A stretch of DNA of 60,260 nt, the filler included. It is 5 parts of 5 records of this genome, joined end to end, with 100 filler letters (N's around TTAATTAATTAA, not from the genome) between each part and the next. Parts side by side here need not be neighbours in the genome. Positions count along the whole stretch, not along the records: positions 18,330 to 45,199 come from DRR723986_14353; 4 more parts are not named here. One strand, written 5' to 3'. Below, in pieces: positions 1 to 60,260 of this stretch (positions are counted from its first letter, which is position 1; the number at the start of each line of letters is the position of its first letter). The notes beneath the pieces are model-generated. The model saw nothing but the letters and a program-made list of their open reading frames with translations, was not told the origin of the DNA and searched no databases. Made by a program: the position numbers and the translations under genes.

Positions 1-837
1 GGGTGCCGAGCCTGAAATAAACAGCCGCATGTGCTGTGCCAGATCCTTGGTAAAGCGCGGGTCGCCCAGCAGGCGGGTGTAGAACGTCGGCACCCCCATC
101 ATGGTGGTGGCGCGGGGCATCCAAGTGATCAATTGATCTAAATCGAGCTTTGGCATGAACACCATGCTACCGCCCGCAGCCAATGTCACGTTGGTGGCCA
201 CAAACAGCCCGTGGGTGTGAAAAATGGGCAGGGCGTGCAGCAAAACATCATCTTGGGTAAACTGCCACTCGTTCACCAGCGTTTGGGTGTTAGACAGCAG
301 ATTGTTTTGCGTCAGCATTGCGCCCTTGGACCGCCCCGTTGTGCCCGATGTATAAAGAAACGCGGCCAGATCATCGGCCTCTCGCGCGACCGTTGCAAAG
401 CTTTGGGGCAATGGTGCTGCCAAATCCGCCAGGCTGCCGGTGCCATCGGCATTCAGGGTGCGCAGCTGTGCGCCCAGTCGCGTGGCAAGCGCGCCCAGTG
501 GCGCCAGTTTTGCGGTGTCGCAAATCACAAGCGCCGCTGCGCTGTTTTCGATGAAATAGCTCAATTCGTCCACTGTGTAGGCGGTGTTGAGCGGTAGAAA
601 TACCAGCCCGGCCTGTGCACAGGCGGCATAAAGCGCCAATGCCTGTGGCGATTTTTCCACCTGCACCGCCACCCGGTCGCCGGGGCGCAGGCCAAGTTTG
701 CTAAAGCCGTTGGCGTATTGCGCGGCTATGCCCAGAAATTGCTGATAGGTCACGACCTCGCCATTTGGCAGGTGTAAAAACGGCTTTGTTTGGCCTGCAT
801 GGCGGCCAAACAAACCGTCAAAAAGCGGATTGGGCAT
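1..837 (-). CDS. matB: Malonyl-CoA synthetase (5' part; runs off the window start)
   Basis: Manual minus-strand translation from ATG 837 gives MPNPLFDGLFG...VAVQVEKSPQ...FLPLNTAYT and the AMP-binding motif YTSGTTGRPKGAML. It lies directly after matA. Confidence 0.9.
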   Translation of the reverse strand, partial: MPNPLFDGLFGRHAGQTKPFLHLPNGEVVTYQQFLGIAAQYANGFSKLGLRPGDRVAVQVEKSPQALALYAACAQAGLVFLPLNTAYTVDELSYFIENSAAALVICDTAKLAPLGALATRLGAQLRTLNADGTGSLADLAAPLPQSFATVAREADDLAAFLYTSGTTGRSKGAMLTQNNLLSNTQTLVNEWQFTQDDVLLHALPIFHTHGLFVATNVTLAAGGSMVFMPKLDLDQLITWMPRATTMMGVPTFYTRLLGDPRFTKDLAQHMRLFISGSAP

Positions 838-841
838 CTGG

Positions 842-2101
842 TTACCTTTCTTCGACAGCCGATATCTGGGCCGTGCCTGCCAAGGCACGCACGTCAGCCG
901 AGGCCGTAACAGCATGTTTTGTAGCGAATTTTTCGTGGTTTTGTGCAACACGCTTTAGATCATAAAGATAGTTCACCATCGCGCCTGCAGATTGCGCCAT
1001 GCCATTGGCCGAGCTGTCGGCATTTCCATGCACCGCATGCACGATTGCCCCATTGCCTAGGTGAAACCGTGCCACCGGATCGTAAGGGGCGCCCGTGTTG
1101 TTTTTTGCATTCATCAGGTAATACGCAGCTGCCCTGCGAACCGCTTCTGGATCGGATCTATCCAATGCGTAACCCTGCTGGGAGAACCATTTGCAAAGCC
1201 CCGGAATTGGCGAAAGCGTGACAAAGGTTTTCAAACCAGGCAGTTCGGTTGCCAGATCTGCGGCCACTTGTTTGATCAGCGAGTTTCCAAAGGAAATGCT
1301 GGCCAACCCTGCCTGACAGTTGGAGATCGAATAAAACACGGCTGTATCGGCGTCTTGCGCGGCAATGGCAGTGCGGCCTTGCGCTAGTAGGGCCTGAACA
1401 GAATTGGGGGTTCCCTTGGTCAGGGCGACTTCGACGAAAATCAGCGGCTCGTCAGGCATTGCAGGGTGAAAAAACGCAAAGCATCGCCGGTCGGCAGGCT
1501 CGAGACGGTTGCGCAGATCATCCCAGCTGTCGATGGCGTGCACGGCCTCGTAGGCGATGATTTTTTCCAAAATATGCGCAGGGCTTTCCCAGCTGATTGG
1601 GCGAAGCACCAGAAAGCCGCGATTGAACCACGAGGCAAAAAGGTGCCTGAAATCCATGTCCAGCGCCTGTAGTTCGGGTTCATCGGCGCTAAGGCGCAGT
1701 AGATCTGCGCGCATTTTTACCAATGTGCCTGTGGCGCCGGGCACCCTGTTCAGGCGGCGCACCAGCTCTTGGCGGGATGGTTCGGCAGCTTCGCTGAACG
1801 CGCGGTAGGTTGCCCGTGAGGGCGCACGTTCATAGGCATCCAGTGCGGTGCGTGCCCTTTCGGGGTCAATGTTCATCGTTCGGGCGATATCGCGGAAAAA
1901 GTCTAACTTTTCGGTGTCATCCAGCAGCTTAAAACGGGCCATGATCTCTTCGGCCAAAGCGATCCCTGATGTTTCGCCTGCCGACCCAACCAGCTCTGCA
2001 GCCATCTCAACCAAGGGCCGGCCGTCTTTTGCGGCCTCTTGGCTTTCGCGCCTGTAACGGCGTTCGAAGACGGTAGAAAGTAGGTCGGCCAGCAATGTCA
2101 T
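842..2101 (-). CDS. matA: Malonyl-CoA decarboxylase
   Basis: Motifs EKIIAYEAVH, FYSISNCQ.GL..ISFGNSLIK, FVTLSPIPG and DPVARFHLGNGA. Confidence 0.95.
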   Translation of the reverse strand: MTLLADLLSTVFERRYRRESQEAAKDGRPLVEMAAELVGSAGETSGIALAEEIMARFKLLDDTEKLDFFRDIARTMNIDPERARTALDAYERAPSRATYRAFSEAAEPSRQELVRRLNRVPGATGTLVKMRADLLRLSADEPELQALDMDFRHLFASWFNRGFLVLRPISWESPAHILEKIIAYEAVHAIDSWDDLRNRLEPADRRCFAFFHPAMPDEPLIFVEVALTKGTPNSVQALLAQGRTAIAAQDADTAVFYSISNCQAGLASISFGNSLIKQVAADLATELPGLKTFVTLSPIPGLCKWFSQQGYALDRSDPEAVRRAAAYYLMNAKNNTGAPYDPVARFHLGNGAIVHAVHGNADSSANGMAQSAGAMVNYLYDLKRVAQNHEKFATKHAVTASADVRALAGTAQISAVEER

Positions 2102-3414
2102 ACCGCCGCCCCCATGACCAAGTCAGGCAACCATGTTGCCAATCCGGGGAACACGCAAAGCAAGATGATCGCCAGCACCATACAGGCCACATAGGGCAGC
2201 GACCCTAGAAGAATGGTCTTAAGCGAGATATCGGGCGCGATGCCGTTGATCACGTAAAGGTTTAACCCCACCGGCGGCGAAATCAGGCCGATTTCCATGT
2301 TAATGGTCAGCACAACCGCGAACCAAATCGGGTCAAATCCGGCAGTGGTGATGATGGGCAACAAGATAGGTGCGGCCATCAGGATGACTGCAACGGGCGG
2401 CAAAAAGAAGCCTGCGATCAGCAAAAAAACATTCACCGCCCCCATCAGCACCCAGCGGTTTACCTCTAATGTGCCGATCCATTGCGCGATCGATTGCGTG
2501 ATAAACAGCGATGACAGCATGTAAGAAAACACACCGGCCGCCGCGATGATGAACAAAATCATCACGCTTTCCTTGGTGCTGTCGCGCAGCACCACCCACA
2601 GGGCACCGGGGTGCCACAGTTTGTAGATGATCATCGCGATCAACAGGCACAGCAGCGCCCCAACAGCTGCGGTTTCCGATGGCGTGGCAATGCCGCCATA
2701 CATGGCATATAAAACACCCAGAATAATCGCCAGAAATGGCAGCACGCGCGGCAGAATTTCAAACCGCTCCGCCCATGTATAGCTGCCAGAACTTAGCCGT
2801 GTCGCATCACCCGATCGCCAGGTGGAATAAAGCGACCAGACCATGAACAGCCCAACCAGCATCAGGCCAGGAATAACCCCCGCCAAAAACAGCCGCCCGA
2901 TCGATGTTTCCGTCGCAATACCGTAAACGATCATCGTAACCGAGGGGGGGATCAGGATGCCAAGGGTGCCGCCTGCCGCAATCGAGCCCGCCGCCACGCC
3001 ATCGGGGTAGCCGCGTTTGCGCATCTCGGGGATGCCCATTTTGCCAATTGCCGCACAGGTTGCAGGGCTGGAACCAGACATGGCTGCGAAAAGTGCGCAA
3101 GCGCCCAGGTTTGACACAACCAAGCCGCCGGGAATGCGGGTTAACCAGCGCTCAAGCGCCTCGTATAGATCTGCGCCCGCGCGCGTCGAGGCAATGGATG
3201 ATCCCATGATGATGAACATCGGGATCGATAATAGGGCAAAGTTATCCAATTTGCCGAACAAGATTTCCGGCATCAACTCTAGCGAACGCGCCCCGTCAAA
3301 TACCAAAAGAAAGCCCGCAGAAACGATCAACAGCCCAAGGGCCACGGACACACCCGAAAAAAGCACCAAGATTGTGACGATGGCCACAATGCCACCCAAA
3401 AGAAGCGGATCCAT
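2098..3414 (-). CDS. matM: TRAP transporter large permease (DctM/MatM)
   Basis: 438-aa polytopic membrane protein with GTLGILIPPS and IGLISPPVGLNL motifs; part of the malonate operon. Confidence 0.9.
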   Translation of the reverse strand: MDPLLLGGIVAIVTILVLFSGVSVALGLLIVSAGFLLVFDGARSLELMPEILFGKLDNFALLSIPMFIIMGSSIASTRAGADLYEALERWLTRIPGGLVVSNLGACALFAAMSGSSPATCAAIGKMGIPEMRKRGYPDGVAAGSIAAGGTLGILIPPSVTMIVYGIATETSIGRLFLAGVIPGLMLVGLFMVWSLYSTWRSGDATRLSSGSYTWAERFEILPRVLPFLAIILGVLYAMYGGIATPSETAAVGALLCLLIAMIIYKLWHPGALWVVLRDSTKESVMILFIIAAAGVFSYMLSSLFITQSIAQWIGTLEVNRWVLMGAVNVFLLIAGFFLPPVAVILMAAPILLPIITTAGFDPIWFAVVLTINMEIGLISPPVGLNLYVINGIAPDISLKTILLGSLPYVACMVLAIILLCVFPGLATWLPDLVMGAAV

Positions 3415-3965
3415 CAGTTGTCCTCCAGGCCAAAGGGCTTATCGACGCCGGTAAGCAAGGCGACCAAATCAGCGATAAGCTGCAGCAGAAACAGGCCAAA
3501 GCCGACTGGAATGGCAAGGTAGGGTATCCACAGCTTTACCCCCCAAACCGTGTCTGATCGCCAGCCACGATCAAAGGCAAAGTGCCAGTATTCAAAGCCA
3601 AAATAGACCATCACTGCGACGATCGCGATTGATAGCGACAAGGTTATGACTGCTAAGATGAACCGCGCCCGGGGGCGCATTGAAAGCGGGATAAGATCAA
3701 CGTTCACATGGCCGCGCAAGCGCTGCACATAGGGCAGCCCGACAAGCGTTGCCGCGATCACCAAATAAATGACCGCTTCGGTTTGCCAAACGGTAGAGCC
3801 ATTCAAAACAAAGCGCACAACGATCATCTGGCAGGTAATGGCAACGGCGGCAACGATCATGCCTGCTGCACACCACCCCGCCAGCGTCGACAGGCCCGCC
3901 ACCAGTTTCAGAAAAGGATTGTTGCCGGTTCTTGCAGCGACGGCTTCGCTATGTCCTGCGGACAT
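3414..3965 (-). CDS. matQ: TRAP transporter small permease (DctQ/MatQ)
   Basis: About 4 TM helices and GHVNVD motif; lies between dctP and dctM. Start is ATG 3965 or GTG 3971. Confidence 0.88.
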   Translation of the reverse strand: MSAGHSEAVAARTGNNPFLKLVAGLSTLAGWCAAGMIVAAVAITCQMIVVRFVLNGSTVWQTEAVIYLVIAATLVGLPYVQRLRGHVNVDLIPLSMRPRARFILAVITLSLSIAIVAVMVYFGFEYWHFAFDRGWRSDTVWGVKLWIPYLAIPVGFGLFLLQLIADLVALLTGVDKPFGLEDN

Positions 3966-4032
3966 GGCCACCTCTTGTTTCGTGATTTAACTAAAGAGCA
4001 AAGGGGCAGCCAATAGGCCGCCCCGTCAAAGC

Positions 4033-5019
4033 TCACTCGACTGCCAGCGCCATATCCAGCAGCGCTTGCCCATCGGGGACTTCTTGCACAAATGCTTTGT
4101 ACGAGGTCTCTTGCGCCAGCTTCCGCCATGCGTCGAAATCGGCTGCGCTCATTTCTGCCAACTGAACACCGGCATCTGCAAAAACCTTGGCTGATGCGGC
4201 GTCTTCTTTCTTGGCCTCTTCCAGATAAAAGGCTTGCGCCTTTTCTGCCGCGGCGCGCAACGCGTTTTGTTGTGCCTCGCTCAAGCCGTCAAAGGTGCTC
4301 TTGTTCATCAACAGGGGCTGATACATGAACCACAGCGCATAATCGCCAGCAGGTGTATAGCAGGCCACCTGTTCATAGATGCGATAGCTGACAAAAGACG
4401 ACGAGCTGGTATTGGCCGCCTGCAACACGCCTGTTTGCATCGCGTTGTAGATCTCAGATGATGCCATCGATGCAATCGATGCACCAGCACCCGCCAGCAT
4501 TTGTTCAAAGGATTTGCCCGCCGCACGCGTTTGCAAGCCTGCTACGTCCTCGGGTTTGGTGATGCATTTGTCTTTGCCCACGAAACCACCTGCCAGATAG
4601 CCATGCACCAGAACCATCACGTCGTCTTCGGCCATTTTCGCTTCCAAAGCTTTCATGAATGGCGAGGCAGAAAGGCGCGCGGCGTGATCATGGTTTTTCA
4701 CCAGGCCGGGCATCAGTGTAAGGTTATATGCGGGTTGTTGGCCGCCCGCATAGCTGAGCGGAAGAACAGTCATATCCAGCTGTCCGCGGCTTAGGGGTTT
4801 GTATTGCTCGCGCGGTTTGAACAGCGATTTCGAGCCAAAGATCTTGATTTCCAGATCAACGCCTGCAGCGGCTACCTCGTCGGCTACGATTTGGGCCACT
4901 TTGTGGCGAACGTCCTTGTTTGACCATTGATGCGACAGGCGCAGTTCGGTCGCACTTGCCGCTGAACCGAGCGCGCATAGTGCAAGGGCCGCTACGGCGG
5001 ACTTTAATTTGACTTTCAT
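4033..5019 (-). CDS. matP: TRAP substrate-binding protein (DctP/MatP)
   Basis: Signal peptide MKVKLKSAVAALALCA after SD GGAGG; DctP-like PEDVAGLQTR and EIYNAMQTGV. Confidence 0.88.
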   Translation of the reverse strand: MKVKLKSAVAALALCALGSAASATELRLSHQWSNKDVRHKVAQIVADEVAAAGVDLEIKIFGSKSLFKPREQYKPLSRGQLDMTVLPLSYAGGQQPAYNLTLMPGLVKNHDHAARLSASPFMKALEAKMAEDDVMVLVHGYLAGGFVGKDKCITKPEDVAGLQTRAAGKSFEQMLAGAGASIASMASSEIYNAMQTGVLQAANTSSSSFVSYRIYEQVACYTPAGDYALWFMYQPLLMNKSTFDGLSEAQQNALRAAAEKAQAFYLEEAKKEDAASAKVFADAGVQLAEMSAADFDAWRKLAQETSYKAFVQEVPDGQALLDMALAVE

Positions 5020-5097
5020 GTCTTCCTCCCTAGAAAACCCGCCCGGTGTATGCCGGTGGAACGTTAACCCTAGCCTGAATGTTTTTTCAGTCAATGT

Positions 5098-5111
5098 TTT
5101 TGTATACAAGA
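5098..5111. promoter_or_regulatory. GntR/MatR operator palindrome (TTGTATACAA core)
   Basis: The minus strand reads TCTTGTATACAAAA, between divergent matP and gntR. It closely resembles the rhizobial MatR operator as I recall it (TCTTGTATACACGA). Confidence 0.75.
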
Positions 5112-5155
5112 TCTGATATCTTGAATTTCAATCAATCCTTGCGTATCTAAACCCC

Positions 5156-5821
5156 ATGGATGTTCGGCACGCAGATATCATTACGCAACAGATCGAAGAG
5201 CGGATATTTAACGGCCGCTATCAAGACGGTGATCGTTTGGATGAGGTGAAACTGGCAGAGCAGTTTCAAGTATCTCGAACACCAATTCGTGAAGCTTTGC
5301 AAAGACTTGCCCGATCTGGCCTGATCCAGCTGGTGCCCCGCCGCGGGGCGTTTGTGCGCCAGCCTGGCCCGGTCGAATTGATCGAAATGTTCGAGGTCAT
5401 GGCCGAATTCGAAGCAATCTGCGGGCGTTTGGCGGCCACGCGGATTTCTGATGAAGCACTGGCAGATCTTTTTGCAGCGAACGAGAACTGTCAGGCGGCG
5501 GTCGATGCAGGCGACCCGGATGCCTATTATTTCGAGAACGAGCGTTTCCACCACATCATCTATCGTGAATCTGGCAACGAATTTTTAACGACGGAAACCA
5601 CCAACCTGCACCGCCGGCTTCAGCCATTCCGACGCCAACAGTTGCGCTTGCGCGGCCGGATGGAACAGTCGATGGCCGAGCACCGCGCAATTTTGGACGC
5701 GTTGGAAAAAGGGAACCCAGAGACAGCAGCGCAGGCTTTGCGCAGTCATGTGGCCATTCAAGGTGAAAAATTTTACCGTCTTGCAGCAACACTCAAGGCG
5801 CAGACCCCGGAAAAAAGATAA
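5156..5821 (+). CDS. matR: GntR/FCD-family transcriptional regulator (MatR-like)
   Basis: HTH LAEQFQVSRTPIREAL plus FCD domain; divergent from the malonate operon. Confidence 0.85.
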   Translation: MDVRHADIITQQIEERIFNGRYQDGDRLDEVKLAEQFQVSRTPIREALQRLARSGLIQLVPRRGAFVRQPGPVELIEMFEVMAEFEAICGRLAATRISDEALADLFAANENCQAAVDAGDPDAYYFENERFHHIIYRESGNEFLTTETTNLHRRLQPFRRQQLRLRGRMEQSMAEHRAILDALEKGNPETAAQALRSHVAIQGEKFYRLAATLKAQTPEKR

Positions 5822-5908
5822 GCGCTGTGGCGGCCTGACCTGCGCCTTGATGGTGCTGTCAGAAAGACCTTGGTTGAAACATGGCAGCCCCCCTCAAGCC
5901 CCTGCAGA

Positions 5909-7714
5909 TCATCCGGTTGGCATGAATACTGGGCCAAAAATTGTGACGATCCCTATAAGAAGCAGTAGCAACCGCCTCGCTGCGCCAAGCCTTGCAATCA
6001 CGGCATAGGACAAGGCGGCAAGACCCAAGCCAATTGCCAATGCCGCGACCACAGCGCCAAAGGGATCAGACGGCAGGGCGATCAGCGCCGGCCATGTGAT
6101 CATGCCCAGCGGTATCAGATAGAGCCCGAGACCTAGCGCCATCGCGGTCAGCGCGACCTTGATCCAGTTTTCCTCGATCATCCCGGATGCAATGAACACT
6201 GCGCCGCAAACCGGGGGGGTGATGGTGGACAACAAGGCAAACCAGAACACGAACAGATGCGCCTGTAGCGGTTCGAGGCCAAGCTTCATAAGCGCGGGGC
6301 CTGCTACTGATACGCAGATCACATAGGCGGCTGTCGTGGGCACCTCCATGCCCAGGATTAGGCAGGCAAGCGCGGTCAGCAACAGCGAGGCCCATAGCGC
6401 GCCGCCCGAGCTTTTGAGGATCACCGAGGTAATCTTTACCCCAAGCCCGGTTGCGCCAAGAACGCCAATAACGATGGAGGCACAAAAGATGATCGAGGCA
6501 ATCATTGCTACCTGCCGCGACGCAGTCAGCAAAGCAAGCGCGATGCGCCCGCTGGTGCGCGCCCAGTTAAAGCTTAATTGCCCATCGATGCACAGCAAAA
6601 GCGCACCCGCAACAATAGCAAGGCAGGCGGCATATTGCGGCGTGAACCCCCACCAAAACATCCCAAGAAGCAACAGCGTAAAGGGCACAAGGAAAAAAAG
6701 CGACGTCACGATGACATCGCGTGCGGCAGGGTGATCTTCCTTGGCGAGCCCGTGCAGCGTAAACCGCGTCGCATAGGCATTGATACCGGTCCACACGGCC
6801 CAGAAATAGAGCAGGGCAGGCAAAAACGCCGCCCCCATGATCTGCGTATAGGGTGTGGCTGTAAGCTCGACCATCACAAAGGCGCCGGCCCCCATCAGCG
6901 GCGGCATGATCTGCCCACCCGAGCTGGCGACGGCCTCGACGCCGGCAGCAAGGCGCTTGGGGTAGCCCAGGCGCACCATGGCGGGCAGGGTGATGGCGCC
7001 GGTCGAGGCGACATTGGCGCTGGCCGAGCCCGAGATCGACCCGAAAAGCGCCGAGGAAATTACCGATACCTTGGCAGCACCTCCGGTCAGGCGCCCTGCC
7101 GCGGCGGCCGCGACGTTCATAAAGCCTTGCCCGGCCTCCCCGGCGTTCAGCACGGCGCCGAAGATCACAAAGATCGACACCACGCCCACAGAGACTGCGG
7201 TGAGACTGCCCCAGATGCCCCCCTCGGCGATGGTCATAGTGCCCAGAAACGACCGCAGGGGCATGCCTGAATGGCCGAATTCACCGGGGATATGCGCGCC
7301 AAAAAACGCATAGATCAGGGCAAAGATGGCCACCAGTGGCAAGGGCCAGCCTATCGCGCGCCGCGCCGCCTCGATCACCACCGCAAGAAGGGCGAAACCG
7401 ATCCAGACCTGTGCGGGGGTTTCGAGAAACCCATATTGATCTGCCAATATGTTGGCGTTCCACGCAACCCAGATCGCGGCGCCCATGCCGATGGCGCACA
7501 GCAAAGCGCCTGAAAGCAATGCCCAGCGCCCGGTTTTCCCGAAAAGAAACACCCAAGGCAGGATAAGCGCCAGGTGAAGGGGCCGGCTGACGAGGTTGGG
7601 CACAAGCCCCGAAAAGATCAGCCCGATGTGAAACAGCACAAGCACAAGCGCGAACAAAAGCCAGCCCCATTTCAGCGCCCGGCTTTCGGGCGGGTCGTCA
7701 AGCGCGTTCATCAT
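5909..7714 (-). CDS. TRAP fused 4TM/12TM permease (TAXI-type)
   Basis: Motifs GGQIMPPLMGAGAF, ILGMEVPTTAAY and ITPPVC; adjacent to a TAXI receptor. Confidence 0.9.
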   Translation of the reverse strand: MMNALDDPPESRALKWGWLLFALVLVLFHIGLIFSGLVPNLVSRPLHLALILPWVFLFGKTGRWALLSGALLCAIGMGAAIWVAWNANILADQYGFLETPAQVWIGFALLAVVIEAARRAIGWPLPLVAIFALIYAFFGAHIPGEFGHSGMPLRSFLGTMTIAEGGIWGSLTAVSVGVVSIFVIFGAVLNAGEAGQGFMNVAAAAAGRLTGGAAKVSVISSALFGSISGSASANVASTGAITLPAMVRLGYPKRLAAGVEAVASSGGQIMPPLMGAGAFVMVELTATPYTQIMGAAFLPALLYFWAVWTGINAYATRFTLHGLAKEDHPAARDVIVTSLFFLVPFTLLLLGMFWWGFTPQYAACLAIVAGALLLCIDGQLSFNWARTSGRIALALLTASRQVAMIASIIFCASIVIGVLGATGLGVKITSVILKSSGGALWASLLLTALACLILGMEVPTTAAYVICVSVAGPALMKLGLEPLQAHLFVFWFALLSTITPPVCGAVFIASGMIEENWIKVALTAMALGLGLYLIPLGMITWPALIALPSDPFGAVVAALAIGLGLAALSYAVIARLGAARRLLLLLIGIVTIFGPVFMPTG

Positions 7715-7780
7715 TCACCCCTGTAAAAGGGCCGGGCAGTTTCTGGCCCGACCCTATCGCCGTTGCATGGATCCCAGGTG

Positions 7781-8740
7781 TTACTTTTGCGCGTCGCTCA
7801 GGGTGATGCCGGCCTCTTCGTAGTAGCGGATGGCGCCGGGGTGAATTTTGCCGCTGATGTTGCTCATCAATCCGGTGTCCACGCCCCCCCACCATGCGGC
7901 GGCTTTGGCCATGTCGCCCTTGCTTTCCCAAAAGGTCTTGGTCAGCTGATAGGCTGCCTCGTCATCCATCTTGGTCGTCGTGTAGGTTACAACGGGCAGC
8001 GAGGTGGTCACGATGTCCTCTGTCTGGCCGGCGTAGGTTCCAGCAGGAATGACCAGGCGGGTGCGTTTTGTTTGGGCAACCTGCTCATCGCTCAGCGATA
8101 AAACGGTTACACCGGTCGATGCGGCCGCCTCGACCACATTCGGTGCCGGCCAAGACCCCGCGGTCACAAAGCCGTCGATCTGGCCGTTTTTCAGGGCTGC
8201 CACGGCATTGGAAAGTTCTGCATCCGCAATGTTAACTTTGCCCTCAAGGCCGAAAAGTTCAAGATATTTGGCCCCTTCGCGCGCCCCAAAGCTGCCTTTG
8301 CCAAGCAGTATTGATTTGCCTTCCAAACCTGCGAAATCGGTCACGCCGCTATCTGCCGACATGACAAAATGCATGGTCAGTGACGGAATTGGAAAGAGCG
8401 CACGAATCTCATCAAAAGCGGGGTCGCCTTTGCCCTCGAACATCGCCTTGCCGCCTTGTGCCAGTCGCACCAGAACCGGGGGCGTTGTAAACACATAGTC
8501 GGCACCGCGGGCGCGCACCTCCATCACGTTTTGAACCGAGCCCTGGCCCTCTTCCACAGTCACTATGATATCGCCACCTGACCCCGCTTTCATCGCCTCA
8601 GATATCTGAACGCCCATCTGATAGTATGACGTGCCCGCCTTGGCGGATTTGTAGGTGATGCGCGTTTCGGCATGGCTTGCACCTGCCAACATTGCAGAAA
8701 CAATGGCCGTTGCGGCAATGAATGTTTTGGTGTGGAACAT
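7781..8740 (-). CDS. TAXI-family TRAP solute-binding protein
   Basis: Signal peptide, GTSYYQMG, GSVQN, LKNGQIDG and C-terminal IHPGAIRYYEE. Confidence 0.9.
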   Translation of the reverse strand: MFHTKTFIAATAIVSAMLAGASHAETRITYKSAKAGTSYYQMGVQISEAMKAGSGGDIIVTVEEGQGSVQNVMEVRARGADYVFTTPPVLVRLAQGGKAMFEGKGDPAFDEIRALFPIPSLTMHFVMSADSGVTDFAGLEGKSILLGKGSFGAREGAKYLELFGLEGKVNIADAELSNAVAALKNGQIDGFVTAGSWPAPNVVEAAASTGVTVLSLSDEQVAQTKRTRLVIPAGTYAGQTEDIVTTSLPVVTYTTTKMDDEAAYQLTKTFWESKGDMAKAAAWWGGVDTGLMSNISGKIHPGAIRYYEEAGITLSDAQK

Positions 8741-8757
8741 CTGTTTTCTCCCTCTGT

Positions 8758-8793
8758 TGGTCAAAGACCATCATGGTTTGACCATTCGGTCAA
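8758..8793. promoter_or_regulatory. Cluster of overlapping palindromes upstream of the TAXI gene; probable FadR/GntR-type operators
   Basis: TGGTC-AAA-GACCA (8758-8770), ATGGT-TTG-ACCAT (8773-8785) and TTGACC-ATTC-GGTCAA (8778-8793). Confidence 0.55.
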
Positions 8794-9149
8794 TTGTTCT
8801 TTCAGGTGCAAATTGCATCTGGGCACAGAGGTTCTTTGCGGCGTGTGCACCTGCCGGCTAATGGCGCGCAAGATATGTGTATCGTGGGTGTTGTCGTGGC
8901 AGGGCAGGTCATCGGCGGGTGGCAGGCCCTTAGGGTATCTGCCCTACTTGCCAAACTGTAATGCCGCTGGGGTGAACGGATCTGGTAAACCATCACCCCA
9001 TTGCGCCTTGCATAATTTCACCAGAATGTTTGCTTGGGGCAGCTTTCCACCACGCATGCCTAGATTGCGTGTTGGGTTTTTTCCAAAAGGGGCGGTTAAC
9101 CCCGCGTTTTGGCCTAAAAATATGATAAATAATACCTATTCGGCATTCA

Positions 9150-9161
9150 CATCACCCACCA
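9150..9161 (+). mobile_element. Possible att site: duplicated 3' end of tRNA-Val(TAC), CATCACCCACCA
   Basis: Matches the 3' terminus of bacterial tRNA-Val(TAC) with no tRNA body upstream. It lies at a visible composition change between accessory transport genes and core genes. Confidence 0.4.
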
Positions 9162-9265
9162 TTCTTCTCAATTCCCCACCAAACATGTGTTATCTTGCGC
9201 CTTGCGGTTTTGCGCGCTAACCGGGGTGTGGAACGCGGCATGGGCCGCTTGGGAAAGGACATTTC

Positions 9266-9607
9266 ATGATCGAACGTTTTGAAACTGGCACCCGCATGAG
9301 CCAAGCCGTCAAATACAATGGCACGTTGTATCTGGCAGGCCAGGTGGGCGAGGGCGAAACCGTTGCCGCACAAACCGCCGATTGCCTGGCCAGCGTTGAA
9401 CGCCTGCTGGCCGCCAATGGCAGCAGCAAAGAGCAGATTCTATCGACCACCATTTGGATGGCAGATATGGCCGATTTTGCCGAAATGAACGCGGTATGGG
9501 ATGCTTGGGTGCCTGCCGGCCACGCGCCTGCGCGCGCCACGGGCGAGGCCAAGTTGGCGGCGCCAAAATACCGTGTTGAAATCATCGTCGTGGCCGCCTG
9601 CGCCTAA
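9266..9607 (+). CDS. RidA/YjgF/Rid-family protein
   Basis: LYLAGQV, FAEMNAVWDAWV...PARAT and VEIIVVA. Confidence 0.92.
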   Translation: MIERFETGTRMSQAVKYNGTLYLAGQVGEGETVAAQTADCLASVERLLAANGSSKEQILSTTIWMADMADFAEMNAVWDAWVPAGHAPARATGEAKLAAPKYRVEIIVVAACA

Positions 9608-9633
9608 GCAGCGGGTATTAATCATAGCCAATC

Positions 9634-9657
9634 AGGGCGGCAAAAGCCGCCCTTTTT
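9634..9657 (+). terminator. Intrinsic terminator between convergent ridA and rluE
   Basis: AGGGCGGC-AAAA-GCCGCCCT followed by TTTT. Confidence 0.8.
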
Positions 9658-10211
9658 CATAGGGTTATCAGCTGATATTCACCTGGTTTCAGCTGCCCCA
9701 AATCCCAGGCGCCAATACTGGCGCGGATCAGGCGCAGCGTAGGGTGGCCCACAGCAGCGGTCATGCGGCGCACCTGGCGATTGCGCCCTTCGCGGAGGGT
9801 CAGCGCGATCCAGCTGTCTGGCACTGATTTGCGCACCCGAATGGGGGGCGTGCGGGGCCAAAGGCCCGCGGGCGCGTCGATCAGCGCCACCTCGGCGGAG
9901 CGGGTTGGGCCATCGTTTAACGTAACGCCTGCGCGCAATTGCGCCAAAGCGGCCTGATCGGGAATGCCCTCGACCTGCGCCCAATAGGTTTTTGCCATTT
10001 TGTGCCGCGGGTTGGCGATGCGCGCCTGCAGGCGGCCATCATCGGTAAGCAGCAACAGCCCCTCGCTGTCGCGGTCAAGCCGGCCTGCGGGGTAGACACC
10101 TTTGATGGGAATGTAATCTGACAAGGTGCGCCGCGGCCCGCCTTCGGTGCCCCGATCGGTGAATTGCGACAGCGTGTCGTAGGGTTTGTTGAACAAAATC
10201 AGGCGTGCCAT
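9657..10211 (-). CDS. rluE: rRNA pseudouridine synthase, RluE-like
   Basis: [19 protein letters not shown] and [10 protein letters not shown]. The real start is MARLILFNK at 10211; the ORF-track extension is spurious. Confidence 0.85.
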
Positions 10212-10301
10212 GGCGCAGCCATAGACCCAAGCAGGGTGGCTTGCCAAGGGCCGTAAAACTGCGTCATTGACCGCGCCTGTTTTTCGGGCATTGCTGGCGC
10301 C

Positions 10302-11201
10302 ATGGAACGTAAGGATCATATTGACGCCATTGGCGTTGTCTCGCTGGTGGGGTTTGCCACTGTTTTGGCCTTTAATCAGGTTGTGATCAAAGTGGGCAAC
10401 ACCGGGTTTCAGCCGGTTTTCATGGCGGGCATCCGGTCGTTTGGGGCGTTGTTTGTGCTGCTGGCATGGATGCGCTTTCGCGGCATTCCGTTGGATTTCT
10501 CGCGCCGCTATCGTGCCTCGGGGCTGTTGCTGGGCGCGTTGTTTGGGTTTGAATTTGTGTGCCTGTTCTGGGCGCTTGATCATACCACCGTGTCGCGCGC
10601 CTCGATCTTGTTTTACACAATGCCGATGATGCTGGCGGCTGTGGCGCATTTCGTTTTGCCCGCCGAGCGGCTGACGCTGCGCCGCGCCTTGGGGCTGGGC
10701 ATGGCCATGTGCGGCGTGGCTTTGGTGCTGTCGCGCCGCCAAATAGGCGAGGCCAGCGTGATGGGCGATATCGCCGCGCTGGCCGCAGCGGCCGGCTGGG
10801 CGGGCATTGCGCTGACGGTGCGGTTAACACCCGTATCCGAGCAAAAACCAGAAATGCAGCTGTTTTGGCAATTATCTGTATCAACCATCATGTTGCTGTG
10901 CGCGGCGCCCTTTTTCGGCCCCTTCCTGCGCGCGCCCGAGTTGGTGCATTTCGCCGCTTTGGCCTATCAAATCGTGGTGGTGGCCAGCGCGGGCTATTTG
11001 TTTTGGTTTTTCCTGATGGCGCGCTATCCGGCCTCGGGCGTGGCCAGTTTCAGCTTTTTATCGCCAGTTTTAAGCGTTTTTTTAGGCTGGATGGTGCTGG
11101 GCGAGCAGGTGGGCTGGCCCACGGTGGTGGCGCTGGTGATGGTGGCCATTGGGCTGGTGCTGATCAACCGCCGCACGCGGGCGGGCCGGGCCGCCCATTA
11201 G
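10302..11201 (+). CDS. DMT/EamA-family transporter
   Basis: About 10 TM helices in two EamA repeats (PAERLT, LGEQVG). Confidence 0.88.
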
Positions 11202-12113
11202 GCGCGGCGATGACCCTGCCATATCCAGCCGCCCCCCAAAATACGGGTGCCACCTGTTTCGTAGAAAACGCAAGCCTGCCCTGGGCTTACGCCCTCTTCC
11301 GGCGTCAGCAGCTCGACCTCGGCCTCGGTGGCGGAAAGCGGGCGCAAAATGGCCTCGCGCGGGGGGCGGGTTGAGCGCACTTTGACCGAGATATGCCGTT
11401 CGGCCATATCGGCAAAGCCGCCATCGCCCAACCAGTTGATCTGGTTAACCGGCACAATGCGCGTGGCCAGCATTTCTTTGGGCCCCACCACAACACGGCG
11501 CGCATCCACATCCAGTTTCACCACGTAAAGCGGCTCGGCCAGCCCACCAATACCCAGGCCTCGGCGTTGGCCAATTGTGTAATGGATCACCCCATTATGC
11601 TGGCCCAATACCCGGCCATCGGCATGCACAATGTCACCAGGCTCGGCCGCGCCGGGGCGCAGTTTTTCGATAACGCTGGCGTAATCGCCATTGGGCACAA
11701 AGCAGATATCCTGGCTGTCTGGCTTGTCGGCCACCGCCAACCCATAGCGCGCGGCCAAAGCCCGGGTTTCCGCCTTTGAGGCCAAATGCCCCAGCGGAAA
11801 GCGCAAGAACGCCAGCTGTTCAGGCGTGGTGGAGAACAGAAAATAGCTTTGGTCGCGGGCGGCATCGGTGGCGCAGTGCAATTCCGGGCCATTGGCGCCC
11901 ATTTTGCGCTGGATATAATGGCCCGTTGCCATGCAATCGGCATCCAGGTCGCGGGCGGTTTCCAGCAGGTCTTTGAACTTTACCCGTTCGTTGCAGCGAA
12001 TGCAGGGCACAGGCGTGGCGCCGGCCAGATAGCTATCGGCGAATTCGTCGATCACCGCATCTTTGAAGATATTTTCATAATCCAGCACGTAATGGGGAAA
12101 GCCCATTTCCTCG
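11198..12113 (-). CDS. mnmA: tRNA 2-thiouridylase MnmA (5'-truncated by contig end)
   Basis: [34 protein letters not shown] and SPGQACVFY. Confidence 0.95.
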
Positions 12114-12213
12114 NNNNNNNNNNNNNNNNNNNNNNNNNNNNNNNNNNNNNNNNNNNNTTAATTAATTAANNNNNNNNNNNNNNNNNNNNNNNNNNNNNNN
12201 NNNNNNNNNNNNN
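12114..12213. other. Artificial contig linker
   Basis: N run containing TTAATTAATTAA (stops in all frames); 100 nt. Confidence 0.97.
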
Positions 12214-12766
12214 GATGCGCAACTGGTCGATGGTGCGCACCGGATCAACCAGCAGCCAGAAATCGCTGTTTTTCAATATGCGCCGTGTCCAGGCCCGGCT
12301 GGAACGCGAAGCACTGGCACGCGGCGAAGAGCTGGACCGCCACCAGATGCGCCAGATGATCGCTATGGAAATTGGCGTGCCACTGGCCGATGTGGAAATG
12401 ATGGAAGGCCGCCTGTCGGGCAGCGATTTTTCCCTGAACGCCACCCAATCGTCGGAAGACGAGGGGCGCGAGTGGATCGACACGATCGAAGATGACAGCG
12501 TGCATGCCAGCGAGATCATCGAAACCGAGCATGACACAAAAACCCTGCGCACCTGGCTGGTCGAGGCATTGGGCGCCTTGAATGAACGCGAGCGGTTCAT
12601 CATCACCGAACGCAAGCTGCGCGACACCCCGCGCACATTGGAATCGCTGGGCGAGGAACTGGGCCTGTCAAAAGAACGCGTGCGCCAGCTAGAGGCAGCC
12701 GCGTTTCAGAAAATGCGCAAGCGGCTTGAAACCCGCTCGAAAGAGGTGCACGCCCTGCTGGCATGA
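12214..12766 (+). CDS. rpoH2: RNA polymerase sigma-32 family factor RpoH2 (5'-truncated)
   Basis: RpoH box WSMVRTGSTSSQKSLFFNMR and region 4 TLESLGEELGLSKERVRQLE. Confidence 0.88.
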
Positions 12767-13563
12767 AACATGTTCTGTTTTGCCTGATCATCCTGCTGGC
12801 CGCGCCCTTTGCCGCGGCGGCCAGCGCCCCAACACCCGCCGCGCGCAACGCAGCCGTTGTTTTGTTGGGCGAGGTGCATGACAACCCCGCCCATCACCAA
12901 ACACAGGCCGAATGGGCCGCAGCCCTGCGCCCGGCGGCGTTGGTCTTTGAAATGCTCACCCCAGAACAAGCCGCAGCTGCCACACCGGCCCTGCGCGGCG
13001 ATGCGGCCGCGCTGGAACAGGCGCTGGATTGGGCCAACAGCGGCTGGCCTGCGTTTTCGATGTATTTTCCCATTTTCACCGCGGCCCCGGCGGCAAAAAT
13101 CTATGGTGCCGCCGTGCCGCGCGCCCAGGCCCGTGCGGCCCTGATGCAAGGTGTCGCCCACAGTTTTGGGCCACAGGCCGCCGATTACGGGCTAACCCAG
13201 CCATTACCCCCCGACCAGCAGCAGCAGCGCGAAGCGATGCAGGCGCTATCGCATTGCAATGCTTTGCCCGCCGAAATGTTGCCCGGCATGGTAGATGTGC
13301 AGCGCCTGCGCGATGCAGCGCTTGCGCGCGCCGCTTTGCAGGCGTTGGATGATACCGCAGGGCCGGTGGTGGTGATCACCGGCAATGGCCATGCCCGCAG
13401 CGATTGGGGTGTGCCTGCCTATCTGGCGCGTCTGCGCCCCACTTTGGCGGTCTTTGCCCTTGGCCAATCCGAGGCTGGCCAGATCGATGGCCAGTTTGAT
13501 CTGGTGAGTGATGCCGCCCCCGTGCCGCGCGATGACCCATGCGCGGCGTTCGCAAAGGATTGA
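12763..13563 (+). CDS. ChaN-family (haem-uptake/Tiki-like) secreted protein
   Basis: Signal peptide, LLGEVHDNPAHH, LVFEML, QRLRDAALA and ITGNGHAR. Confidence 0.8.
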   Translation: MKHVLFCLIILLAAPFAAAASAPTPAARNAAVVLLGEVHDNPAHHQTQAEWAAALRPAALVFEMLTPEQAAAATPALRGDAAALEQALDWANSGWPAFSMYFPIFTAAPAAKIYGAAVPRAQARAALMQGVAHSFGPQAADYGLTQPLPPDQQQQREAMQALSHCNALPAEMLPGMVDVQRLRDAALARAALQALDDTAGPVVVITGNGHARSDWGVPAYLARLRPTLAVFALGQSEAGQIDGQFDLVSDAAPVPRDDPCAAFAKD

Positions 13564-13616
13564 GTTTGCCCGCCCACCCCCGTAACACTGGGCACGGGTC
13601 AACCGCAGGAGGCGCT

Positions 13617-14813
13617 ATGCTGGCTGGCAAACGCATATTACTGATCATCTGCGGCGGGATCGCAGCCTATAAAACGCTGGATCTGATCCGCCGCCTGCGC
13701 GCCGATGGCGCCAGCGTGAGCCCCGTGATGACCGCTGCCGCCGCAGAATTTGTCACGCCCCTGTCGGTATCGGCCCTGGCGGGCGAGGCAGTGCACAGCA
13801 CCCTGTTTGATCTAACGGCCGAGGCGCAGATGGGCCATATCCAGCTGTCACGCATCGCCGATCTGGTTGTGGTGGCACCGGCCACCGCTGATATGATGGC
13901 GAAAATGGCTGGTGGGCATGCCGATGATCTGGCCTCGACGCTGTTGATGGCCACAGATACGCCCGTGCTGCTGGCGCCCGCCATGAATGTGCGCATGTGG
14001 CACCACCCCGCCACCCAGCGCAACCTGGCACAGCTGCAGGCCGATGGCATTGCCCTGGTTGGCCCGGATAGCGGCGATATGGCCTGTGGCGAATACGGGC
14101 CCGGCCGCATGGCCGAACCTGCCGATATTCACGCAGCCATACGCCGGCACCTGGCCGCAGGCCCGCTGGCGGGGCGGCGCATTATTGTCACCTCGGGGCC
14201 CACGCAAGAGCCCATCGATCCGGTGCGCTATATCTCGAACCGCTCATCCGGGGCGCAGGGCACAGCCATTGCGCAGGCCCTGCAGGCGCTGGGGGCGCAT
14301 GTGGTCTTTGTGACCGGCCCTGCCGATGTTGCGCCCCCCCAAGGGGTAGAGCTGCAGCAGATTGAAACCGCCCAAGAAATGCTGCAGGCCGTCACCGCGG
14401 CGCTGCCCGCCGATGCTGTGGTCTGCGCCGCAGCCGTGGCCGATTGGCGCGTGGCCAATGCCCCCGAAAGCAAGATGAAAAAGCAACAAGGCCGCCTGCC
14501 GGTGCTGGAATTTGCCGAAAACCCCGATATTTTGGCCACGATCAGCGCCCCTGGCCCGCAGCGCCCGGCACTGGTGGTGGGCTTTGCCGCCGAAACCGAT
14601 GATGTGCTGGCCAATGCCCAGGCCAAACGCGCGCGCAAGGGCTGTGATTGGATCGTGGCCAACGATGTCTCGCCCGCCACAGGCACCTTTGGCGGGGCCG
14701 AAAACACGGTGCATCTGGTCAGCGAAACCGGGGTCGAAGATTGGCCAAAAATGGCCAAAACCGCCGTGGCGCAGCGTTTGGCCCAGCGCATCGCAGATAG
14801 ATTAACCAGCTAA
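13617..14813 (+). CDS. coaBC: Bifunctional phosphopantothenoylcysteine decarboxylase/synthase
   Basis: [35 protein letters not shown] and GFAAET; SD AGGAGG before ATG 13617. Confidence 0.96.
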
Positions 14814-14850
14814 AGCCGCGGCGCTGCGTGCAAAAACAAAAGGTTCGCCA

Positions 14851-15327
14851 ATGACATCCGCCCCCCTGACCGTGCAATGTATGTGGGATGATCAGGCCGA
14901 TCAGGCCCTGGGCTTGCCCCACTATGCCACAGCGGGGGCTGCTGGCGCCGATCTGCGCGCCAATTTTCCCCCTGAACTGCGGGCCGGTGGCGTGGTGGTG
15001 CAGCCGGGCGGCCGGGCGCTGGTGCCAACGGGGCTGCGGCTGGCCATTCCGGCAGGTTTCGAGGTGCAAATTCGCCCGCGCTCGGGCTTGGCGCTTAAGC
15101 ATGGGATCACCCTGCCCAACAGCCCCGGCACGATCGACAGCGATTACCGCGGGCCTTTGGGGGTGATCTTGATGAATGCAGGCGATACCCCCTTTGCTGT
15201 GCGCCATGGCGAACGTATCGCGCAAATGGTGCTGGCCCCGGTGGTGCACGCACAGTTTGATCTGGTGGCGCAGCTGCCCGAAACCGGCCGCGGCAGCGGT
15301 GGCTTTGGCAGCACGGGGCGCAACTGA
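14851..15327 (+). CDS. dut: dUTP diphosphatase
   Basis: [21 protein letters not shown] and [10 protein letters not shown]. Confidence 0.97.
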
Positions 15328-16385
15328 TGGCGCTGGTGTTTGCAATTGCCGCAGCCCTTTGGGCAATCGGCTGGGCGATGAAGGCACCGGCAAGGTTGCG
15401 CTGGGCCATGATCGGGCTTTTGTGGCTGGCGGTGGTGCTGGCGCAGATCACACTGCCCCCCACCCAGCCGCTGCGGCTGGCCACGGGCGGCAGTGCCGCA
15501 CCCTGGCTGCTGCTGGGGGGCGCGGCCGCGCTGGTGGCGCTATATCGGCAGGCTTTGGCATGGCTGCGCACCCGCGCCCCGGAAGATAGCACACCACCGC
15601 CCACCGCCCGCGCCTTCAGCGATACCGAATTGTCGCGCTATGCCCGCCACATCATGCTGCGCGAATTGGGCGGGCCTGGTCAGCGCAAGCTGAAAGAGGC
15701 CCGTGTTTTGGTCATTGGCGCCGGGGGCTTGGGCAGCCCGGCCTTGATGTATCTGGCCGCAGCCGGGGTGGGGCAGATTGGCATTGTCGATGATGATGTT
15801 GTTGATGGCTCGAACCTGCAACGCCAGGTGATCCACACCGATACCCGCATCGGCATGCCCAAGGTCTTTTCCGCCGAGGCGCAGCTGCGCGCGTTAAACC
15901 CATTTGTTGATCTGCGCCCCTATCACCGCCGCTTGGGCCCCGATGACGCGCCCGCGCTTTTTGCCGAGTATGATATCATCTTGGATGGCAGCGATAATTT
16001 CGACACGCGCTATCTGGCCAACAGCGTGGCGCATCAGCTGGGCAAGCCCCTGGTTTCTGGCGCGCTGACGCAATGGGAGGGCCAGCTAAGCGTGATCGAC
16101 ACCGCCCATGGCACGCCCTGCTACCAATGCACATTCCCAGAACGCCCCGCGCCCGGGCTGGTGCCCAGCTGTGCCGAGGCAGGCGTTTTTGGCCCACTGC
16201 CCGGCATTATCGGCACCATGATGGCAGCCGAGGCGGCAAAGGTGATCACCGGCGCAGGCGCGCCCCTGCGCGGCACTATGGTGATTTATGATGCGCTTTA
16301 CGCCGAGCAGCGCCGCATCACCCTGAAAAAACGCCCCGATTGCCCCGTTTGTGGCCAAACCACCCCCGAACCAAAGGAAAGCTAA
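15327..16385 (+). CDS. moeB: HesA/MoeB/ThiF E1-like adenylyltransferase with N-terminal membrane domain
   Basis: RYARH, GAGGLG, SNLQRQ, CYQC and CPVC; the first ~80 aa are hydrophobic. Confidence 0.8.
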   Translation: MALVFAIAAALWAIGWAMKAPARLRWAMIGLLWLAVVLAQITLPPTQPLRLATGGSAAPWLLLGGAAALVALYRQALAWLRTRAPEDSTPPPTARAFSDTELSRYARHIMLRELGGPGQRKLKEARVLVIGAGGLGSPALMYLAAAGVGQIGIVDDDVVDGSNLQRQVIHTDTRIGMPKVFSAEAQLRALNPFVDLRPYHRRLGPDDAPALFAEYDIILDGSDNFDTRYLANSVAHQLGKPLVSGALTQWEGQLSVIDTAHGTPCYQCTFPERPAPGLVPSCAEAGVFGPLPGIIGTMMAAEAAKVITGAGAPLRGTMVIYDALYAEQRRITLKKRPDCPVCGQTTPEPKES

Positions 16386-18229
16386 ATGGAAAATCCGCTG
16401 CTGCAGCCATGGGATACCCCGTTTGGCATTGCGCCCTTTGCACAGATCACCGATGCCCATTACGCCCCCGCCCTAGAGGTGGCGCTGGCGCAGCACCTGG
16501 CCGAGATCGACGCCATCACCGCCTGCCCCGATGCGCCCAGCTTTGACAACACGATCAAACCGCTCGAGGCGGCGGGCCAGCTGCTGGATCGCGTGTTGGG
16601 CGCGTTCTACACCGTGGCGGGCGCCCACAGCAGCCCCGAACGCCAGGCACTGCAGCGGCAATTTTCGCCAAAACTGGCCGCGCATTCCGCCGCCATCACC
16701 AGCAATGCGGCCCTCTTTCAGCGGATCGAGGCACTTTGGCAGGCCCACGAGGCAGAAAACCTGGGCCCCGAAGAGGCACGCGTTTTGATGCTGACCTATC
16801 GCAGCTTTGTGCGCGCGGGCGCCGCGCTGCAGGGTGCCCAGGCAGAACGCATGACCGAGATAAAATCGCGTTTGGCGGTTTTGGGCACCGAATTTACCCA
16901 AAACCTGCTGGCCGACGAAGGCGCGTGGCATATGGCTGTGCCAGAAAAAGACCTGCAAGATCTGCCACAGTTTCTGGTGGATGCAGCGCGCACTGCGGGG
17001 GCGGAATTGGGGCTGGACCAGGCGGTGATTACCACCTCGCGCTCGCTGGCCACGCCGTTTTTGCAAGCCAGCCCAAACCGGGCGCTGCGCGAAAAACTGT
17101 GGCGCGCCTTTACTGCGCGCGGCGCAAATGGCGGCACAACCGACAACCGCGCCATCGCAGCAGAAATTCTGGCCCTGCGCAAAGAGCGCGCCACGCTTTT
17201 GGGTTATGACAGCTTTGCCGATTACAAGCTGGAAACCGAAATGGCCAAAACCCCGCAAGCGGTGCGCGATTTGCTGATGGCCGTCTGGGCGCCCGCCCGC
17301 GCGCAGGCCCTAGAAGACGCAAACGAACTGGAAGCGATGTTGCTGGCCGATGGGCAAAGCGGCCCGCTAGAGCCATGGGACTGGCATTATTACAGCGCCA
17401 AACGCCGCCAGGCGCTGCATAATCTGGATGAGGCAGCGCTAAAGCCCTATCTGCAACTTGAGCGCATGATCGAGGCCGCCTTTGCCTGTGCCAACCGCCT
17501 GTTTGGCCTGCAATTCCAGCCGCTGGATGTGCCTCTTTATCACCCCGATTGCCGGGCCTGGCAGGTGACACGCGATGGCCAGCATGTGGCGGTTTTCATC
17601 GGCGATTATTTTGCGCGCGCCTCGAAACGATCGGGGGCGTGGTGCTCGGCCATGCGCATGCAGGCGCGCCACCCCAATGTGCAAACGCCTATCGTGCTGA
17701 ATGTGTGCAATTTTGCCAAGGCCAGCCCAAGCCTGCTGTCTTATGATGATGCGCGCACGCTGTTTCACGAATTCGGCCATGCGCTGCATCAGATGCTTTC
17801 CGATGTCACCTATGGCTCGGTCGCGGGCACATCGGTTGCGCGCGATTTCGTGGAATTGCCCAGCCAGCTGTTTGAACATTGGCTAGAGGTGCCGCAGGTG
17901 CTGGCCGAATTTGCAACCCATGTCGAAACCGGCGCCCCGATGCCTGCCCAGATGCTGGAAACGGTGCTGAGGGCTGCAAATTTCGATCAAGGGTTTCAAA
18001 CCGTGGAATTTGTGGCCTCGGCGCTGGTGGATCTGGAATTTCACCTGGGCACCCCGCCCGCAGACCCGATGCAGAAACAAGCCGAAGTGCTGGAACAGAT
18101 CGGCATGCCACGCCAGATCGCCATGCGCCACGCAACGCCGCATTTCGCCCATGTCTTTGCCGGCGATGGCTATTCAGCGGGCTATTACAGCTATATGTGG
18201 TCCGAGGTGATGGACGCCGATGCCTTTGA
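16386..18229 (+). CDS. dcp: M3-family peptidyl-dipeptidase Dcp (3'-truncated)
   Basis: HEFGHALH zinc motif, DFVELPSQ and YSAGYYSYMWSEV. Confidence 0.92.
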
Positions 18230-18329
18230 NNNNNNNNNNNNNNNNNNNNNNNNNNNNNNNNNNNNNNNNNNNNTTAATTAATTAANNNNNNNNNNNNNNN
18301 NNNNNNNNNNNNNNNNNNNNNNNNNNNNN
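18230..18329. other. Artificial contig linker
   Basis: N run containing TTAATTAATTAA. Confidence 0.97.
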
Positions 18330-18546
18330 AACGACGACCCGCGTGCTCGCCTCGCTCACCCCGCGTGAGGAACGTGTGCTGCGCATGCGTTTCGGCATCG
18401 GCATGAACACCGATCACACGCTGGAAGAAGTCGGCCAGCAGTTCAGCGTGACGCGCGAACGTATCCGCCAGATCGAAGCCAAGGCGCTCCGCAAGCTGAA
18501 GCACCCAAGCCGCAGCCGCAAACTGCGCAGCTTCCTGGATACATAA
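18330..18546 (+). CDS. rpoD: Sigma-70 RpoD, C-terminal fragment
   Basis: [35 protein letters not shown]. Confidence 0.95.
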
Positions 18547-18566
18547 GCGATCCGGACAATGAACCA

Positions 18567-18598
18567 AAAGGGCGGCCCGAGGGCCGCCCTTTCTTTTT
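18567..18598 (+). terminator. Intrinsic terminator (probably bidirectional) after rpoD
   Basis: AAAGGGCGGCCC-GA-GGGCCGCCCTTT followed by CTTTTT. Confidence 0.85.
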
Positions 18599-18612
18599 GT
18601 GTTCCGATCTGT

Positions 18613-19899
18613 TTAGCCCGCCGCCTTCAGCGCCTGGTCGAGATCTGCGATCAGGTCGTCGGCGTCTTCGATGCCGATGGAGAGGCGGACCGTGTCTGGC
18701 GAGGCGCCGGCGGCGATCTGCTGTTCTTCCGTCAGCTGACGGTGCGTCGTCGAGGCCGGGTGGATGACCAGCGAGCGCGCATCGCCGAGGTTGGCAACAT
18801 GGCTGAAGAGGTTCAGGCCAGCCACGAATTTGGTGCAGGCCGTGTAGCCACCTTTCAGTTGCACGGTGAAGAGTGCCCCGGCGCCTTTCGGGCAGATTTT
18901 CGGGATGCGGTCCTTGTAGGGCGAGCTGTCGAGCCCGGCATAGGTCACGCCTGCGACAGCCTCATGGCCTTCCAGCCAGGCGGCGATCTTCTTCGCGTTG
19001 GCGATGTGCTTCTCCATGCGCAGCGACAGGGTCTCGATGCCCATCAGCGTATAGTGCGCGCCTTGCGGGTTCATCGTCATGCCAAGATCGCGGAGGCCAA
19101 TGGCGATGCCATGGAAGGTGAAGGCGGCCGGGCCGAAGGTCTCGTGGAAAGTGAGGCCATGATAGGCCGGTTCCGGCTGGGAGAGGGATGGGAACTTGTC
19201 GCTGGCCGACCAGTCGAACTTGCCGGAATCGACCACCACGCCGCCAGTAACCGTGCCATTGCCGGTCATGTATTTCGTCAGAGAGTGGACGACCAGTGTC
19301 GCCCCATGGTCGATCGGGCGGCAGAGGTAAGGCGTGGCCGTCGTATTGTCGACGATCAGCGGGATGCCGGCTTCGCCCGCAATCGCGGCGACGGCGTCGA
19401 GATCGGTGATGTAACCGCCAGGGTTCGCGATGGTCTCGCAGAAGATGGCGCGCGTGTCGTCATCGATCGCGGCTTTCACGGCGGCGAGGTCGTCGAAGTC
19501 GACAAAGGTGCACGACCAGCCGAAACGTTTGAAGGTCTGGCTGAACTGGGTGATCGTGCCGCCATAGAGGCGCGTCGAGGCAACGATGTTGCGGCCTGGC
19601 GCCATCAGCGGGAAGAGGGCCATGATCTGTGCCGCATGGCCGGACGAGCAGCAGACGGCGCCTGCGCCGCCTTCCAGCGCCGCGATGCGGTTCTGGAGCG
19701 CCCCGATGGTCGGGTTGGTCAGGCGGGAATAGATGTAGCCGACTTCCTGCAGGCCGAAGAGGGCGGCGGCATGGTCAGCGTCGCGGAAGACATAAGCGGT
19801 GGTCTGATAGATCGGCACCTGGCGTGCGCCGGTGGCCGGATCGGCCTCGGTGCCTGCGTGAATGGCCAGCGTGTCAAAGCCCTGCGGTGAGTCGGTCAT
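18613..19899 (-). CDS. metY: O-acetylhomoserine aminocarboxypropyltransferase/sulfhydrylase
   Basis: YSRLTNPT, PLP site HSLTKY, ANLGDARSLVIHPASTTH and RLSIGIE. Confidence 0.9.
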   Translation of the reverse strand: MTDSPQGFDTLAIHAGTEADPATGARQVPIYQTTAYVFRDADHAAALFGLQEVGYIYSRLTNPTIGALQNRIAALEGGAGAVCCSSGHAAQIMALFPLMAPGRNIVASTRLYGGTITQFSQTFKRFGWSCTFVDFDDLAAVKAAIDDDTRAIFCETIANPGGYITDLDAVAAIAGEAGIPLIVDNTTATPYLCRPIDHGATLVVHSLTKYMTGNGTVTGGVVVDSGKFDWSASDKFPSLSQPEPAYHGLTFHETFGPAAFTFHGIAIGLRDLGMTMNPQGAHYTLMGIETLSLRMEKHIANAKKIAAWLEGHEAVAGVTYAGLDSSPYKDRIPKICPKGAGALFTVQLKGGYTACTKFVAGLNLFSHVANLGDARSLVIHPASTTHRQLTEEQQIAAGASPDTVRLSIGIEDADDLIADLDQALKAAG

Positions 19900-20012
19900 G
19901 TCATTTCCTCGCTTCGTGTTCCTGCGTTTTCCCTGCCGTCTTTAGGGGAGCGGCAGGGGCGCAGCAATGAGGAAATCTGACGAGTTCGCTGCAGGCTTAC
20001 TTATACGAGCGC

Positions 20013-20864
20013 TTACTGGCTGAACGTGTCGCAGGCCGCTGGATCGCCGGTGGAGAGACCCCGCCGCAGCCATTCGACACGCTGGTCAGCTGTGCCATGG
20101 GTGAAGGCTTCCGGCGTCACCTTGCCGGTCTTGCGCTTCTGGATCATGTCGTCGCCGATGGCCTGGGCCGTGCGCAGGCCTTCCTCGACATCGCCGGGTT
20201 CCAGCGCAACCGCGCCGCCGGAGACTTCCGCCGCATGGGCAGCCCACACACCGGCATAGCAGTCCGCCTGCAGTTCCAGCGCGATGGACCAGGCATTGGC
20301 TTCTTCCTGGCTCCCGGCGGCCTGTTGGGCCTGGCGGACCTTGTCGCTGGTCCCGGTCAGCTTCTGAACATGATGACCGAATTCATGTGCGATGACATAG
20401 GCCTTGGCGAAGTCCGCTCCGGACGCCCCAAGCTGGGTCTGCATGTCCTGCCAGAAGCCAAGGTCCAGATAGACGGTCTGGTCGGCAGGGCAGTAGAATG
20501 GCCCCATCGCGGCCTGGCCATAGCCGCAGCCCGTGCCGGTGCCCTGTTCGTAAAGCACGACCGTTGGTTCGCGATAGCCGCGCAGCGCCTGGCTCCACAC
20601 ATCATTGATGTTGGCGCCGATGATGTCGACGAACTGGCCGGCTTCATCTTCCGGCGTGCCGCGGACGCCTTCCTGCGTGCTGGCGGAGCTGCCGGCCGGC
20701 TGTTCGCTCACGACTTTAGCGATCTCGTCTGGTTCCATGCCGAGCACGAAATAGCCGATCAGGGCGATGATGATGACGCCGATCCCGCCGCCTGCCACCT
20801 TGCCGGGGCCCATGCCGCGCCGGTCTTCAATGTTGCCGCCCTTGCGTCCACCTTGCCAGCGCAT
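20013..20864 (-). CDS. Neutral zinc metallopeptidase, YpfJ family
   Basis: MRWQG..NIEDRRG, GPFYCPAD, AHEFGHHVQ, ELQADC and FTHGT. Confidence 0.9.
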   Translation of the reverse strand: MRWQGGRKGGNIEDRRGMGPGKVAGGGIGVIIIALIGYFVLGMEPDEIAKVVSEQPAGSSASTQEGVRGTPEDEAGQFVDIIGANINDVWSQALRGYREPTVVLYEQGTGTGCGYGQAAMGPFYCPADQTVYLDLGFWQDMQTQLGASGADFAKAYVIAHEFGHHVQKLTGTSDKVRQAQQAAGSQEEANAWSIALELQADCYAGVWAAHAAEVSGGAVALEPGDVEEGLRTAQAIGDDMIQKRKTGKVTPEAFTHGTADQRVEWLRRGLSTGDPAACDTFSQ

Positions 20865-20972
20865 CCGCCATCTCCTGAAATCCACCGGGCCCCACGCCCG
20901 GCCATTGCCGCCATCCTAACATCCATGCGAGGACGAGACAGTCCCTTTGGCCAGCTTATCCCGCGCGACCGC

Positions 20973-21398
20973 ATGCACGATACGATTTCAATCCGAACGA
21001 CAGGGCAGGGTCTCTATGAGTTTACCCCGGCCATCCTGCGTTTCCTGTCGGGCGCGTCAGGCGGCGATGGGTTGCTGACCCTGTTCTGCCAGCACACATC
21101 CTGTTCGCTTCTCGTGCAGGAGAATGCCGATCCCGACGTGCAGGCAGATCTGAAGGCCTTCTTCCGCCGCCTCGTGCCGCCCGCGAACGATCCGTCCATG
21201 AGCTATCTGGAACACCGCACCGAAGGGCCGGATGACATGCCCGCCCACATCAAGGCGGCGCTGACGCAGACCTCGCTCTCCATTCCCGTCATCGGCGGCC
21301 GCATGTCCCTCGGTACCTGGCAGGGCCTCTACCTGTTCGAGCACCGCGACGCCCCGCACAACCGCCGGGTGGTGGCGCATCTACTGGAAACCGACTGA
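20973..21398 (+). CDS. yjbQ: YjbQ/UPF0047 family protein
   Basis: HTSCSL..QENADPDV, EGPDDMPAHIK and LGTWQGLYLFEHR. Confidence 0.92.
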   Translation: MHDTISIRTTGQGLYEFTPAILRFLSGASGGDGLLTLFCQHTSCSLLVQENADPDVQADLKAFFRRLVPPANDPSMSYLEHRTEGPDDMPAHIKAALTQTSLSIPVIGGRMSLGTWQGLYLFEHRDAPHNRRVVAHLLETD

Positions 21399-21539
21399 AC
21401 GGATCTCGGCGTCGGCAGCCTTGCGCTTCGCGTTTTCGCGCGCGGTGTGCGTGTGCTTTGCACCCTGACGTTTGTGCGGCTTGCATAGCAGGCAGCCCGA
21501 ACGGGTCGACTTCGGACCTTTGCGTTTGAAATTCGCCAT
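21381..21539 (-). CDS. Small basic 52-aa protein with a CxxC-xx-H motif
   Basis: SD AGGAGG 8 nt upstream of ATG 21539; sequence begins MANFKRKGPKSTRSGCLLCKPHKRQG. Confidence 0.65.
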   Translation of the reverse strand: MANFKRKGPKSTRSGCLLCKPHKRQGAKHTHTARENAKRKAADAEIRSVGFQ

Positions 21540-21601
21540 GAGGTAGGCCTCCTGCGGCCTTGGCATATCGTACGTGCCGGCGCCTGGCACAAGGTGCGTG
21601 G

Positions 21602-22648
21602 CTAAAATCCCGCAGGGACGGGCAGGCCGCTGGAAGACAGGCAGATCGCCTTGAAGCGTTCGCCCATGTCTTTCGGGTCGATCAGGCGCTGGGCGGCATT
21701 GAAGATGGCTTCGCCGTCGTCCGGGTTTGCCTTCACCAGCTGATTGAGGCGCGCCTGCGCGCCGAGGCCCAGAAGGAACATGCCCTGCGGGGCAGGCCCA
21801 GCGACGTCCAGCCCGGCCTTGGCGGACAAGCGTGCCAGTCGTCCGAAATCGACATCCACCGTAAGGTCGGACTCGCCGGGCAGCGCGAGCGGGCTTACCT
21901 GCTCACCATCCTTGTACGAACGAAGGCTGTCGCCCGGTGCAGTATCTGATGGGCCATAGTCGATGAACAGGGCCCGGAACGGGGCGTCACGGGTCACGAG
22001 GTCAGCGACCAGCAGGTCCATCCCCGTCTGGACTTCCACCACCGCGCTGGCGTCTGCGGCGCCTTCCGGGGCGGCCTGCTCGTCGGCGGCGAGGCCGAAC
22101 ACAAGTTCCCGCTTGTCATCGAGACCAATCACGCATTCGCGCCAGCTGGCGCCATCACGTCTGAACTGGCGCGCGGGCAGGCAGTCGAGATATTCGTTCG
22201 CGACCAGCAACATCGGCCCAGCCGGCACTTCAGCCAGGGTGGAGACGAACTCCGGCTGCGCTGCGGCGAGTGCTTCATTCTGGATTTCGCGCATGGCCGG
22301 GGCTGGCTCCACGAGGGTCACGCGCATCGCATTCGCGAAGTCTCCGCCGCCCGCCATCATGGCGAGGCGCAGCGCATCCTTCATCAGGACGCCGCGGCCG
22401 GGGCCGATCTCGACGATACGGATTTCCGCCGGCGACCCCATCGCCTTCCATTCGTGTACCAGCCACAGGCCGATCAGTTCCCCAAAAATCTGGCTGATCT
22501 CGGGCGCGGTAATGAAATCTTTCCCGATGCCGGGGCGCGTCGCGTAATAGCCCTGGCCCTTGTCGTGCAGACAGAGCTGCATATAGGTCGACACGGGTAT
22601 CGGGCCGCCAGTTTCGATCAGGCGGATCAGGCGTTCCTTCAGAGTCAC
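21602..22648 (-). CDS. SAM-dependent methyltransferase, MidA/NDUFAF7 family
   Basis: GYY, DFITAPEISQIFGE, EIGPGRG, ANEYLD and MGERFK; GTG start overlaps the lgt stop (GTGA). Confidence 0.9.
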   Translation of the reverse strand: MTLKERLIRLIETGGPIPVSTYMQLCLHDKGQGYYATRPGIGKDFITAPEISQIFGELIGLWLVHEWKAMGSPAEIRIVEIGPGRGVLMKDALRLAMMAGGGDFANAMRVTLVEPAPAMREIQNEALAAAQPEFVSTLAEVPAGPMLLVANEYLDCLPARQFRRDGASWRECVIGLDDKRELVFGLAADEQAAPEGAADASAVVEVQTGMDLLVADLVTRDAPFRALFIDYGPSDTAPGDSLRSYKDGEQVSPLALPGESDLTVDVDFGRLARLSAKAGLDVAGPAPQGMFLLGLGAQARLNQLVKANPDDGEAIFNAAQRLIDPKDMGERFKAICLSSSGLPVPAGF

Positions 22649-23601
22649 GCCGCGCTCGTGGGTTTCGACTTCAGCGCGTTCCAGACCAGCCATGCCCCGC
22701 CCAGCCACATGGGGATGGAGAGCAGCTGGCCCATGGTCAGCCATTCCGGCATGCCGTGGACGAAACTGTCCGGCATGCGGAAGTTTTCCACCACCGTACG
22801 GCCGAAGGCATACATCAGCAGGAACAGGCCCGCGACGAGGCCCGGCCGTTTCAGCGCGCCGAAGCGCCAGATCAGGATGGACAGCACGATCAGTGGGAGC
22901 CAGCCTTCCAGAGCCGACTCATAAAGCTGGCTCGGATAGCGCGCCGTTTCAAAGCCATTATAGACCCATTTGCCGGTGTCCCAGTTATAGGCTGGCGGTG
23001 TGGAACCCGGCACGATGCCTTCCGGGAATACCATGCCCCAGGACGAATCCGTGTGGCGGCCATAGAGTTCGGCATTGATGAAGTTGGCGAGCCGCACAAG
23101 GCCGATGCCGATCGGTGCCACGACGCCAGCGATGTCGCCGATGGAGAACAGGCTCACCTTTCGTGACCAGGCGAAATAGGTCAGCGCAATCGCCACACCC
23201 GAGATCCCTCCGTGGAACGACATGCCGCCATCCCAGATCCGCAGGATGGTGCCCGGATCGGCCATCAGCGCGTCGAACTGGTAGGGCACCATGTAGAAAA
23301 GGATGTAGCCGAGCCGGCCGCCAAGGATGATGCCCAGGATGATCCAGAACATGATGTCATCGAGCTGGTCCTTGGTCAGCGGGCTTTCCCCCCCGAACAG
23401 GGCCGGGCGCTTCAGCATCGCAGCGGCATACCACCAGGCGAGGCCGATGCCGGCCATATAGCCCAGCGCGTACCAGCGCAGATGGAACTTTCCGAGGCCG
23501 ATAAAACCGAAATCGATGGAGAAGAGCGCAGGGCTCATCTCGGGGAAGGAAAGGGCACCGGCGGCCAGGTGCGCCCCCAGCAGCGTCATCGTGTCGAACA
23601 T
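22645..23601 (-). CDS. lgt: Prolipoprotein diacylglyceryl transferase
   Basis: RWYAL, GGRLGY, GGMSFHGG, RLANFINAELYGR and YPSQLYE. Confidence 0.96.
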   Translation of the reverse strand: MFDTMTLLGAHLAAGALSFPEMSPALFSIDFGFIGLGKFHLRWYALGYMAGIGLAWWYAAAMLKRPALFGGESPLTKDQLDDIMFWIILGIILGGRLGYILFYMVPYQFDALMADPGTILRIWDGGMSFHGGISGVAIALTYFAWSRKVSLFSIGDIAGVVAPIGIGLVRLANFINAELYGRHTDSSWGMVFPEGIVPGSTPPAYNWDTGKWVYNGFETARYPSQLYESALEGWLPLIVLSILIWRFGALKRPGLVAGLFLLMYAFGRTVVENFRMPDSFVHGMPEWLTMGQLLSIPMWLGGAWLVWNALKSKPTSAA

Positions 23602-23690
23602 GCGGCCTCTTTTCCCTGTCTTGCCCCGGACCTATCTGTTACGGAAAGTGGCAGACAAGGCCAGCCACCCGCGCGCGAAGGAGTAGCCTC

Positions 23691-23948
23691 ATGGCGACGA
23701 CAAATCCACTGCTCGATGACATCGCAGGTCTGATGACCGGTGCGCTCGGGGCGGCCCGTACCGCGGGCGAAGAGGCCAAGACGGCGGCGCAGGCCCGGGT
23801 CCGCGCCATGATCGCAGATATGGACCTTGCCGGACGGGACGAAGTGGAAGCGCTTAAGGCGCTGGCCGTCTCCGCGCTGGAAAAGGTCGAGGCGCTCGAA
23901 AAGCGCGTGGCAGAGCTCGAGGCTGCCACAAATTCAGGCGACGACTGA
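23691..23948 (+). CDS. ubiK: Accessory factor UbiK/BMFP family
   Basis: 85-aa coiled coil with MDLAGRDEVE and LEKRVAELE; divergent from lgt, as is typical in Alphaproteobacteria. Confidence 0.75.
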   Translation: MATTNPLLDDIAGLMTGALGAARTAGEEAKTAAQARVRAMIADMDLAGRDEVEALKALAVSALEKVEALEKRVAELEAATNSGDD

Positions 23949-24078
23949 GTCCTGCTATTCCCGCAACTGTTGAAGCAGATGGACCTCGCCGCTGAGGGGC
24001 GTATGCATGGTCCATGCGTGGGGATAGCGCAGAGGGGCGAATCCTGTCCCGATACCCAAGTGTGCGAGGGGAGCGTAA

Positions 24079-24582
24079 ATGAGTGTCGGCCTGACCCGCA
24101 ATGAATACAACATGATCGATCCGCTGGAGCGGGTTGAACAGGCGCTGGAAGAAGGCGGCTGGCAGGCGGAGCGCGACGAAGAAGGTACGCTGCAGGCCGT
24201 CGCCGAGACCCGTTGGGGCGACCTTGGCGCCCTGTTTGCCTATCGCCCGGAACCGGCCGCAATCCATTTCTCCATGACGCTGGACGTGAAGCCGCAGACG
24301 GCGCGCCGCGCCCAGATCGCCGAACTGATCATGATGGCGAACGAACGCCTCTGGCTCGGCCATTTCGACTACTGGGCCGACGAAGGCGTGATCATTTTCC
24401 GCTATACGTTCCCGATGATGGACCGGGACGAGCCGACGCTGGGCGAAGTGCGCAGCGCAATGGCCGCCGCCGTCAGCGCTGTGGAGCGCTTCATTCCCGC
24501 ATTCAACTTCCTGATCTGGGCCGGAAAATCCCCGCGCGATGCCATCGATGCGGTGATGTTCGAAACCCACGGCGAAGCCTGA
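24079..24582 (+). CDS. YbjN-domain protein
   Basis: NERLWLGHFD, ERFIPAF..LIWAG and FETHGEA; lies upstream of proC. Confidence 0.8.
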   Translation: MSVGLTRNEYNMIDPLERVEQALEEGGWQAERDEEGTLQAVAETRWGDLGALFAYRPEPAAIHFSMTLDVKPQTARRAQIAELIMMANERLWLGHFDYWADEGVIIFRYTFPMMDRDEPTLGEVRSAMAAAVSAVERFIPAFNFLIWAGKSPRDAIDAVMFETHGEA

Positions 24583-24586
24583 GGCG

Positions 24587-25393
24587 ATGGCGGGGCAATC
24601 GATCGCCCTGATCGGGGCAGGCCGGATGGGCGCCGCGCTCGCCAGTGGCTGGCTGGCCGGGAAGGGCAAGCCGGATATACGCATTCAGGATCCCAAGCCC
24701 TCGGAAACCGTCGCTGCCTGGGCTGAGGCAGGCAAGGTTACGCTGAACCCCGATCCGGAGCCGGTCGACGTTCTGATCGTCGCGGTGAAACCGCAGGTCT
24801 TCCCGAAGATGGCTGACAGCCTGAAAGCCTGGATCGGGCCGGACACGCTGGTCATCTCGATCATGGCGGGGACGCGCATCAAGCAGCTGATCGAACGCCT
24901 GGACACCAAGTGGGTCATCCGGGTCATGCCAAACACGCCGGGCGCCATCGGTAAGGGCGTCTCAGTCATCGCCAAGTCCGATATAGTCATGGCGAAGCAG
25001 CTCGAAATCGCCGAGAATCTGCTGACCCCCCTCGGTGCTGTCATCGGTCCGGTCGACGAAAAACATATGTCGGTCGTTACCGGTCTCTCTGGCAGTGGCC
25101 CGGCCTATATCTTCCTTCTGGCCGAAGCCATGGCCGATGCTGCAATGGCAGAAGGTCTTCCGGCCGATCTGGCCGAGCAGCTCGCCGCGCTCACCATCGA
25201 AGGCGCTGCAGCCCTGATGGTGCAGTCGGACGAGCCGCCGAGCGCGCTCAGAAAAGCGGTCACCTCACCCGGCGGCACCACCCAGGCCGCTCTTGACATC
25301 CTCATGGATGAGGGTGGGATGCCCATACTGATGCGAAAGGCTATCCGCGCCGCCGCCAACCGCGACCGGGAGCTGTCTCGCGATACCGATTAG
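24587..25393 (+). CDS. proC: Pyrroline-5-carboxylate reductase
   Basis: GAGRMG, AVKPQ, RVMPNTP, SGSGPAY and VTSPGGTT. Confidence 0.96.
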   Translation: MAGQSIALIGAGRMGAALASGWLAGKGKPDIRIQDPKPSETVAAWAEAGKVTLNPDPEPVDVLIVAVKPQVFPKMADSLKAWIGPDTLVISIMAGTRIKQLIERLDTKWVIRVMPNTPGAIGKGVSVIAKSDIVMAKQLEIAENLLTPLGAVIGPVDEKHMSVVTGLSGSGPAYIFLLAEAMADAAMAEGLPADLAEQLAALTIEGAAALMVQSDEPPSALRKAVTSPGGTTQAALDILMDEGGMPILMRKAIRAAANRDRELSRDTD

Positions 25394-25408
25394 GAGACAG
25401 GCGGGACC

Positions 25409-26065
25409 ATGGAGGAGGAAACAGGCGACATCGTCGAGCTGGGCCTTCTCGCCGCGCTGCGCCTCGCTGAAGACACGCCATGGGGCGACATCACCCTCTC
25501 CGCCATTGCTGAAGAAGCCGGCCTGCCGCTGAGCGAGTTCTACGGCATCACGCGGGACGATCTCGCCAATGCCTTCGATGCATACTTTGACCGCGCCATG
25601 TCAGCTGAAGGCCCACCGGGCGGGGAGTCTCCGCGTGAACGTCTGTTCGACGTGATCATGCTGCGCTTCGAGGCGATGGAGGATTACCGCGCCGGTGCAG
25701 TTGCCCTGATGCGGGACCGCGAGCGGACGCCGCGCCTGCTGCTGCGCATGCCGTCGCATCGGGCTGCCAGCGCGCACTGGGCCCTCGCATCGGCCGGGCT
25801 GGACGATGACAGCGGCGCCCCGCTGGGCCTCAAGATCGCCGCCATTGCCTTCGTGATCGCGCAGACCGAGCGTGCCTGGCGCAAGGACAAGAATGGCGAT
25901 TTCGCCCTCACCATGGCTGCGCTGGACAAGGCCCTGCGCGCAGCCGAAGCGCGGATGCTGCGCCTGAAGAAATACATCCCAGGAAAATCAAAGAGCGGGC
26001 CGGACGAGCCCGACGATGCGGAGGAAACCCATGAGCCGACCCGGCCTCGACACCAATCCCCTTGA
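25409..26065 (+). CDS. TetR/AcrR-like protein
   Basis: HTH-like ITLSAIAEEAGLPLSEFY and RERLFDVIMLRFEA. Confidence 0.7.
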   Translation: MEEETGDIVELGLLAALRLAEDTPWGDITLSAIAEEAGLPLSEFYGITRDDLANAFDAYFDRAMSAEGPPGGESPRERLFDVIMLRFEAMEDYRAGAVALMRDRERTPRLLLRMPSHRAASAHWALASAGLDDDSGAPLGLKIAAIAFVIAQTERAWRKDKNGDFALTMAALDKALRAAEARMLRLKKYIPGKSKSGPDEPDDAEETHEPTRPRHQSP

Positions 26066-27116
26066 ACTGACGCCGGACTGGTTCAACCAGCTTTTCGAAG
26101 AAATTGGCATCGATGCGGAGGTTTCCAGCCTTACCGCGAAGTCGATCGGCACGGGCCAGATCGGCGAGAATGTCCGCTTTGTCTTCGACTATGCCCGCAA
26201 GGGCGACGGCGCGCCCGCGACGCTGGTCGGCAAGTTCCCATCGGACAATGAAGCCAGCCTGATGACGGCCAAGATGCTCGGCCACTATGAGCGCGAGGTG
26301 AACTTCTACCGCACCTTCCCGAAGGTGGCGGGGCGGATCACGCCAACGGCGCTCTATACCGATTATAACGCAGACACGAACCGGTTTGCCCTGATCATGG
26401 AAGACATGGCCCCGGCCGAGCAGGGCAACCAGCTGACAGGCTGCAGCGTGGCCGAAGCCGAACGCGCCATGGATGCCGCGGCGATCCTGCACGCGGCGCA
26501 CTGGAACGACGCCTCCCTCGATACGCACCCCTGGCTTCAGGGCAGCGCAGTGGCACCGGAGCCGGCCCTGACCATGGACGCGACAGTCGCGCTCTGGACC
26601 GGGTTCAAGGACCGCTACGGTCCCCAGCTCGCACAGGAAGACATCGACGTTGGCGACGCTTACACCGCTGCCTTGCCCAAGATGCAGGAAATCGAGCGGC
26701 CGGGTCCATTTGCGCTGACGCACAATGACTACCGTCTCGACAATATGCTGTTCGGCAAGCCGGGTTCACCGAAGCCGCTGGCAGTCGTCGATTGGCAGAC
26801 GGCCGGAAAAGGCGCGCCCGCCAGCGATGTGGCCTATTTCATCGGGGCAGGTCTGACGCGGGATGACAGGCCGAAGCACGAGCAGGCCTTGTTGCGGTAC
26901 TATCATGCCCGGCTTCAGGATGAGGGGGTCACGGATTACGGTTTCGATGCGCTCTATGACGACTATCGGTACACCTGCTTCTACGGCATGTCGGTGGCTT
27001 ATGGTGCGGCGATGCTGGTCAAGCAGACAGAGCGCGGCGACCAGATGTTCCTGACGATGCTGCGGCGCCACGCGGCGCAGGCGCGGGACAATAATGCTCT
27101 CGAATTGCTGCCCTGA
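26031..27116 (+). CDS. APH/EcKinase-like phosphotransferase
   Basis: REVNFY, HNDYRLDNMLF, VDWQ and DVAYF; SD GGAGG before ATG 26031. Confidence 0.85.
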   Translation: MSRPGLDTNPLELTPDWFNQLFEEIGIDAEVSSLTAKSIGTGQIGENVRFVFDYARKGDGAPATLVGKFPSDNEASLMTAKMLGHYEREVNFYRTFPKVAGRITPTALYTDYNADTNRFALIMEDMAPAEQGNQLTGCSVAEAERAMDAAAILHAAHWNDASLDTHPWLQGSAVAPEPALTMDATVALWTGFKDRYGPQLAQEDIDVGDAYTAALPKMQEIERPGPFALTHNDYRLDNMLFGKPGSPKPLAVVDWQTAGKGAPASDVAYFIGAGLTRDDRPKHEQALLRYYHARLQDEGVTDYGFDALYDDYRYTCFYGMSVAYGAAMLVKQTERGDQMFLTMLRRHAAQARDNNALELLP

Positions 27117-27322
27117 AGCCGCAGATTTTTCTCAATCGTGTAATGTTTCCTGCAGAGTCTCGCCCGGTGTGCCGGGCCGGAACAGGTTTCCAAACATCCT
27201 CCTAATGACCGCGCGTAAACTCTCATAACGGGTTACGCGTGGGCTTAAGGGGAAGTGCGTAGTGTCCATATTCCGGGCTCTCCAGAAGGAGTGTCCGCCC
27301 TCTATTGGAAAATGGTGTGGAT

Positions 27323-27595
27323 ATGGAACAGCAGAATGCAAAACCGATGAGCGTGAAAGGCCCGGATGGCCAGAAGCTCACCATGGCGGATCTCCCGTCG
27401 CCGAATATTTCCCGTTGGGTTACCCGTCGCAAGGCTGAAGTGGTTGCCGCCGTTGCCGGTGGTTTGATCAGCCGTAAGGCGGCTTGCGACCGCTACAATC
27501 TGACGGATGAAGAGTTCGAAGGCTGGGAGCGTCTTTACCTGCGTCACGGCGCCAAAGGCCTGCGCACCACCCGTCTGCAACAGTATCGTCGCTAG
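27323..27595 (+). CDS. sciP: CtrA inhibitor SciP (DUF1153)
   Basis: GPDG..LT.ADLP, RWVTRRKAEVVAAV.GGL and GLRTTRLQQYR. Confidence 0.93.
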   Translation: MEQQNAKPMSVKGPDGQKLTMADLPSPNISRWVTRRKAEVVAAVAGGLISRKAACDRYNLTDEEFEGWERLYLRHGAKGLRTTRLQQYRR

Positions 27596-27602
27596 GCCGC
27601 TG

Positions 27603-27618
27603 TTAAACCCAAATTTAC
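27603..27618 (+). promoter_or_regulatory. CtrA box upstream of the mini-fliF operon
   Basis: TTAA-ACCCAAA-TTTAC, one mismatch from TTAA-N7-TTAAC. There is an extra GTTAAC at 27628-27633 and GANTC sites at 27651 and 27669. Confidence 0.7.
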
Positions 27619-27677
27619 GGGCGCCCCGTTAACTCTGGCGAAAGCATCCGGAATCCTCCGGGTAGCGGGAGTCCAGT

Positions 27678-28340
27678 ATGGCGCACCTAGCAACCGGTAT
27701 CTCGCGCGGCGCGACGCCTTCCACACGGGCGCTCGCGTTCGCGGCATGTGCCGTGGCGCTGGGCCTGCTCGCATGGCGCGGCAGCGATATTGTCAGCCGT
27801 GCGCCAGCATCACCCGGTCCGCTTTCCCAGTCTGAAGCCTCTCTCCTGTCCGTCGCCGAGGCGATGGCGGGGCAGGGGCATGTCCGCATTTCTATCGTCC
27901 GCCATCCGGGCGCAATCCGGCAGGTCCTGTTGCTGCTCGACGACAAGGCCAGCGTGGATGACGGGATGCTCACCAACACAATTTCCATGGCAGCCGGGCT
28001 CGATGCGGCCAAAGGCGAGCGGGTGGATCTGCAGCGCGTTGCCTTTGCGCCCGGTGTAACGGGTGCGCCGCTGCCGCGTGACTGGGCCGAATTGTCCTTG
28101 CTGGCCTTGCTGGCTGGCCTCTTGGGCTGGATCGGATTGAAATCGGATCGAAGAGAAGAGACGCCTGTCGAACTGGTACAGGAAACACTTCCCGCCCGCA
28201 TGACGTCGCAGCCTGCTGAACCCGCCATCCGCCCTGCACCCTCGCACGATGACGATGCTGCTGATCTTGCCCGCCGGGATCCTGGCCGCGCCGCAGATGT
28301 CGTTCGCGCCTGGATGAGCGGCAATGGAGGCAATGCATGA
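27678..28340 (+). CDS. fliF: Highly reduced FliF (MS-ring)-like protein, 220 aa
   Basis: TM1; RBM3-like segments (EAMAGQGHVRISI and AAGLDAAKGERVDL...F); TM2; FliG-binding tail (RDPGRAADVVRAWM). It is directly upstream of fliG. Confidence 0.7.
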   Translation: MAHLATGISRGATPSTRALAFAACAVALGLLAWRGSDIVSRAPASPGPLSQSEASLLSVAEAMAGQGHVRISIVRHPGAIRQVLLLLDDKASVDDGMLTNTISMAAGLDAAKGERVDLQRVAFAPGVTGAPLPRDWAELSLLALLAGLLGWIGLKSDRREETPVELVQETLPARMTSQPAEPAIRPAPSHDDDAADLARRDPGRAADVVRAWMSGNGGNA

Positions 28341-29269
28341 GTGCGCTGACGATCGCCCACAAAGAGACAGCGGCAGATGGCCTGATGCGATCTGCACGCC
28401 TGATGCGGGCACTGGGTCCGGATGCGGCGCCGATCTGGGCGGAACTCTCGAAATCCGAAGTGCAGGCCCTCACCGCTGCCATGGATGCGCTCGGCCCATC
28501 AGCGGAAGGCGAATCCGAAGCAGTCTCGCAGTTCATGGCAGCACACCGGCGGCTGCGCGCTCCGGCCAATGCAGGCGCATCTGTCTGGCGCCGGCTATCG
28601 GACGCGGGCACCGAGACGCTGGCGGGTCTGTTTGCTGGCGAGCATCCGCAGACGGTCGCCCTGATCCTGTCGCGGCTGGAAGGGGAGGCATCTGCCCGCC
28701 TGTTGCGCGCATTGCCGCCAAAGCTTGCCATCGATGCGATGCAGCGCCTGCTGAACCTGGGGCCGGTCCATCCGGCGGCGCTTGCGGCTCTTGAGACCCG
28801 GCTCGACGCCGTCCTTGCGGCGAACGCCGGAAGTGGGCAGGCGACCGGTCACGAGCGCGTTGCCCGCATCTTCGACCGGCTCGACAGCCGGTCCGAAAAG
28901 ACATTCCTCGCCGCGCTCGATCATGCCGAACCGGGGGCAGGCGAGAAGGTGCGCGCGCTGATGTTCACTTTCGACGACCTGGCCAGCCTTGATGCGGCCG
29001 GCCTGCAGACACTCTTGTCGGCTGCAGATCGCGCGGCGCTCGTGGTGGCGCTGAAGGGGGCCCGTCCGGATACGGCCTCGGTCTTCTACGCGAACATGAC
29101 CCAGCGCGCGGGTGATCTGTTACGTGAGGAAATCGCAACGCTCGGCCCGGTCCGCCGCAGCGAGATTGAAGGCGCCCGTCAGGAACTAGTCGCGCTGGCC
29201 CGCACACTGATGCAGCGCGGCGATATTCGTGCCGATGGCACGGTGGAAGACGATGAGCTGGTCGACTGA
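28337..29269 (+). CDS. fliG: Flagellar motor switch protein FliG
   Basis: EHPQTVALILS, LMFTFDDL and torque helix NMTQRAGDLLREE..LGPVR. Confidence 0.92.
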   Translation: MSALTIAHKETAADGLMRSARLMRALGPDAAPIWAELSKSEVQALTAAMDALGPSAEGESEAVSQFMAAHRRLRAPANAGASVWRRLSDAGTETLAGLFAGEHPQTVALILSRLEGEASARLLRALPPKLAIDAMQRLLNLGPVHPAALAALETRLDAVLAANAGSGQATGHERVARIFDRLDSRSEKTFLAALDHAEPGAGEKVRALMFTFDDLASLDAAGLQTLLSAADRAALVVALKGARPDTASVFYANMTQRAGDLLREEIATLGPVRRSEIEGARQELVALARTLMQRGDIRADGTVEDDELVD

Positions 29270-29688
29270 TGCAGCGCGCCGTCAAATCCCTGCAGCCATT
29301 CGATTTCCGCAGCGATTTTACCCTGCAGCCGGAACCGGAACAGCCGGTCTTTCCGGTCGAGGAAAAGATCACACTGTCTGCACCGGACCTGGCCATGCTT
29401 CTGACTGAAGCGCGCGCCGAGGCCCATGCCGCTGCCATGTCTATGAGGCATGAAGAACAGAATGTGCGCCTACAGCAGCTGACAGAAAACCTGAAAGAGG
29501 CGCTCGCGAATCTGGTAACGCTGGCGGGGCATCTGGAAACCAGCGCCTATTCGGACGGTTTCCGGCAGTCCGCCCTGCGCCTCGTTACGGCAACGGCCCA
29601 GCGGATCGTCGACGGACAGGGCGATCTGTTTGCACAAAGCCGGGAATTCAGCCAGAATAACTGCCCGACCGAGAAGGATGGACCATGA
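29269..29688 (+). CDS. Short FliH/FlbE-like protein
   Basis: Lies between fliG and fliN; N-terminal PFDFRSDF resembles the FliH/FlbE N-terminus, followed by an alanine-rich helix EARAEA. Confidence 0.55.
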   Translation: MQRAVKSLQPFDFRSDFTLQPEPEQPVFPVEEKITLSAPDLAMLLTEARAEAHAAAMSMRHEEQNVRLQQLTENLKEALANLVTLAGHLETSAYSDGFRQSALRLVTATAQRIVDGQGDLFAQSREFSQNNCPTEKDGP

Positions 29689-29951
29689 CCCAGCCCGCCA
29701 ATCCTGCCTTGCAGAAGTCCCTGATGGACGTGCCCGTGCGTGTGGACGTGGTGCTGGGCGAAGTGCGCATGCCGATGGAAGAACTGGTGGCCATGTCGGC
29801 AGATGATGTCGTGGCGCTGGAGCGGCGGACGGACGAACCGGTCGAGATTTATGTCTCCGACCGGCTGATGGCCCGCGGGCGCCTCGTTGTTGCAGATGGG
29901 CAACTCGGGGTCACGCTTTCGGAGATCGTGGACTCCCGCGAAGCCGCTTAA
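29685..29951 (+). CDS. fliN: FliN (SpoA domain)
   Basis: DVPVRVDVVLG, EPVEIYV..RLMARG and LGVTLSEI. Confidence 0.88.
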   Translation: MTQPANPALQKSLMDVPVRVDVVLGEVRMPMEELVAMSADDVVALERRTDEPVEIYVSDRLMARGRLVVADGQLGVTLSEIVDSREAA

Positions 29952-29965
29952 CTGCGGGAAAACCC

Positions 29966-30093
29966 ATGGTTAACAATGCGTTGCGGGCCAGTGCATCCTG
30001 CACTGCAGGGATGGGCTGTCTGCGCCTCCCGAATTCGGCAATTCCTAACACCGAAGAGGAATTTGTTAACCTTTAGACGACACTAATGGTTAC
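29966..30093. promoter_or_regulatory. CtrA half-sites upstream of flhF
   Basis: ATGGTTAA (TTAACCAT on the minus strand) at 29966-29973, GTTAACCTT at 30065-30073 and ATGGTTAC at 30086-30093. Confidence 0.5.
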
Positions 30094-30164
30094 GGGAGAG
30101 TGTGGCCCGTTCGCGTCTGGGGCGCGGGGATGGCGGGTCTGTTCGAGAGTAAGGACGCCGCCGT

Positions 30165-31172
30165 ATGCGTATGAAAATGTTCGCCGCCGAGACCTTCGAG
30201 GCTGCCAAGGCGATGATTTTTGCCGAGATGGGAGCCGATGCGGTCATCCTGTCCGAGCGCGAAATCGATGGCGGTGTGGAAGTCAGGGCGGCGGTCGACA
30301 AGATGGGCGGCGTCGGCATGGTTCCAAATGAGCCGCTGTTCCTGCGCGATGCGCGCGGAGGCGGCCACGGCCGGGGGTCCGAAAACCCACTGTTCAGCCG
30401 CGTGCGCGATGCGCTGCTCTGGCACGGTTCCCCTCAGCGCTTCGCAGATCGTGTGGCTGCGGAAGGCGCAGGCCGCGTCCAGCTGAAAGACCCGGAAGAG
30501 GCGATTGCCGAGGGTCTTGCCCGTATTGTGACATGCGATCCGCTGCCGGCGCGTCTCGACCGCGATATTCTTCTGGTCGGTCCCCCAGGACACGGCCGCA
30601 CGGCAACTGCCGCAAAGCTGACCCGCCGCGCCGCCATGGCGCGGGCGGAAGTCGCACCCGTTGCCGCCGATCTCGACGGAACCGCAGGCGGGGATCAGCT
30701 GGCCGCCTACCTGGAACGGGAAAAGGGCCAGATCCGCACCTGCCAATCGCCGGACGAGCTGTTCGGTACGCTCAAGCAGCTGAAATCCGAGAACCGCCGC
30801 TGCGTGATCGACCTGCCGGCGATCAATCCCTTCGATGACGATGACATGGCCAGCTTGCAGGACCTGATCTCGGTCATCCGTGCCGAGCCTGTTCTTGTCA
30901 TGTCAGCCGAAGGCCACCCGGATGACCAGCTCGAAGCCGCGCGCGGTTTCGCGCGAGCCGGAATCAAGCGGGCCATCGTCACTAAACTTGATGTTGTCCG
31001 AAGGAGGGGCGGGGCAATCTCTGCCTTGTCGTCGGCCGGCATTGCCTTCTCCCATCTTGCGGTCACCCCGTTCATCGGTGGCGGACTGGTCCCGGCAGCG
31101 CCCATGCGTCTTGCCGCCCTGTTGATGGAAGACGCCCCGGGCGACGTGATCGCCCTGAAAGGAGCCGCGTAA
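30165..31172 (+). CDS. flhF: FlhF-like SRP-type GTPase with degenerate motifs
   Basis: FlhF N-terminus MRMKMF.A....A...I..EMG.DAVILS; G1 GPPGHGRT...AKL; G4 TKLD; upstream of a MinD-like gene. Confidence 0.78.
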   Translation: MRMKMFAAETFEAAKAMIFAEMGADAVILSEREIDGGVEVRAAVDKMGGVGMVPNEPLFLRDARGGGHGRGSENPLFSRVRDALLWHGSPQRFADRVAAEGAGRVQLKDPEEAIAEGLARIVTCDPLPARLDRDILLVGPPGHGRTATAAKLTRRAAMARAEVAPVAADLDGTAGGDQLAAYLEREKGQIRTCQSPDELFGTLKQLKSENRRCVIDLPAINPFDDDDMASLQDLISVIRAEPVLVMSAEGHPDDQLEAARGFARAGIKRAIVTKLDVVRRRGGAISALSSAGIAFSHLAVTPFIGGGLVPAAPMRLAALLMEDAPGDVIALKGAA

Positions 31173-31176
31173 TCCC

Positions 31177-32019
31177 ATGAGTTTCATGATGCGCAAATCG
31201 CAGGAACGTCCGGCACCGCGGCCCACGCCGCGGCGGGTCGAGCCTGCTTCGATCATCGCGGTTGCGAGCGGGAAGGGCGGCGTCGGCAAGACGTTCATGG
31301 CCATCACGCTGGCATCGGCCTTCGCCCAAGCGGGTAAACGTACCTTGCTGGTGGATGGGGACCTTGGCCTGGCCAATGTCGACGTCCAGCTTGGCATAGC
31401 ACCTGAAACAGACCTCGCGGCGGTAATCGCCGGCTGGGTGGAGCTTGATGATGCGGTTACGCCGGTTGATGGCGGCGCCGCCGACGGCGGGTTCGATGTG
31501 TTGCCGGGCCGGTCAGGCTCTGGCGCACTGGCCGAACTGCCCCCGGAAGAAGTGGCCCGCCTGGCGGCCGGCCTCTCCGCGCTGGCCTTGCAATATGACC
31601 AGGTTGTGGTCGATCTCGGTGCCGGGATCGAAGCCAACTGCATGCGGCTTGCCCGCGCGGCCGACAAGGCGCTGATGGTGATCACGGACGAACCGACATC
31701 GATGACTGACGCCTACGCCTTCATCAAGGTGCTGCGCGGCTATGCACCGAATGTCGAGCCGGTGGTCTGCATCAACCAGGCCGACAGCCGTGCTGCCGGA
31801 CAACGGACTTATGAGGCTATTGCCCGGGCCTGCCAGACATTCCTCGGCTTCCGCCCGCATCTTGCTGGTGTGGTGATCCGCGACCCGAAGGTCCGCGATG
31901 CAATCCGTTGCCAGAAGACACTGATTTCCACAGATCCTCAGGCTCAACCCATCCAGGACGCCATCGCCATCAGCCAGATGCTGATCGGTGACGCCCCGGC
32001 AGCGGAGCTTGGCAATTAA
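31177..32019 (+). CDS. flhG: FlhG/FleN MinD-like ATPase
   Basis: SGKGGVGKT, DGDLGLANVD, VDLGAGI and EPTSMTDAYAFIK. Confidence 0.88.
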   Translation: MSFMMRKSQERPAPRPTPRRVEPASIIAVASGKGGVGKTFMAITLASAFAQAGKRTLLVDGDLGLANVDVQLGIAPETDLAAVIAGWVELDDAVTPVDGGAADGGFDVLPGRSGSGALAELPPEEVARLAAGLSALALQYDQVVVDLGAGIEANCMRLARAADKALMVITDEPTSMTDAYAFIKVLRGYAPNVEPVVCINQADSRAAGQRTYEAIARACQTFLGFRPHLAGVVIRDPKVRDAIRCQKTLISTDPQAQPIQDAIAISQMLIGDAPAAELGN

Positions 32020-32049
32020 TCTGTGTGAAGATTTGGGGGATTTCGCGGG

Positions 32050-32141
32050 GAATCGCAGGGCTCTGTTAACTAGTGTTAAAGAAACAGCCTATAGGATTCT
32101 CAGAGTTAATAAAAACGACTAGCTTGTCGTTAGGCTGATTC
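32050..32141 (+). promoter_or_regulatory. ctrA promoter region with an atypical CtrA site and CcrM (GANTC) sites
   Basis: TTAA-N6-TTAA at 32066-32079, TTAA at 32106, and GANTC at 32050, 32095 and 32137. Confidence 0.6.
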
Positions 32142-32153
32142 GGGAGACGACAC

Positions 32154-32867
32154 ATGCGCGTCCTGCTAATTGAAGACGATAGCGCCGTCGCGCGTTCCAT
32201 AGAGCTGATGCTGAAGTCTGCTGGCTTCAACATCTACACCACCGACCTCGGTGAAGAAGGTGTCGATCTTGGCAAGGTCTACGAGTACGACATGATCATC
32301 CTCGATCTGTCTCTGCCCGACATCTCCGGCTATGAAGTCCTCAAGCAGCTGCGCATGGGCCGCGTGAACACGCCGGTCATGATCCTCTCCGGCAACCCGG
32401 ATATCGAAGCGAAAGTCCGTACGCTGGGCTATGGCGCTGACGACTACCTCACCAAGCCGTTCAACAAGGACGAGCTGATCGCCCGCATCACCGCCATTGT
32501 GCGCCGCTCCAAAGGCCATGCCGAGAGCGTGATCCGCACGGGCGAGATCCTGGTGAACCTCGACGCCAAGACGGTGGAAGTGGACGGCGATCGCGTGCAC
32601 CTCACCGGCAAGGAATACCAGATGTTCGAGCTGCTTTCCCTCCGGAAGGGCACGACGCTGACCAAGGAAATGTTCCTCAACCACCTCTATGGCGGTATGG
32701 ATGAGCCGGAGCTGAAGATCATCGACGTCTTCATCTGTAAGCTCCGCAAGAAGCTGCAGCAGGCCACCGGCGGCAACCACTATATCGAAACGGTTTGGGG
32801 CCGCGGCTACGTCCTTCGCGACCCGCGCCCGAGTTCGAAGACGAGCGAGGTCGAAGAGGCCGCGTAA
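32154..32867 (+). CDS. ctrA: Cell-cycle master regulator CtrA
   Basis: [52 protein letters not shown] and a C-terminal AA (ClpXP-type degron). Confidence 0.97.
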
Positions 32868-32887
32868 AGCTGCCCTCAAGCGACAGA

Positions 32888-32924
32888 AATTCCGCCCCGG
32901 CCTTTGTGCCGGGGCGTTTTCGTT
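32888..32924 (+). terminator. Probable terminator after ctrA
   Basis: CGCCCCGGC-CTTTGT-GCCGGGGCG followed by TTTTCGTT. Confidence 0.7.
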
Positions 32925-32986
32925 GGGGTCCTTGGTTTCGTGCGCTCCGGGCTTGCAACACGTGGCAAATGCCTGACACTGGGCGC

Positions 32987-33595
32987 ATGTCACAGCGTTC
33001 TGCCGGCCCAGAGATTCTTCGCCTGATCGAGCTGATGTCCCGCCTGCCGGGCTTCGGGCCGCGTTCGGCACGCCGGGCGGCGCTGTTCCTGCTGAAGCGG
33101 CGTGATACGCTACTGCTTCCGCTGGCGGAGGCGATGTCCGATGCCGGGCATCGGATCGAAAAGTGCGAGGTCTGCGGCAATTATGATACGCTGCAGCCCT
33201 GCGCGGTATGCCAGTCGGGCGGGCGGGACGAAGGCCTGATCTGCGTTGTGGAAGATGTGCCGGACCTCTGGGCGCTGGAGCGGGGCGGGTCTTACAAGGG
33301 GCGTTACCATGTCCTTGGCGGGGTCATGTCCGCTGTGGATGGTGTCACGCCTGATGACCTGAATATTCCTTCGCTCATTTCGCGCGTGGACGCCGGCGGT
33401 GTGCGCGAGGTCATTCTCGCCCTCAACGCGACGTTTGAGGGGCAGAACACGGCGCACTATGTGGCGGATCAGCTGGCCGGGAAGGGCGTGCAGGTCACCT
33501 ATCTCGCCCACGGCGTGCCGGTGGGCGGAGAGCTGGATCACCTGGATGATGGCACGCTCGCCGCCGCGCTGCGGGCCCGGCGGACGAGCGAATAA
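32987..33595 (+). CDS. recR: Recombination mediator RecR
   Basis: [12 protein letters not shown]4 zinc finger, ICVVED, YHVLGG and [14 protein letters not shown]. Confidence 0.96.
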
Positions 33596-33601
33596 GCGGC
33601 G

Positions 33602-34738
33602 CTATTCCGCGACGTCGACGCGGAAGATGCCGTCCATATCCTTGGTTGCGATATAGAGGTGTCCGTCAGGTGACTGGGCCACGTCGCGGATCGGATACTC
33701 ATCCTTGAACAGGTTCTCACGTTCGGCCACAGCGCCGTCGGCCATCCGGATGCGGACAAGCACCATGCCGGCAGGGCCATTCATGCCGCCGACGAAGAAG
33801 TCGCCCTTCCAGCCGGGATAGATATCGCTGGTCAGCCGGGTCAGACCGGACGGAGCGATCGAAGGCACCCAATAGGTGAGGGGCTGTTCCATGCCTTCCT
33901 TCTCGGTTTCCTCGGTGATGATGGTCCCATCATAGTTCACACCATAGGTGATGACCGGCCAGCCATAGTTCGCGCCTGGCTTGATGATATTGAACTCATC
34001 GCCGCCCTTCGGGCCATGCTCTGTTTCATACAGCGTGCCTTCCGCCTTGTCGTAATAGAGCCCCTGAATGTTGCGGTGCCCATAGGAATAGACTGCCGGA
34101 TTTCCGCCGGCACCGTCGGCAAATGGATTGTCAGCCGGAATGGTCCCGTCGGAATTGATGCGGATCAGAGACCCGTGCGTGATCTTCGGGTCCTGGGCGT
34201 CCTTCATGTATTTGAAGCCTTCACCGAGCGAGACGAATAGCGTTCCGTCATTGGCAAACTGTAGGCGGCCGCCGAAGTGATAGGCCGTGTCACGCGAGTC
34301 GGCGCGGAAGATCTCGGTCAGGTCTTCCAGTGCTGTGTTGTCATCGCTGAGCCGGGCCCGAACGACTGCCGTCCCATTATCGGCTTCGGTGCCCTGGGCA
34401 TAAGCGACATAGATCAGCCGATTGGCGTCAAAATCGGGGTCCAGTGTGATCCCGAAATAACCGCCCTGTCCTTCAGTCAGGGCAGGGGGCATCCCTGCGA
34501 CAGGCGCGGCCTCACCCTGGCCGACTGCGACATAATTCAGCCCGCCGTCTTTCTCGGTGAACAGGAGGTCACCGTTCGGCAGGAAGGCCAGACCCCAGGG
34601 GAATTCCGCTTCAACGACGGGCGTCAAGGTTACATCGAGATCGCTGGTGACCTCCGTCACGGAAGGTCCGGCGGCGGAACTGGCGCTGCATGCGGAAAGG
34701 GCGAAGGCAGAAACAAGGCCGACGAAGGTCAGGCGCAT
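33602..34738 (-). CDS. PQQ-dependent sugar dehydrogenase (GSDH family) lipoprotein
   Basis: Lipobox LSAC, PWGLAFLP, HFGGRL, YGHRNIQG, EHGPKGGDE and NYGWP. Confidence 0.9.
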   Translation of the reverse strand: MRLTFVGLVSAFALSACSASSAAGPSVTEVTSDLDVTLTPVVEAEFPWGLAFLPNGDLLFTEKDGGLNYVAVGQGEAAPVAGMPPALTEGQGGYFGITLDPDFDANRLIYVAYAQGTEADNGTAVVRARLSDDNTALEDLTEIFRADSRDTAYHFGGRLQFANDGTLFVSLGEGFKYMKDAQDPKITHGSLIRINSDGTIPADNPFADGAGGNPAVYSYGHRNIQGLYYDKAEGTLYETEHGPKGGDEFNIIKPGANYGWPVITYGVNYDGTIITEETEKEGMEQPLTYWVPSIAPSGLTRLTSDIYPGWKGDFFVGGMNGPAGMVLVRIRMADGAVAERENLFKDEYPIRDVAQSPDGHLYIATKDMDGIFRVDVAE

Positions 34739-34808
34739 TGGGCGTCTCCGGATCTGGTGGGTGTGAATATGGGGCGCAACATAGGGCAGGCCGGGCGGGA
34801 GACCAAAC

Positions 34809-34836
34809 AAAAAGGGCGGCCCATGCCGGGCCGCCC
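34809..34836 (-). terminator. Intrinsic terminator after TonB-dependent receptor 1
   Basis: GGGCGGCCC-N5-GGGCCGCCC with a U-tract on the minus strand. Confidence 0.75.
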
Positions 34837-34862
34837 CAATCTGTTGTGTTACCTGAAGCGCC

Positions 34863-37787
34863 TTACCAGGACTTCTTGAGCGTGACGCCATAGAGCGCCG
34901 GCTCGGTCAGGAAGACGTTGGTGTAGAGGCCGGAGGAGTCATCGGTCAGGTAGTTACCGGTGATGACTTCTTCGTCCGTCAGGTTCTTGGCGAAGATTTC
35001 CACGCCCCAGCCGGTCTCTTCATTGTCGAAGAGGATCGACAGGTTCACGTTGGACCAGGAGTCCAGCTGGTCGCGCTGGGTGTTCCAGATCCGGCTGAAG
35101 CTGTCGGCCTGCCAGTAGTAGTCGCCGCGGATGGTCATGCTCCAGTTGGAGTTCCCGAGGGACGGGAAGGTATATTCCGCTGCGAGGTTCAGCGTCGTGT
35201 CCGGCGCACCCGGCAGGGAGTTGCCATCGACGTTCTTCGCGTCGCCTTCGAACGCCTGCAGCAGGCTGGCTGTCTGCGTCTGTCCATTCGAGTCGGTGTA
35301 CGTCACCGTCTGTCCGGTCAGGCCAAGCAGGGCTTCCAGGTTACCGAGACCGCCAACGCCAGCGGCGAGGGCACCATTACATAGGCCACGGGTGGAACCT
35401 GCTGGCAGGGCATTCGCTGCGATGGCGCCGAGAACCGTCGCATAGCCTTGAGCCGAAACCACACAGTTGGAATAGGACGAGGCATTCTTCAGCACCACAA
35501 GGTCGGACCGGCCATTGGCGCGGTCGAGCACGTCGATGCCATAGGTATCCACGACATTCGCATCCAGCAGACCGAGGTTCGCCGTCAGCAGCCAGTTCTC
35601 AGCCGGCGTCCAGAGAGCTTCGACTTCAAGGCCCTGGATTTCAGCATCCACGTTGATGTTCACCGACGAGCGGTTGATGATCTGCGTGATCTGATAGCCC
35701 TGATAGTCATACATGAAGCCCGTGACGTTCAGTTGGGCTGTGCCCCCCATAATGGTGTTCTTCGTACCGATCTCGTAGGAGTTCACGAATTCCGGGTCGA
35801 AGGTCTGCGGGAATGCATTTGCGTTGTCCGCCGGTTGCGGTGGGTTGATACCGCCGCCCTTATAGCCTTTCGAGTAGAAGGCGTAGATCAAAGTGTCTTC
35901 GGTGAAGCTGAGGTCAGGTTTCCAGTCGACACCGAAACGGCCGGTGACTTCCTTGTCTTGCGTGTTCAGCGTGCCGTCGCCACCATTATCCGGCGAAGCG
36001 CCGACAATCGGTTGCGGTTGCAGAGGGTCGAAACCCGGGGCGCGCGGAACGAAGAGGAACGACGGAATGACATCCTGTTCTTTCTTGTCGTCCGTATAAC
36101 GAAGGCCAAGAGTGAACTTCAGGGAGTCCGATGCTTCGAAGTATCCCTCGCCGAACACGGCAGTGGAGTTCAGGCGGTACGGGGAGAGCGACCGGAATTG
36201 CTCGCCGCCGTCGCCATTCATCGAACCATTGAACAGGCCGAGGTTTCCGGCGCTGCCGGAATCCAGCGGGATGTTGCCGCCGAAGATAGATCCGCCAAGT
36301 GCGTTGTTGAGCTGGACCAGGGCCGTCAACGAGTTCGACATCACATAATAGCCGGCGCGGTTGTCGTAAGGATCAATCGCGTCGAAGTCGACCTTGATGG
36401 CACCGAGGTTGAAGTTGAACGGACCGTCGAAATCCGACTGCAGACGGATTTCATGCGTATCCTGCTCGCTCGCCCCGCCGGATTCATCGAAGGTCCGGAA
36501 CAGGTTGGACACGCCAAGCTGCGGATCGCTCACCACGCCACCCGGGAACAGAAGATCGTAAACCGCTTCATAACCGGGGGCCAGGAAGAACGGACCGGCC
36601 GTTTCATTGAACGCGATGGTCGGCGCAACCTTGTTGTAGTCCTCAATCGAGGAAGAGGAGGTTTCCGAGTGGCTGCCCAGATAGGTGAGGAGCAGGCTGT
36701 CGGTGATGTTCCACTCGCCTTTCCAGGTGATCAGGTCCTGGTCGGCTTCATACATCGGGTCGAAGGCTGACTCGATGGTGCGCAGGTCCGGATTGACCGG
36801 ATCGGTGAAGGCGTCGCCGTTCAGCAGGCCTGCGATGATGGCTAGGCCGCCACCGAGGGTGCCTTGCGAATTCACACGATCCTTCGACTGGCTGAGCGGT
36901 GCATCCTGACAGCCAAGCGACGTGGCGAGCTGGTCAAGCGGCGAGACGGCAATGCCGGCGTAGCTCGAGAAGCCCGGATCTTTCTTACACAGCTGCTTGC
37001 CGGAGCGCAGGCGGCTGTCATCTTCTTCGAAGTGCTCAAACGAGACCCAGCCGCGCAGATTGTCGAATGGCTCGATGGCGAACGTGGCACGGTAGCTCGA
37101 CAGGTCACGATCATCGACATCGTTGCCGGTCACAGAGTTATTCACATAGCCATCACGCTGCAGGACCGAGCCGGCCAGACGCAGGGCTGCTTTTTCGCCG
37201 AGCGGCAGGTTGACCATGCCCTTGGCTTTGAAGGTGTTGTGGTTGCCATAGGTGAGTTCGGCATCAGCCTGGAATTCGCCCAGCACCGGCTTGGCGGTGA
37301 TCAGGTTGAACACGCCGCCCGTGGCGTTCCGTCCGTACAGGGTCCCTTGGGGGCCCCGCAGCACCTCGACCCGTTCAACATCATAGAATTCAGCTTCGAA
37401 GAGACGGTTTGCCGTCAGCGGCACATCGTTCTGGTGGATGCCGACCCCCGCATCGCCCGACTGGGCGACCACGTCAGCACCGATGCCGCGGATCTTGAAG
37501 TTGAAGCCTGTGAAGTTGCCCTTGGTGAAGGACACGTTCGGGATGGATTTGACGAGGTCAGGACCACCGGTCAGCTGCAGGCGCTCAAGCGCACTCTCGT
37601 CAAAGGCGGAAACGGCGATTGGAACATCCTGGATGGATTCCTCGACCTTCTGGGTCGTCACCGTCACGGTCGAAAGTGTTCTGGTGCCCTCGTCTTCCTG
37701 AGCCACTGCGGCAGGTGCCAGCAGGCCCATTGCAAGCACTGACGCGCCAGCAAGCCAGATACATTTCGAGTCTCTGTTTTTGATCAT
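34863..37787 (-). CDS. TonB-dependent receptor, 974 aa
   Basis: Signal peptide, TonB box TVTVTTQK, plug VEVLRGPQGTLYGRNATGG and C-terminal aromatic residue (W). Confidence 0.93.
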   Translation of the reverse strand: MIKNRDSKCIWLAGASVLAMGLLAPAAVAQEDEGTRTLSTVTVTTQKVEESIQDVPIAVSAFDESALERLQLTGGPDLVKSIPNVSFTKGNFTGFNFKIRGIGADVVAQSGDAGVGIHQNDVPLTANRLFEAEFYDVERVEVLRGPQGTLYGRNATGGVFNLITAKPVLGEFQADAELTYGNHNTFKAKGMVNLPLGEKAALRLAGSVLQRDGYVNNSVTGNDVDDRDLSSYRATFAIEPFDNLRGWVSFEHFEEDDSRLRSGKQLCKKDPGFSSYAGIAVSPLDQLATSLGCQDAPLSQSKDRVNSQGTLGGGLAIIAGLLNGDAFTDPVNPDLRTIESAFDPMYEADQDLITWKGEWNITDSLLLTYLGSHSETSSSSIEDYNKVAPTIAFNETAGPFFLAPGYEAVYDLLFPGGVVSDPQLGVSNLFRTFDESGGASEQDTHEIRLQSDFDGPFNFNLGAIKVDFDAIDPYDNRAGYYVMSNSLTALVQLNNALGGSIFGGNIPLDSGSAGNLGLFNGSMNGDGGEQFRSLSPYRLNSTAVFGEGYFEASDSLKFTLGLRYTDDKKEQDVIPSFLFVPRAPGFDPLQPQPIVGASPDNGGDGTLNTQDKEVTGRFGVDWKPDLSFTEDTLIYAFYSKGYKGGGINPPQPADNANAFPQTFDPEFVNSYEIGTKNTIMGGTAQLNVTGFMYDYQGYQITQIINRSSVNINVDAEIQGLEVEALWTPAENWLLTANLGLLDANVVDTYGIDVLDRANGRSDLVVLKNASSYSNCVVSAQGYATVLGAIAANALPAGSTRGLCNGALAAGVGGLGNLEALLGLTGQTVTYTDSNGQTQTASLLQAFEGDAKNVDGNSLPGAPDTTLNLAAEYTFPSLGNSNWSMTIRGDYYWQADSFSRIWNTQRDQLDSWSNVNLSILFDNEETGWGVEIFAKNLTDEEVITGNYLTDDSSGLYTNVFLTEPALYGVTLKKSW

Positions 37788-37947
37788 TTAATTTTTCCTC
37801 CCCTCGGGCCAGCGGAATTGCAGGCGTCGAGCAATTGTCTGAGCTGTCTCTTTTCGGACATGCTTCAGAATCTATCGAATGGCAGCCGCGAGGGAAAGTC
37901 AATATTTTCAGTTGGAACGTTTGGCCTGGTGGACCCTACGTAAAGGC

Positions 37948-37981
37948 AAAAAATAAGCGGTGTCCGGGCCCGGACACCGCT
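37948..37981 (-). terminator. Terminator formed by a perfect 26-bp palindrome after TonB-dependent receptor 2
   Basis: AGCGGTGTCCGGGCCCGGACACCGCT (37956-37981) followed by TATTTTTT on the minus strand. Confidence 0.75.
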
Positions 37982-38010
37982 CAGGATGCAAATTTGTACC
38001 TTACGAGACC

Positions 38011-40586
38011 CTAGAAGCGTGTCCTCAAAGTCACACCATAAGTGGCCGGTTCCTGCAGGTAGACCCCGCGGGCAGGGCCGCGCAGCGGAACGCTGAAGGT
38101 CACAGCCTTGGTCGACTCATCGAACACATTGTTCCCCCAGACTTCGAAGGTCCAACGTTCGTCCGCCGAGGAGATGCCGGCCCGGAGGTTCAGCTTCGCG
38201 TTCTCACCCTGCCAGTCACCTTCGAGTGGCACGCCATTGTCATCGACGGCCTGGGTGGAGGTCCGGCGTTCCGACTCGGTGCGGACGTTGCCGGTCAGGA
38301 AATAGCCCATGCCGTTCGCCATCTGGTCTTCCCAGGTCAGTCCCAGGAGGCCGACCCATTCCGGTGCATTGGTCAGCTTGAATCCGCACAGGCGGTTCAC
38401 CGGGTTTGACGGATCATACCCGCCCGGCGCGCAATCCTCAGGATAATAGGCATCGGTATAGGTAATGGCGGCATTCGTGCTGAGCCGGTCCGTGAGCGCG
38501 TTCTGGACTTCGAATTCGAAGCCGTTGCTGACCACTTTCGGGACGTTGAACGTCTGGAACTGCACGCCGGTGAATTCGAGAACCTGGAAGTCCTCCATTT
38601 CCTGACGGAACACGGCGAGGTCAAACCGTCCCCGGCCATCATTGAAGGCGCCTTTCAGGCCAGCTTCAAGCGCGTCGATCTTTTCGGAATCGAAGCGCGG
38701 ATCCGCCCCTCCGGCTGCGGCCGTGGAGTCGAGGTTGAAGCCGCCGGATTTGAAGCCATGGGTCAGGCCGGCATAGAAGTTCACGTCATCCGTGATCCGT
38801 GCGCCAATCTTGACCGTGTAGACCAGTTCTTCGTCCTCGAACGTGTCGTCGAACGTCCGTGGCAACGGAAGGAAGGCAGAAGCTGGCGTATCTGCCTCGG
38901 TCGCGAAGGGGAAGCAGGTTGCTCCGAGTGCGCTTTGGGCGAGGGCCGCAAGCGTCCCCGGATAGGCGCCGGCCAGCAGGCCGTTTGCGATGTTCACACA
39001 GGTCGGGGAGCTGGCGGAGAGCTGGTAAAGGCACCGTCCTTGGTTTCTTCGACATAGCGCAGGCCAACTGTCAGGTTCAGCCCGTCCGTGATCTCGAACA
39101 CGTTGTGCGTAAAGATCGACAGGGACTCGGCGTCCTGGGTGTAGAGGTTGTCGGCATAGCTGCCGGCCGGGTCCACACCGCCAAGCGCGGCCGGGATGTT
39201 CCCTCCGAAGCCTGTGGCAACCGTGGCGGCACCGAGCGACGGCACGAACAGGGCCGACACATACCGGCCATAGTCGCCGCCGAGGGTCATCAGCGCGCGT
39301 TCCTCGATCTCTTCTTCCGAATAGTAGGCGCCGAGCAGCCAGTCGAGACGGCCATCGAAAGCAAGGCCCTGGAACCGGAGTTCATGGGTCGTCGTCTTGA
39401 TGTCGTCATAGGACGGTTGAACATTCGCCGCGGCGAACGGAGTCGAGTTGTCACCAACCTGGAATACGTCGAGTCCGACAAAGTCAGAGTGCTGAATGGA
39501 TTCAGCCTTGAAGCTGCGGTACGCGCCGATATAGGTCATGTCCGCAGGGCCAAGATCCCACTCCAGCGTGGCAGAGATGCCGGACTGTTCGAACGGGTTC
39601 TGGAACTGCTCGCCGTTGGTGATGCCTTTCTTCTGGGCCCGGAAGCCGGACTCCAGCACACCGCCATTCGCCGGCAGGCCGACAGCGGCATAGATGCCGG
39701 CATCGCCCAGCGGATCACGGACGACCGGGGCATCGCAGCACTGCTCATCGGCTTCGGAATAGTCCGCGATGATCCGCAGCGAAGCGTCCGGATTGATTTG
39801 CCACAAGGCTTGCCCGCGGACGATCCAGCGGTCCCGCGTATAGCTTTCGGCACCGGTGGTACTTTCTGCCAGCGCGTCGCGCGTGCGGTAGGCACCGGAC
39901 AGACGGACAGCCAGCTTGTCTTCCACGATTGGCGCGCTGAAACCGCCCTGGACATTCACCAGGCCGAGATTGCCGGCCGTGACGTTTGCAAACCCGTCCA
40001 TTTCTTTCAGGTCCGGGGCCTTGGTCGTGATGTTCAGGGCACCGGCAGATGTGTTACGGCCGAATAGCGTGCCTTGCGGACCGCGCAGGACCTCGATCTG
40101 CTGAAGGTCGACCAGGTCTCCCAGGGCGACGCCTGGACGTGACAGGTAGACGCCATCGAGGAACACGCCGACGGCGCTTTCCAGACCGATATTGTTGCCG
40201 GTGGTACCGACACCGCGGATGCGGAGCGAGGCGCCCTGCGATTCCGTTTGTGTCGAGTTCATGTTGAAGCTGGCCGAAAGATTGTCCAGCGAGCGAAGGT
40301 CGGCCACGCCCTGGCGTTCGATTTCCAGGGGGCTGATGGCGGTGACTGCCAGTGGCACGTCGAGGATGCTCTGCTCGCGGCGCGTCGCGGTCACCTGCAC
40401 AACAGCGAGACGTTTGTCTTCTTCAGCGGCGGGCGTGGAGGCGGCGGGAGGAGCAGCTTCTTCAACGGTGGTGGCGGTGTTCTGTGCGTCTGCTTCCTGT
40501 GCCAGCGCCGGGGCCTGTATCAGGCTCAATACGGCGGCAGAGGCACCTGCCAGCAAGACGCACTTAGGTTGTCGGTTCAGTTTCAA
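38011..40586 (-). pseudogene. TonB-dependent receptor split by a 1-nt frameshift near 39026 (pseudogene or sequencing error)
   Basis: The N-half has the plug motif EVLRGPQGTLFGRN and the C-half ends in LRTRF. Adding one base joins them as ...KDGAF[x]QLSASSPTCVNIANG. TTG start after SD GGGGAGG. Confidence 0.8.
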
Positions 40587-40816
40587 GTCAAAATCCTCCC
40601 CTCGTCCAATCTTTGTGGACAAGATTATTGGTTGATGGTTGTGGTTTATTTGCGTGTTCTTCTGGCAGGAACACTGCGAATACTACGAAAAGAGGGGCCG
40701 CCCCTTCTTTCAACCGGCTACCCCAAGGTAAATGAGCGACTATTTTTGATTGCGTGCGCAAAAGCACACAGTTTTCCCTTCTTGGCCGGGTCTTCCCGGG
40801 CTGGTAGAGGCGCGCC

Positions 40817-41536
40817 ATGACCTCCAACACTTCACCCTCCGTAACCCGGGCGCTTGTTCTTTTTTCCGGCGGACAGGACTCCGCGACGTGTCTTGCCTGG
40901 GCACTGGACCGGTTCGATGCGGTGGAAACGATCGGGTTCGACTATGGCCAGCGCCATGCGGTGGAGCTGACCTGCCGGGAGAAAGTCCGGATCGGCATGG
41001 CGAGCCTCAAGGAGTCCTGGGCCGCGCGTCTTGGCGACGATCATATGATCGATGCGACCGTGCTTAAGAGCCTTGGCGAAACAGCCATGACTCATGATGT
41101 CGCCATCGAGACGACAGAAGCCGGGTTGCCTTCGACATTCGTGCCTGGCCGGAACCTGTTGTTCCTGACCCTCGCCGGCGCCCTGGGCGTCCGGCGTGGC
41201 ATCTCTGTTCTCGTCGGTGGCATGTGCGAAACGGATTATTCCGGCTATCCGGATTGCCGGAACGATACGATCCAGACACAGGCTGAAACCCTGCGCCTGG
41301 GTCTTGGCAAACCAATGTCGATCGAGACACCTCTTATGTATGTCGACAAGGCAGGTACCTGGGCGATGGCACACGAGCTGGGGGGCCAGGGGCTGGTCGA
41401 CCTGGTCGTGGAAGACACGCACACCTGTTATCTCGGCGACCGTTTCCACCGGCACGACTGGGGGTATGGCTGCGGCACCTGCCCGGCATGCGAACTGCGC
41501 TCGGCCGGCTGGGACCGCTGGCAGGCGTCGCGATGA
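40817..41536 (+). CDS. queC: 7-cyano-7-deazaguanine synthase
   Basis: [29 protein letters not shown] and CGTCPAC. Confidence 0.96.
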
Positions 41537-42180
41537 CCTATTCGGTCAAGGAAGCCTTCTACACCCTGCAGGGGGAGGGCGCGCAGACCGGGCGCGCTGC
41601 CGTCTTCCTGCGCTTTGCCGGTTGCAACCTCTGGAGCGGCCTTGAACGCGACCGGGCGAAAGCCGTCTGCCAGTTCTGCGATACGGACTTTATCGGCACC
41701 GATGGGGAGAATGGCGGCAAGTACAAGACGCCGGAAGAAATCGCTGCATTGGTCGCCTCCATCTGGAACGCGAACGCAGACACGGCCGGCCGGCCCTATG
41801 TCGTCTGCACGGGCGGAGAGCCGCTGCTGCAACTGGATCCGCCGCTGATCGCCGCGCTCCACAGTGAAGGCTTCGAGATCGCGGTGGAGACGAATGGCAC
41901 GATCCCGGCGCCGGAGGGGCTTGACTGGATCTGCGTCAGTCCCAAGGCGAATGCAGGCCTCGTCCTGAAAAAGGGCAATGAACTCAAGCTGGTCTATCCG
42001 CAGGACGAGCCCGAAGCGCAGCCCGAACGGTTCACGGAACTGGACTTTCAGCACTTTTTCCTGCAACCGAAGGACAATTCCGAGGCGGCCCGCAATGTGC
42101 AGGCTGCCGCTGCTTACTGTCTGAAGAATCCGCAATGGCGACTGAGCTTGCAAACACACAAACTGACCGGGCTTCCTTAA
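41533..42180 (+). CDS. queE: 7-carboxy-7-deazaguanine synthase (CX14CX2C radical SAM type)
   Basis: [40 protein letters not shown] and SLQTHK; ATGA overlap with queC. Confidence 0.95.
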
Positions 42181-42194
42181 GCCCTGAGGGCCGC

Positions 42195-42554
42195 GTGTTC
42201 GAGATCACCAAGGCGACGCATTTCGAGGCGGCGCACTTCATGGGCGGCAAGCCGGAAGGCCATCCTTACCGGAACATGCACGGGCATTCCTTCCGCCTGG
42301 AAGCGACGGTTGCGGGCGTCGTGAAAGAGGGTGAGCAGTGGGTGGAAGACTTCTCCCACCTGACGGCCTGCCTGAATGCGACCGCCGAAAAGCTGGACCA
42401 CAAGCTGCTCAACGAGATCGACGGCCTGGATGTGCCGACGCTGGAGCGGATCTGCCTCTGGGTCGCCGAAGACCTGCGCGAGGCGCTGCCGGGGCTGAAG
42501 CGCGTCGCTCTGGCGCGCCCCAGCCTCAACGAGCGGTGTGAACTCGTCCTTTAA
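42195..42554 (+). CDS. queD: 6-carboxytetrahydropterin synthase (QueD/PTPS family)
   Basis: FEAAH, HGHSF, LDHKLLNEI.GL..PTLE; GTG start at 42195; in the que operon. Confidence 0.88.
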   Translation: MFEITKATHFEAAHFMGGKPEGHPYRNMHGHSFRLEATVAGVVKEGEQWVEDFSHLTACLNATAEKLDHKLLNEIDGLDVPTLERICLWVAEDLREALPGLKRVALARPSLNERCELVL

Positions 42555-42567
42555 GCAAGGACGGGCT

Positions 42568-43053
42568 CTAGTTGGCCAGCGTGCCTTCCTGCACTTCTTC
42601 CGCGAAGTTCCGGGCAAACCGGTTTGAGGCCTTGTTGGCGTCATACCAGGTCGTGATGCCGGTCATGCGGATGTCGGTTTCGTACCAGGAATACTCGTAC
42701 TCGCCTTCCTTGTTGCCGTCTGCGTCATAGGCGGTGGCGGTCAGTTTCATGCCGCCGGTGCTGCGCGAGGCGCCATAGTCGAGGCCGGGCTCATCACCCA
42801 GCTGCTTGAAGGTTGGCTTGGATGGGCGGGCATCGACAATGGTGACATCGATGCGGGCGACATCCACGCCGGCCTTTTCCAGTTCGCGGGTCAGGTCTTC
42901 CTTGATCTCCTTGGAGAGATATTCGCCCTCGCGGGTGCCGTAGTCATCCTGCAGCTTGGTCTGGAAATCCTCCGAGACGGTCACGTTGATTTCCGCGGCC
43001 ATGGCGGCGGGGGCAAGGAGAAGGGCGATGGCGGTGATGGGAACAAGTTTCAT
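42568..43053 (-). CDS. Secreted hypothetical protein
   Basis: Signal peptide MKLVPITAIALLLAPAAMA; SD GGAGG. Confidence 0.75.
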   Translation of the reverse strand: MKLVPITAIALLLAPAAMAAEINVTVSEDFQTKLQDDYGTREGEYLSKEIKEDLTRELEKAGVDVARIDVTIVDARPSKPTFKQLGDEPGLDYGASRSTGGMKLTATAYDADGNKEGEYEYSWYETDIRMTGITTWYDANKASNRFARNFAEEVQEGTLAN

Positions 43054-43131
43054 GTCAGAACCTCCATTAGGGTCTTTCATCAACTTACCATCACCCTTCG
43101 TGTTCCCGAAGTCACGCTGATGTGAAACCGG

Positions 43132-43827
43132 TTAAATCGTGTCCACAAACACGATCTCGGCGTCCTCGATGCTTTTCAGGCTGATCGTTTCGGCGCCGGT
43201 GATCGCGGCGCCGTCGCGGGCCTTCAGCACCTGGCCGTTAAGGCTGACCGAGCCTGCCGCCAGCACGAGATAGCCATGCCGGCCGGGCGCGACGTCATAG
43301 TCCAGCGTATCGCCGGTGCAGAGCGTTGCGCCCATGACCTTGGCGTCCTGCTTGAGCGGCAGGGCATCGCCTTCGCCATCCTTCGCGGCAAACAATGTCC
43401 ACTTGCCGGAGCGGTCGCCTTTCGGGAACTGGCGCGTGCCCCAGCCGGGCTGGCCGCCCTGTTCGCGCGGCAGGATCCAGATCTGGAAGAGCTGGCAGGT
43501 TTCGTCGTCGGCGTTCCATTCCGAGTGCTGTACGCCGGCGCCCGCGCTCATGACCTGGACGTCGCCGGCTTCAGTGCGGCCGGTATTGCCCATGGAGTCC
43601 TTGTGCGTGATCGCGCCCTTGCGGACATAAGTGATGATTTCCATGGACTGGTGACCATGCGGAGGGAAGCCGGTGTGTGGCTGGATCGTGTCATCGTTCC
43701 ACACGCGCAAGGCGCCTTCGCCCATACGGCGCGGGTCGTGATACCCCGAGAACGAGAAGTGATAGTTCGCGTCGAGCCATTCATTACGGAAACGGCCGAG
43801 GCGGTCGAACGGGCGCAGTTCAATCAT
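43132..43827 (-). CDS. Pirin family protein (YhhW-like)
   Basis: HFSFSGY, GFPPHGH, MEIITYV, MSAGAGVQHSE and FQIWI. Confidence 0.93.
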   Translation of the reverse strand: MIELRPFDRLGRFRNEWLDANYHFSFSGYHDPRRMGEGALRVWNDDTIQPHTGFPPHGHQSMEIITYVRKGAITHKDSMGNTGRTEAGDVQVMSAGAGVQHSEWNADDETCQLFQIWILPREQGGQPGWGTRQFPKGDRSGKWTLFAAKDGEGDALPLKQDAKVMGATLCTGDTLDYDVAPGRHGYLVLAAGSVSLNGQVLKARDGAAITGAETISLKSIEDAEIVFVDTI

Positions 43828-43947
43828 GGCGGGCTCCTTCAGGTGCCGTATTGCTTTTGTTGCAGCGAATATGACGTGAAGCGCGCGGCGCTGTAGGGTA
43901 GGGCGGCGGAGAAGACTTATGCCGCCCCGGAATAAGTGCCCGGATTA

Positions 43948-44130
43948 TCAGGGGTTTTGCCCTGTTTCGCTGTCCTCATCCGGCTCGGCGATCGCCTTCA
44001 GCTCTTCCATGCTGAGGTCGTCATACATTTGTTTGGCCTTGCCCTTCAGGTGCCATTTCGATGTGAGGCCACGGCGTGCCGAGAGCGCAAGTCCGGCGGC
44101 CTGGTGTTCGGGGATCTGTTGAGCAGACAT
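43948..44130 (-). CDS. DUF3008-like small protein
   Basis: QAAGLALSARRG...LKG.AKQMYD..S.EEL; SD AAGGAGG. Confidence 0.7.
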   Translation of the reverse strand: MSAQQIPEHQAAGLALSARRGLTSKWHLKGKAKQMYDDLSMEELKAIAEPDEDSETGQNP

Positions 44131-44158
44131 TTCGGCCTCCTTTGTTGGGTGGACTATC

Positions 44159-44184
44159 AACGCGGGAGAGCGGGCGCGTGTTCC
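44159..44184 (-). promoter_or_regulatory. General-stress sigma (EcfG/SigT) promoter
   Basis: GGAAC-N17-CGTT on the minus strand, about 30 nt upstream of the DUF3008-like ATG. Confidence 0.7.
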
Positions 44185-44397
44185 ATCCAGCATCTTTGCC
44201 GGCATGGCAGGGGATGGATAAGCTGGCGGATAAAGGCGGGCAGAAGCGTCCCTTCATGCCATGAACAGGACCGTGAAGAGACAATGTATACACCATGTAT
44301 GGGAAGGCGGGGTCAGCCTCAGGCGAGACCCATCCAGTAAAACATGCCGCGTGTTCGGACGGTGGGTATAGCTCCGCCCATCCGGCGCAAGCGCTTT

Positions 44398-45199
44398 CTA
44401 AACATCCACCTCCGCATCGAGCGCATTCTCTTCGATGAACTCTCGGCGCGGTTCGACGACGTCGCCCATCAGTTTGGTGAACATATCGTCGGCTTCTTCC
44501 ATATGGTCGACGCGGACCTGCAGCAGGGTGCGGGCATTGGCGTCCAGCGTGGTTTCCCACAGCTGATCCGCATTCATCTCGCCCAGACCCTTGTAGCGCT
44601 GGACTTTCAGGCCCTTGCGGCCGCTGTCGAGCACGGCCTTCAGCAGGCTGCTCGGTCCGTGTACGGTCACTTCGCCGCCCTTGTCCTGGCGCAGGATGGC
44701 GGGCTGTTCGTACAATTCGGCGAGGCCGGCCGCACGCTCGGCGAGGCGAACGGCGTCCTGGCTGGCGATCAGGGCCGGGGGCAGGGTGATCGTCTCGTCC
44801 ACGCTGCGCACGGTGCGCTGCAGGACAAGCGCGCCTTCAACGAAGCGGCCGGCCCAGGTGTCTTCGCCTTCCTCGGCGAAGCGGTTCAGGCGTTCGGCTG
44901 TCTTCGCGGCTTCGGCGTCGCCCGCGCCAGCAGCCAGCGCTCCGGCAAGGGCGGCGTGTTCGATCAGCTCGCCGGAGGCGCGCAGCGCAAGGCGGCGGAG
45001 GTTTGCCTGGAAGTTCGAGGCCTGGCGCACGCGGTCGCGCAGGTCTTCCCCGGCAATCATGGTGCCGTCGGGCAGAATCAGGGATTCCCCATCAGTGCCT
45101 TCGCCGATGAGATAGGCTTCGAGTTCGTTGTCGTCCTTCACATAGCGTTCGGACCGGCCGCGCGTCACCTTGTAGAGCGGCGGCTGGGCGATGTAGAGA
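44398..45199 (-). CDS. gyrB: DNA gyrase subunit B, C-terminal part
   Basis: [18 protein letters not shown] and [14 protein letters not shown]. Confidence 0.95.
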
Positions 45200-45299
45200 N
45201 NNNNNNNNNNNNNNNNNNNNNNNNNNNNNNNNNNNNNNNNNNNTTAATTAATTAANNNNNNNNNNNNNNNNNNNNNNNNNNNNNNNNNNNNNNNNNNNN
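45200..45299. other. Artificial contig linker
   Basis: N run containing TTAATTAATTAA. Confidence 0.97.
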
Positions 45300-45389
45300 A
45301 CAAGCTACCGCAGGGAGCGAAGTGCTCTTAAACCTCAATCCCAATCCCAGAACCGCATGCCGGCCAAAACCAGTTATGTCATCAAAAGC

Positions 45390-46511
45390 CTAAGCGCCAA
45401 GCAAATGCGGCTCTCTGTACATGTGTGCATACGCCCGGTCCCCATAACGCGAGTAGGCCTCAAAATAACCGCTGTACCACTGGCAGAGCGATGCCCCCGC
45501 CTCCAGCGATTCCTGTAAATCCGCTGCACTCTCAATGCCGCCCGTGCGGATAATGTGGAATTCCTGCGCCACGGGATGTGTGTTTAAGTATTGTGACGCA
45601 GCACGCAGTAAATTTAGCGAATCCTGTTTAAGTGGTCGCCCGCTGACGCCGCCGCCGAAGGTCTCTGAGAAATAATCGTAGAGTGGCCGTTCGCCTTCAG
45701 TAATTGAAACGCGGTGTTTAATATATGCCACCGAAGTGTTGCCAAAATTAACACCGTCAAACTGCAGGCGTGCAAGTACGTCCATCAGTTCATTAACCTG
45801 TGCCGGGTTTGTATCATTGGAGAACTTAACAATCAGTGGCAGCCTGCGCTTGCGCTTTGCCAAAAACTCGCTGCTGATAAACTCCAGGCGCGCCACCATA
45901 TGCTCAAATTCGGCGGCACCATCTTCCGTGTTTGGGCAGCTCTCGTTAATCTCTATAAAATCAACGCCGGCCGCCTCGTACGCACGTAGTCCTTCAAGTA
46001 AACCACTGCGCGCCACATCTGTAGCCACTCCCGGGTCTGCCGAAAGACTGGCGCCAATCGGGCAATTATTATGCCGAGTGATTTTGTTAAGTCGCTCCGC
46101 AACCACTGCATGCCCTTCGTTGGGAAGCCCTTGCCAATTGGACGCCGCACCCGACATTGGATACGGCGCAAAAGGTTTAACCGCACCTTCGCGTTTATTG
46201 CCTTTGCGCGCCGCCGCCGTAGTTGTTCCCGCCATCCAGGCCCCCGCACCCTGCCGCGCACACAGCTCGTAACCGCGTCCGTCCTTAAACATTCCGGCGG
46301 CATTAAACAAAGGCGTACGGAAAGTTAGTCCCCACAAGTTGCGTTGCATTCTGGGCGAAACTTCGATTGGGCTGGGGCGTGTTTGGACAAGTTGGCGTAA
46401 AAACTGATCGCGATTATTCGAATACAGGCGGGTGACAGTTCGGGCGGGAAGTCGGACAAGATAAGGGCGGAAGACACCATCGATTTGCGCCAGCAGGCTC
46501 GTCAGATTCAT
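45390..46511 (-). CDS. pyrD: Dihydroorotate dehydrogenase (divergent)
   Basis: NAAGMFK, INESCPNT, GGVSGRPL, TGGIESAAD and GASLCQWY. Confidence 0.8.
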   Translation of the reverse strand: MNLTSLLAQIDGVFRPYLVRLPARTVTRLYSNNRDQFLRQLVQTRPSPIEVSPRMQRNLWGLTFRTPLFNAAGMFKDGRGYELCARQGAGAWMAGTTTAAARKGNKREGAVKPFAPYPMSGAASNWQGLPNEGHAVVAERLNKITRHNNCPIGASLSADPGVATDVARSGLLEGLRAYEAAGVDFIEINESCPNTEDGAAEFEHMVARLEFISSEFLAKRKRRLPLIVKFSNDTNPAQVNELMDVLARLQFDGVNFGNTSVAYIKHRVSITEGERPLYDYFSETFGGGVSGRPLKQDSLNLLRAASQYLNTHPVAQEFHIIRTGGIESAADLQESLEAGASLCQWYSGYFEAYSRYGDRAYAHMYREPHLLGA

Positions 46512-46749
46512 GCGGAATTTCCTGTCGTCAGTATGCGAGTTTCGTCAGGGCTTGCGACAGCAGGACGCACATTTGGTCCGCTTTAGTGTGTCGCAGAATT
46601 CATGAGCACTTCGCTCCCTGCGGTAGCTTGTTGTTTCTTTTTGTTTATCCCTGTGCCACAAGCCGCAAATAATCGGGCCTGCCTCGCAGCCCTGGAGAAC
46701 GTAAGCCGACCAGTTGAGTCTCTGATCGGCGTATGGCAAATCAGGGCGA

Positions 46750-47916
46750 CTAATGCAGCGGCCGCGCCTGCGGATCATATTGAGCCGCCGCCTGTGCCAT
46801 TGCCGCCGCCTGCGACTGTGGTTTGGGATATACGCCTGCCTGCGCTGAGATATTCAGCAAAATCCCCAGAGCCGCAGCTGAGATTATGGTAGCTGTACCG
46901 CCATAGGAGATAAACGGCATCGGTAGGCCGGTGGTTGGCAGCACGCCACAAGTAACGCCCGCATTAATCAGCGCATACATGCCCAGCGTGATCGTGATTC
47001 CCGTAGCCAGCACATGCCCAAACAAGTCCGGTGCCCACTTGGCGCTGCGCAGCCCGCGCCAAACGATTAAACAGAAAGCCAGCAGAATCAGACTCGCACC
47101 CAAAAAGCCGTATTCTTCACCCACGATCGAAAAGATGAAGTCACCGTAGGATTCCGGCAGAAACCAGTCGCGTTGACGACTCTGGCCCGGCCCCAAGCCA
47201 AAAATGCCGCCGTTACCAAAGGCCAGCAGCGCCTGGTCCAGCTGATAATTCTCGCCCTCACCCCAAAAGGCCAGCAGGCGCTGCATGCGGTATTCGGCCG
47301 ACTGCGCAAAGAGTACGAGCGCGCCAACGCCCAGCGCGGCAATGCCGCCCAGCTGCCACAGGCTGACTCCGCCTACAAACAGCACAATCATGGAAATCGT
47401 AAAGATGACTGCCGCGGTAGACATATTCGGCTGCAAGCTGATCAGTACACAGACGCTCACAATCCAAACGAGCATCGGTATTAGTGCGCGCTTGAAACTC
47501 TTGAGATAGGTTTCCTTGGCCGCCACCATGGCGGAGAGATGGGTTATCAGCGCAAATTTGGCTAATTCTGAAGGCTGGAAGCTGAGGAAACCAAGGCTGA
47601 TCCAGCGCGTGGCGCCATTGCGTTCCTCGCCGGCTATTATCACGTAGATTAGCAGCAGGATCGCGCCTACAATCGCAATTCGCGAGAATTTCTGCCAGAT
47701 GTGATAATCAATTTTTGAGAAGATCAGTACCACCACCAGCCCGGCAACAACACGCAGAGCATGTGACCAGAACAGGCGATCCGAAGACCCAAGCCGCACA
47801 TCCGCAAATGACGAGCTGGCACTGTAGACAAAAGCCACGCTGAACAACATCAGGCCGGCCGCCGCCAGTAACAGAATCCAGTCTATGTGACCGTTCTCAC
47901 GCAGTCGAGTGATCAT
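46750..47916 (-). CDS. ftsW: SEDS peptidoglycan polymerase FtsW
   Basis: GATRWI, FQPSELAK, LPESYGDFIF, GEEYG and LPTTGLPMPFISYGG. Confidence 0.92.
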   Translation of the reverse strand: MITRLRENGHIDWILLLAAAGLMLFSVAFVYSASSSFADVRLGSSDRLFWSHALRVVAGLVVVLIFSKIDYHIWQKFSRIAIVGAILLLIYVIIAGEERNGATRWISLGFLSFQPSELAKFALITHLSAMVAAKETYLKSFKRALIPMLVWIVSVCVLISLQPNMSTAAVIFTISMIVLFVGGVSLWQLGGIAALGVGALVLFAQSAEYRMQRLLAFWGEGENYQLDQALLAFGNGGIFGLGPGQSRQRDWFLPESYGDFIFSIVGEEYGFLGASLILLAFCLIVWRGLRSAKWAPDLFGHVLATGITITLGMYALINAGVTCGVLPTTGLPMPFISYGGTATIISAAALGILLNISAQAGVYPKPQSQAAAMAQAAAQYDPQARPLH

Positions 47917-47996
47917 GTGAACTGTTTCCAGATCATGGTAAACCCACCAAATGGGTCAATGTGCAAGAGTTCTAATTGAGGAGTTCGGTTCGGCCG

Positions 47997-49388
47997 TCAG
48001 GCCAGGTTGCGCACGTGCTGCTTAAAGGCGTCGCCGCGCACTTCAAAGTTCGGGAACATGTCAAAGGACTTGCAGGCCGGCGAAAACAAGACCAGCTCCG
48101 CAGGCTCGGCCAGCTGCATTGCCTGAACAACGGCCGACTCCAGGTCGGGCATTTCCAGGCAGCGCGTCATTCCACAGAAGTGGTTAAAAATGGCACGTGA
48201 TTCCTCGCCAATTGCCAGAATGCATTTAACCCTACGGCGCACATGCTCGTCGAGCATGTCGTAGTCATTGCCGTCGCCGCGGCCTCCGGCAATCCAGATC
48301 AGCGGCCGGTCGTAGCTGCCCAGCGCGTACCAGCTGGCATTGATGTTGGTAGCTTTGGAGTCGTTGACAAATTCAACGCCCTGGAATGTGCGGACGGATT
48401 CGAGGCGGTGTTCTACGCCGCTGAAGCCCAGGAGACAATCGCGAATGTCTTCGTTGCGGACTTCAAAGGCACGCGCGGCCAGAGCCGCAGCCATTGAGTT
48501 ATAGAGGTTGTGAACCCCCGGAATGCCGATATCGCTGGACGGCATAAGTTCTTCCTCCAAATGCATGTTGGACCGCGCGGGTGGGGATCCCTGCGGCTGC
48601 TCTTGTTGCTGCTTAGTGCTGGTGCGGAAAACTATTTGCCCTTCCCTGACAAATGCACCTTGTTCCACTTCTCCCAGGCCAAATTGCAGGCGCATACCGC
48701 TGCCGCCGGGAGGGTGTGAACGCATGTGCTCGTCGTCCGCGCTGGAAATTACGATATTTTGGTTGCTTTGCTGTGAGAAAATTTTATACTTGGCTTCGCG
48801 GTAGCTCTGCATGCTGCCGTGGTACGACAAATGGTCGGGTGTGATGTTCAGAATAATGGCAACATCCGGCTGAAAAGTGTCGATGCGATCCAGCTGATAC
48901 GAACTGGCTTCGACCACCACAATTGCGCCATCCTCAATCGTTCCGGCCAGGTCACTGAGTGCCAATCCAATATTGCCGGCCGCATAGGCTTTTTTGCCGG
49001 CATGCTCCAGAATCGCGACTGTCAGACTCGTGCAGGTAGTTTTACCATTTGTGCCGGTGATCGCTATAAATCGGTTGCGGCCGCGCATGTGGCGCCACGC
49101 AAATTCCAGCTCACTGATCAGTGGGATGTTTAAGTCTTCAGCCCGGCGAATGATGTCGGCTTGTGGTGGGATGCCGGGTGAGACAACAATCAGGTCGGCG
49201 TCGTTCAGCAAGTCCCTGGAATGGCCGCCAAACTCGCAGCCAATCCCACGTTCGCGCAATTCGCGCTCTGCGTCGGCAGCTTTGGTTGCCGGCTGGAACT
49301 CGCTGACAAATACGTCGTAATTTTGGCGCTTGGCAAGGCGCGCCGCCGCCAGTCCGCTGCGGCCTGCTCCCAGGATCACAATCTTCAT
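47997..49388 (-). CDS. murD: UDP-MurNAc-L-Ala:D-Glu ligase
   Basis: SPGIP, ITGTNGKTT, EASSYQL, HRLE, NDSKATN and SPACKSFDMF.NFEVRG. Confidence 0.96.
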   Translation of the reverse strand: MKIVILGAGRSGLAAARLAKRQNYDVFVSEFQPATKAADAERELRERGIGCEFGGHSRDLLNDADLIVVSPGIPPQADIIRRAEDLNIPLISELEFAWRHMRGRNRFIAITGTNGKTTCTSLTVAILEHAGKKAYAAGNIGLALSDLAGTIEDGAIVVVEASSYQLDRIDTFQPDVAIILNITPDHLSYHGSMQSYREAKYKIFSQQSNQNIVISSADDEHMRSHPPGGSGMRLQFGLGEVEQGAFVREGQIVFRTSTKQQQEQPQGSPPARSNMHLEEELMPSSDIGIPGVHNLYNSMAAALAARAFEVRNEDIRDCLLGFSGVEHRLESVRTFQGVEFVNDSKATNINASWYALGSYDRPLIWIAGGRGDGNDYDMLDEHVRRRVKCILAIGEESRAIFNHFCGMTRCLEMPDLESAVVQAMQLAEPAELVLFSPACKSFDMFPNFEVRGDAFKQHVRNLA

Positions 49389-49476
49389 AAATATAGTAAA
49401 CAAGAGTCCAAAACGTTCCGCCTACCTCGGCAGGCCAGGCAAAAAAAGCTGAGGTCTGCAGCGCCGGCATTTGAAC

Positions 49477-50091
49477 TTATTCAAGTTCAAATGCAATGCC
49501 TGCCATGAAACCGTAAATATTCGGCAATGCCTCACTCGAAAGTGGGAAGTCGCCCTGTAAGAGCACATATCCACGTAGCTCGGGGGCAAGCGGGAACGTA
49601 ATACCGCCAAAAGCGCCAAAAATGAAATCGGCTATCGGCTGGTCGTCAAAAGTGTCGTTGTCAATATCCGGTCCACCAAAGATGAATCCGCCGGATACAC
49701 CAAACAGGGGCGTGAATCCCTCGGTATTAAAACGATATTCCACCAGGCCCTGCATCAGAAGTACCGCGCTCTCATCCTCAGAAGGAAGTGCAAATGGTGG
49801 GTTTTCCAGTCCTGAATAATCATATTCATACTCAAGCCTTGTGTAGCCAATGCGCGCACCGGCATTAACGTGCTTGCCATACTCAATCTCGTAGCCCGCC
49901 TGAGCCAGAAACTTCCCGTTTACGTTAACGCCCACATCCTCAATGCCAAAGATGCGCTGATCCCCAAGTCCGGATGGAATGACCGGGCCAACCTGGATGA
50001 AGACAATGGACTCCTGGGCCTGCACCTGCGCAGTGCCGAGTGCCAAAAATGTCAAAAGTGATAGTAGAAGAGCCGATCGTTGGAATTTCAT
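49477..50091 (-). CDS. Small outer-membrane beta-barrel protein
   Basis: Signal peptide, alternating amphipathic beta-strands and C-terminal GIAFELE. Confidence 0.7.
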   Translation of the reverse strand: MKFQRSALLLSLLTFLALGTAQVQAQESIVFIQVGPVIPSGLGDQRIFGIEDVGVNVNGKFLAQAGYEIEYGKHVNAGARIGYTRLEYEYDYSGLENPPFALPSEDESAVLLMQGLVEYRFNTEGFTPLFGVSGGFIFGGPDIDNDTFDDQPIADFIFGAFGGITFPLAPELRGYVLLQGDFPLSSEALPNIYGFMAGIAFELE

Positions 50092-50194
50092 GTCAAATGC
50101 TCCTGAAATGAGAACAGTCCAAAAGTGATTGAATCAGAATAAGCAGCTGCAGTGCTGCCCGCCGGGGAGGAGGGAATGTAATGGGATAAGAAGC

Positions 50195-50677
50195 TTACGT
50201 GCGATTGTGGTCGCAATGTGCTGGATCATTGCACGCCGCATAAATGTTAAAAGCGTGTTTGACCGGCTTAAAGCCAAACTTGCTGCAAATGTTCTTTTCG
50301 ATCTCCGAAAGGCGCTCGTTTTCCTGGAACTCAATAATGTGGCCACACTCCGTACAGATCAAATGATCGTGGTTCGGCATCTTGTCGGCCAACTCATAAT
50401 GCGCACCCTCACCGTCAAAACGATGTTTGACCAGCAGGTCGCACTTGGTTAACAGGTCCAGGGTCGAATAGACCGTAGCACGTGAGACTTTGGCGCTGTT
50501 TGTATGTATGTGCAAATACAACTCATCCGCGCTAAAATGTTTGTTGATGTTTACTACCGCCTCAAGCACCAAATAGCGCTCCTGTGTGTTGCGGTAGTTT
50601 TTGCGGCGCAGGAACTTTGTGAATCGCTCGCGCAGATCATCTAAATCGACCTGCTTTTCGGCTGCATCTTCTTTCAT
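50195..50677 (-). CDS. fur: Fur-family regulator
   Basis: HFSADELY, VSRATVYSTL, HDHLICTECG and a C-terminal Cys pair. Confidence 0.9.
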   Translation of the reverse strand: MKEDAAEKQVDLDDLRERFTKFLRRKNYRNTQERYLVLEAVVNINKHFSADELYLHIHTNSAKVSRATVYSTLDLLTKCDLLVKHRFDGEGAHYELADKMPNHDHLICTECGHIIEFQENERLSEIEKNICSKFGFKPVKHAFNIYAACNDPAHCDHNRT

Positions 50678-50912
50678 AATCAACACGATCTTTAGGCGTG
50701 AACAGGGCAACCCCAGGGGGCCTCTACACAGCACTCGTCATAAATCCAGCGAATCCAGAGCGGAAAGTGAACTACATGGCGGGCGCAAAAGAACATTGAA
50801 TATACGCATCTTCGCCCGAACTTTCGTATTTTTGGGGTTCTCTGCATGCTGCGCGGGACGGAAAATTGCATGTCCGCGCCAGACCGAAATCATCTCATAA
50901 AAGGTAGGAAAT

Positions 50913-51461
<549 letters not shown>

Positions 51462-51496
51462 GGCTGAATAGTCTTGGTGCTACGCCGTACGATTTT

Positions 51497-51530
51497 AACA
51501 GGGGCGTCGCTGTCAGTGGCGCCCCTGTTT
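51497..51530 (+). terminator. Terminator after ahpC
   Basis: AACAGGGGCG...CGCCCCTGTTT. Confidence 0.7.
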
Positions 51531-51677
51531 ACTTCAGCATGTATTTTGCTGCTCATCTGTTTCCGGTCTGCTTGGTCTGTTTGACTCAGACATGTTGTAT
51601 TTCCGGCTTGGCTACGCGCTCCTCACGTGCAGGGTTTGTCGCGGCAAGTCACAGGGATTTTAATGGTGGATTAATCT

Positions 51678-53579
51678 ATGCGTGCCTGGTCTAGCGAAGA
51701 TGCAGTTGAACTGTACAATATCAATCACTGGGGCATCAACTACTTTGGTGTGAACGCCGCCGGTAATGTAACGGTGAAGCCACGCAAAGACAATGGTCCG
51801 GCCATCGACCTGCGCGAACTGCTGGCCGACCTTGTGGCGCGTGATATTCCCCTGCCTGTCCTGCTGCGTTTTGTTGATATCATCGGTGACCGCATCGCCA
51901 AAATTTGCGGTTGTTTTGAGCAGGCCGCCAAAGAGTACGAATACGAAGGTCGCTATTTTTCTGTTTATCCCATCAAGGTAAACCAGCAGCGCCACGTAGT
52001 TGAAGAAATTGTGCGTTATGGCAATCAGTTTAACATTGGGCTGGAAGCCGGCTCGCGTCCCGAACTGCAGGCCGTGCTTTCGATCATGGAAAACCCGGAA
52101 GCGCTGATTGTTTGTAATGGTTATAAGGATGCCGAATTTGTTGAGCTGGCCCTCCTCGCTCAAAAAATGGGCAAGCGCATATTCCTCGTTGTTGAAAAGT
52201 TAAACGAATTGCGCCTGATAGCACGCATCGCCAAACAAGTAAATGTTGATCCCAATATTGGTATTCGCATTAAGTTAACAAATTCAGGTGCCGGCAAGTG
52301 GGAAGAGTCCGGTGGTGATCAAAGTAAGTTTGGCTTAAACTCTGTTGAGCTGCTCGAAGCCATTGAATATGCGCGCGCCGAAGGTTTACTGGCCAGCGTA
52401 CGCATGATTCACTTTCACCTGGGAAGCCAGATTACCAACATCCGCAAGATCAAGGAAGGTCTCAAAGAAATTGCGCAGTACTATGTGCAGATGCGCGACA
52501 TGGATTGTGACGTGCAGTTTGTGGATATTGGCGGTGGACTGGGCGTCGACTACGATGGTTCGCGTTCGATAGGCCCAAGTAGTATTAACTACAGCATTCA
52601 GGAATATGCCAATGATACAGTCTACGCGTTGGCGGATGCTTGCAAAAAGAATGAACTTAAACACCCGAATATTATCAGCGAGTCCGGCCGTGCCTTAACA
52701 GCACACCACTCGGTGTTGGTGTTTAACGTTTTGGGCGCCACTACTTTGCCACAGTGGGATGACGAAAAGTTTACCGTAGAGGAAGAGGATCACGATATTG
52801 TTAAGGACCTGTACGGGATTCTGCAGGAGCTGAACGAGCGCCGTTTTCTGGAGCATTGGCATGATGCACAGGAGTTAAAAGAAGAGATTGTTAAACTTTT
52901 TGGATTGGGGCTGCTCGACTTGCGTGGCCGCGCTAAAGCTGAGCGTTTGTATTGGAGCATCGCACGCGAAATTCAGCGCTATTCCAAGCGCATGAAACAT
53001 ATGTCGCCTGAGCTGCAGTCGCTCTCACGCATTCTGGTTGACAAATATTTCTGCAATTTTTCACTGTTTCAGTCACTGCCGGACGCCTGGGCGATTGACC
53101 AGCTGTTCCCGCTTGTGCCGCTGCACCGACTTAACGAAGAGCCTACGCGTGTTGCTACCTTGCAGGACATCACCTGTGACTCGGATGGTAAAATTGACAA
53201 ATTTGTCACTACGCAGAACGACATGTCATTTCTGCCCGTGCATGCCTTAAGCGAGGACGAACCTTATTACATCGGCGCATTTTTGGTGGGCGCGTACCAG
53301 GAAATCCTGGGCGACTTACATAATTTGTTTGGTGATACAAGTGCGGTGCACGTTACGGTTAACTCCGATGACTCGTTTCAGATCGATCAGATAATTGAGG
53401 GCGAAACGGTGGCGGACGTGCTGGAGTACGTTCAGTTTGACCCTAAGACACTTGTACGCAAAATTGAAAAGTGGGTTAACGCAGCGGTTAAAGAAGGCAA
53501 AATTGCTACGCCGCAGGCCCGCGAGTTTTTGCAGATGTATCGTTCGGGTCTTTACGATTACACCTATTTGGCGACTTAA
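51678..53579 (+). CDS. speA: Biosynthetic arginine decarboxylase
   Basis: VYPIKVNQ, GLEAGS, HFHLGSQI, DIGGGLGVDYDG, DITCDSDG and GAYQEILGDLHNLFG. Confidence 0.96.
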   Translation: MRAWSSEDAVELYNINHWGINYFGVNAAGNVTVKPRKDNGPAIDLRELLADLVARDIPLPVLLRFVDIIGDRIAKICGCFEQAAKEYEYEGRYFSVYPIKVNQQRHVVEEIVRYGNQFNIGLEAGSRPELQAVLSIMENPEALIVCNGYKDAEFVELALLAQKMGKRIFLVVEKLNELRLIARIAKQVNVDPNIGIRIKLTNSGAGKWEESGGDQSKFGLNSVELLEAIEYARAEGLLASVRMIHFHLGSQITNIRKIKEGLKEIAQYYVQMRDMDCDVQFVDIGGGLGVDYDGSRSIGPSSINYSIQEYANDTVYALADACKKNELKHPNIISESGRALTAHHSVLVFNVLGATTLPQWDDEKFTVEEEDHDIVKDLYGILQELNERRFLEHWHDAQELKEEIVKLFGLGLLDLRGRAKAERLYWSIAREIQRYSKRMKHMSPELQSLSRILVDKYFCNFSLFQSLPDAWAIDQLFPLVPLHRLNEEPTRVATLQDITCDSDGKIDKFVTTQNDMSFLPVHALSEDEPYYIGAFLVGAYQEILGDLHNLFGDTSAVHVTVNSDDSFQIDQIIEGETVADVLEYVQFDPKTLVRKIEKWVNAAVKEGKIATPQAREFLQMYRSGLYDYTYLAT

Positions 53580-53824
53580 TTGTTGCGTTAAGTGCTCGAT
53601 AGCGCTATTGCCTCCCTGCAACTTAACTATCCTGGATTTTGAGCGACTTCACTGACCGCTTTGAGTCCTTTGCTCGCATGCGCTTCACTGCGGTCTCAGG
53701 CTTATTGATCTTTTTGTTTGTTGTTGAGACTCAAGACTGAAGTCTTTGGGATAATCGTTGAGGTGTTAATCTCGGAGGATTAGGGCTTGCAGTGTCAATT
53801 CTTTGAGATAGACTGAGGTGTTTG

Positions 53825-53914
53825 AGTCTTGGGTGATAGTCTTGGGTATTTGTGGATTCGCAGCTGAATCCGTGACTGAATCTGCATCTGAATCGACCGC
53901 TGTGTTCGCAGCTG
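53825..53914. repeat. Short direct repeats in a non-coding stretch
   Basis: AGTCTTGGGT twice (53825, 53838), CTGAATC three times at a 12-nt period (53864, 53876, 53888) and TTCGCAGCTG twice (53857, 53905). Confidence 0.6.
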
Positions 53915-54142
53915 TCTGGCCTTCTCTTGGCTGGAAAAAATTGATCGCAGGCGGCTGTTTTGATTTTGACTGAATTTGGATAACAACTGAGCTGAAATCC
54001 GAACATCGTTTAAACCTGATAAATGCAAGGCAAAGCGTGTGTGTGGTCCTTAATTGAGGCTGTGTGGGCTGTGGATTGGGTTTAAAGCATTTGGATTCAA
54101 AATCTAAAATTTTAACAACCGGGTCGAGCCCTTAGGGCTCGA

Positions 54143-54242
54143 NNNNNNNNNNNNNNNNNNNNNNNNNNNNNNNNNNNNNNNNNNNNTTAATTAATTAANN
54201 NNNNNNNNNNNNNNNNNNNNNNNNNNNNNNNNNNNNNNNNNN
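54143..54242. other. Artificial contig linker
   Basis: N run containing TTAATTAATTAA. Confidence 0.97.
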
Positions 54243-54638
54243 TACGACGAATATCTCGCGGTGATGGACATGACGGCAGAGTTTTACCTCTCCACCGTCG
54301 AACGCATCTTCAAAGGGCTGGAGATCGCGCAGAATCGGTTCGTCGTTGCAGGCAAAAAGGTCGATCTGGGCAAGATCACCACCGTCGCAGTAAAAACGGT
54401 CGAGGGCGGCAAGGACGATATCTCGGCCCCCGGTCAATGTGTCGCTGCGCTGCGGCTTTGCACCGGTCTGCCGGAGTCGAAGAAAGCCAACTATCTGGAA
54501 CCGAACGCCGGTCACTACGGCATCTTCGCCGGTAAAAGCTGGCGTACGAACATCCGGCCCCTGGTGCTGAACTTCATCGACGCCAATTGCGATGTGCCCA
54601 AGACCCCGGTGAGCGAAGTCACCGCCGCTGCGGAATAG
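54243..54638 (+). CDS. phaZ: Intracellular PHB depolymerase, C-terminal part
   Basis: YDEYLAVMDMTAEFYL, TVEGGKDDIS..GQ and GHYGIF.G..W. Confidence 0.88.
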   Translation, partial: YDEYLAVMDMTAEFYLSTVERIFKGLEIAQNRFVVAGKKVDLGKITTVAVKTVEGGKDDISAPGQCVAALRLCTGLPESKKANYLEPNAGHYGIFAGKSWRTNIRPLVLNFIDANCDVPKTPVSEVTAAAE

Positions 54639-54642
54639 GCCC

Positions 54643-55200
54643 ATGGCGGCAGGCGCGGATATCACCTTTGCCTGCCGCTGCGGTGCCGTTTCCGGCACCC
54701 TTCACGATGTCCGCCCGGCCGAGGGCACGCATGTGGTCTGTCATTGCCAGTCCTGCGCGCGCGCCATGACCCTGTCCGGGCTCGGGCACGAGGCCGGCAG
54801 CGGCGTCGACCTGTGGCAAACCACCCCCGACCGGATCGAGATCACGACAGGCATCGACCAGCTGACGCCGGTCCGTCTGTCGCCCAAGGGGCTGTTCCGC
54901 TGGACCGCGCAATGCTGTGACACGCCCATGTTCAACACCTTTCCCGGACCGGGCATCCCGTTTGCCGGCGTTCTGACCCGCATCCTGTCGGACCCCGCAC
55001 CGCTTGGCCCCATTATCGCCCATGGGTTCGTCACCGGCCCAAATGGCAAACAGCGCCACCAGAACGGCAGCCGGGTGATCTGGCGAATGCTGAAGCGGAC
55101 CGCTGCGGCCAAGCTCGGCGGCAAGGGCAGACAGACCCCGTTCTTCACCGCCGATGGCACCCCGATCGCCCCGCCGCAACTGGCCCCGAAGACCGATTAG
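54643..55200 (+). CDS. Cys-rich DUF6151/GFA-like zinc-binding protein
   Basis: CRCG, HVVCHCQSC, LSPKGLFRW...CCDTPMFNT. Confidence 0.65.
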   Translation: MAAGADITFACRCGAVSGTLHDVRPAEGTHVVCHCQSCARAMTLSGLGHEAGSGVDLWQTTPDRIEITTGIDQLTPVRLSPKGLFRWTAQCCDTPMFNTFPGPGIPFAGVLTRILSDPAPLGPIIAHGFVTGPNGKQRHQNGSRVIWRMLKRTAAAKLGGKGRQTPFFTADGTPIAPPQLAPKTD

Positions 55201-55898
55201 GGCGCGGCCATCCAGCGGGTCAGGTAGTCCGACACCACATCGGGCTGCTCAAGCATCGGCAAATGCCCCGAGGCGTCCAGAACCACCAGTTTCGCCCGCG
55301 GCAGGAGACCGGCCATCAACTCGTGACGGCGCGGCGTGAAGATCTGATCATGCGCCCCGCAGAGGACGAGCGTTGGCATCGACAGCCGGCGCAAGGTGCC
55401 CTGCTGATCGGGGCGACGCTGCAAGGCGCGGGAGTGAGCCTGAAACGTGTCGGGCCCTGCCCGCTCTGCCATGTCGCGCACAGTATCCAGCACCGAAGCG
55501 CGCGCGGTCCCCGGGGCCAGTGACGTCAAGGGCAGCGCTTCGGCCATTGCATCCTCCAGCCGCCCGGCCCGTGCCCGGGCGATCATCGTGTCGCGCGTTG
55601 CGGCGACGCCGGGCAATTCCGACAGGGCGTCCGTCGCGATCAGCGCCAGCCGCGACACCCCCTTGGGCGCGCGACGGGCCACTTCCATCGCCACCATGCC
55701 GCCAAGGGAATGGCCGACCAGCATGCAGCGACCGGGCAGGCTTTCCAGAACCTTCGCCGCCATTTCCCGGACCGTATCCACCCCGGACAGGGACGCGACC
55801 TGCACTGTCCGGCTTTGGCTCATCGGTTCGATCAGATCCCGAAAGATCCGCCCGTCGGACATGAATCCGGGAAGGAAAACAACAGGTTCCATCGCCAT
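55197..55898 (-). CDS. Alpha/beta hydrolase
   Basis: GHSLGG nucleophile elbow, LCGAHD and SGHLPMLEQP. Confidence 0.9.
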   Translation of the reverse strand: MAMEPVVFLPGFMSDGRIFRDLIEPMSQSRTVQVASLSGVDTVREMAAKVLESLPGRCMLVGHSLGGMVAMEVARRAPKGVSRLALIATDALSELPGVAATRDTMIARARAGRLEDAMAEALPLTSLAPGTARASVLDTVRDMAERAGPDTFQAHSRALQRRPDQQGTLRRLSMPTLVLCGAHDQIFTPRRHELMAGLLPRAKLVVLDASGHLPMLEQPDVVSDYLTRWMAAP

Positions 55899-55916
55899 CC
55901 CCTCCCCGAAACCGGC

Positions 55917-56507
55917 CTATCCGCCCTGCGCCCGCAGCGCCATCACCGTCCCGGTGGCATGTTGGGGCACCTGCCCACCCATGGCGGCCCAATGGCTGTC
56001 ACAAAAGCGGATCGCCTGCGCCAGATTGGCGGATAGGCCCGTGCCCGAAAGCTGCGCGATGCGCTGATCGCCCACCCAAAGCTCGCTTGGGCCGCCCGCC
56101 AGCAACGCGGTGATCAGCGGATCGCCCATGGAAATCACAACGCCCCAATCGCCGACCATCGCATTCCACTGAACCTGCGGAAACTGGTAGCCTGCGCCAC
56201 CGATGGAATAGATCACATCCGACAGCGTTCCGCTTGTTGGCTGGTTCGGATCCCAGACGCCCACGGCCTCGGTCATCGAAACATGGATGATATAGGGGTC
56301 ATACGGCCCGCCGCCTTCGCCGTAGGACCAATCCGCGCTCGGGTAATGGCCTGCACAGTTAAAGCTGATCGGCCCGCCATCGGTGCCGGTCCCTGCAAAG
56401 AACCAGCCTTCCGTGAAATCAGACCGCAGCCCCCAATCCTGCGCCAGGGCCGGACCGGCAAGGGTCAGTGCCACCAGCCCGGCGGTTATCGGTTTGAGAA
56501 AGCTCAT
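55917..56507 (-). CDS. Secreted hypothetical protein
   Basis: Signal peptide MSFLKPITAGLVALTLAGPALA; two Cys residues. Confidence 0.65.
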   Translation of the reverse strand: MSFLKPITAGLVALTLAGPALAQDWGLRSDFTEGWFFAGTGTDGGPISFNCAGHYPSADWSYGEGGGPYDPYIIHVSMTEAVGVWDPNQPTSGTLSDVIYSIGGAGYQFPQVQWNAMVGDWGVVISMGDPLITALLAGGPSELWVGDQRIAQLSGTGLSANLAQAIRFCDSHWAAMGGQVPQHATGTVMALRAQGG

Positions 56508-56573
56508 GAAACACCCCTGTCTGAAAATGATCTTGCGACAGAGTTGCAGAGCGCCCGCGTCAGAGCAACTGTT

Positions 56574-57626
56574 TTACATGCGCAAGGCCAGCCCGTCCGG
56601 GTCGAAAAAATGCGTCTTGTCCTCGGCGAAGCTCAGCCCGACCTGATCACCCACATGAATGACCTCTTCGCCGCCCGCGCGCACCGTCAGCTTTCCGGCC
56701 GCACCGCAATCGACCACAAGGTAGTTGTCAGCCCCCAGATACTCCACCAGATCGACCACACCATCCAAATGGCCGGTTCCGGGCTGCCCCAATGCGATGG
56801 CCTCGGGCCGGATTCCCAGATGCACGGCCCCGTCCGCCCCCGGTGCAGGGCCGCTGCGGCCCTCTTCCAGCGAAAAGGCGCCGCCGCTGACCGTGCAGGG
56901 CAGGACATTCATCTTGGGGCTGCCGATGAACTGCGCCACAAACAGATTGCCCGGCTTTTCGTAAAGTTCCCTCGGGCTGCCCACCTGCTCGATCCGGCCC
57001 GCGCTCAGCACCACGATCCGATCCGCCAGCGTCATCGCTTCCACCTGATCATGGGTTACGTAAACCATGGTAGAGGTAAGCTGATCATGCAGCTTGGCGA
57101 TCTCGTAGCGCATTTCCACACGCAGCGCCGCATCAAGATTGGACAGCGGTTCGTCGAACAGAAATGCCGTGGGATCGCGCACGATGGACCGGCCTATCGC
57201 CACCCGCTGCCGCTGCCCGCCCGACAGATCCTTGGGCCTGCGGTCCAGATACGCCTCCAGCCGCAATGCGCGCGCGGCCTCTGACACCTTCTCATCAATC
57301 TCGGCCTTCGGCGCCCCTGCGGTTTTCAGCGAGAACCCCATGTTCTCCGCCACCGACATATGCGGGTAAAGCGCATAGGACTGGAACACCATCGCCAGGC
57401 CCCGTTTCGAGGGCGGCTCGGCCGTGGCATCGCGCCCGTCGATCACCACCTGCCCACGACTGGTTTCTTCCAGCCCCGCGATCATCCGCAGCAAGGTGGA
57501 TTTCCCGCAACCCGAGGGGCCCACGAAAATAACGAACTCCCCATCGTTGATCTCCAGGTCAACGCCCTTGATGACCTGTACCTCGCCATACCATTTTTCA
57601 ACGGCTTTCAGTGTGATAGCGCCCAT
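56574..57626 (-). CDS. Sugar ABC transporter ATP-binding protein (MalK family)
   Basis: [35 protein letters not shown] and a TOBE-like C-terminus. Confidence 0.95.
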
Positions 57627-57629
57627 GGC

Positions 57630-58931
57630 TCACAGCTCCTGTGCATTGGGAGAGGCCCATCCGAGCCAGATGGCCGCCGTCCAGGTGAAGGTTCCTCCTC
57701 CGGCAGGCGTCCCGTCATGAGGGTCGAAATATTCGGCAAACCCGTGCTCGGAAATCAGTCGGGCGGTGTCGCGGCGCACGCGCTCGGCCTCGGGTTTCAG
57801 ACCGGCCTCGGCCAGCCCGACGCCCACCATCATGTTCATGATCCCCCAGACCGGCCCGCGCCAATAGCGCAGCCCCTCGAACTTCGATCCCGCCGGATCG
57901 TAGCTCGGCACCGAATTGGGCGCGGCATCCAGTATCCGGTGCAGCGTGTCCAGCGGCTGGCCATCGCGCAGCCCCCCCCACCAGCCAAGGAAAGAGGCAT
58001 TGGTGACACAGCCCGCCAGCCGTCCGGTTCGCAGGTTGCGGCTGTCATAACAGGCGGTATCGGGGTTCCACAGCGTCTCGGCCCCCGCTTCCAGCCGCGC
58101 GATCCAGCCGTCGATCTCGGCCCGGTCCTCTCCCAGCACATCGGCGATCAACCCAAGGTCACGGCAACCGCGCATCAGGGTGAAGGTCAGCGTCGGGTCG
58201 GCCACGCGGAACGGGCTTTCCGCCGCGATCTTCGCGTCGTCCCACTTGCGATCCCGCCCGAACTGCACCAGCCAGATATATCGGTCGTAATCCTCTTTTG
58301 TGGGCCGCATCTTCGGGTCCACATGACCGGTGTCGCGGCGGGTATAGGGCGCTACACCCTCCGGCTCGAAACCCGCCATCGCCTCATCCCAGTCCGGTGC
58401 ATTGTCGCGCCCGGCCTCCCAGGGATGGCTGATCGCCACCGCGCCGGATTCCGCCCGCGCCGCCATGAACCAGCGGTGATAGGCCAGCAGCCGTGCATAC
58501 ATCGCGCGCAGCCGGTCCGCCCCGGCACCCGGATCCTTGCGATAGATCCGCCACGCGAAACTGGCTGCAACGGCGGGCTGGCTGATGCCAGAGGACGCAA
58601 CCCGCCCCGCGCCCTTGCCAACCGCCCCGTCCGTGCCCCAGACATCCGCGCCCGGAAAATAGCCCGGATCGGCGACGTGGAACTGGATATGCGGCACCAT
58701 GCCGTTTTCCCACTGGCCCGCCATCAGCGTTTCCAGCTCGGTCCACGCCCGGTCGATGTCAAAGGCGGCAAAGCCATAGGCGGCAAAAGCACTGTCCCAG
58801 TTCCACTGGTAGGGATAGAGCCCCGCCGTCGGCACCGTATAGCCTCCGCGATCGTTCAGTCGCAGGATCCTGCGGGCCTCGGCATCCAGTTGGTCGGCCC
58901 GCTCTATCGTCATATCGAACATACCCGTCAT
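57630..58931 (-). CDS. GH63/MGH1-like glycoside hydrolase (glucosyl-/mannosylglycerate hydrolase-like)
   Basis: YPYQWNWDSAF, WEAGRDN, YWRGPVW and FAEYFDP. Confidence 0.8.
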   Translation of the reverse strand: MTGMFDMTIERADQLDAEARRILRLNDRGGYTVPTAGLYPYQWNWDSAFAAYGFAAFDIDRAWTELETLMAGQWENGMVPHIQFHVADPGYFPGADVWGTDGAVGKGAGRVASSGISQPAVAASFAWRIYRKDPGAGADRLRAMYARLLAYHRWFMAARAESGAVAISHPWEAGRDNAPDWDEAMAGFEPEGVAPYTRRDTGHVDPKMRPTKEDYDRYIWLVQFGRDRKWDDAKIAAESPFRVADPTLTFTLMRGCRDLGLIADVLGEDRAEIDGWIARLEAGAETLWNPDTACYDSRNLRTGRLAGCVTNASFLGWWGGLRDGQPLDTLHRILDAAPNSVPSYDPAGSKFEGLRYWRGPVWGIMNMMVGVGLAEAGLKPEAERVRRDTARLISEHGFAEYFDPHDGTPAGGGTFTWTAAIWLGWASPNAQEL

Positions 58932-60142
58932 CCCTTGACAGATCCCGCGGTCAATCCGCGGGTCATGAATTTCTCCAGCCCCAGGAACAGGGCCATCACC
59001 GGCAAGGTGGCAATGACTGCCCCCGCCATCAGGTGCTGTCGCGGCACTTCCGAACTGTTCAGCATCGCCACACCCCGCGTCAGCGTGAAGCGTGACGGGT
59101 CATCCAGCAGCATGAAGGCCAGCAGGAACTCGTTCCACGCGATCATGAAGACGTATAGCGACACCGACGCCAGCGCCGGCAGCGACAGCGGCAAGGTGAT
59201 CTTCCAGATCACTTTCAGGCGGCTCAGCCCGTCCATCAGGCCCGCTTCCTCGATCTCGGACGGCAGCCCCCGGAAATAGCCCTGCAACATGTAAAGCGCG
59301 ACGGGGATCGTCGTGACCGGATAGATCATCACGATCCCAAGGATCGAATTGCGCAACCCCGTCATCGAGAAAACGATGTAGATGGGCAGCGCCAGCACGA
59401 TCATCGGCACCATGTAGATCAGCAGGATCGACCGCCCCATGGTCTTCTGTCCCTTGAAGCGCAGCCGGGCCACCGCGTAGGCGCCGGGAATGCTGAAGGC
59501 CAACGTGATGAAGACAGTCAGGACCGAAACGAAAAAGCTCGTCCACATGTAGCGGCCAAAATTGAAATCGCGGAACAGTTCCACATAGGACCGGAACAGC
59601 CCCCACCCCTGGCTGAGGTCGATGGTGAAATCGAGCGGATTGGCAATCAACTCGCCCTGGCTCTTCAGGCTGGTCATGACCATGACATAGAACGGAATGG
59701 CGACAATCGCGGTGAAGAACACATAGCCAAAGCCCGACAGGAACCGGATCTCCGCCTCCTCGAACTCGTGCCGGGTCATCGCCCCGGCGGGGCTTTCGGC
59801 CAGCATATTGGACAGCGGCCAGCCTGTGAAAAGGCCGAACATCGCACCGGCCAGCAGTTTCAAGGCCGTCTCTGTGTCACCACCGAACTGAACCGGTGCA
59901 ACCGGCGTAAAGCCAAGACCGACACCCAGCGCCGCGCCCAGACCAATCAAAACGAGCGCACCGGGCTGGCGCAGACCGGCAAGCCCCAGCACCGCGCCGC
60001 TGATCCCGACGCCGATCAGCCCCGGCCGAAACGCCCCGCCGGTGGTGAAGGACAAAAGCACCGCAACCGAAACCGCAATCACGAAGGCCCAGAGGATTCC
60101 CACCTGCGGCCCGACGAAGGCCCCATGCCACAACCGGCTCAT
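58928..60142 (-). CDS. Carbohydrate ABC permease with N-terminal membrane extension
   Basis: EAA motif EIEEAGLMDG, WNEFL and C-terminal GLTAGSVKG; SD AAGGAGG before ATG 60142. Confidence 0.9.
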   Translation of the reverse strand: MSRLWHGAFVGPQVGILWAFVIAVSVAVLLSFTTGGAFRPGLIGVGISGAVLGLAGLRQPGALVLIGLGAALGVGLGFTPVAPVQFGGDTETALKLLAGAMFGLFTGWPLSNMLAESPAGAMTRHEFEEAEIRFLSGFGYVFFTAIVAIPFYVMVMTSLKSQGELIANPLDFTIDLSQGWGLFRSYVELFRDFNFGRYMWTSFFVSVLTVFITLAFSIPGAYAVARLRFKGQKTMGRSILLIYMVPMIVLALPIYIVFSMTGLRNSILGIVMIYPVTTIPVALYMLQGYFRGLPSEIEEAGLMDGLSRLKVIWKITLPLSLPALASVSLYVFMIAWNEFLLAFMLLDDPSRFTLTRGVAMLNSSEVPRQHLMAGAVIATLPVMALFLGLEKFMTRGLTAGSVKG

Positions 60143-60153
60143 TGCCCCGCCTC

Positions 60154-60241
60154 CTTCTTCTTGGTCCAAATACTCCGGGGGGGGGCGCCGCAGGCGGCGG
60201 GGGGCAGCGCCCCCCATTGCGCGGCCCGGCACGGGCCGCGC
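60154..60241. repeat. Rhodobacteraceae-type REP-like palindromic element
   Basis: CTTCTTGGTCCAAATACTCC-G9...GGGGGGCAGCGCCCCCC plus hairpin GCGCGGCCC-N5-GGGCCGCGC. It resembles intergenic repeats I recall from roseobacter genomes. Confidence 0.55.
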
Positions 60242-60260
60242 GGGTCGACGCCGAAGGCGG

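Follow-up and report, generated by a model that had tools for sequence, protein, structure and literature searches.

A reduced flagellar operon between sciP and ctrA, maintained in a family of budding marine bacteria, probably serves a role other than swimming

The locus described here derives by reduction from the ancestral Caulobacter-type early flagellar operon and still lies between sciP and ctrA; in it flbD and flhA have been deleted, FliF, the protein at the FliH position and FliN are truncated, and FliG, FlhF and FlhG are retained. Purifying selection maintains the reduced set throughout the Hyphomonas/Henriciella part of the family, even in genomes without FlhA, FlgI or FliP, and swimming, where present, is provided by a separate, differently organized complete cluster. 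Judging from these sequence comparisons, the module probably serves a role other than swimming in this family of budding marine bacteria. We favor a polar ring that would be positioned by FlhF/FlhG and have an output unrelated to motility; the reading as a whole, in-place reduction of an a-type operon to a polar ring with a non-motility output, has in our judgment a little better than an even chance of being right.

Within the window, that is, the whole 60,260-nucleotide stretch of DNA analyzed (filler included), all genes of the locus lie on the plus strand. The left border is the CtrA inhibitor gene sciP (27305-27595; NF051866, 130 bits against a cut-off of 100; DUF1153, 128 bits), in which an ATG at 27323 is the start used in the earlier note. 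It is followed by ORF220, encoding a 220-residue mini-FliF with two transmembrane helices and an RBM3-like core (27678-28340); a FliG paralogue belonging to the ancestral a-type lineage, matched by FliG_N, FliG_M and FliG_C (28337-29269); ORF139, a 139-residue stub at the FlbE/FliH position, aligned by hhalign to the longer protein of complete operons (29269-29688); fliN, an 88-residue bare SpoA domain (29685-29951; PF01052 (FliMN_C), 76.9 bits); an flhF-like gene for an SRP-type GTPase (30165-31172; SRP54, 50 bits); and flhG, for a MotR/FleN-type MinD-like ATPase (31177-32019; CbiA/ParA/MinD matches). The right border is ctrA (32154-32867; NF045991, 411.7 bits, cut-off 350). The earlier note had given this gene order and these coordinates, and the ORF calls bear them out, as they do the translational overlaps that join the four leading module genes, mini-fliF to fliN (4, 1 and 4 nt at 28337, 29269 and 29685, from the ORF coordinates). 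ORF220 and ORF139 match no family in Pfam or NCBIfam. The noted absence of flbD and flhA from the locus also holds, tblastn at E<=0.01 finding no remnant of either in positions 27001-33000 of the window or in the inserts of four relatives.

Same-family genomes carry, at the same position, sciP-fliF-fliG-x-fliN-flbD-flhA-flhF-flhG...ctrA. In G018 and G103, which belong to the same taxonomic order as the window, flgE and sciP precede fliF (540 aa), fliG (337), orf214 and fliN (118), after which come a sigma-54 activator gene (469), flhA (705), flhF and flhG. Three genomes of the same family, G016, G164 (where ctrA lies 4.5 kb past flhG) and G199, share this gene arrangement, and a complete a-type operon is also seen in G102. 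Because the full operon occupies the equivalent position, the module is an in-place reduction, and the proposed descent from an ancestral flagellar base is upheld. Relative to the Caulobacter-type class II operon (sciP, fliF-fliG-flbE-fliN-flbD-flhA), the module shares the sciP adjacency, the gene order, a CtrA box at the matching position upstream of fliF, and orthologous FliG, FliN, FlhF and FlhG; it lacks flbD, flhA, FliF RBM1/RBM2, ~45 aa of FliG and the C-terminal half of the FlbE-position protein, its FliN is a bare SpoA domain and, unlike that operon, it is kept in genomes without rod, P-ring or export genes.

The mini-FliF consists of a transmembrane helix, the RBM3-like core, a second transmembrane helix, a disordered linker and C-terminal helices. 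In a VIA-align comparison of its AF2 model (pLDDT 72 overall, 83-92 in the core) with 48,161 chains, the three highest-ranking matches, with Z scores of 9.4, 9.3 and 8.3, are all MS rings of FliF; in the first, 78 residues superpose on the 240-438 region of Salmonella FliF at an rmsd of 2.9 A. The mini-FliF profile aligns to the C-terminal portion of FliF ORFs of 500-640 aa. There is no PF01514 match, so the protein is without RBM1/RBM2, and the collar would not fit. Full-length mini-FliF occurs in 28 of the 151 genomes from the order; a 1-nt frameshift in the mini-fliF of H. oceanitis and a TGA in that of G021 count against our main reading.

The other proteins are reduced to differing degrees. 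The window FliG scores 155 bits with TIGR00207, under the cut-off of 226.7, and aligns to complete a-type FliG with ~45 aa deleted from the N domain and linker; in FliG_C, the Arg of the T-x-R-A motif, the second acidic residue and the Arg of GPVR are kept in all 23 sequences. In complete operons a protein of 203-217 aa is encoded between fliG and fliN, and ORF139 corresponds to its first ~85 residues (hhalign of the two families, probability 82%, E 1e-5, columns 8-87). ORF139 has an N-terminal F-x-F-x-S-D-F motif, a coiled coil and a G-Q-G-D-L-F tail, the C-terminal globular half being absent. It matches no Pfam or PDB family; thus what had been called a short fliH stands as a stub at the FlbE/FliH position, not as a FliH recognizable in Pfam. 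FliN (88 aa versus 111-118 aa in complete relatives) has lost its N-terminal extension and scores 81.7 bits with TIGR02480, slightly under the cut-off of 84.05. FlhF, contrary to an earlier description, is not reduced in length relative to its nearest complete relatives. It scores 80 bits with TIGR03499 (cut-off 174) and is 46% identical to G016 FlhF; in the alignment its P-loop reads GPPGHGRT, with Lys replaced by Arg, and the DTAG motif is absent, so its GTPase cycle may be altered, which counts against our main reading. FlhG has a deviant Walker A motif, SGKGGVGKT, and is 68-73% identical to FlhG of complete a-type relatives (68% to G016). No DQA-type N-terminal motif was seen by eye in the window FlhG, a difference from the FlhF-FlhG pairs of Vibrio, Shewanella and Pseudomonas.

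Module ORFs are intact in 13 of 13 related loci; identity to the window is 27-43% for mini-FliF and 41-69% for FliG. In the two least saturated pairs, dN/dS is 0.10-0.12 for fliG, 0.01-0.02 for fliN, 0.01 for flhF, 0.01 for flhG and 0.18-0.36 for mini-fliF, ratios that are rough because dS is saturated (>1.5) in most pairs. Simple decay, with patchy or frameshifted orthologues and dN/dS near 1, is thus not what these 13 loci show. In nine of them sciP and ctrA flank the module; linkage to ctrA is lost in H. neptunium and in 4 of the 13, with the module genes still present.

Upstream of mini-fliF is a CtrA-box-like site, TTAA-N7-TTTA (27603-27617, plus strand), with one mismatch to TTAA-N7-TTAA, and TTAA-N7-TT[TA]A stands at the equivalent place in 12 of the 13 related loci. 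Sites with at most one mismatch number 8 in the window against 4.4 expected, so that a single one is not beyond chance; the near-consensus CtrA box of the earlier note is therefore sustained by its kept position and does no better than chance by itself. In the 213-bp gap where flbD-flhA would be lies TTAACCAT (29966-29973, minus strand), the CtrA half-site motif; it occurs once in the window, and at least once in 49 of 100 shuffles, and is thus not beyond chance. A further CtrA-box-like site, TTAA-N7-TAAA (32066-32080, plus strand), lies upstream of ctrA. Published ChIP-seq in H. neptunium places a CtrA summit of its own at the orthologous box between sciP and HNE_1391 (~80 RPM versus 5-7 in the input, with a trough of 25 within sciP), supporting the proposed CtrA control of the module. 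In the same species CtrA is bound upstream of sciP too, and there are an 8.9-fold peak upstream of the flhF homologue and a 12-fold peak at the ctrA promoter. Expression of HNE_1391-1393 is seen in the wild type (RPKM 101, 33 and 95), and levels are 1.5-2.1-fold higher when divJ is mutated (p 0.10-0.23). Leicht et al. list these three genes as "CtrA ChIP: No", not in the direct CtrA regulon, which counts against our main reading.

Motility, as had been suspected, is encoded elsewhere in the relatives. The second fliF/fliG/flhA set that was to be sought is present in all five that were checked: each has, apart from the module, a complete flagellar cluster with another FliG, a single full-length FliF and a single FlhA. 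This second-type cluster has its own FliF, FliG, FliN, FliM-like SpoA protein, MotA and MotB. Of the overall reading first proposed, an ancestral flagellar base, motility elsewhere and a CtrA site that is bound in H. neptunium thus stand.

A single FliG, of the module type, is present in 27 of 201 family genomes. Among these, FlhA is absent from 25, a fragment in one and truncated by a contig end in one, FlgI is found in none and FliP in one; all three are missing from 24, most marker-less genomes being metagenome bins, which a single ~35-kb flagellar block could escape. Absence of the cluster is confirmed by synteny in G253 only, where, on a 2.5-Mb contig, 4.9 kb replaces the 42.6-kb cluster region of G291 with collinear flanks. 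The sciP-miniF-fliG-x-fliN arrangement was present, with intact ORFs, in 10 of 10 module-only loci fetched, and FlhF was found in 26 of the 27 genomes (28 of 29 with two further divergent cases; orthologues 58-78% identical). Two groups, of four and three species, lack FlhA throughout and keep every module gene intact, with dN/dS of 0.14-0.17 for fliG (0.42 in a long-branch pair), 0.06-0.09 for fliN, 0.03-0.06 for flhF and 0.02-0.03 for flhG. Since the module is intact across the family, even in members without flagellar genes, it probably has a non-swimming job.

The module-only genomes also carry unlinked genes for MotA (27/27), MotB (26/27) and a FliM-like protein (26/27). The orphan MotB keeps the Asp of AYADF and MotA its TM3/4 motifs, with dN/dS of 0.11-0.19. 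These partners make the module a rotor-plus-stator set, more than a C-ring. Two lesions count against our main reading: a TAG in the FliM-like gene of G230, and an in-frame stop in the orphan motA of G253, as would be expected if that stator had worked for the flagellum since lost.

From this gene content we infer ring assembly, a polar location and an effect on division. Late in the cell cycle CtrA would activate the operon, and FlhF would direct the complex to a pole. Mini-FliF may oligomerize via RBM3 into a small inner-membrane ring without secretion gate or rod, its C-terminal helices binding FliG, and FliG, the FliM-like protein, FliN and the FliH-position stub could form a C-ring-like assembly. 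FlhG would bind the FliM-like protein at its L-S-x-A-E-I-E-A-L-L motif, and the charged helix conserved in FliG may still be a point of contact for MotAB. By analogy with division restraint in Campylobacter, a polar or bud-pole cue is a more likely output than filament rotation. In Campylobacter jejuni (Balaban and Hendrixson 2011, PMC3228812), FlhF/FlhG, FliF, FliM and FliN inhibit polar division independently of the secretion system or rod, flhF, flhG, fliF, fliM and fliN mutants forming minicells and single T3SS, fliE and rpoN mutants not. The protein set is the same; there, however, the proteins are parts of working flagella and fliG is dispensable, whereas here they form a separate, reduced paralogous set that, unlike the Campylobacter division set, retains MotAB.

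The module might instead assist the working flagellum of the second type, with FlhF/FlhG placing and counting it and the a-type FliG, FliN, FliM-like protein, mini-FliF and orphan MotAB acting as auxiliary rotor, adaptor or second-stator parts; in marker-less genomes it would be on its way out, or the cluster missed by binning. Indeed, ~95 of the 201 family genomes have both FliG types, and FlhA is present in 10 of 10 module-bearing genomes tested that have two FliG_C matches (G324, outside the ~95-genome count, adds an FlhA fragment at a contig end). In G001 the flagellar genes form one ~35-kb block adjoining integrases, of a kind easily dropped from bins, the no-FlhA label shows no significant clustering on the tree (89 of 500 shuffles equal it), and G253, the sole verified recent loss of the cluster, is the genome with the motA stop, sporadic lesions occurring also in H. 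oceanitis, G021 and G230. We nevertheless regard an accessory role as unlikely: the second-type cluster supplies a rotor and stator of its own and, in G163 and G217 of the same family, occurs without module-type FliG, while FlhA, FlgI and FliP are all missing from 24 of the 27 module-only genomes and the two no-FlhA groups keep both module and MotA/MotB under constraint, with dN well below dS.

Quite improbable, in our view, is a signaling checkpoint, in which a small MS/C-ring-like platform with FlhF/FlhG would report pole maturation to the flanking CtrA/SciP circuit, much as MS ring and rotor reportedly activate FlgSR in Campylobacter (PMC3760246). That sciP and ctrA flank the module at 9 of the 13 loci, and that CtrA binds upstream of sciP, module, flhF and ctrA in H. 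neptunium, would suit it, but ctrA linkage is broken without gene loss in H. neptunium and 4 of the 13, the module has no linked sensor kinase, and MotA/MotB and the stator-facing charges of FliG are left unexplained. That the module is a decaying, functionless relic is hardly credible. All retained genes but flhF and flhG are shortened, mini-FliF and FliG evolve fast and stops or frameshifts occur occasionally; against this, ORFs are intact in 13/13 and 10/10 loci despite deep divergence and saturated synonymous sites, translational coupling is preserved, the genes are expressed in H. neptunium, and dN/dS of 0.01-0.2 for five genes contradicts absence of function.

The favored polar ring also invites comparison with other systems. 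In Vibrio, Shewanella and Pseudomonas an FlhF-FlhG switch governs polar placement, FlhF reportedly directing FliF to the pole (PMC12826062, PMC11236974). As there, flhG lies directly 3' of flhF and the pair comprises an SRP-type GTPase and a MinD-like ATPase; the P-loop substitution and missing DTAG of the window FlhF set it apart, as does persistence of the pair where no flagellar genes are found. Non-flagellated Lysobacter enzymogenes keeps, and apparently uses, many flagellar genes (PMC9927559); gene complement and lineage differ here, export-gate, rod and P-ring markers being missing and rotor, stator and FlhF/G kept. Two flagellar gene sets are known from Bradyrhizobium (subpolar and lateral) and Rhodobacter/Cereibacter (fla1 and fla2), both sets reportedly building flagella (PMC6406911 and PMC7277832). 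One set here is stripped of its export and axial-structure parts; as in those bacteria, two FliF/FliG/FliN/MotAB sets of different lineages share one genome in the relatives with a second cluster.

The module, the reduced locus that runs from sciP to ctrA, comprises on the plus strand sciP (27305-27595), a 220-aa ORF whose product we call mini-FliF (27678-28340), a fliG-like gene (28337-29269), a 139-aa ORF, ORF139 (29269-29688), fliN (29685-29951), an flhF-like gene (30165-31172), an flhG-like gene (31177-32019) and ctrA (32154-32867). From the 220-aa ORF through fliN, consecutive genes overlap by 4, 1 and 4 bases. Pfam and NCBIfam support the assignment of SciP, FliG (N, M and C domains), FliN (SpoA), an SRP54-type GTPase, a MinD/ParA-type ATPase and CtrA, with FliG, FliN and FlhF scoring under their NCBIfam equivalog cut-offs. 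No family in either collection is matched by the 220-aa or the 139-aa ORF. Neither the export gate proteins FlhA and FliP nor the axial/ring component FlgI is encoded at the window locus. The longest ORF after ctrA (32795-33595) opens with a TTG within the 3′ end of ctrA, a 73-nt overlap, and its true start probably lies further downstream.

Complete operons occupy the matching place in related genomes. In G018 and G103, which belong to the same order as the window, flgE and sciP are followed by fliF (540 aa), fliG (337 aa), a 214-aa ORF and fliN (118 aa), and the operon continues with a sigma-54 activator (469 aa), flhA (705 aa), flhF and flhG. The same gene order is seen in G016, G164 and G199, which belong to the same family, and in G164 ctrA lies 4.5 kb beyond flhG. 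Thus, the window locus represents this ancestral Caulobacter-type operon (hereafter a-type) reduced in place. By tblastn, no remnant of flbD or flhA was detected in the window or in the inserts that interrupt the module in four relatives.

Genome-wide statements here rest on relatives' genomes. A FliG protein scan recovered 13 loci at 41-69% identity, all from Hyphomonas, Henriciella and Hyphomonadaceae-like genomes, while all other matches lay at about 34%. The genes sciP, fliG and fliN and the 220-aa ORF are present in all 13 loci, and the 139-aa ORF is detectable in 12. The flhF-flhG-ctrA block follows directly in five loci, is outside the stretch fetched in four, and in the remaining four the module carries an insertion between fliN and flhF or, in locus L011, before fliN. 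These inserts are unrelated segments of 1.1-3.2 kb with ORFs of 150-664 aa (L004 7583-10147; L005 7613-10428; L006 7569-8698; L011 7250-10422). In H. neptunium the module is split, with HNE_1390-1394 at one place and HNE_0942-0944 at another. Nei-Gojobori dN/dS values from the two least saturated pairs were 0.10-0.12 for fliG, 0.10-0.13 for ORF139, 0.01-0.02 for fliN, 0.01 for both flhF and flhG, and 0.18-0.36 for the 220-aa ORF. In a further genome, G270, which has an a-type-like FlhA (862 bits), the FliG match (G270:C2:308556-309301) is split over two overlapping frames, and the gene may be frameshifted.

An AlphaFold2 model of mini-FliF, calculated from an alignment of 14 orthologues, places a membrane helix (residues 14-40) before an alpha-beta-beta-alpha-beta domain (residues 51-121, pLDDT 83-92), which is followed by a second membrane helix (residues 133-158), a disordered proline-rich linker and two short helices (residues 192-213); the two-membrane-helix layout is common to all 14 sequences. 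When the model was compared with 48,161 PDB representatives using VIA-align, only three chains reached a Z score of at least 8, and all are FliF MS rings. The best is Salmonella 6scn_A (Z 9.4, rmsd 2.9 Å over 78 residues), with model residues 47-124 aligned on chain residues 240-438, followed by 8z5v_A (Z 9.3) and Vibrio 8z4d_1 (Z 8.3). The model thus predicts an RBM3 ring-building fold. A Foldseek search of the PDB returned no match at E≤0.001 and saw FliF weakly, at E 0.015. At the sequence level, a profile of the 14 orthologues run over 151 same-order genomes recovered 28 full-length orthologues (ORFs of 215-257 aa) and also matched, more weakly (E 1e-10 to 1e-3), ordinary FliF ORFs of 500-640 aa in many other genomes, within which profile positions 43-81 and about 90-228 align, reaching the C-terminal end. 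Since tblastn with a full a-type FliF query does not match mini-FliF at E≤0.01, this profile search alone links the two at sequence level. The structural matches and profile alignment together indicate that what remains in mini-FliF is the pair of membrane helices, the RBM3 core and the cytoplasmic tail. The YscJ_FliF family (PF01514), covering RBM1/RBM2, finds no match in mini-FliF with Pfam or NCBIfam, and the periplasmic part spans only ~90 aa; full FliF proteins of relatives score 150-207 bits for PF01514. On the model, the 220-aa protein is therefore a cut-down FliF without RBM1/RBM2 and with no room for a collar. A candidate FliG-binding region is provided by the tail, where the profile reaches the FliF C-terminal end and the helices at 192-213 are predicted. 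In H. oceanitis, the 220-aa ORF carries a 1-nt frameshift behind the second membrane helix.

The products of fliG, ORF139 and fliN are shortened as well. The window FliG retains FliG_M (63 bits) and FliG_C (114.7 bits), and its FliG_N match (48 bits) covers only profile positions 4-55 of 104; against TIGR00207 it scores 155.4 bits, short of the cut-off of 226.7. About 45 residues of a-type FliG, at the end of the N domain and in the linker, are missing. The module FliGs retain M-F-T-F-D-D-L, and most retain E-x-P-Q. The stator-facing charges of the FliG C-terminal helix are those at E. coli K264, R281, D288, D289 and R297; the equivalents of R281, D289 and R297 are present in 23 of 23 module FliGs, that of K264 is present in most and that of D288 is variable. 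FliN has a SpoA domain (PF01052, 76.9 bits) and scores 81.7 bits for TIGR02480, just under the cut-off of 84.05, and it lacks the N-terminal extension of a-type FliN. What ORF139 preserves of a 203-217-aa a-type protein is its N-terminal ~85 residues (hhalign probability 82%, E 1e-5) together with the G-D-L-F tail. Neither ORF139 nor its 214-aa a-type counterpart matched any family, the Pfam FliH domain with its FliI-binding C-terminal part included, and the profile of that counterpart (A3) found no relative in the PDB.

Downstream, flhF lies directly upstream of flhG. In G016, G164, G199, G018 and G103 flhA precedes this pair, and in the window it is deleted. The window FlhF has the same length as that of G016, to which it is 46% identical (68% for FlhG), and it scores 80 bits for TIGR03499 against a cut-off of 174. 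Canonical FlhF motifs are GxxGxGKT (G1) and DTAG (G3). In all 15 module FlhFs the P-loop instead reads GPPGHGRT and G3 reads D-L/M-P-A/S, with TKLD retained; the G3 change is shared with the complete a-type relatives, one of which also has the P-loop arginine. FlhG matches MinD/ParA families below their equivalog cut-offs, and all aligned sequences keep the deviant Walker A motif with its signature lysine, SGKGGVGKT. FlhF orthologues, at 58-78% identity, are present in 28 of 29 genomes that have the module and lack flagellar markers.

Flagellar genes of a second type reside elsewhere in many relatives. Five of five relatives' genomes contain two FliG_C matches, one full-length FliF, one FlhA and four SpoA-domain proteins. 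In one of them, G001, the second FliG lies within a complete ~30-kb cluster that includes fliF-x-fliN-fliP-fliG, flgI, flgL, flgK, flgE, motB and motA and continues with rod genes, flagellin, flaF, flbT, fliI, flhA, fliR and flhB. The corresponding H. neptunium cluster is HNE_0241-0270, several genes of which are listed in the published CtrA regulon (PMC7200025). Tallying a FliG_C score table for 201 family genomes gave 62 with one strong match (at least 136 bits; complete a-type-like), 95 with two or three matches (module type plus second type), 27 with a single module-type match, 5 with another pattern and 12 with none. Of these 27 module-only genomes, 25 lack FHIPEP (FlhA), one has a 34-residue fragment of it and one a copy truncated by the contig end; FlgI was found in none and FliP in one, and all three are absent from 24. 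In 10 of 10 module-only loci fetched, sciP, mini-fliF, fliG, ORF139 and fliN are all present, with flhF-flhG-ctrA alongside in five. Conversely, two genomes have the second-type cluster without a module-type FliG. Collectively, these data provide good support for the view that the module is a reduced a-type operon, separate from a complete swimming cluster and kept, along with rotor, switch, stator and FlhF/G, where flagellar markers are missing.

Because most module-only genomes are metagenome bins, which could miss flagellar genes that form one block, the synteny of one absence was examined. The 42.6 kb holding the cluster in flagellated G291 is replaced in module-only G253 by 4.9 kb between collinear flanks, of which the right one stays collinear for 25 kb, and the whole region lies on a 2.5-Mb contig. 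At the equivalent site of G071 only 9 kb of contig remains past the right flank, and the left-flank query protein is multi-copy. One border of the G001 cluster (L121 1-8000; G001:C1:1746000-1754000) contains two phage-type integrases, an AbiEi antitoxin-like gene and a nucleotidyltransferase; this border and the clean absence in G253 point to a cluster that may act as a mobile or readily lost block. In a SciP+FliG+FliN tree, four species without FlhA fall in one group, drawn as open, that also holds the FlhA-positive L012, three form a second, strongly supported group and three more are scattered; overall, clustering of the no-FlhA label on this tree is not significant. Groups of module-only species lie around G056/G284/G289/G304 and G170/G213/G229. 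The module genes are all intact within both groups, where dN/dS, with dS saturated, is 0.14-0.17 for fliG (0.42 in one long-branch pair), 0.06-0.09 for fliN, 0.03-0.06 for flhF and 0.02-0.03 for flhG.

Relatives also encode unlinked partners. Their fourth SpoA protein is an orphan FliM-like protein of 336-363 aa in which only the C-terminal SpoA domain, FliMN_C, is recognized; an invariant motif, L-x-x-x-E-I-E-x-L-L-R-P, lies close to the N terminus. Of 32 genomes searched, 31 encode the protein, at loci seen in relatives only (L111-L115 and L179-L184, e.g., G001:C1:968866-969951); it is not encoded in the window, and the H. neptunium gene is probably HNE_0504. Within complete a-type genomes it matches their FliM and nothing else (E 3e-11 to 6e-6); the one match checked, in G016, is a bona fide FliM (PF02154, 229.7 bits). 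Among the 27 module-only genomes, 26 have the FliM-like protein (one carrying a TAG), 27 have exactly one MotA_N match and 26 exactly one MotB_plug match. In the five flagellated relatives MotA and MotB are each matched twice, by a gene within the cluster and by an orphan. The two orphan genes lie at separate loci (L169-L174 and L201-L207 in relatives), and orphan motA is flanked by the same neighbors in G001, which is flagellated, and in G289. MotB retains the aspartate of "AYADF" and MotA its TM3/TM4 motifs, with dN/dS of 0.11-0.19 in a no-FlhA group; in G253 the orphan motA has one in-frame stop. CheW domains were found in none of 32 family genomes, including three with a complete flagellar cluster, so the FliM-like motif is unlikely to serve CheY and chemotaxis control through it was rejected; the three swimmers seem to lack a canonical chemotaxis pathway. 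FlhG binds the EIDAL motif of FliM/FliY, and from this we infer FlhG as the partner of the FliM-like motif.

From these components we infer a small ring that would be timed by CtrA and placed by FlhF/FlhG, would bear a C-ring-like assembly perhaps still touched by MotAB, and would have a positional or regulatory output. The closest functional precedent is Campylobacter, for which minicells are described in flhF, flhG, fliF, fliM and fliN mutants and their absence in T3SS, fliE and rpoN mutants (PMC3228812). The main rival explanation is that the module does no more than serve the second-type flagellum, and that elsewhere it is decaying or the data are mis-binned. Its strongest single point is the in-frame stop in the orphan motA of G253, where cluster loss is recent and verified; this stop, with the caveat that bins may lose a one-block cluster, keeps that explanation alive. 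Going beyond a positioned ring, the module could specify a machine of a new kind, in which a polar mini-FliF RBM3 ring and a C-ring of FliG, FliM-like protein and FliN, engaged by MotAB and positioned by FlhF/FlhG, would turn or transmit ion-motive force without gate, rod or filament toward a non-swimming output; we regard this as rather improbable. In stalked budding bacteria its outputs might include pole or bud identity, choice of the division site or remodeling of the envelope. The "hat-like" inner-membrane structure of H. neptunium was set aside as a candidate product, being described as FlhA-dependent and present in 20 flagellated species (PMC9380563).

No published description of the module was found in the literature searched, a coverage that ended at subscription journals. 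The usual view is that a flagellar motor cannot be separated from the export apparatus and the axial structure that it is built around. In this lineage, the export gate, the rod-proximal FliF ring domains and the ATPase-binding half of the protein at the FliH position have been deleted, and rotor, switch, stator and the FlhF/FlhG pair remain intact, even in genomes that yielded no flagellar genes. If functional, the module would be a natural minimal MS/C-ring, revealing the parts sufficient for ring assembly and FlhF/FlhG recognition, and would clearly exemplify the reuse of a motor core for cell biology in budding bacteria. H. neptunium offers a genetically tractable test host, with orthologues HNE_1391-1394 and HNE_0942-0943 and existing CtrA ChIP-seq, RNA-seq and cryo-tomography data. 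The module genes are annotated in this species but go undiscussed in the main text of Leicht et al. (PMC7200025), which never uses the terms FlhF, FlhG, FliG or fliF.

In the 50-bp CtrA ChIP trace of that study (Leicht et al. 2020, PMC7200025), the signal peaks at 78 RPM upstream of sciP and again at 80 RPM (input 5-7) at the sciP/HNE_1391 junction, with a trough of 25 in between. The authors' tables give no CtrA peak for HNE_1391-1393 and place them outside the direct regulon; the three genes are transcribed (RPKM 101, 33 and 95) and are up 1.5-2.1-fold in a divJ mutant (p 0.10-0.23), and CtrA peaks are listed upstream of the flhF homologue (8.9-fold) and ctrA (12-fold) (PMC7200025). In the window, the earlier note had described a near-consensus CtrA box ahead of mini-fliF. 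The site, TTAA-N7-TTTA at 27603-27617, has one mismatch to TTAA-N7-TTAA, and such sites are not rarer than chance predicts (8 in the window, 4.4 expected); its position, however, holds up, as TTAA-N7-TT[TA]A recurs at the same place in 12 of the 13 loci. In H. neptunium the orthologous site coincides with the ChIP summit between sciP and HNE_1391. The 8-nt CtrA half-site motif TTAACCAT has its sole window occurrence between fliN and flhF (29966..29973, minus strand), a count not beyond chance. The sole perfect TTAA-N7-TTAA of the window, at 51660-51674, falls within 50001-54000, where G+C is 0.48-0.51 compared with about 0.60 elsewhere.

Follow-up and report, generated by a model that had tools for sequence, protein, structure and literature searches.

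The closest described relative of the protein considered here is FliF itself (PF01514 plus PF08345; structures 6scn, 8z5v, and 8z4d), with which it has in common two transmembrane helices, the RBM3 domain, a C-terminal tail, and a place before fliG. However, FliF has 500–600 aa, whereas the protein considered here, termed mini-FliF, has 220 and is without RBM1, RBM2, and the beta-collar; the system to which it belongs, unlike FliF systems, has neither its own export gate nor its own rod. SpoIIIAG keeps the beta insertion and, unlike mini-FliF, is not known to have a FliG-binding tail. What SpoIIIAG has in common with mini-FliF is a stand-alone RBM3-like domain with a membrane anchor, the homology being stated in PMC8786727. 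In sister Hyphomonadaceae, fliF lies in the Caulobacter-type order flgD-flgE-sciP-fliF-fliG-fliH-fliN-flbD-flhA-flhF-fleN. Flagellar derivatives known to us have retained the export apparatus and given up the motor. No description of a short FliF or of a retained motor was found in the literature searched, most subscription journals lying outside that search.

The window, that is, the whole stretch of DNA analysed (60,260 nucleotides), contains the following features:

27305..27595, + strand: sciP, encoding a CtrA inhibitor (NF051866 over cut-off), which marks the ancestral fliF locus
27603..27617, + strand: CtrA-type box, sequence TTAA-N7-TTTA, located 75 bases 5' of where mini-fliF starts
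27678..28340, + strand: mini-FliF, 220 aa (ORF, profile, model, and fold evidence)
28337..29269, + strand: FliG, 310 aa (Pfam matches to the N, M, and C domains)
29269..29688, + strand: FliH stub, 139 aa (alignment with the 217-aa ancestral FliH at the same position)
29685..29951, + strand: FliN, 88 aa, SpoA domain only (PF01052, TIGR02480)
30165..31172, + strand: short form of FlhF with atypical GTPase motifs (TIGR03499 below cut-off)
31177..32019, + strand: FleN/FlhG-like MinD ATPase (MinD-family matches), extremely conserved
32154..32867, + strand: ctrA, a neighbour (NF045991 over cut-off)

The 3' end of the mini-FliF ORF overlaps the start of fliG. The window is without motA, motB, and fliM, so the full rotor–stator set described below is that of relatives only. 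The ctrA product is likely to be the regulator of the mini-FliF operon. A CtrA-type box with at most one mismatch (consensus from PMC6180460) is found, some 75 bases from the gene, in 18/18 mini and 7/7 ancestral upstream regions, these being counts without a shuffled control. An 18-base element immediately 3' of the CtrA box is present in 7/7 ancestral promoters (upstream of fliF in L077, L080, L082, L083, L092, L093, and L094) and absent from the mini-fliF promoters; we take it to resemble an FlbD site, which would fit the loss of flbD. In three metagenome bins, ctrA is split (L006:14474-15186), a kinase-like gene is split (L010:8330-9412), or fliN is read through (L021:11450-12520), all of which are probably assembly errors.

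Within mini-FliF, four parts can be delimited:

27723..27797, + strand: TM1, residues 16–40 (model helix; hydropathy peak 18–36)
27822..28049, + strand: RBM3 core, residues 49–124 (superposes on 6scn 242–438)
28074..28139, + strand: TM2, residues 133–154 (model helix), with the conserved E138
28254..28316, + strand: C-terminal two-helix tail, residues 193–213, putatively FliG-binding by homology

As a single sequence, mini-FliF has no match in Pfam or NCBIfam, PF01514 (RBM1 and RBM2) included, so homology had to be sought with profiles. With a cut-off of E<=0.001, a profile of 30 sequences matches 209 clusters, of which the best 150 are mostly proteins of 195–239 aa, plus ten long ones (494–572 aa), all ten with both FliF families, PF01514 and PF08345. 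Against the PDB, this profile gives only ABC-transporter noise. An alignment of 123 sequences (112 of the 146 new proteins, those kept having 195–240 aa, 10 relatives, and the query, four short FliF-like pieces being left out) gives a profile that matches Salmonella FliF (PDB 6scn) with E=9.8e-6 in two pieces, profile positions 46–73 on 6scn 241–268 and positions 84–218 on 6scn 396–559, the mini-FliF tail being aligned to the Salmonella C-terminus.

The AlphaFold2 model of mini-FliF (pLDDT 82.8) has helices at residues 16–40, 51–64, 95–106, 133–154, and 193–213 (the last stretch comprising more than one helix) and strands at 69–76, 80–88, and 115–121. When the model is compared with 48,161 structures, the three best matches are FliF RBM3 chains (Z 9.8, 9.7, and 8.7; rmsd 2.3–2.5 over 75–77 residues), the next row having a Z of 7.4, and the superposition on 6scn covers 76 residues (Z 9.8). 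Foldseek is weak with the same model, placing FliF at ranks 5–8 (E 0.03–0.05), and none of its matches reaches E<=0.001. The best 50 structural matches do not include SpoIIIAG, which excludes nothing. In the ESM Atlas, the first match is the protein's own cluster. Other short proteins outside the family (194–275 aa; P0170, P0185, and Atlas rows) combine a hydrophobic segment at the N-terminus with an RBM3-like part; proteins with RBM3 only may have arisen more than once.

The original prediction had described a FliF trimmed to TM1, the RBM3 core, TM2, and the tail; profiles, model, and fold match bear out this anatomy, and all five motifs then quoted lie in the protein, at residues 18–33, 61–73, 80–89, 105–123, and 201–213. 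There are two hydrophobic peaks (18–36 and 136–154), and the predicted pair of helices flanks a periplasmic region, as in FliF. E138 is a glutamate in 111/123 aligned relatives and aligns with the invariant TM2 glutamate of ancestral-type FliF; in the tail, P202 is conserved in 122/123, R210 in 111/123, and W212 in 121/123. From W33 to G65 there are only 27–38 residues in 123/123 relatives, RBM1 and RBM2 being gone, and the beta-collar of RBM3 is replaced by a short turn near residues 77–79. On ancestral-type FliF, the mini-FliF blocks fall at 239–266, 361–371, 389–425 (these three being the RBM3 core), 446–466, and 522–554. The two in-frame domain losses also proposed are found to map to RBM1 plus RBM2 (about 190 aa) and to the beta-collar (about 94 aa), with two smaller losses besides. 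Since the stretch that replaces the collar (R70 to L84) has 10–16 residues in 123/123 aligned relatives, a strain-specific deletion or a misassembly is ruled out. Profiles and model thus show the 220-aa ORF to be real and to encode a minimal FliF, with TM1, a collar-less RBM3, TM2, and a tail that is FliG-binding by homology; from the sequence we infer that this tail may bind FliG and that the protein may form rings.

Relatives with names are Hyphomonas, and the nearest named ones have 84% identity in the mini-FliF protein. In 34 loci from named genome records, an ORF of 217–236 aa lies 3' of sciP, so that the short form extends across the family, and fliG follows it in 33, the contig ending in the other. 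Among 232 Hyphomonadaceae genomes, mini-FliF has matches in 196 at E<=0.001, of which 156 reach E<=1e-20, these being the strong carriers referred to below; in a 301-genome sample of the order, all 53 matches are Hyphomonadaceae members already seen. Against five relatives, the pairwise dN/dS of mini-FliF is 0.14, 0.14, 0.17, 0.24, and 0.31, compared with 0.04–0.11 for FliG, 0.12–0.27 for the FliH stub, 0.02–0.05 for FliN, 0.04–0.07 for FlhF, and 0–0.012 for FleN (below ctrA). Mini-FliF is under purifying selection, and the earlier claim that selection rather than random truncation shaped it holds, given one short form family-wide, dN/dS values of 0.14–0.31, and a tail that is its most constrained part. 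Of the further claim, that of a minimal C-ring anchor, the selection stands, but what had been seen was one piece of a larger rotor–stator set.

The origin of this set is seen in the comparison with full-length FliF, which is present in 186/232 Hyphomonadaceae genomes in two score bands. In 19 of 20 loci fetched from the higher band, the order is fliF (548–604 aa)-fliG-fliN-flhF-fleN, fliH, flbD, and flhA filling the gaps in the one ancestral locus scanned fully; the twentieth, from G160, is of another type. The order flgD-flgE-sciP precedes fliF in 18 of these 19, sciP thus lying upstream of full-length fliF in 18/19 ancestral-type loci and of mini-fliF in 20/20 mini loci, so that relatives without the mini form have the long FliF at the site where mini-fliF lies in the others. 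The 20 mini loci fetched all have the order sciP-mini-fliG-(fliH stub, matched in 18)-fliN, without a match to flgD/E or fliI, and in 10/20 flhF-fleN has moved away from the operon. Only 1 of the 59 genomes with a FliF of the ancestral score (G160) also carries the mini form. The FliF of the lower band lies in a complete cluster of its own, which is annotated in H. jannaschiana and seen in 18/20 fetched loci, and the order of which (motB-flgE-flgK-flgL-flgI, fliP-fliN-fliH-fliF, fliL) matches the Phaeobacter fla1 table (PMC12363192). In a tree of 38 FliG rows, the 15 relic rows (from the mini-FliF loci) group as a single clade (100/100) that falls on the ancestral side, on a long branch and away from the 10 second-cluster rows; between relic and second-cluster FliG, identity is only about 20%.

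In one large branch of the Hyphomonadaceae, the ancestral FliF of Caulobacter type has been reduced to mini-FliF, and a Rhodobacterales-type second cluster took over flagellum building there. Since most carriers (121/156) have both forms, the full FliF lying in the second cluster, mini-FliF is not the working MS-ring protein of the cell; it is the anchor of a retained rotor–stator set. The donor FliF of mini-FliF could not be named by sequence: profile probability is 96.6 for the ancestral type versus 97.1 for the second cluster, identity is 22% versus 21%, and in a tree of 46 rows and 169 columns the 14 mini-FliF rows are one clade (100) with no supported sister. A donor of the second cluster was not named by sequence either (best plasmid match 37% identity; a FliG search listed only Hyphomonadaceae), so its Rhodobacterales type rests on gene order; to judge from this pattern in unrooted data, it would have arrived by transfer. 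The exceptional genome G160 (L089) has a complete cluster of a distant type (31–47% identity to the usual second cluster), its row in the FliG tree having a long branch, and is either a second replacement or a binning mix. Two ancestral-type genomes, G167 (L132) and G205 (L133), have an extra cluster with a 374–396-aa FliF/SctJ-like gene that also holds fliI, flgD, flgE, flgI, flgH, and flgG.

Four mini-FliF genomes each contain four genes with a FliM/FliN C domain, two motA, two motB, and one flhA, versus three, one, one, and one in an ancestral control genome; the single FlhA lies in the second cluster in 4/4, and at least two motA are present in 114 of the 121 genomes with both FliFs. The relic FliG is without about 30 aa after the fourth helix (the end of the N domain), its M and C domains being intact; its fold matches 5tdy_B 5–71 (FliG-N 10–76) and 8ucs_H, and its torque charges K240, R257, E264, E265, and R273 align with Salmonella K264, R281, D288, D289, and R297. 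The FliH stub, which has no family match in Pfam or NCBIfam, keeps the N-terminal motif and the C-terminal QGDLF and has lost the C-terminal domain of about 90 aa, the one that binds FliI. In two genomes, an extra FliM-like gene, fliM', adjoins dksA in the same orientation, which is the arrangement expected if fliL and flgF-H had been deleted from the ancestral block; fliL is gone from beside fliM'. FliM' keeps the SpoA domain and the N-terminal docking motif for CheY/Cle, the site at which Cle proteins dock on FliM (PMC5677366); its middle domain is alignable, yet has no PF02154 match in 3/3.

The extra motB adjoins the same dehydrogenase gene as the ancestral motB and has a shortened linker. 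The aspartate of the proton site, whose role is described in PMC7885107, is present in 32/32 relic MotB, and both wall-binding motifs are present in 26/32 with a strict pattern. Relic MotA has a Glu98-like residue and both prolines (Pro173/Pro222-like) in 32/32 and an Arg/Lys90-like residue in 29/32 (two of the 30 new loci, dropped by the pattern, were checked apart), and all 32 are closer to the ancestral than to the second-cluster MotA. The roles of Arg90, Glu98, Pro173, and Pro222, like those of the FliG torque residues, we take from E. coli. The features of a rotor–stator unit are thus present: the FliG torque charges, the MotA residues, and a MotB with its aspartate and wall-binding domain.

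FlhF is present in 226/232 genomes of the family and is single-copy in nearly all. Its residues 1–43 match the FlhF model; its G1 reads GRT and its G3 reads DxP, the latter also in 4/4 ancestral FlhF. The P-loop lysine is replaced by arginine in 4/4 relic and 1/4 ancestral FlhF, and DxxG is found in none of the eight; to judge from these motifs, GTPase activity is doubtful. FleN is almost invariant, and no other member of the set is as conserved; in ancestral loci its gene comes after flhF.

The old system has therefore been cut to a rotor (FliF', FliG, FliM', FliN, and the FliH stub), a stator (MotA and MotB), and FlhF/FleN. In each trimmed protein, the missing part is the one turned towards a partner that has been deleted, namely RBM1/2 for the export gate, the collar for the rod, and the FliH C domain for FliI, and the rotor–stator surfaces have been spared. 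Chemotaxis loss does not track the relic, since CheW is absent from 3/4 mini-FliF genomes (G001, G097, and G044) and present in the fourth (G022) and in the ancestral control (G175).

Two further observations concern the surroundings of fliM'/dksA. A second flbT and, after it, a gene of 103–117 aa without a family match lie there, outside the second cluster, in 3/3 genomes (flbT at L156:11222-11608, L158:12162-12548, and L159:5438-5818), and this flbT is possibly another retained ancestral piece. Diverging from dksA, where the ancestral block has fliX-flgI, is a conserved gene of 427–504 aa without a family match (L156:8950-10236, L158:9893-11176, and L159:6796-8310), the product of which is a candidate partner of the relic.

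INDEPENDENCE from swimming is seen in 35 of the 156 strong carriers, which have no PF01514 match, and in one more with a sub-threshold scrap only. In these 36 genomes without a full FliF, MotA, MotB, and FliN are each present in 36 and FliM' in 33; FlhA is absent from 33 (one of the three present being a scrap) and flagellin from 34 (present in 2). None of the second-cluster markers (full FliF, FlhA, flagellin, and second-cluster MotA/MotB) is found in 31/36, and pieces of that cluster are found in 5/36. The usual flank of the second cluster, followed in five genomes, consists of non-flagellar DNA beside dus in 3/5 and of contig ends in 2/5. Many of the 36 are metagenome bins, and bins can lose a 40-kb block; a real absence is favoured because a single gene such as flhF is missing from only 6/232 genomes, a 90% completeness filter retained four of the 36, and the cluster flank of G117 is spanned by a 2.5-Mb contig that has no flagellar genes there. 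In G117 (L227), the relic motA has one in-frame stop near residue 149, the only such case among 36 relic motA genes; it could mark the onset of decay or be an error. An export gate, ATPase, rod, hook, and filament of its own are absent from the relic (FlhA and flagellin being counted genome-wide).

The matching genes are transcribed in H. neptunium. There, sciP-hypothetical-fliG-hypothetical-fliN (HNE_1390-1394) lies outside the motility island, and in the tables of PMC7200025 the wild-type RPKM values of HNE_1391-1393 are 101, 33, and 95, with a 1.5–2.1-fold increase in a divJ mutant (p 0.10–0.23). The same tables give the stand-alone motB HNE_0894 an RPKM of 81 and place it in the direct CtrA regulon; the gene in the mini-fliF position, HNE_1391, is marked there as not CtrA-bound, but the summit of the CtrA peak assigned to sciP lies some 55 bases upstream of HNE_1391. 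The SpoA-domain gene HNE_0504 is probably the fliM' of this species. Four metatranscriptome runs from one study cover the window locus in patches, which, as contigs only with no joints or indels, are not proof of transcription.

The relic is a flagellar rotor–stator set, kept under selection without export or propeller, and this suggests that its motor now does a non-swimming job. We consider it highly probable that it is a selected non-swimming module. As for the job, signalling in the switch from swarmer to attached cell (swim or stick) is the best guess, with a likelihood somewhat below even, by analogy with Caulobacter, whose rotor mutants signal adhesion via MotAB/DgcB and whose Cle proteins dock on the FliM motif. 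According to PMC7885107, Caulobacter mutants with a rotor and no outer parts drive adhesion and holdfast via MotAB and DgcB, FliF and the proton flux being needed. The mini-FliF tail would hold FliG at the membrane, RBM3 would let mini-FliF molecules pack side by side, and FliG, FliM', and FliN would form a rotor resembling a C-ring, to be engaged by the retained MotA/MotB, through which protons would pass; FlhF and FleN might place this rotor at the pole. Since there is no shaft, the output cannot be swimming; instead, the state of the rotor–stator contact might be read as the signal for the switch, as the Caulobacter motor does via c-di-GMP. The points against such an assembly are the loss in the FliG N domain, the FliM' without a PF02154 match, the absence of fliL, and the collar present in the RBM3 construct known to form rings (residues 231–438; PMC8786727).

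A dedicated rotary sensor, which would turn or stall on proton flow and inform the CtrA/c-di-GMP life-cycle switch of the load on the envelope, of contact with a surface, or of the energy state, strikes us as rather unlikely. Against the motor as a tetherless sensor, a point that weighs on the signalling reading as well, is the Caulobacter motor without a filament, which signals all the time (PMC7885107).

The main rival to signalling is a landmark or counter for the new flagellum, in which a dummy basal body would mark the pole and set one flagellum per cell, the cell's own FlhF/FleN pair and the FliF-FliG-FliM-FliN that it recognises having been kept because the second cluster brings no FlhF/FlhG. 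The single-copy FlhF and the near-invariance of FleN fit this, as does the Phaeobacter fla1 table of PMC12363192, which lists neither flhF nor flhG. Moreover, according to PMC11236974, Shewanella FlhF binds FliG and recruits FliF-FliG to the pole, specifically for the polar system, and FlhG binds the N-terminus of FliM. However, an intact proton-conducting stator is left unexplained, and the set is kept in the 31/36 genomes that show none of the second-cluster markers, which makes this rival improbable.

Another possibility is the control of division or polarity, in which the MinD-like FleN would use the MS/C-ring remnant as a polar platform against division or budding there. This would work without a flagellum, and FleN is both the most conserved member (dN/dS 0–0.012) and beside ctrA in the window; FlhG and basal flagellar parts reportedly control division in Campylobacter jejuni. 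We give this reading little credence, as it has no role for the stator and flhF-fleN lies away from the operon in half of the mini loci.

Marginally less credible is a role as spare parts, whereby relic MotA/MotB would be a second stator set and the relic C-ring proteins would mix into the rotor of the second cluster. Two stator sets are present in 114/121 genomes, the second-cluster FliM is itself degenerate, and dual stators are known in Pseudomonas (PMC7885107). However, the set is retained without flagellin or FlhA, the two FliG proteins have diverged to about 20% identity, and a FliF without a collar does not fit into a ring that bears a rod.

A slowly decaying remnant with no present job, to which the long branch of the relic FliG, a mini-FliF dN/dS above that of housekeeping neighbours, and the one motA stop might point, is very improbable given open frames of constant length in more than 100 clusters at 50% identity and in 150/150 among the genomic matches listed, dN/dS far below 1, invariant catalytic residues, a conserved promoter box, and transcription in H. 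neptunium.

If signalling or another non-swimming job is indeed what is selected, the relic separates that job of the motor from motility in a natural experiment spanning a large branch, even where the swimming genes are gone. H. neptunium has both the genetics and the gene order, so that the relic could be knocked out without touching swimming, which is impossible in Caulobacter, and a natural minimal FliF suits the question of whether a collar-less RBM3 templates a C-ring. A rotary sensor, if true, would be the missing counterpart of the injectisome and a ready test of the disputed idea of the tetherless motor as a sensor. Matches to fliG, motA, and motB in these genomes do not mean motility.

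Compared with known systems, the relic equals the sister ancestral system in its locus, promoter box, and FliG and MotA lineage, and in the placing of fliM beside dksA and of motB beside the same dehydrogenase gene; it differs in that its loci are without flgD/E, flbD, flhA, fliI, fliL, and the rod and ring genes, and in that five rotor proteins are shortened. Dual systems such as Fla1/Fla2 of R. sphaeroides also have two sets of motor genes per genome (PMC6180460 and PMC12363192), and the flgB-fliI arrangement of H. neptunium matches R. sphaeroides fla2 according to PMC6180460; however, both R. sphaeroides sets are complete, whereas the relic set builds no flagellum and is kept even when the complete set is lost. 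The hat-like structure, which PMC9380563 shows not to be FliF in H. pylori, the injectisome, and the relic are all cases of flagellar parts reused after gene loss. The injectisome and export-only derivatives keep the export gate and lose the stator, whereas the relic keeps stator and rotor and loses export. The mechanical pathway of Caulobacter crescentus (PMC7885107) and the Cle–FliM interaction (PMC5677366) need exactly the parts that are retained here; however, the Caulobacter signalling motor is the swimming motor with its export gate, whereas the relic, known from its genes, is a separate and permanently shaft-less set.
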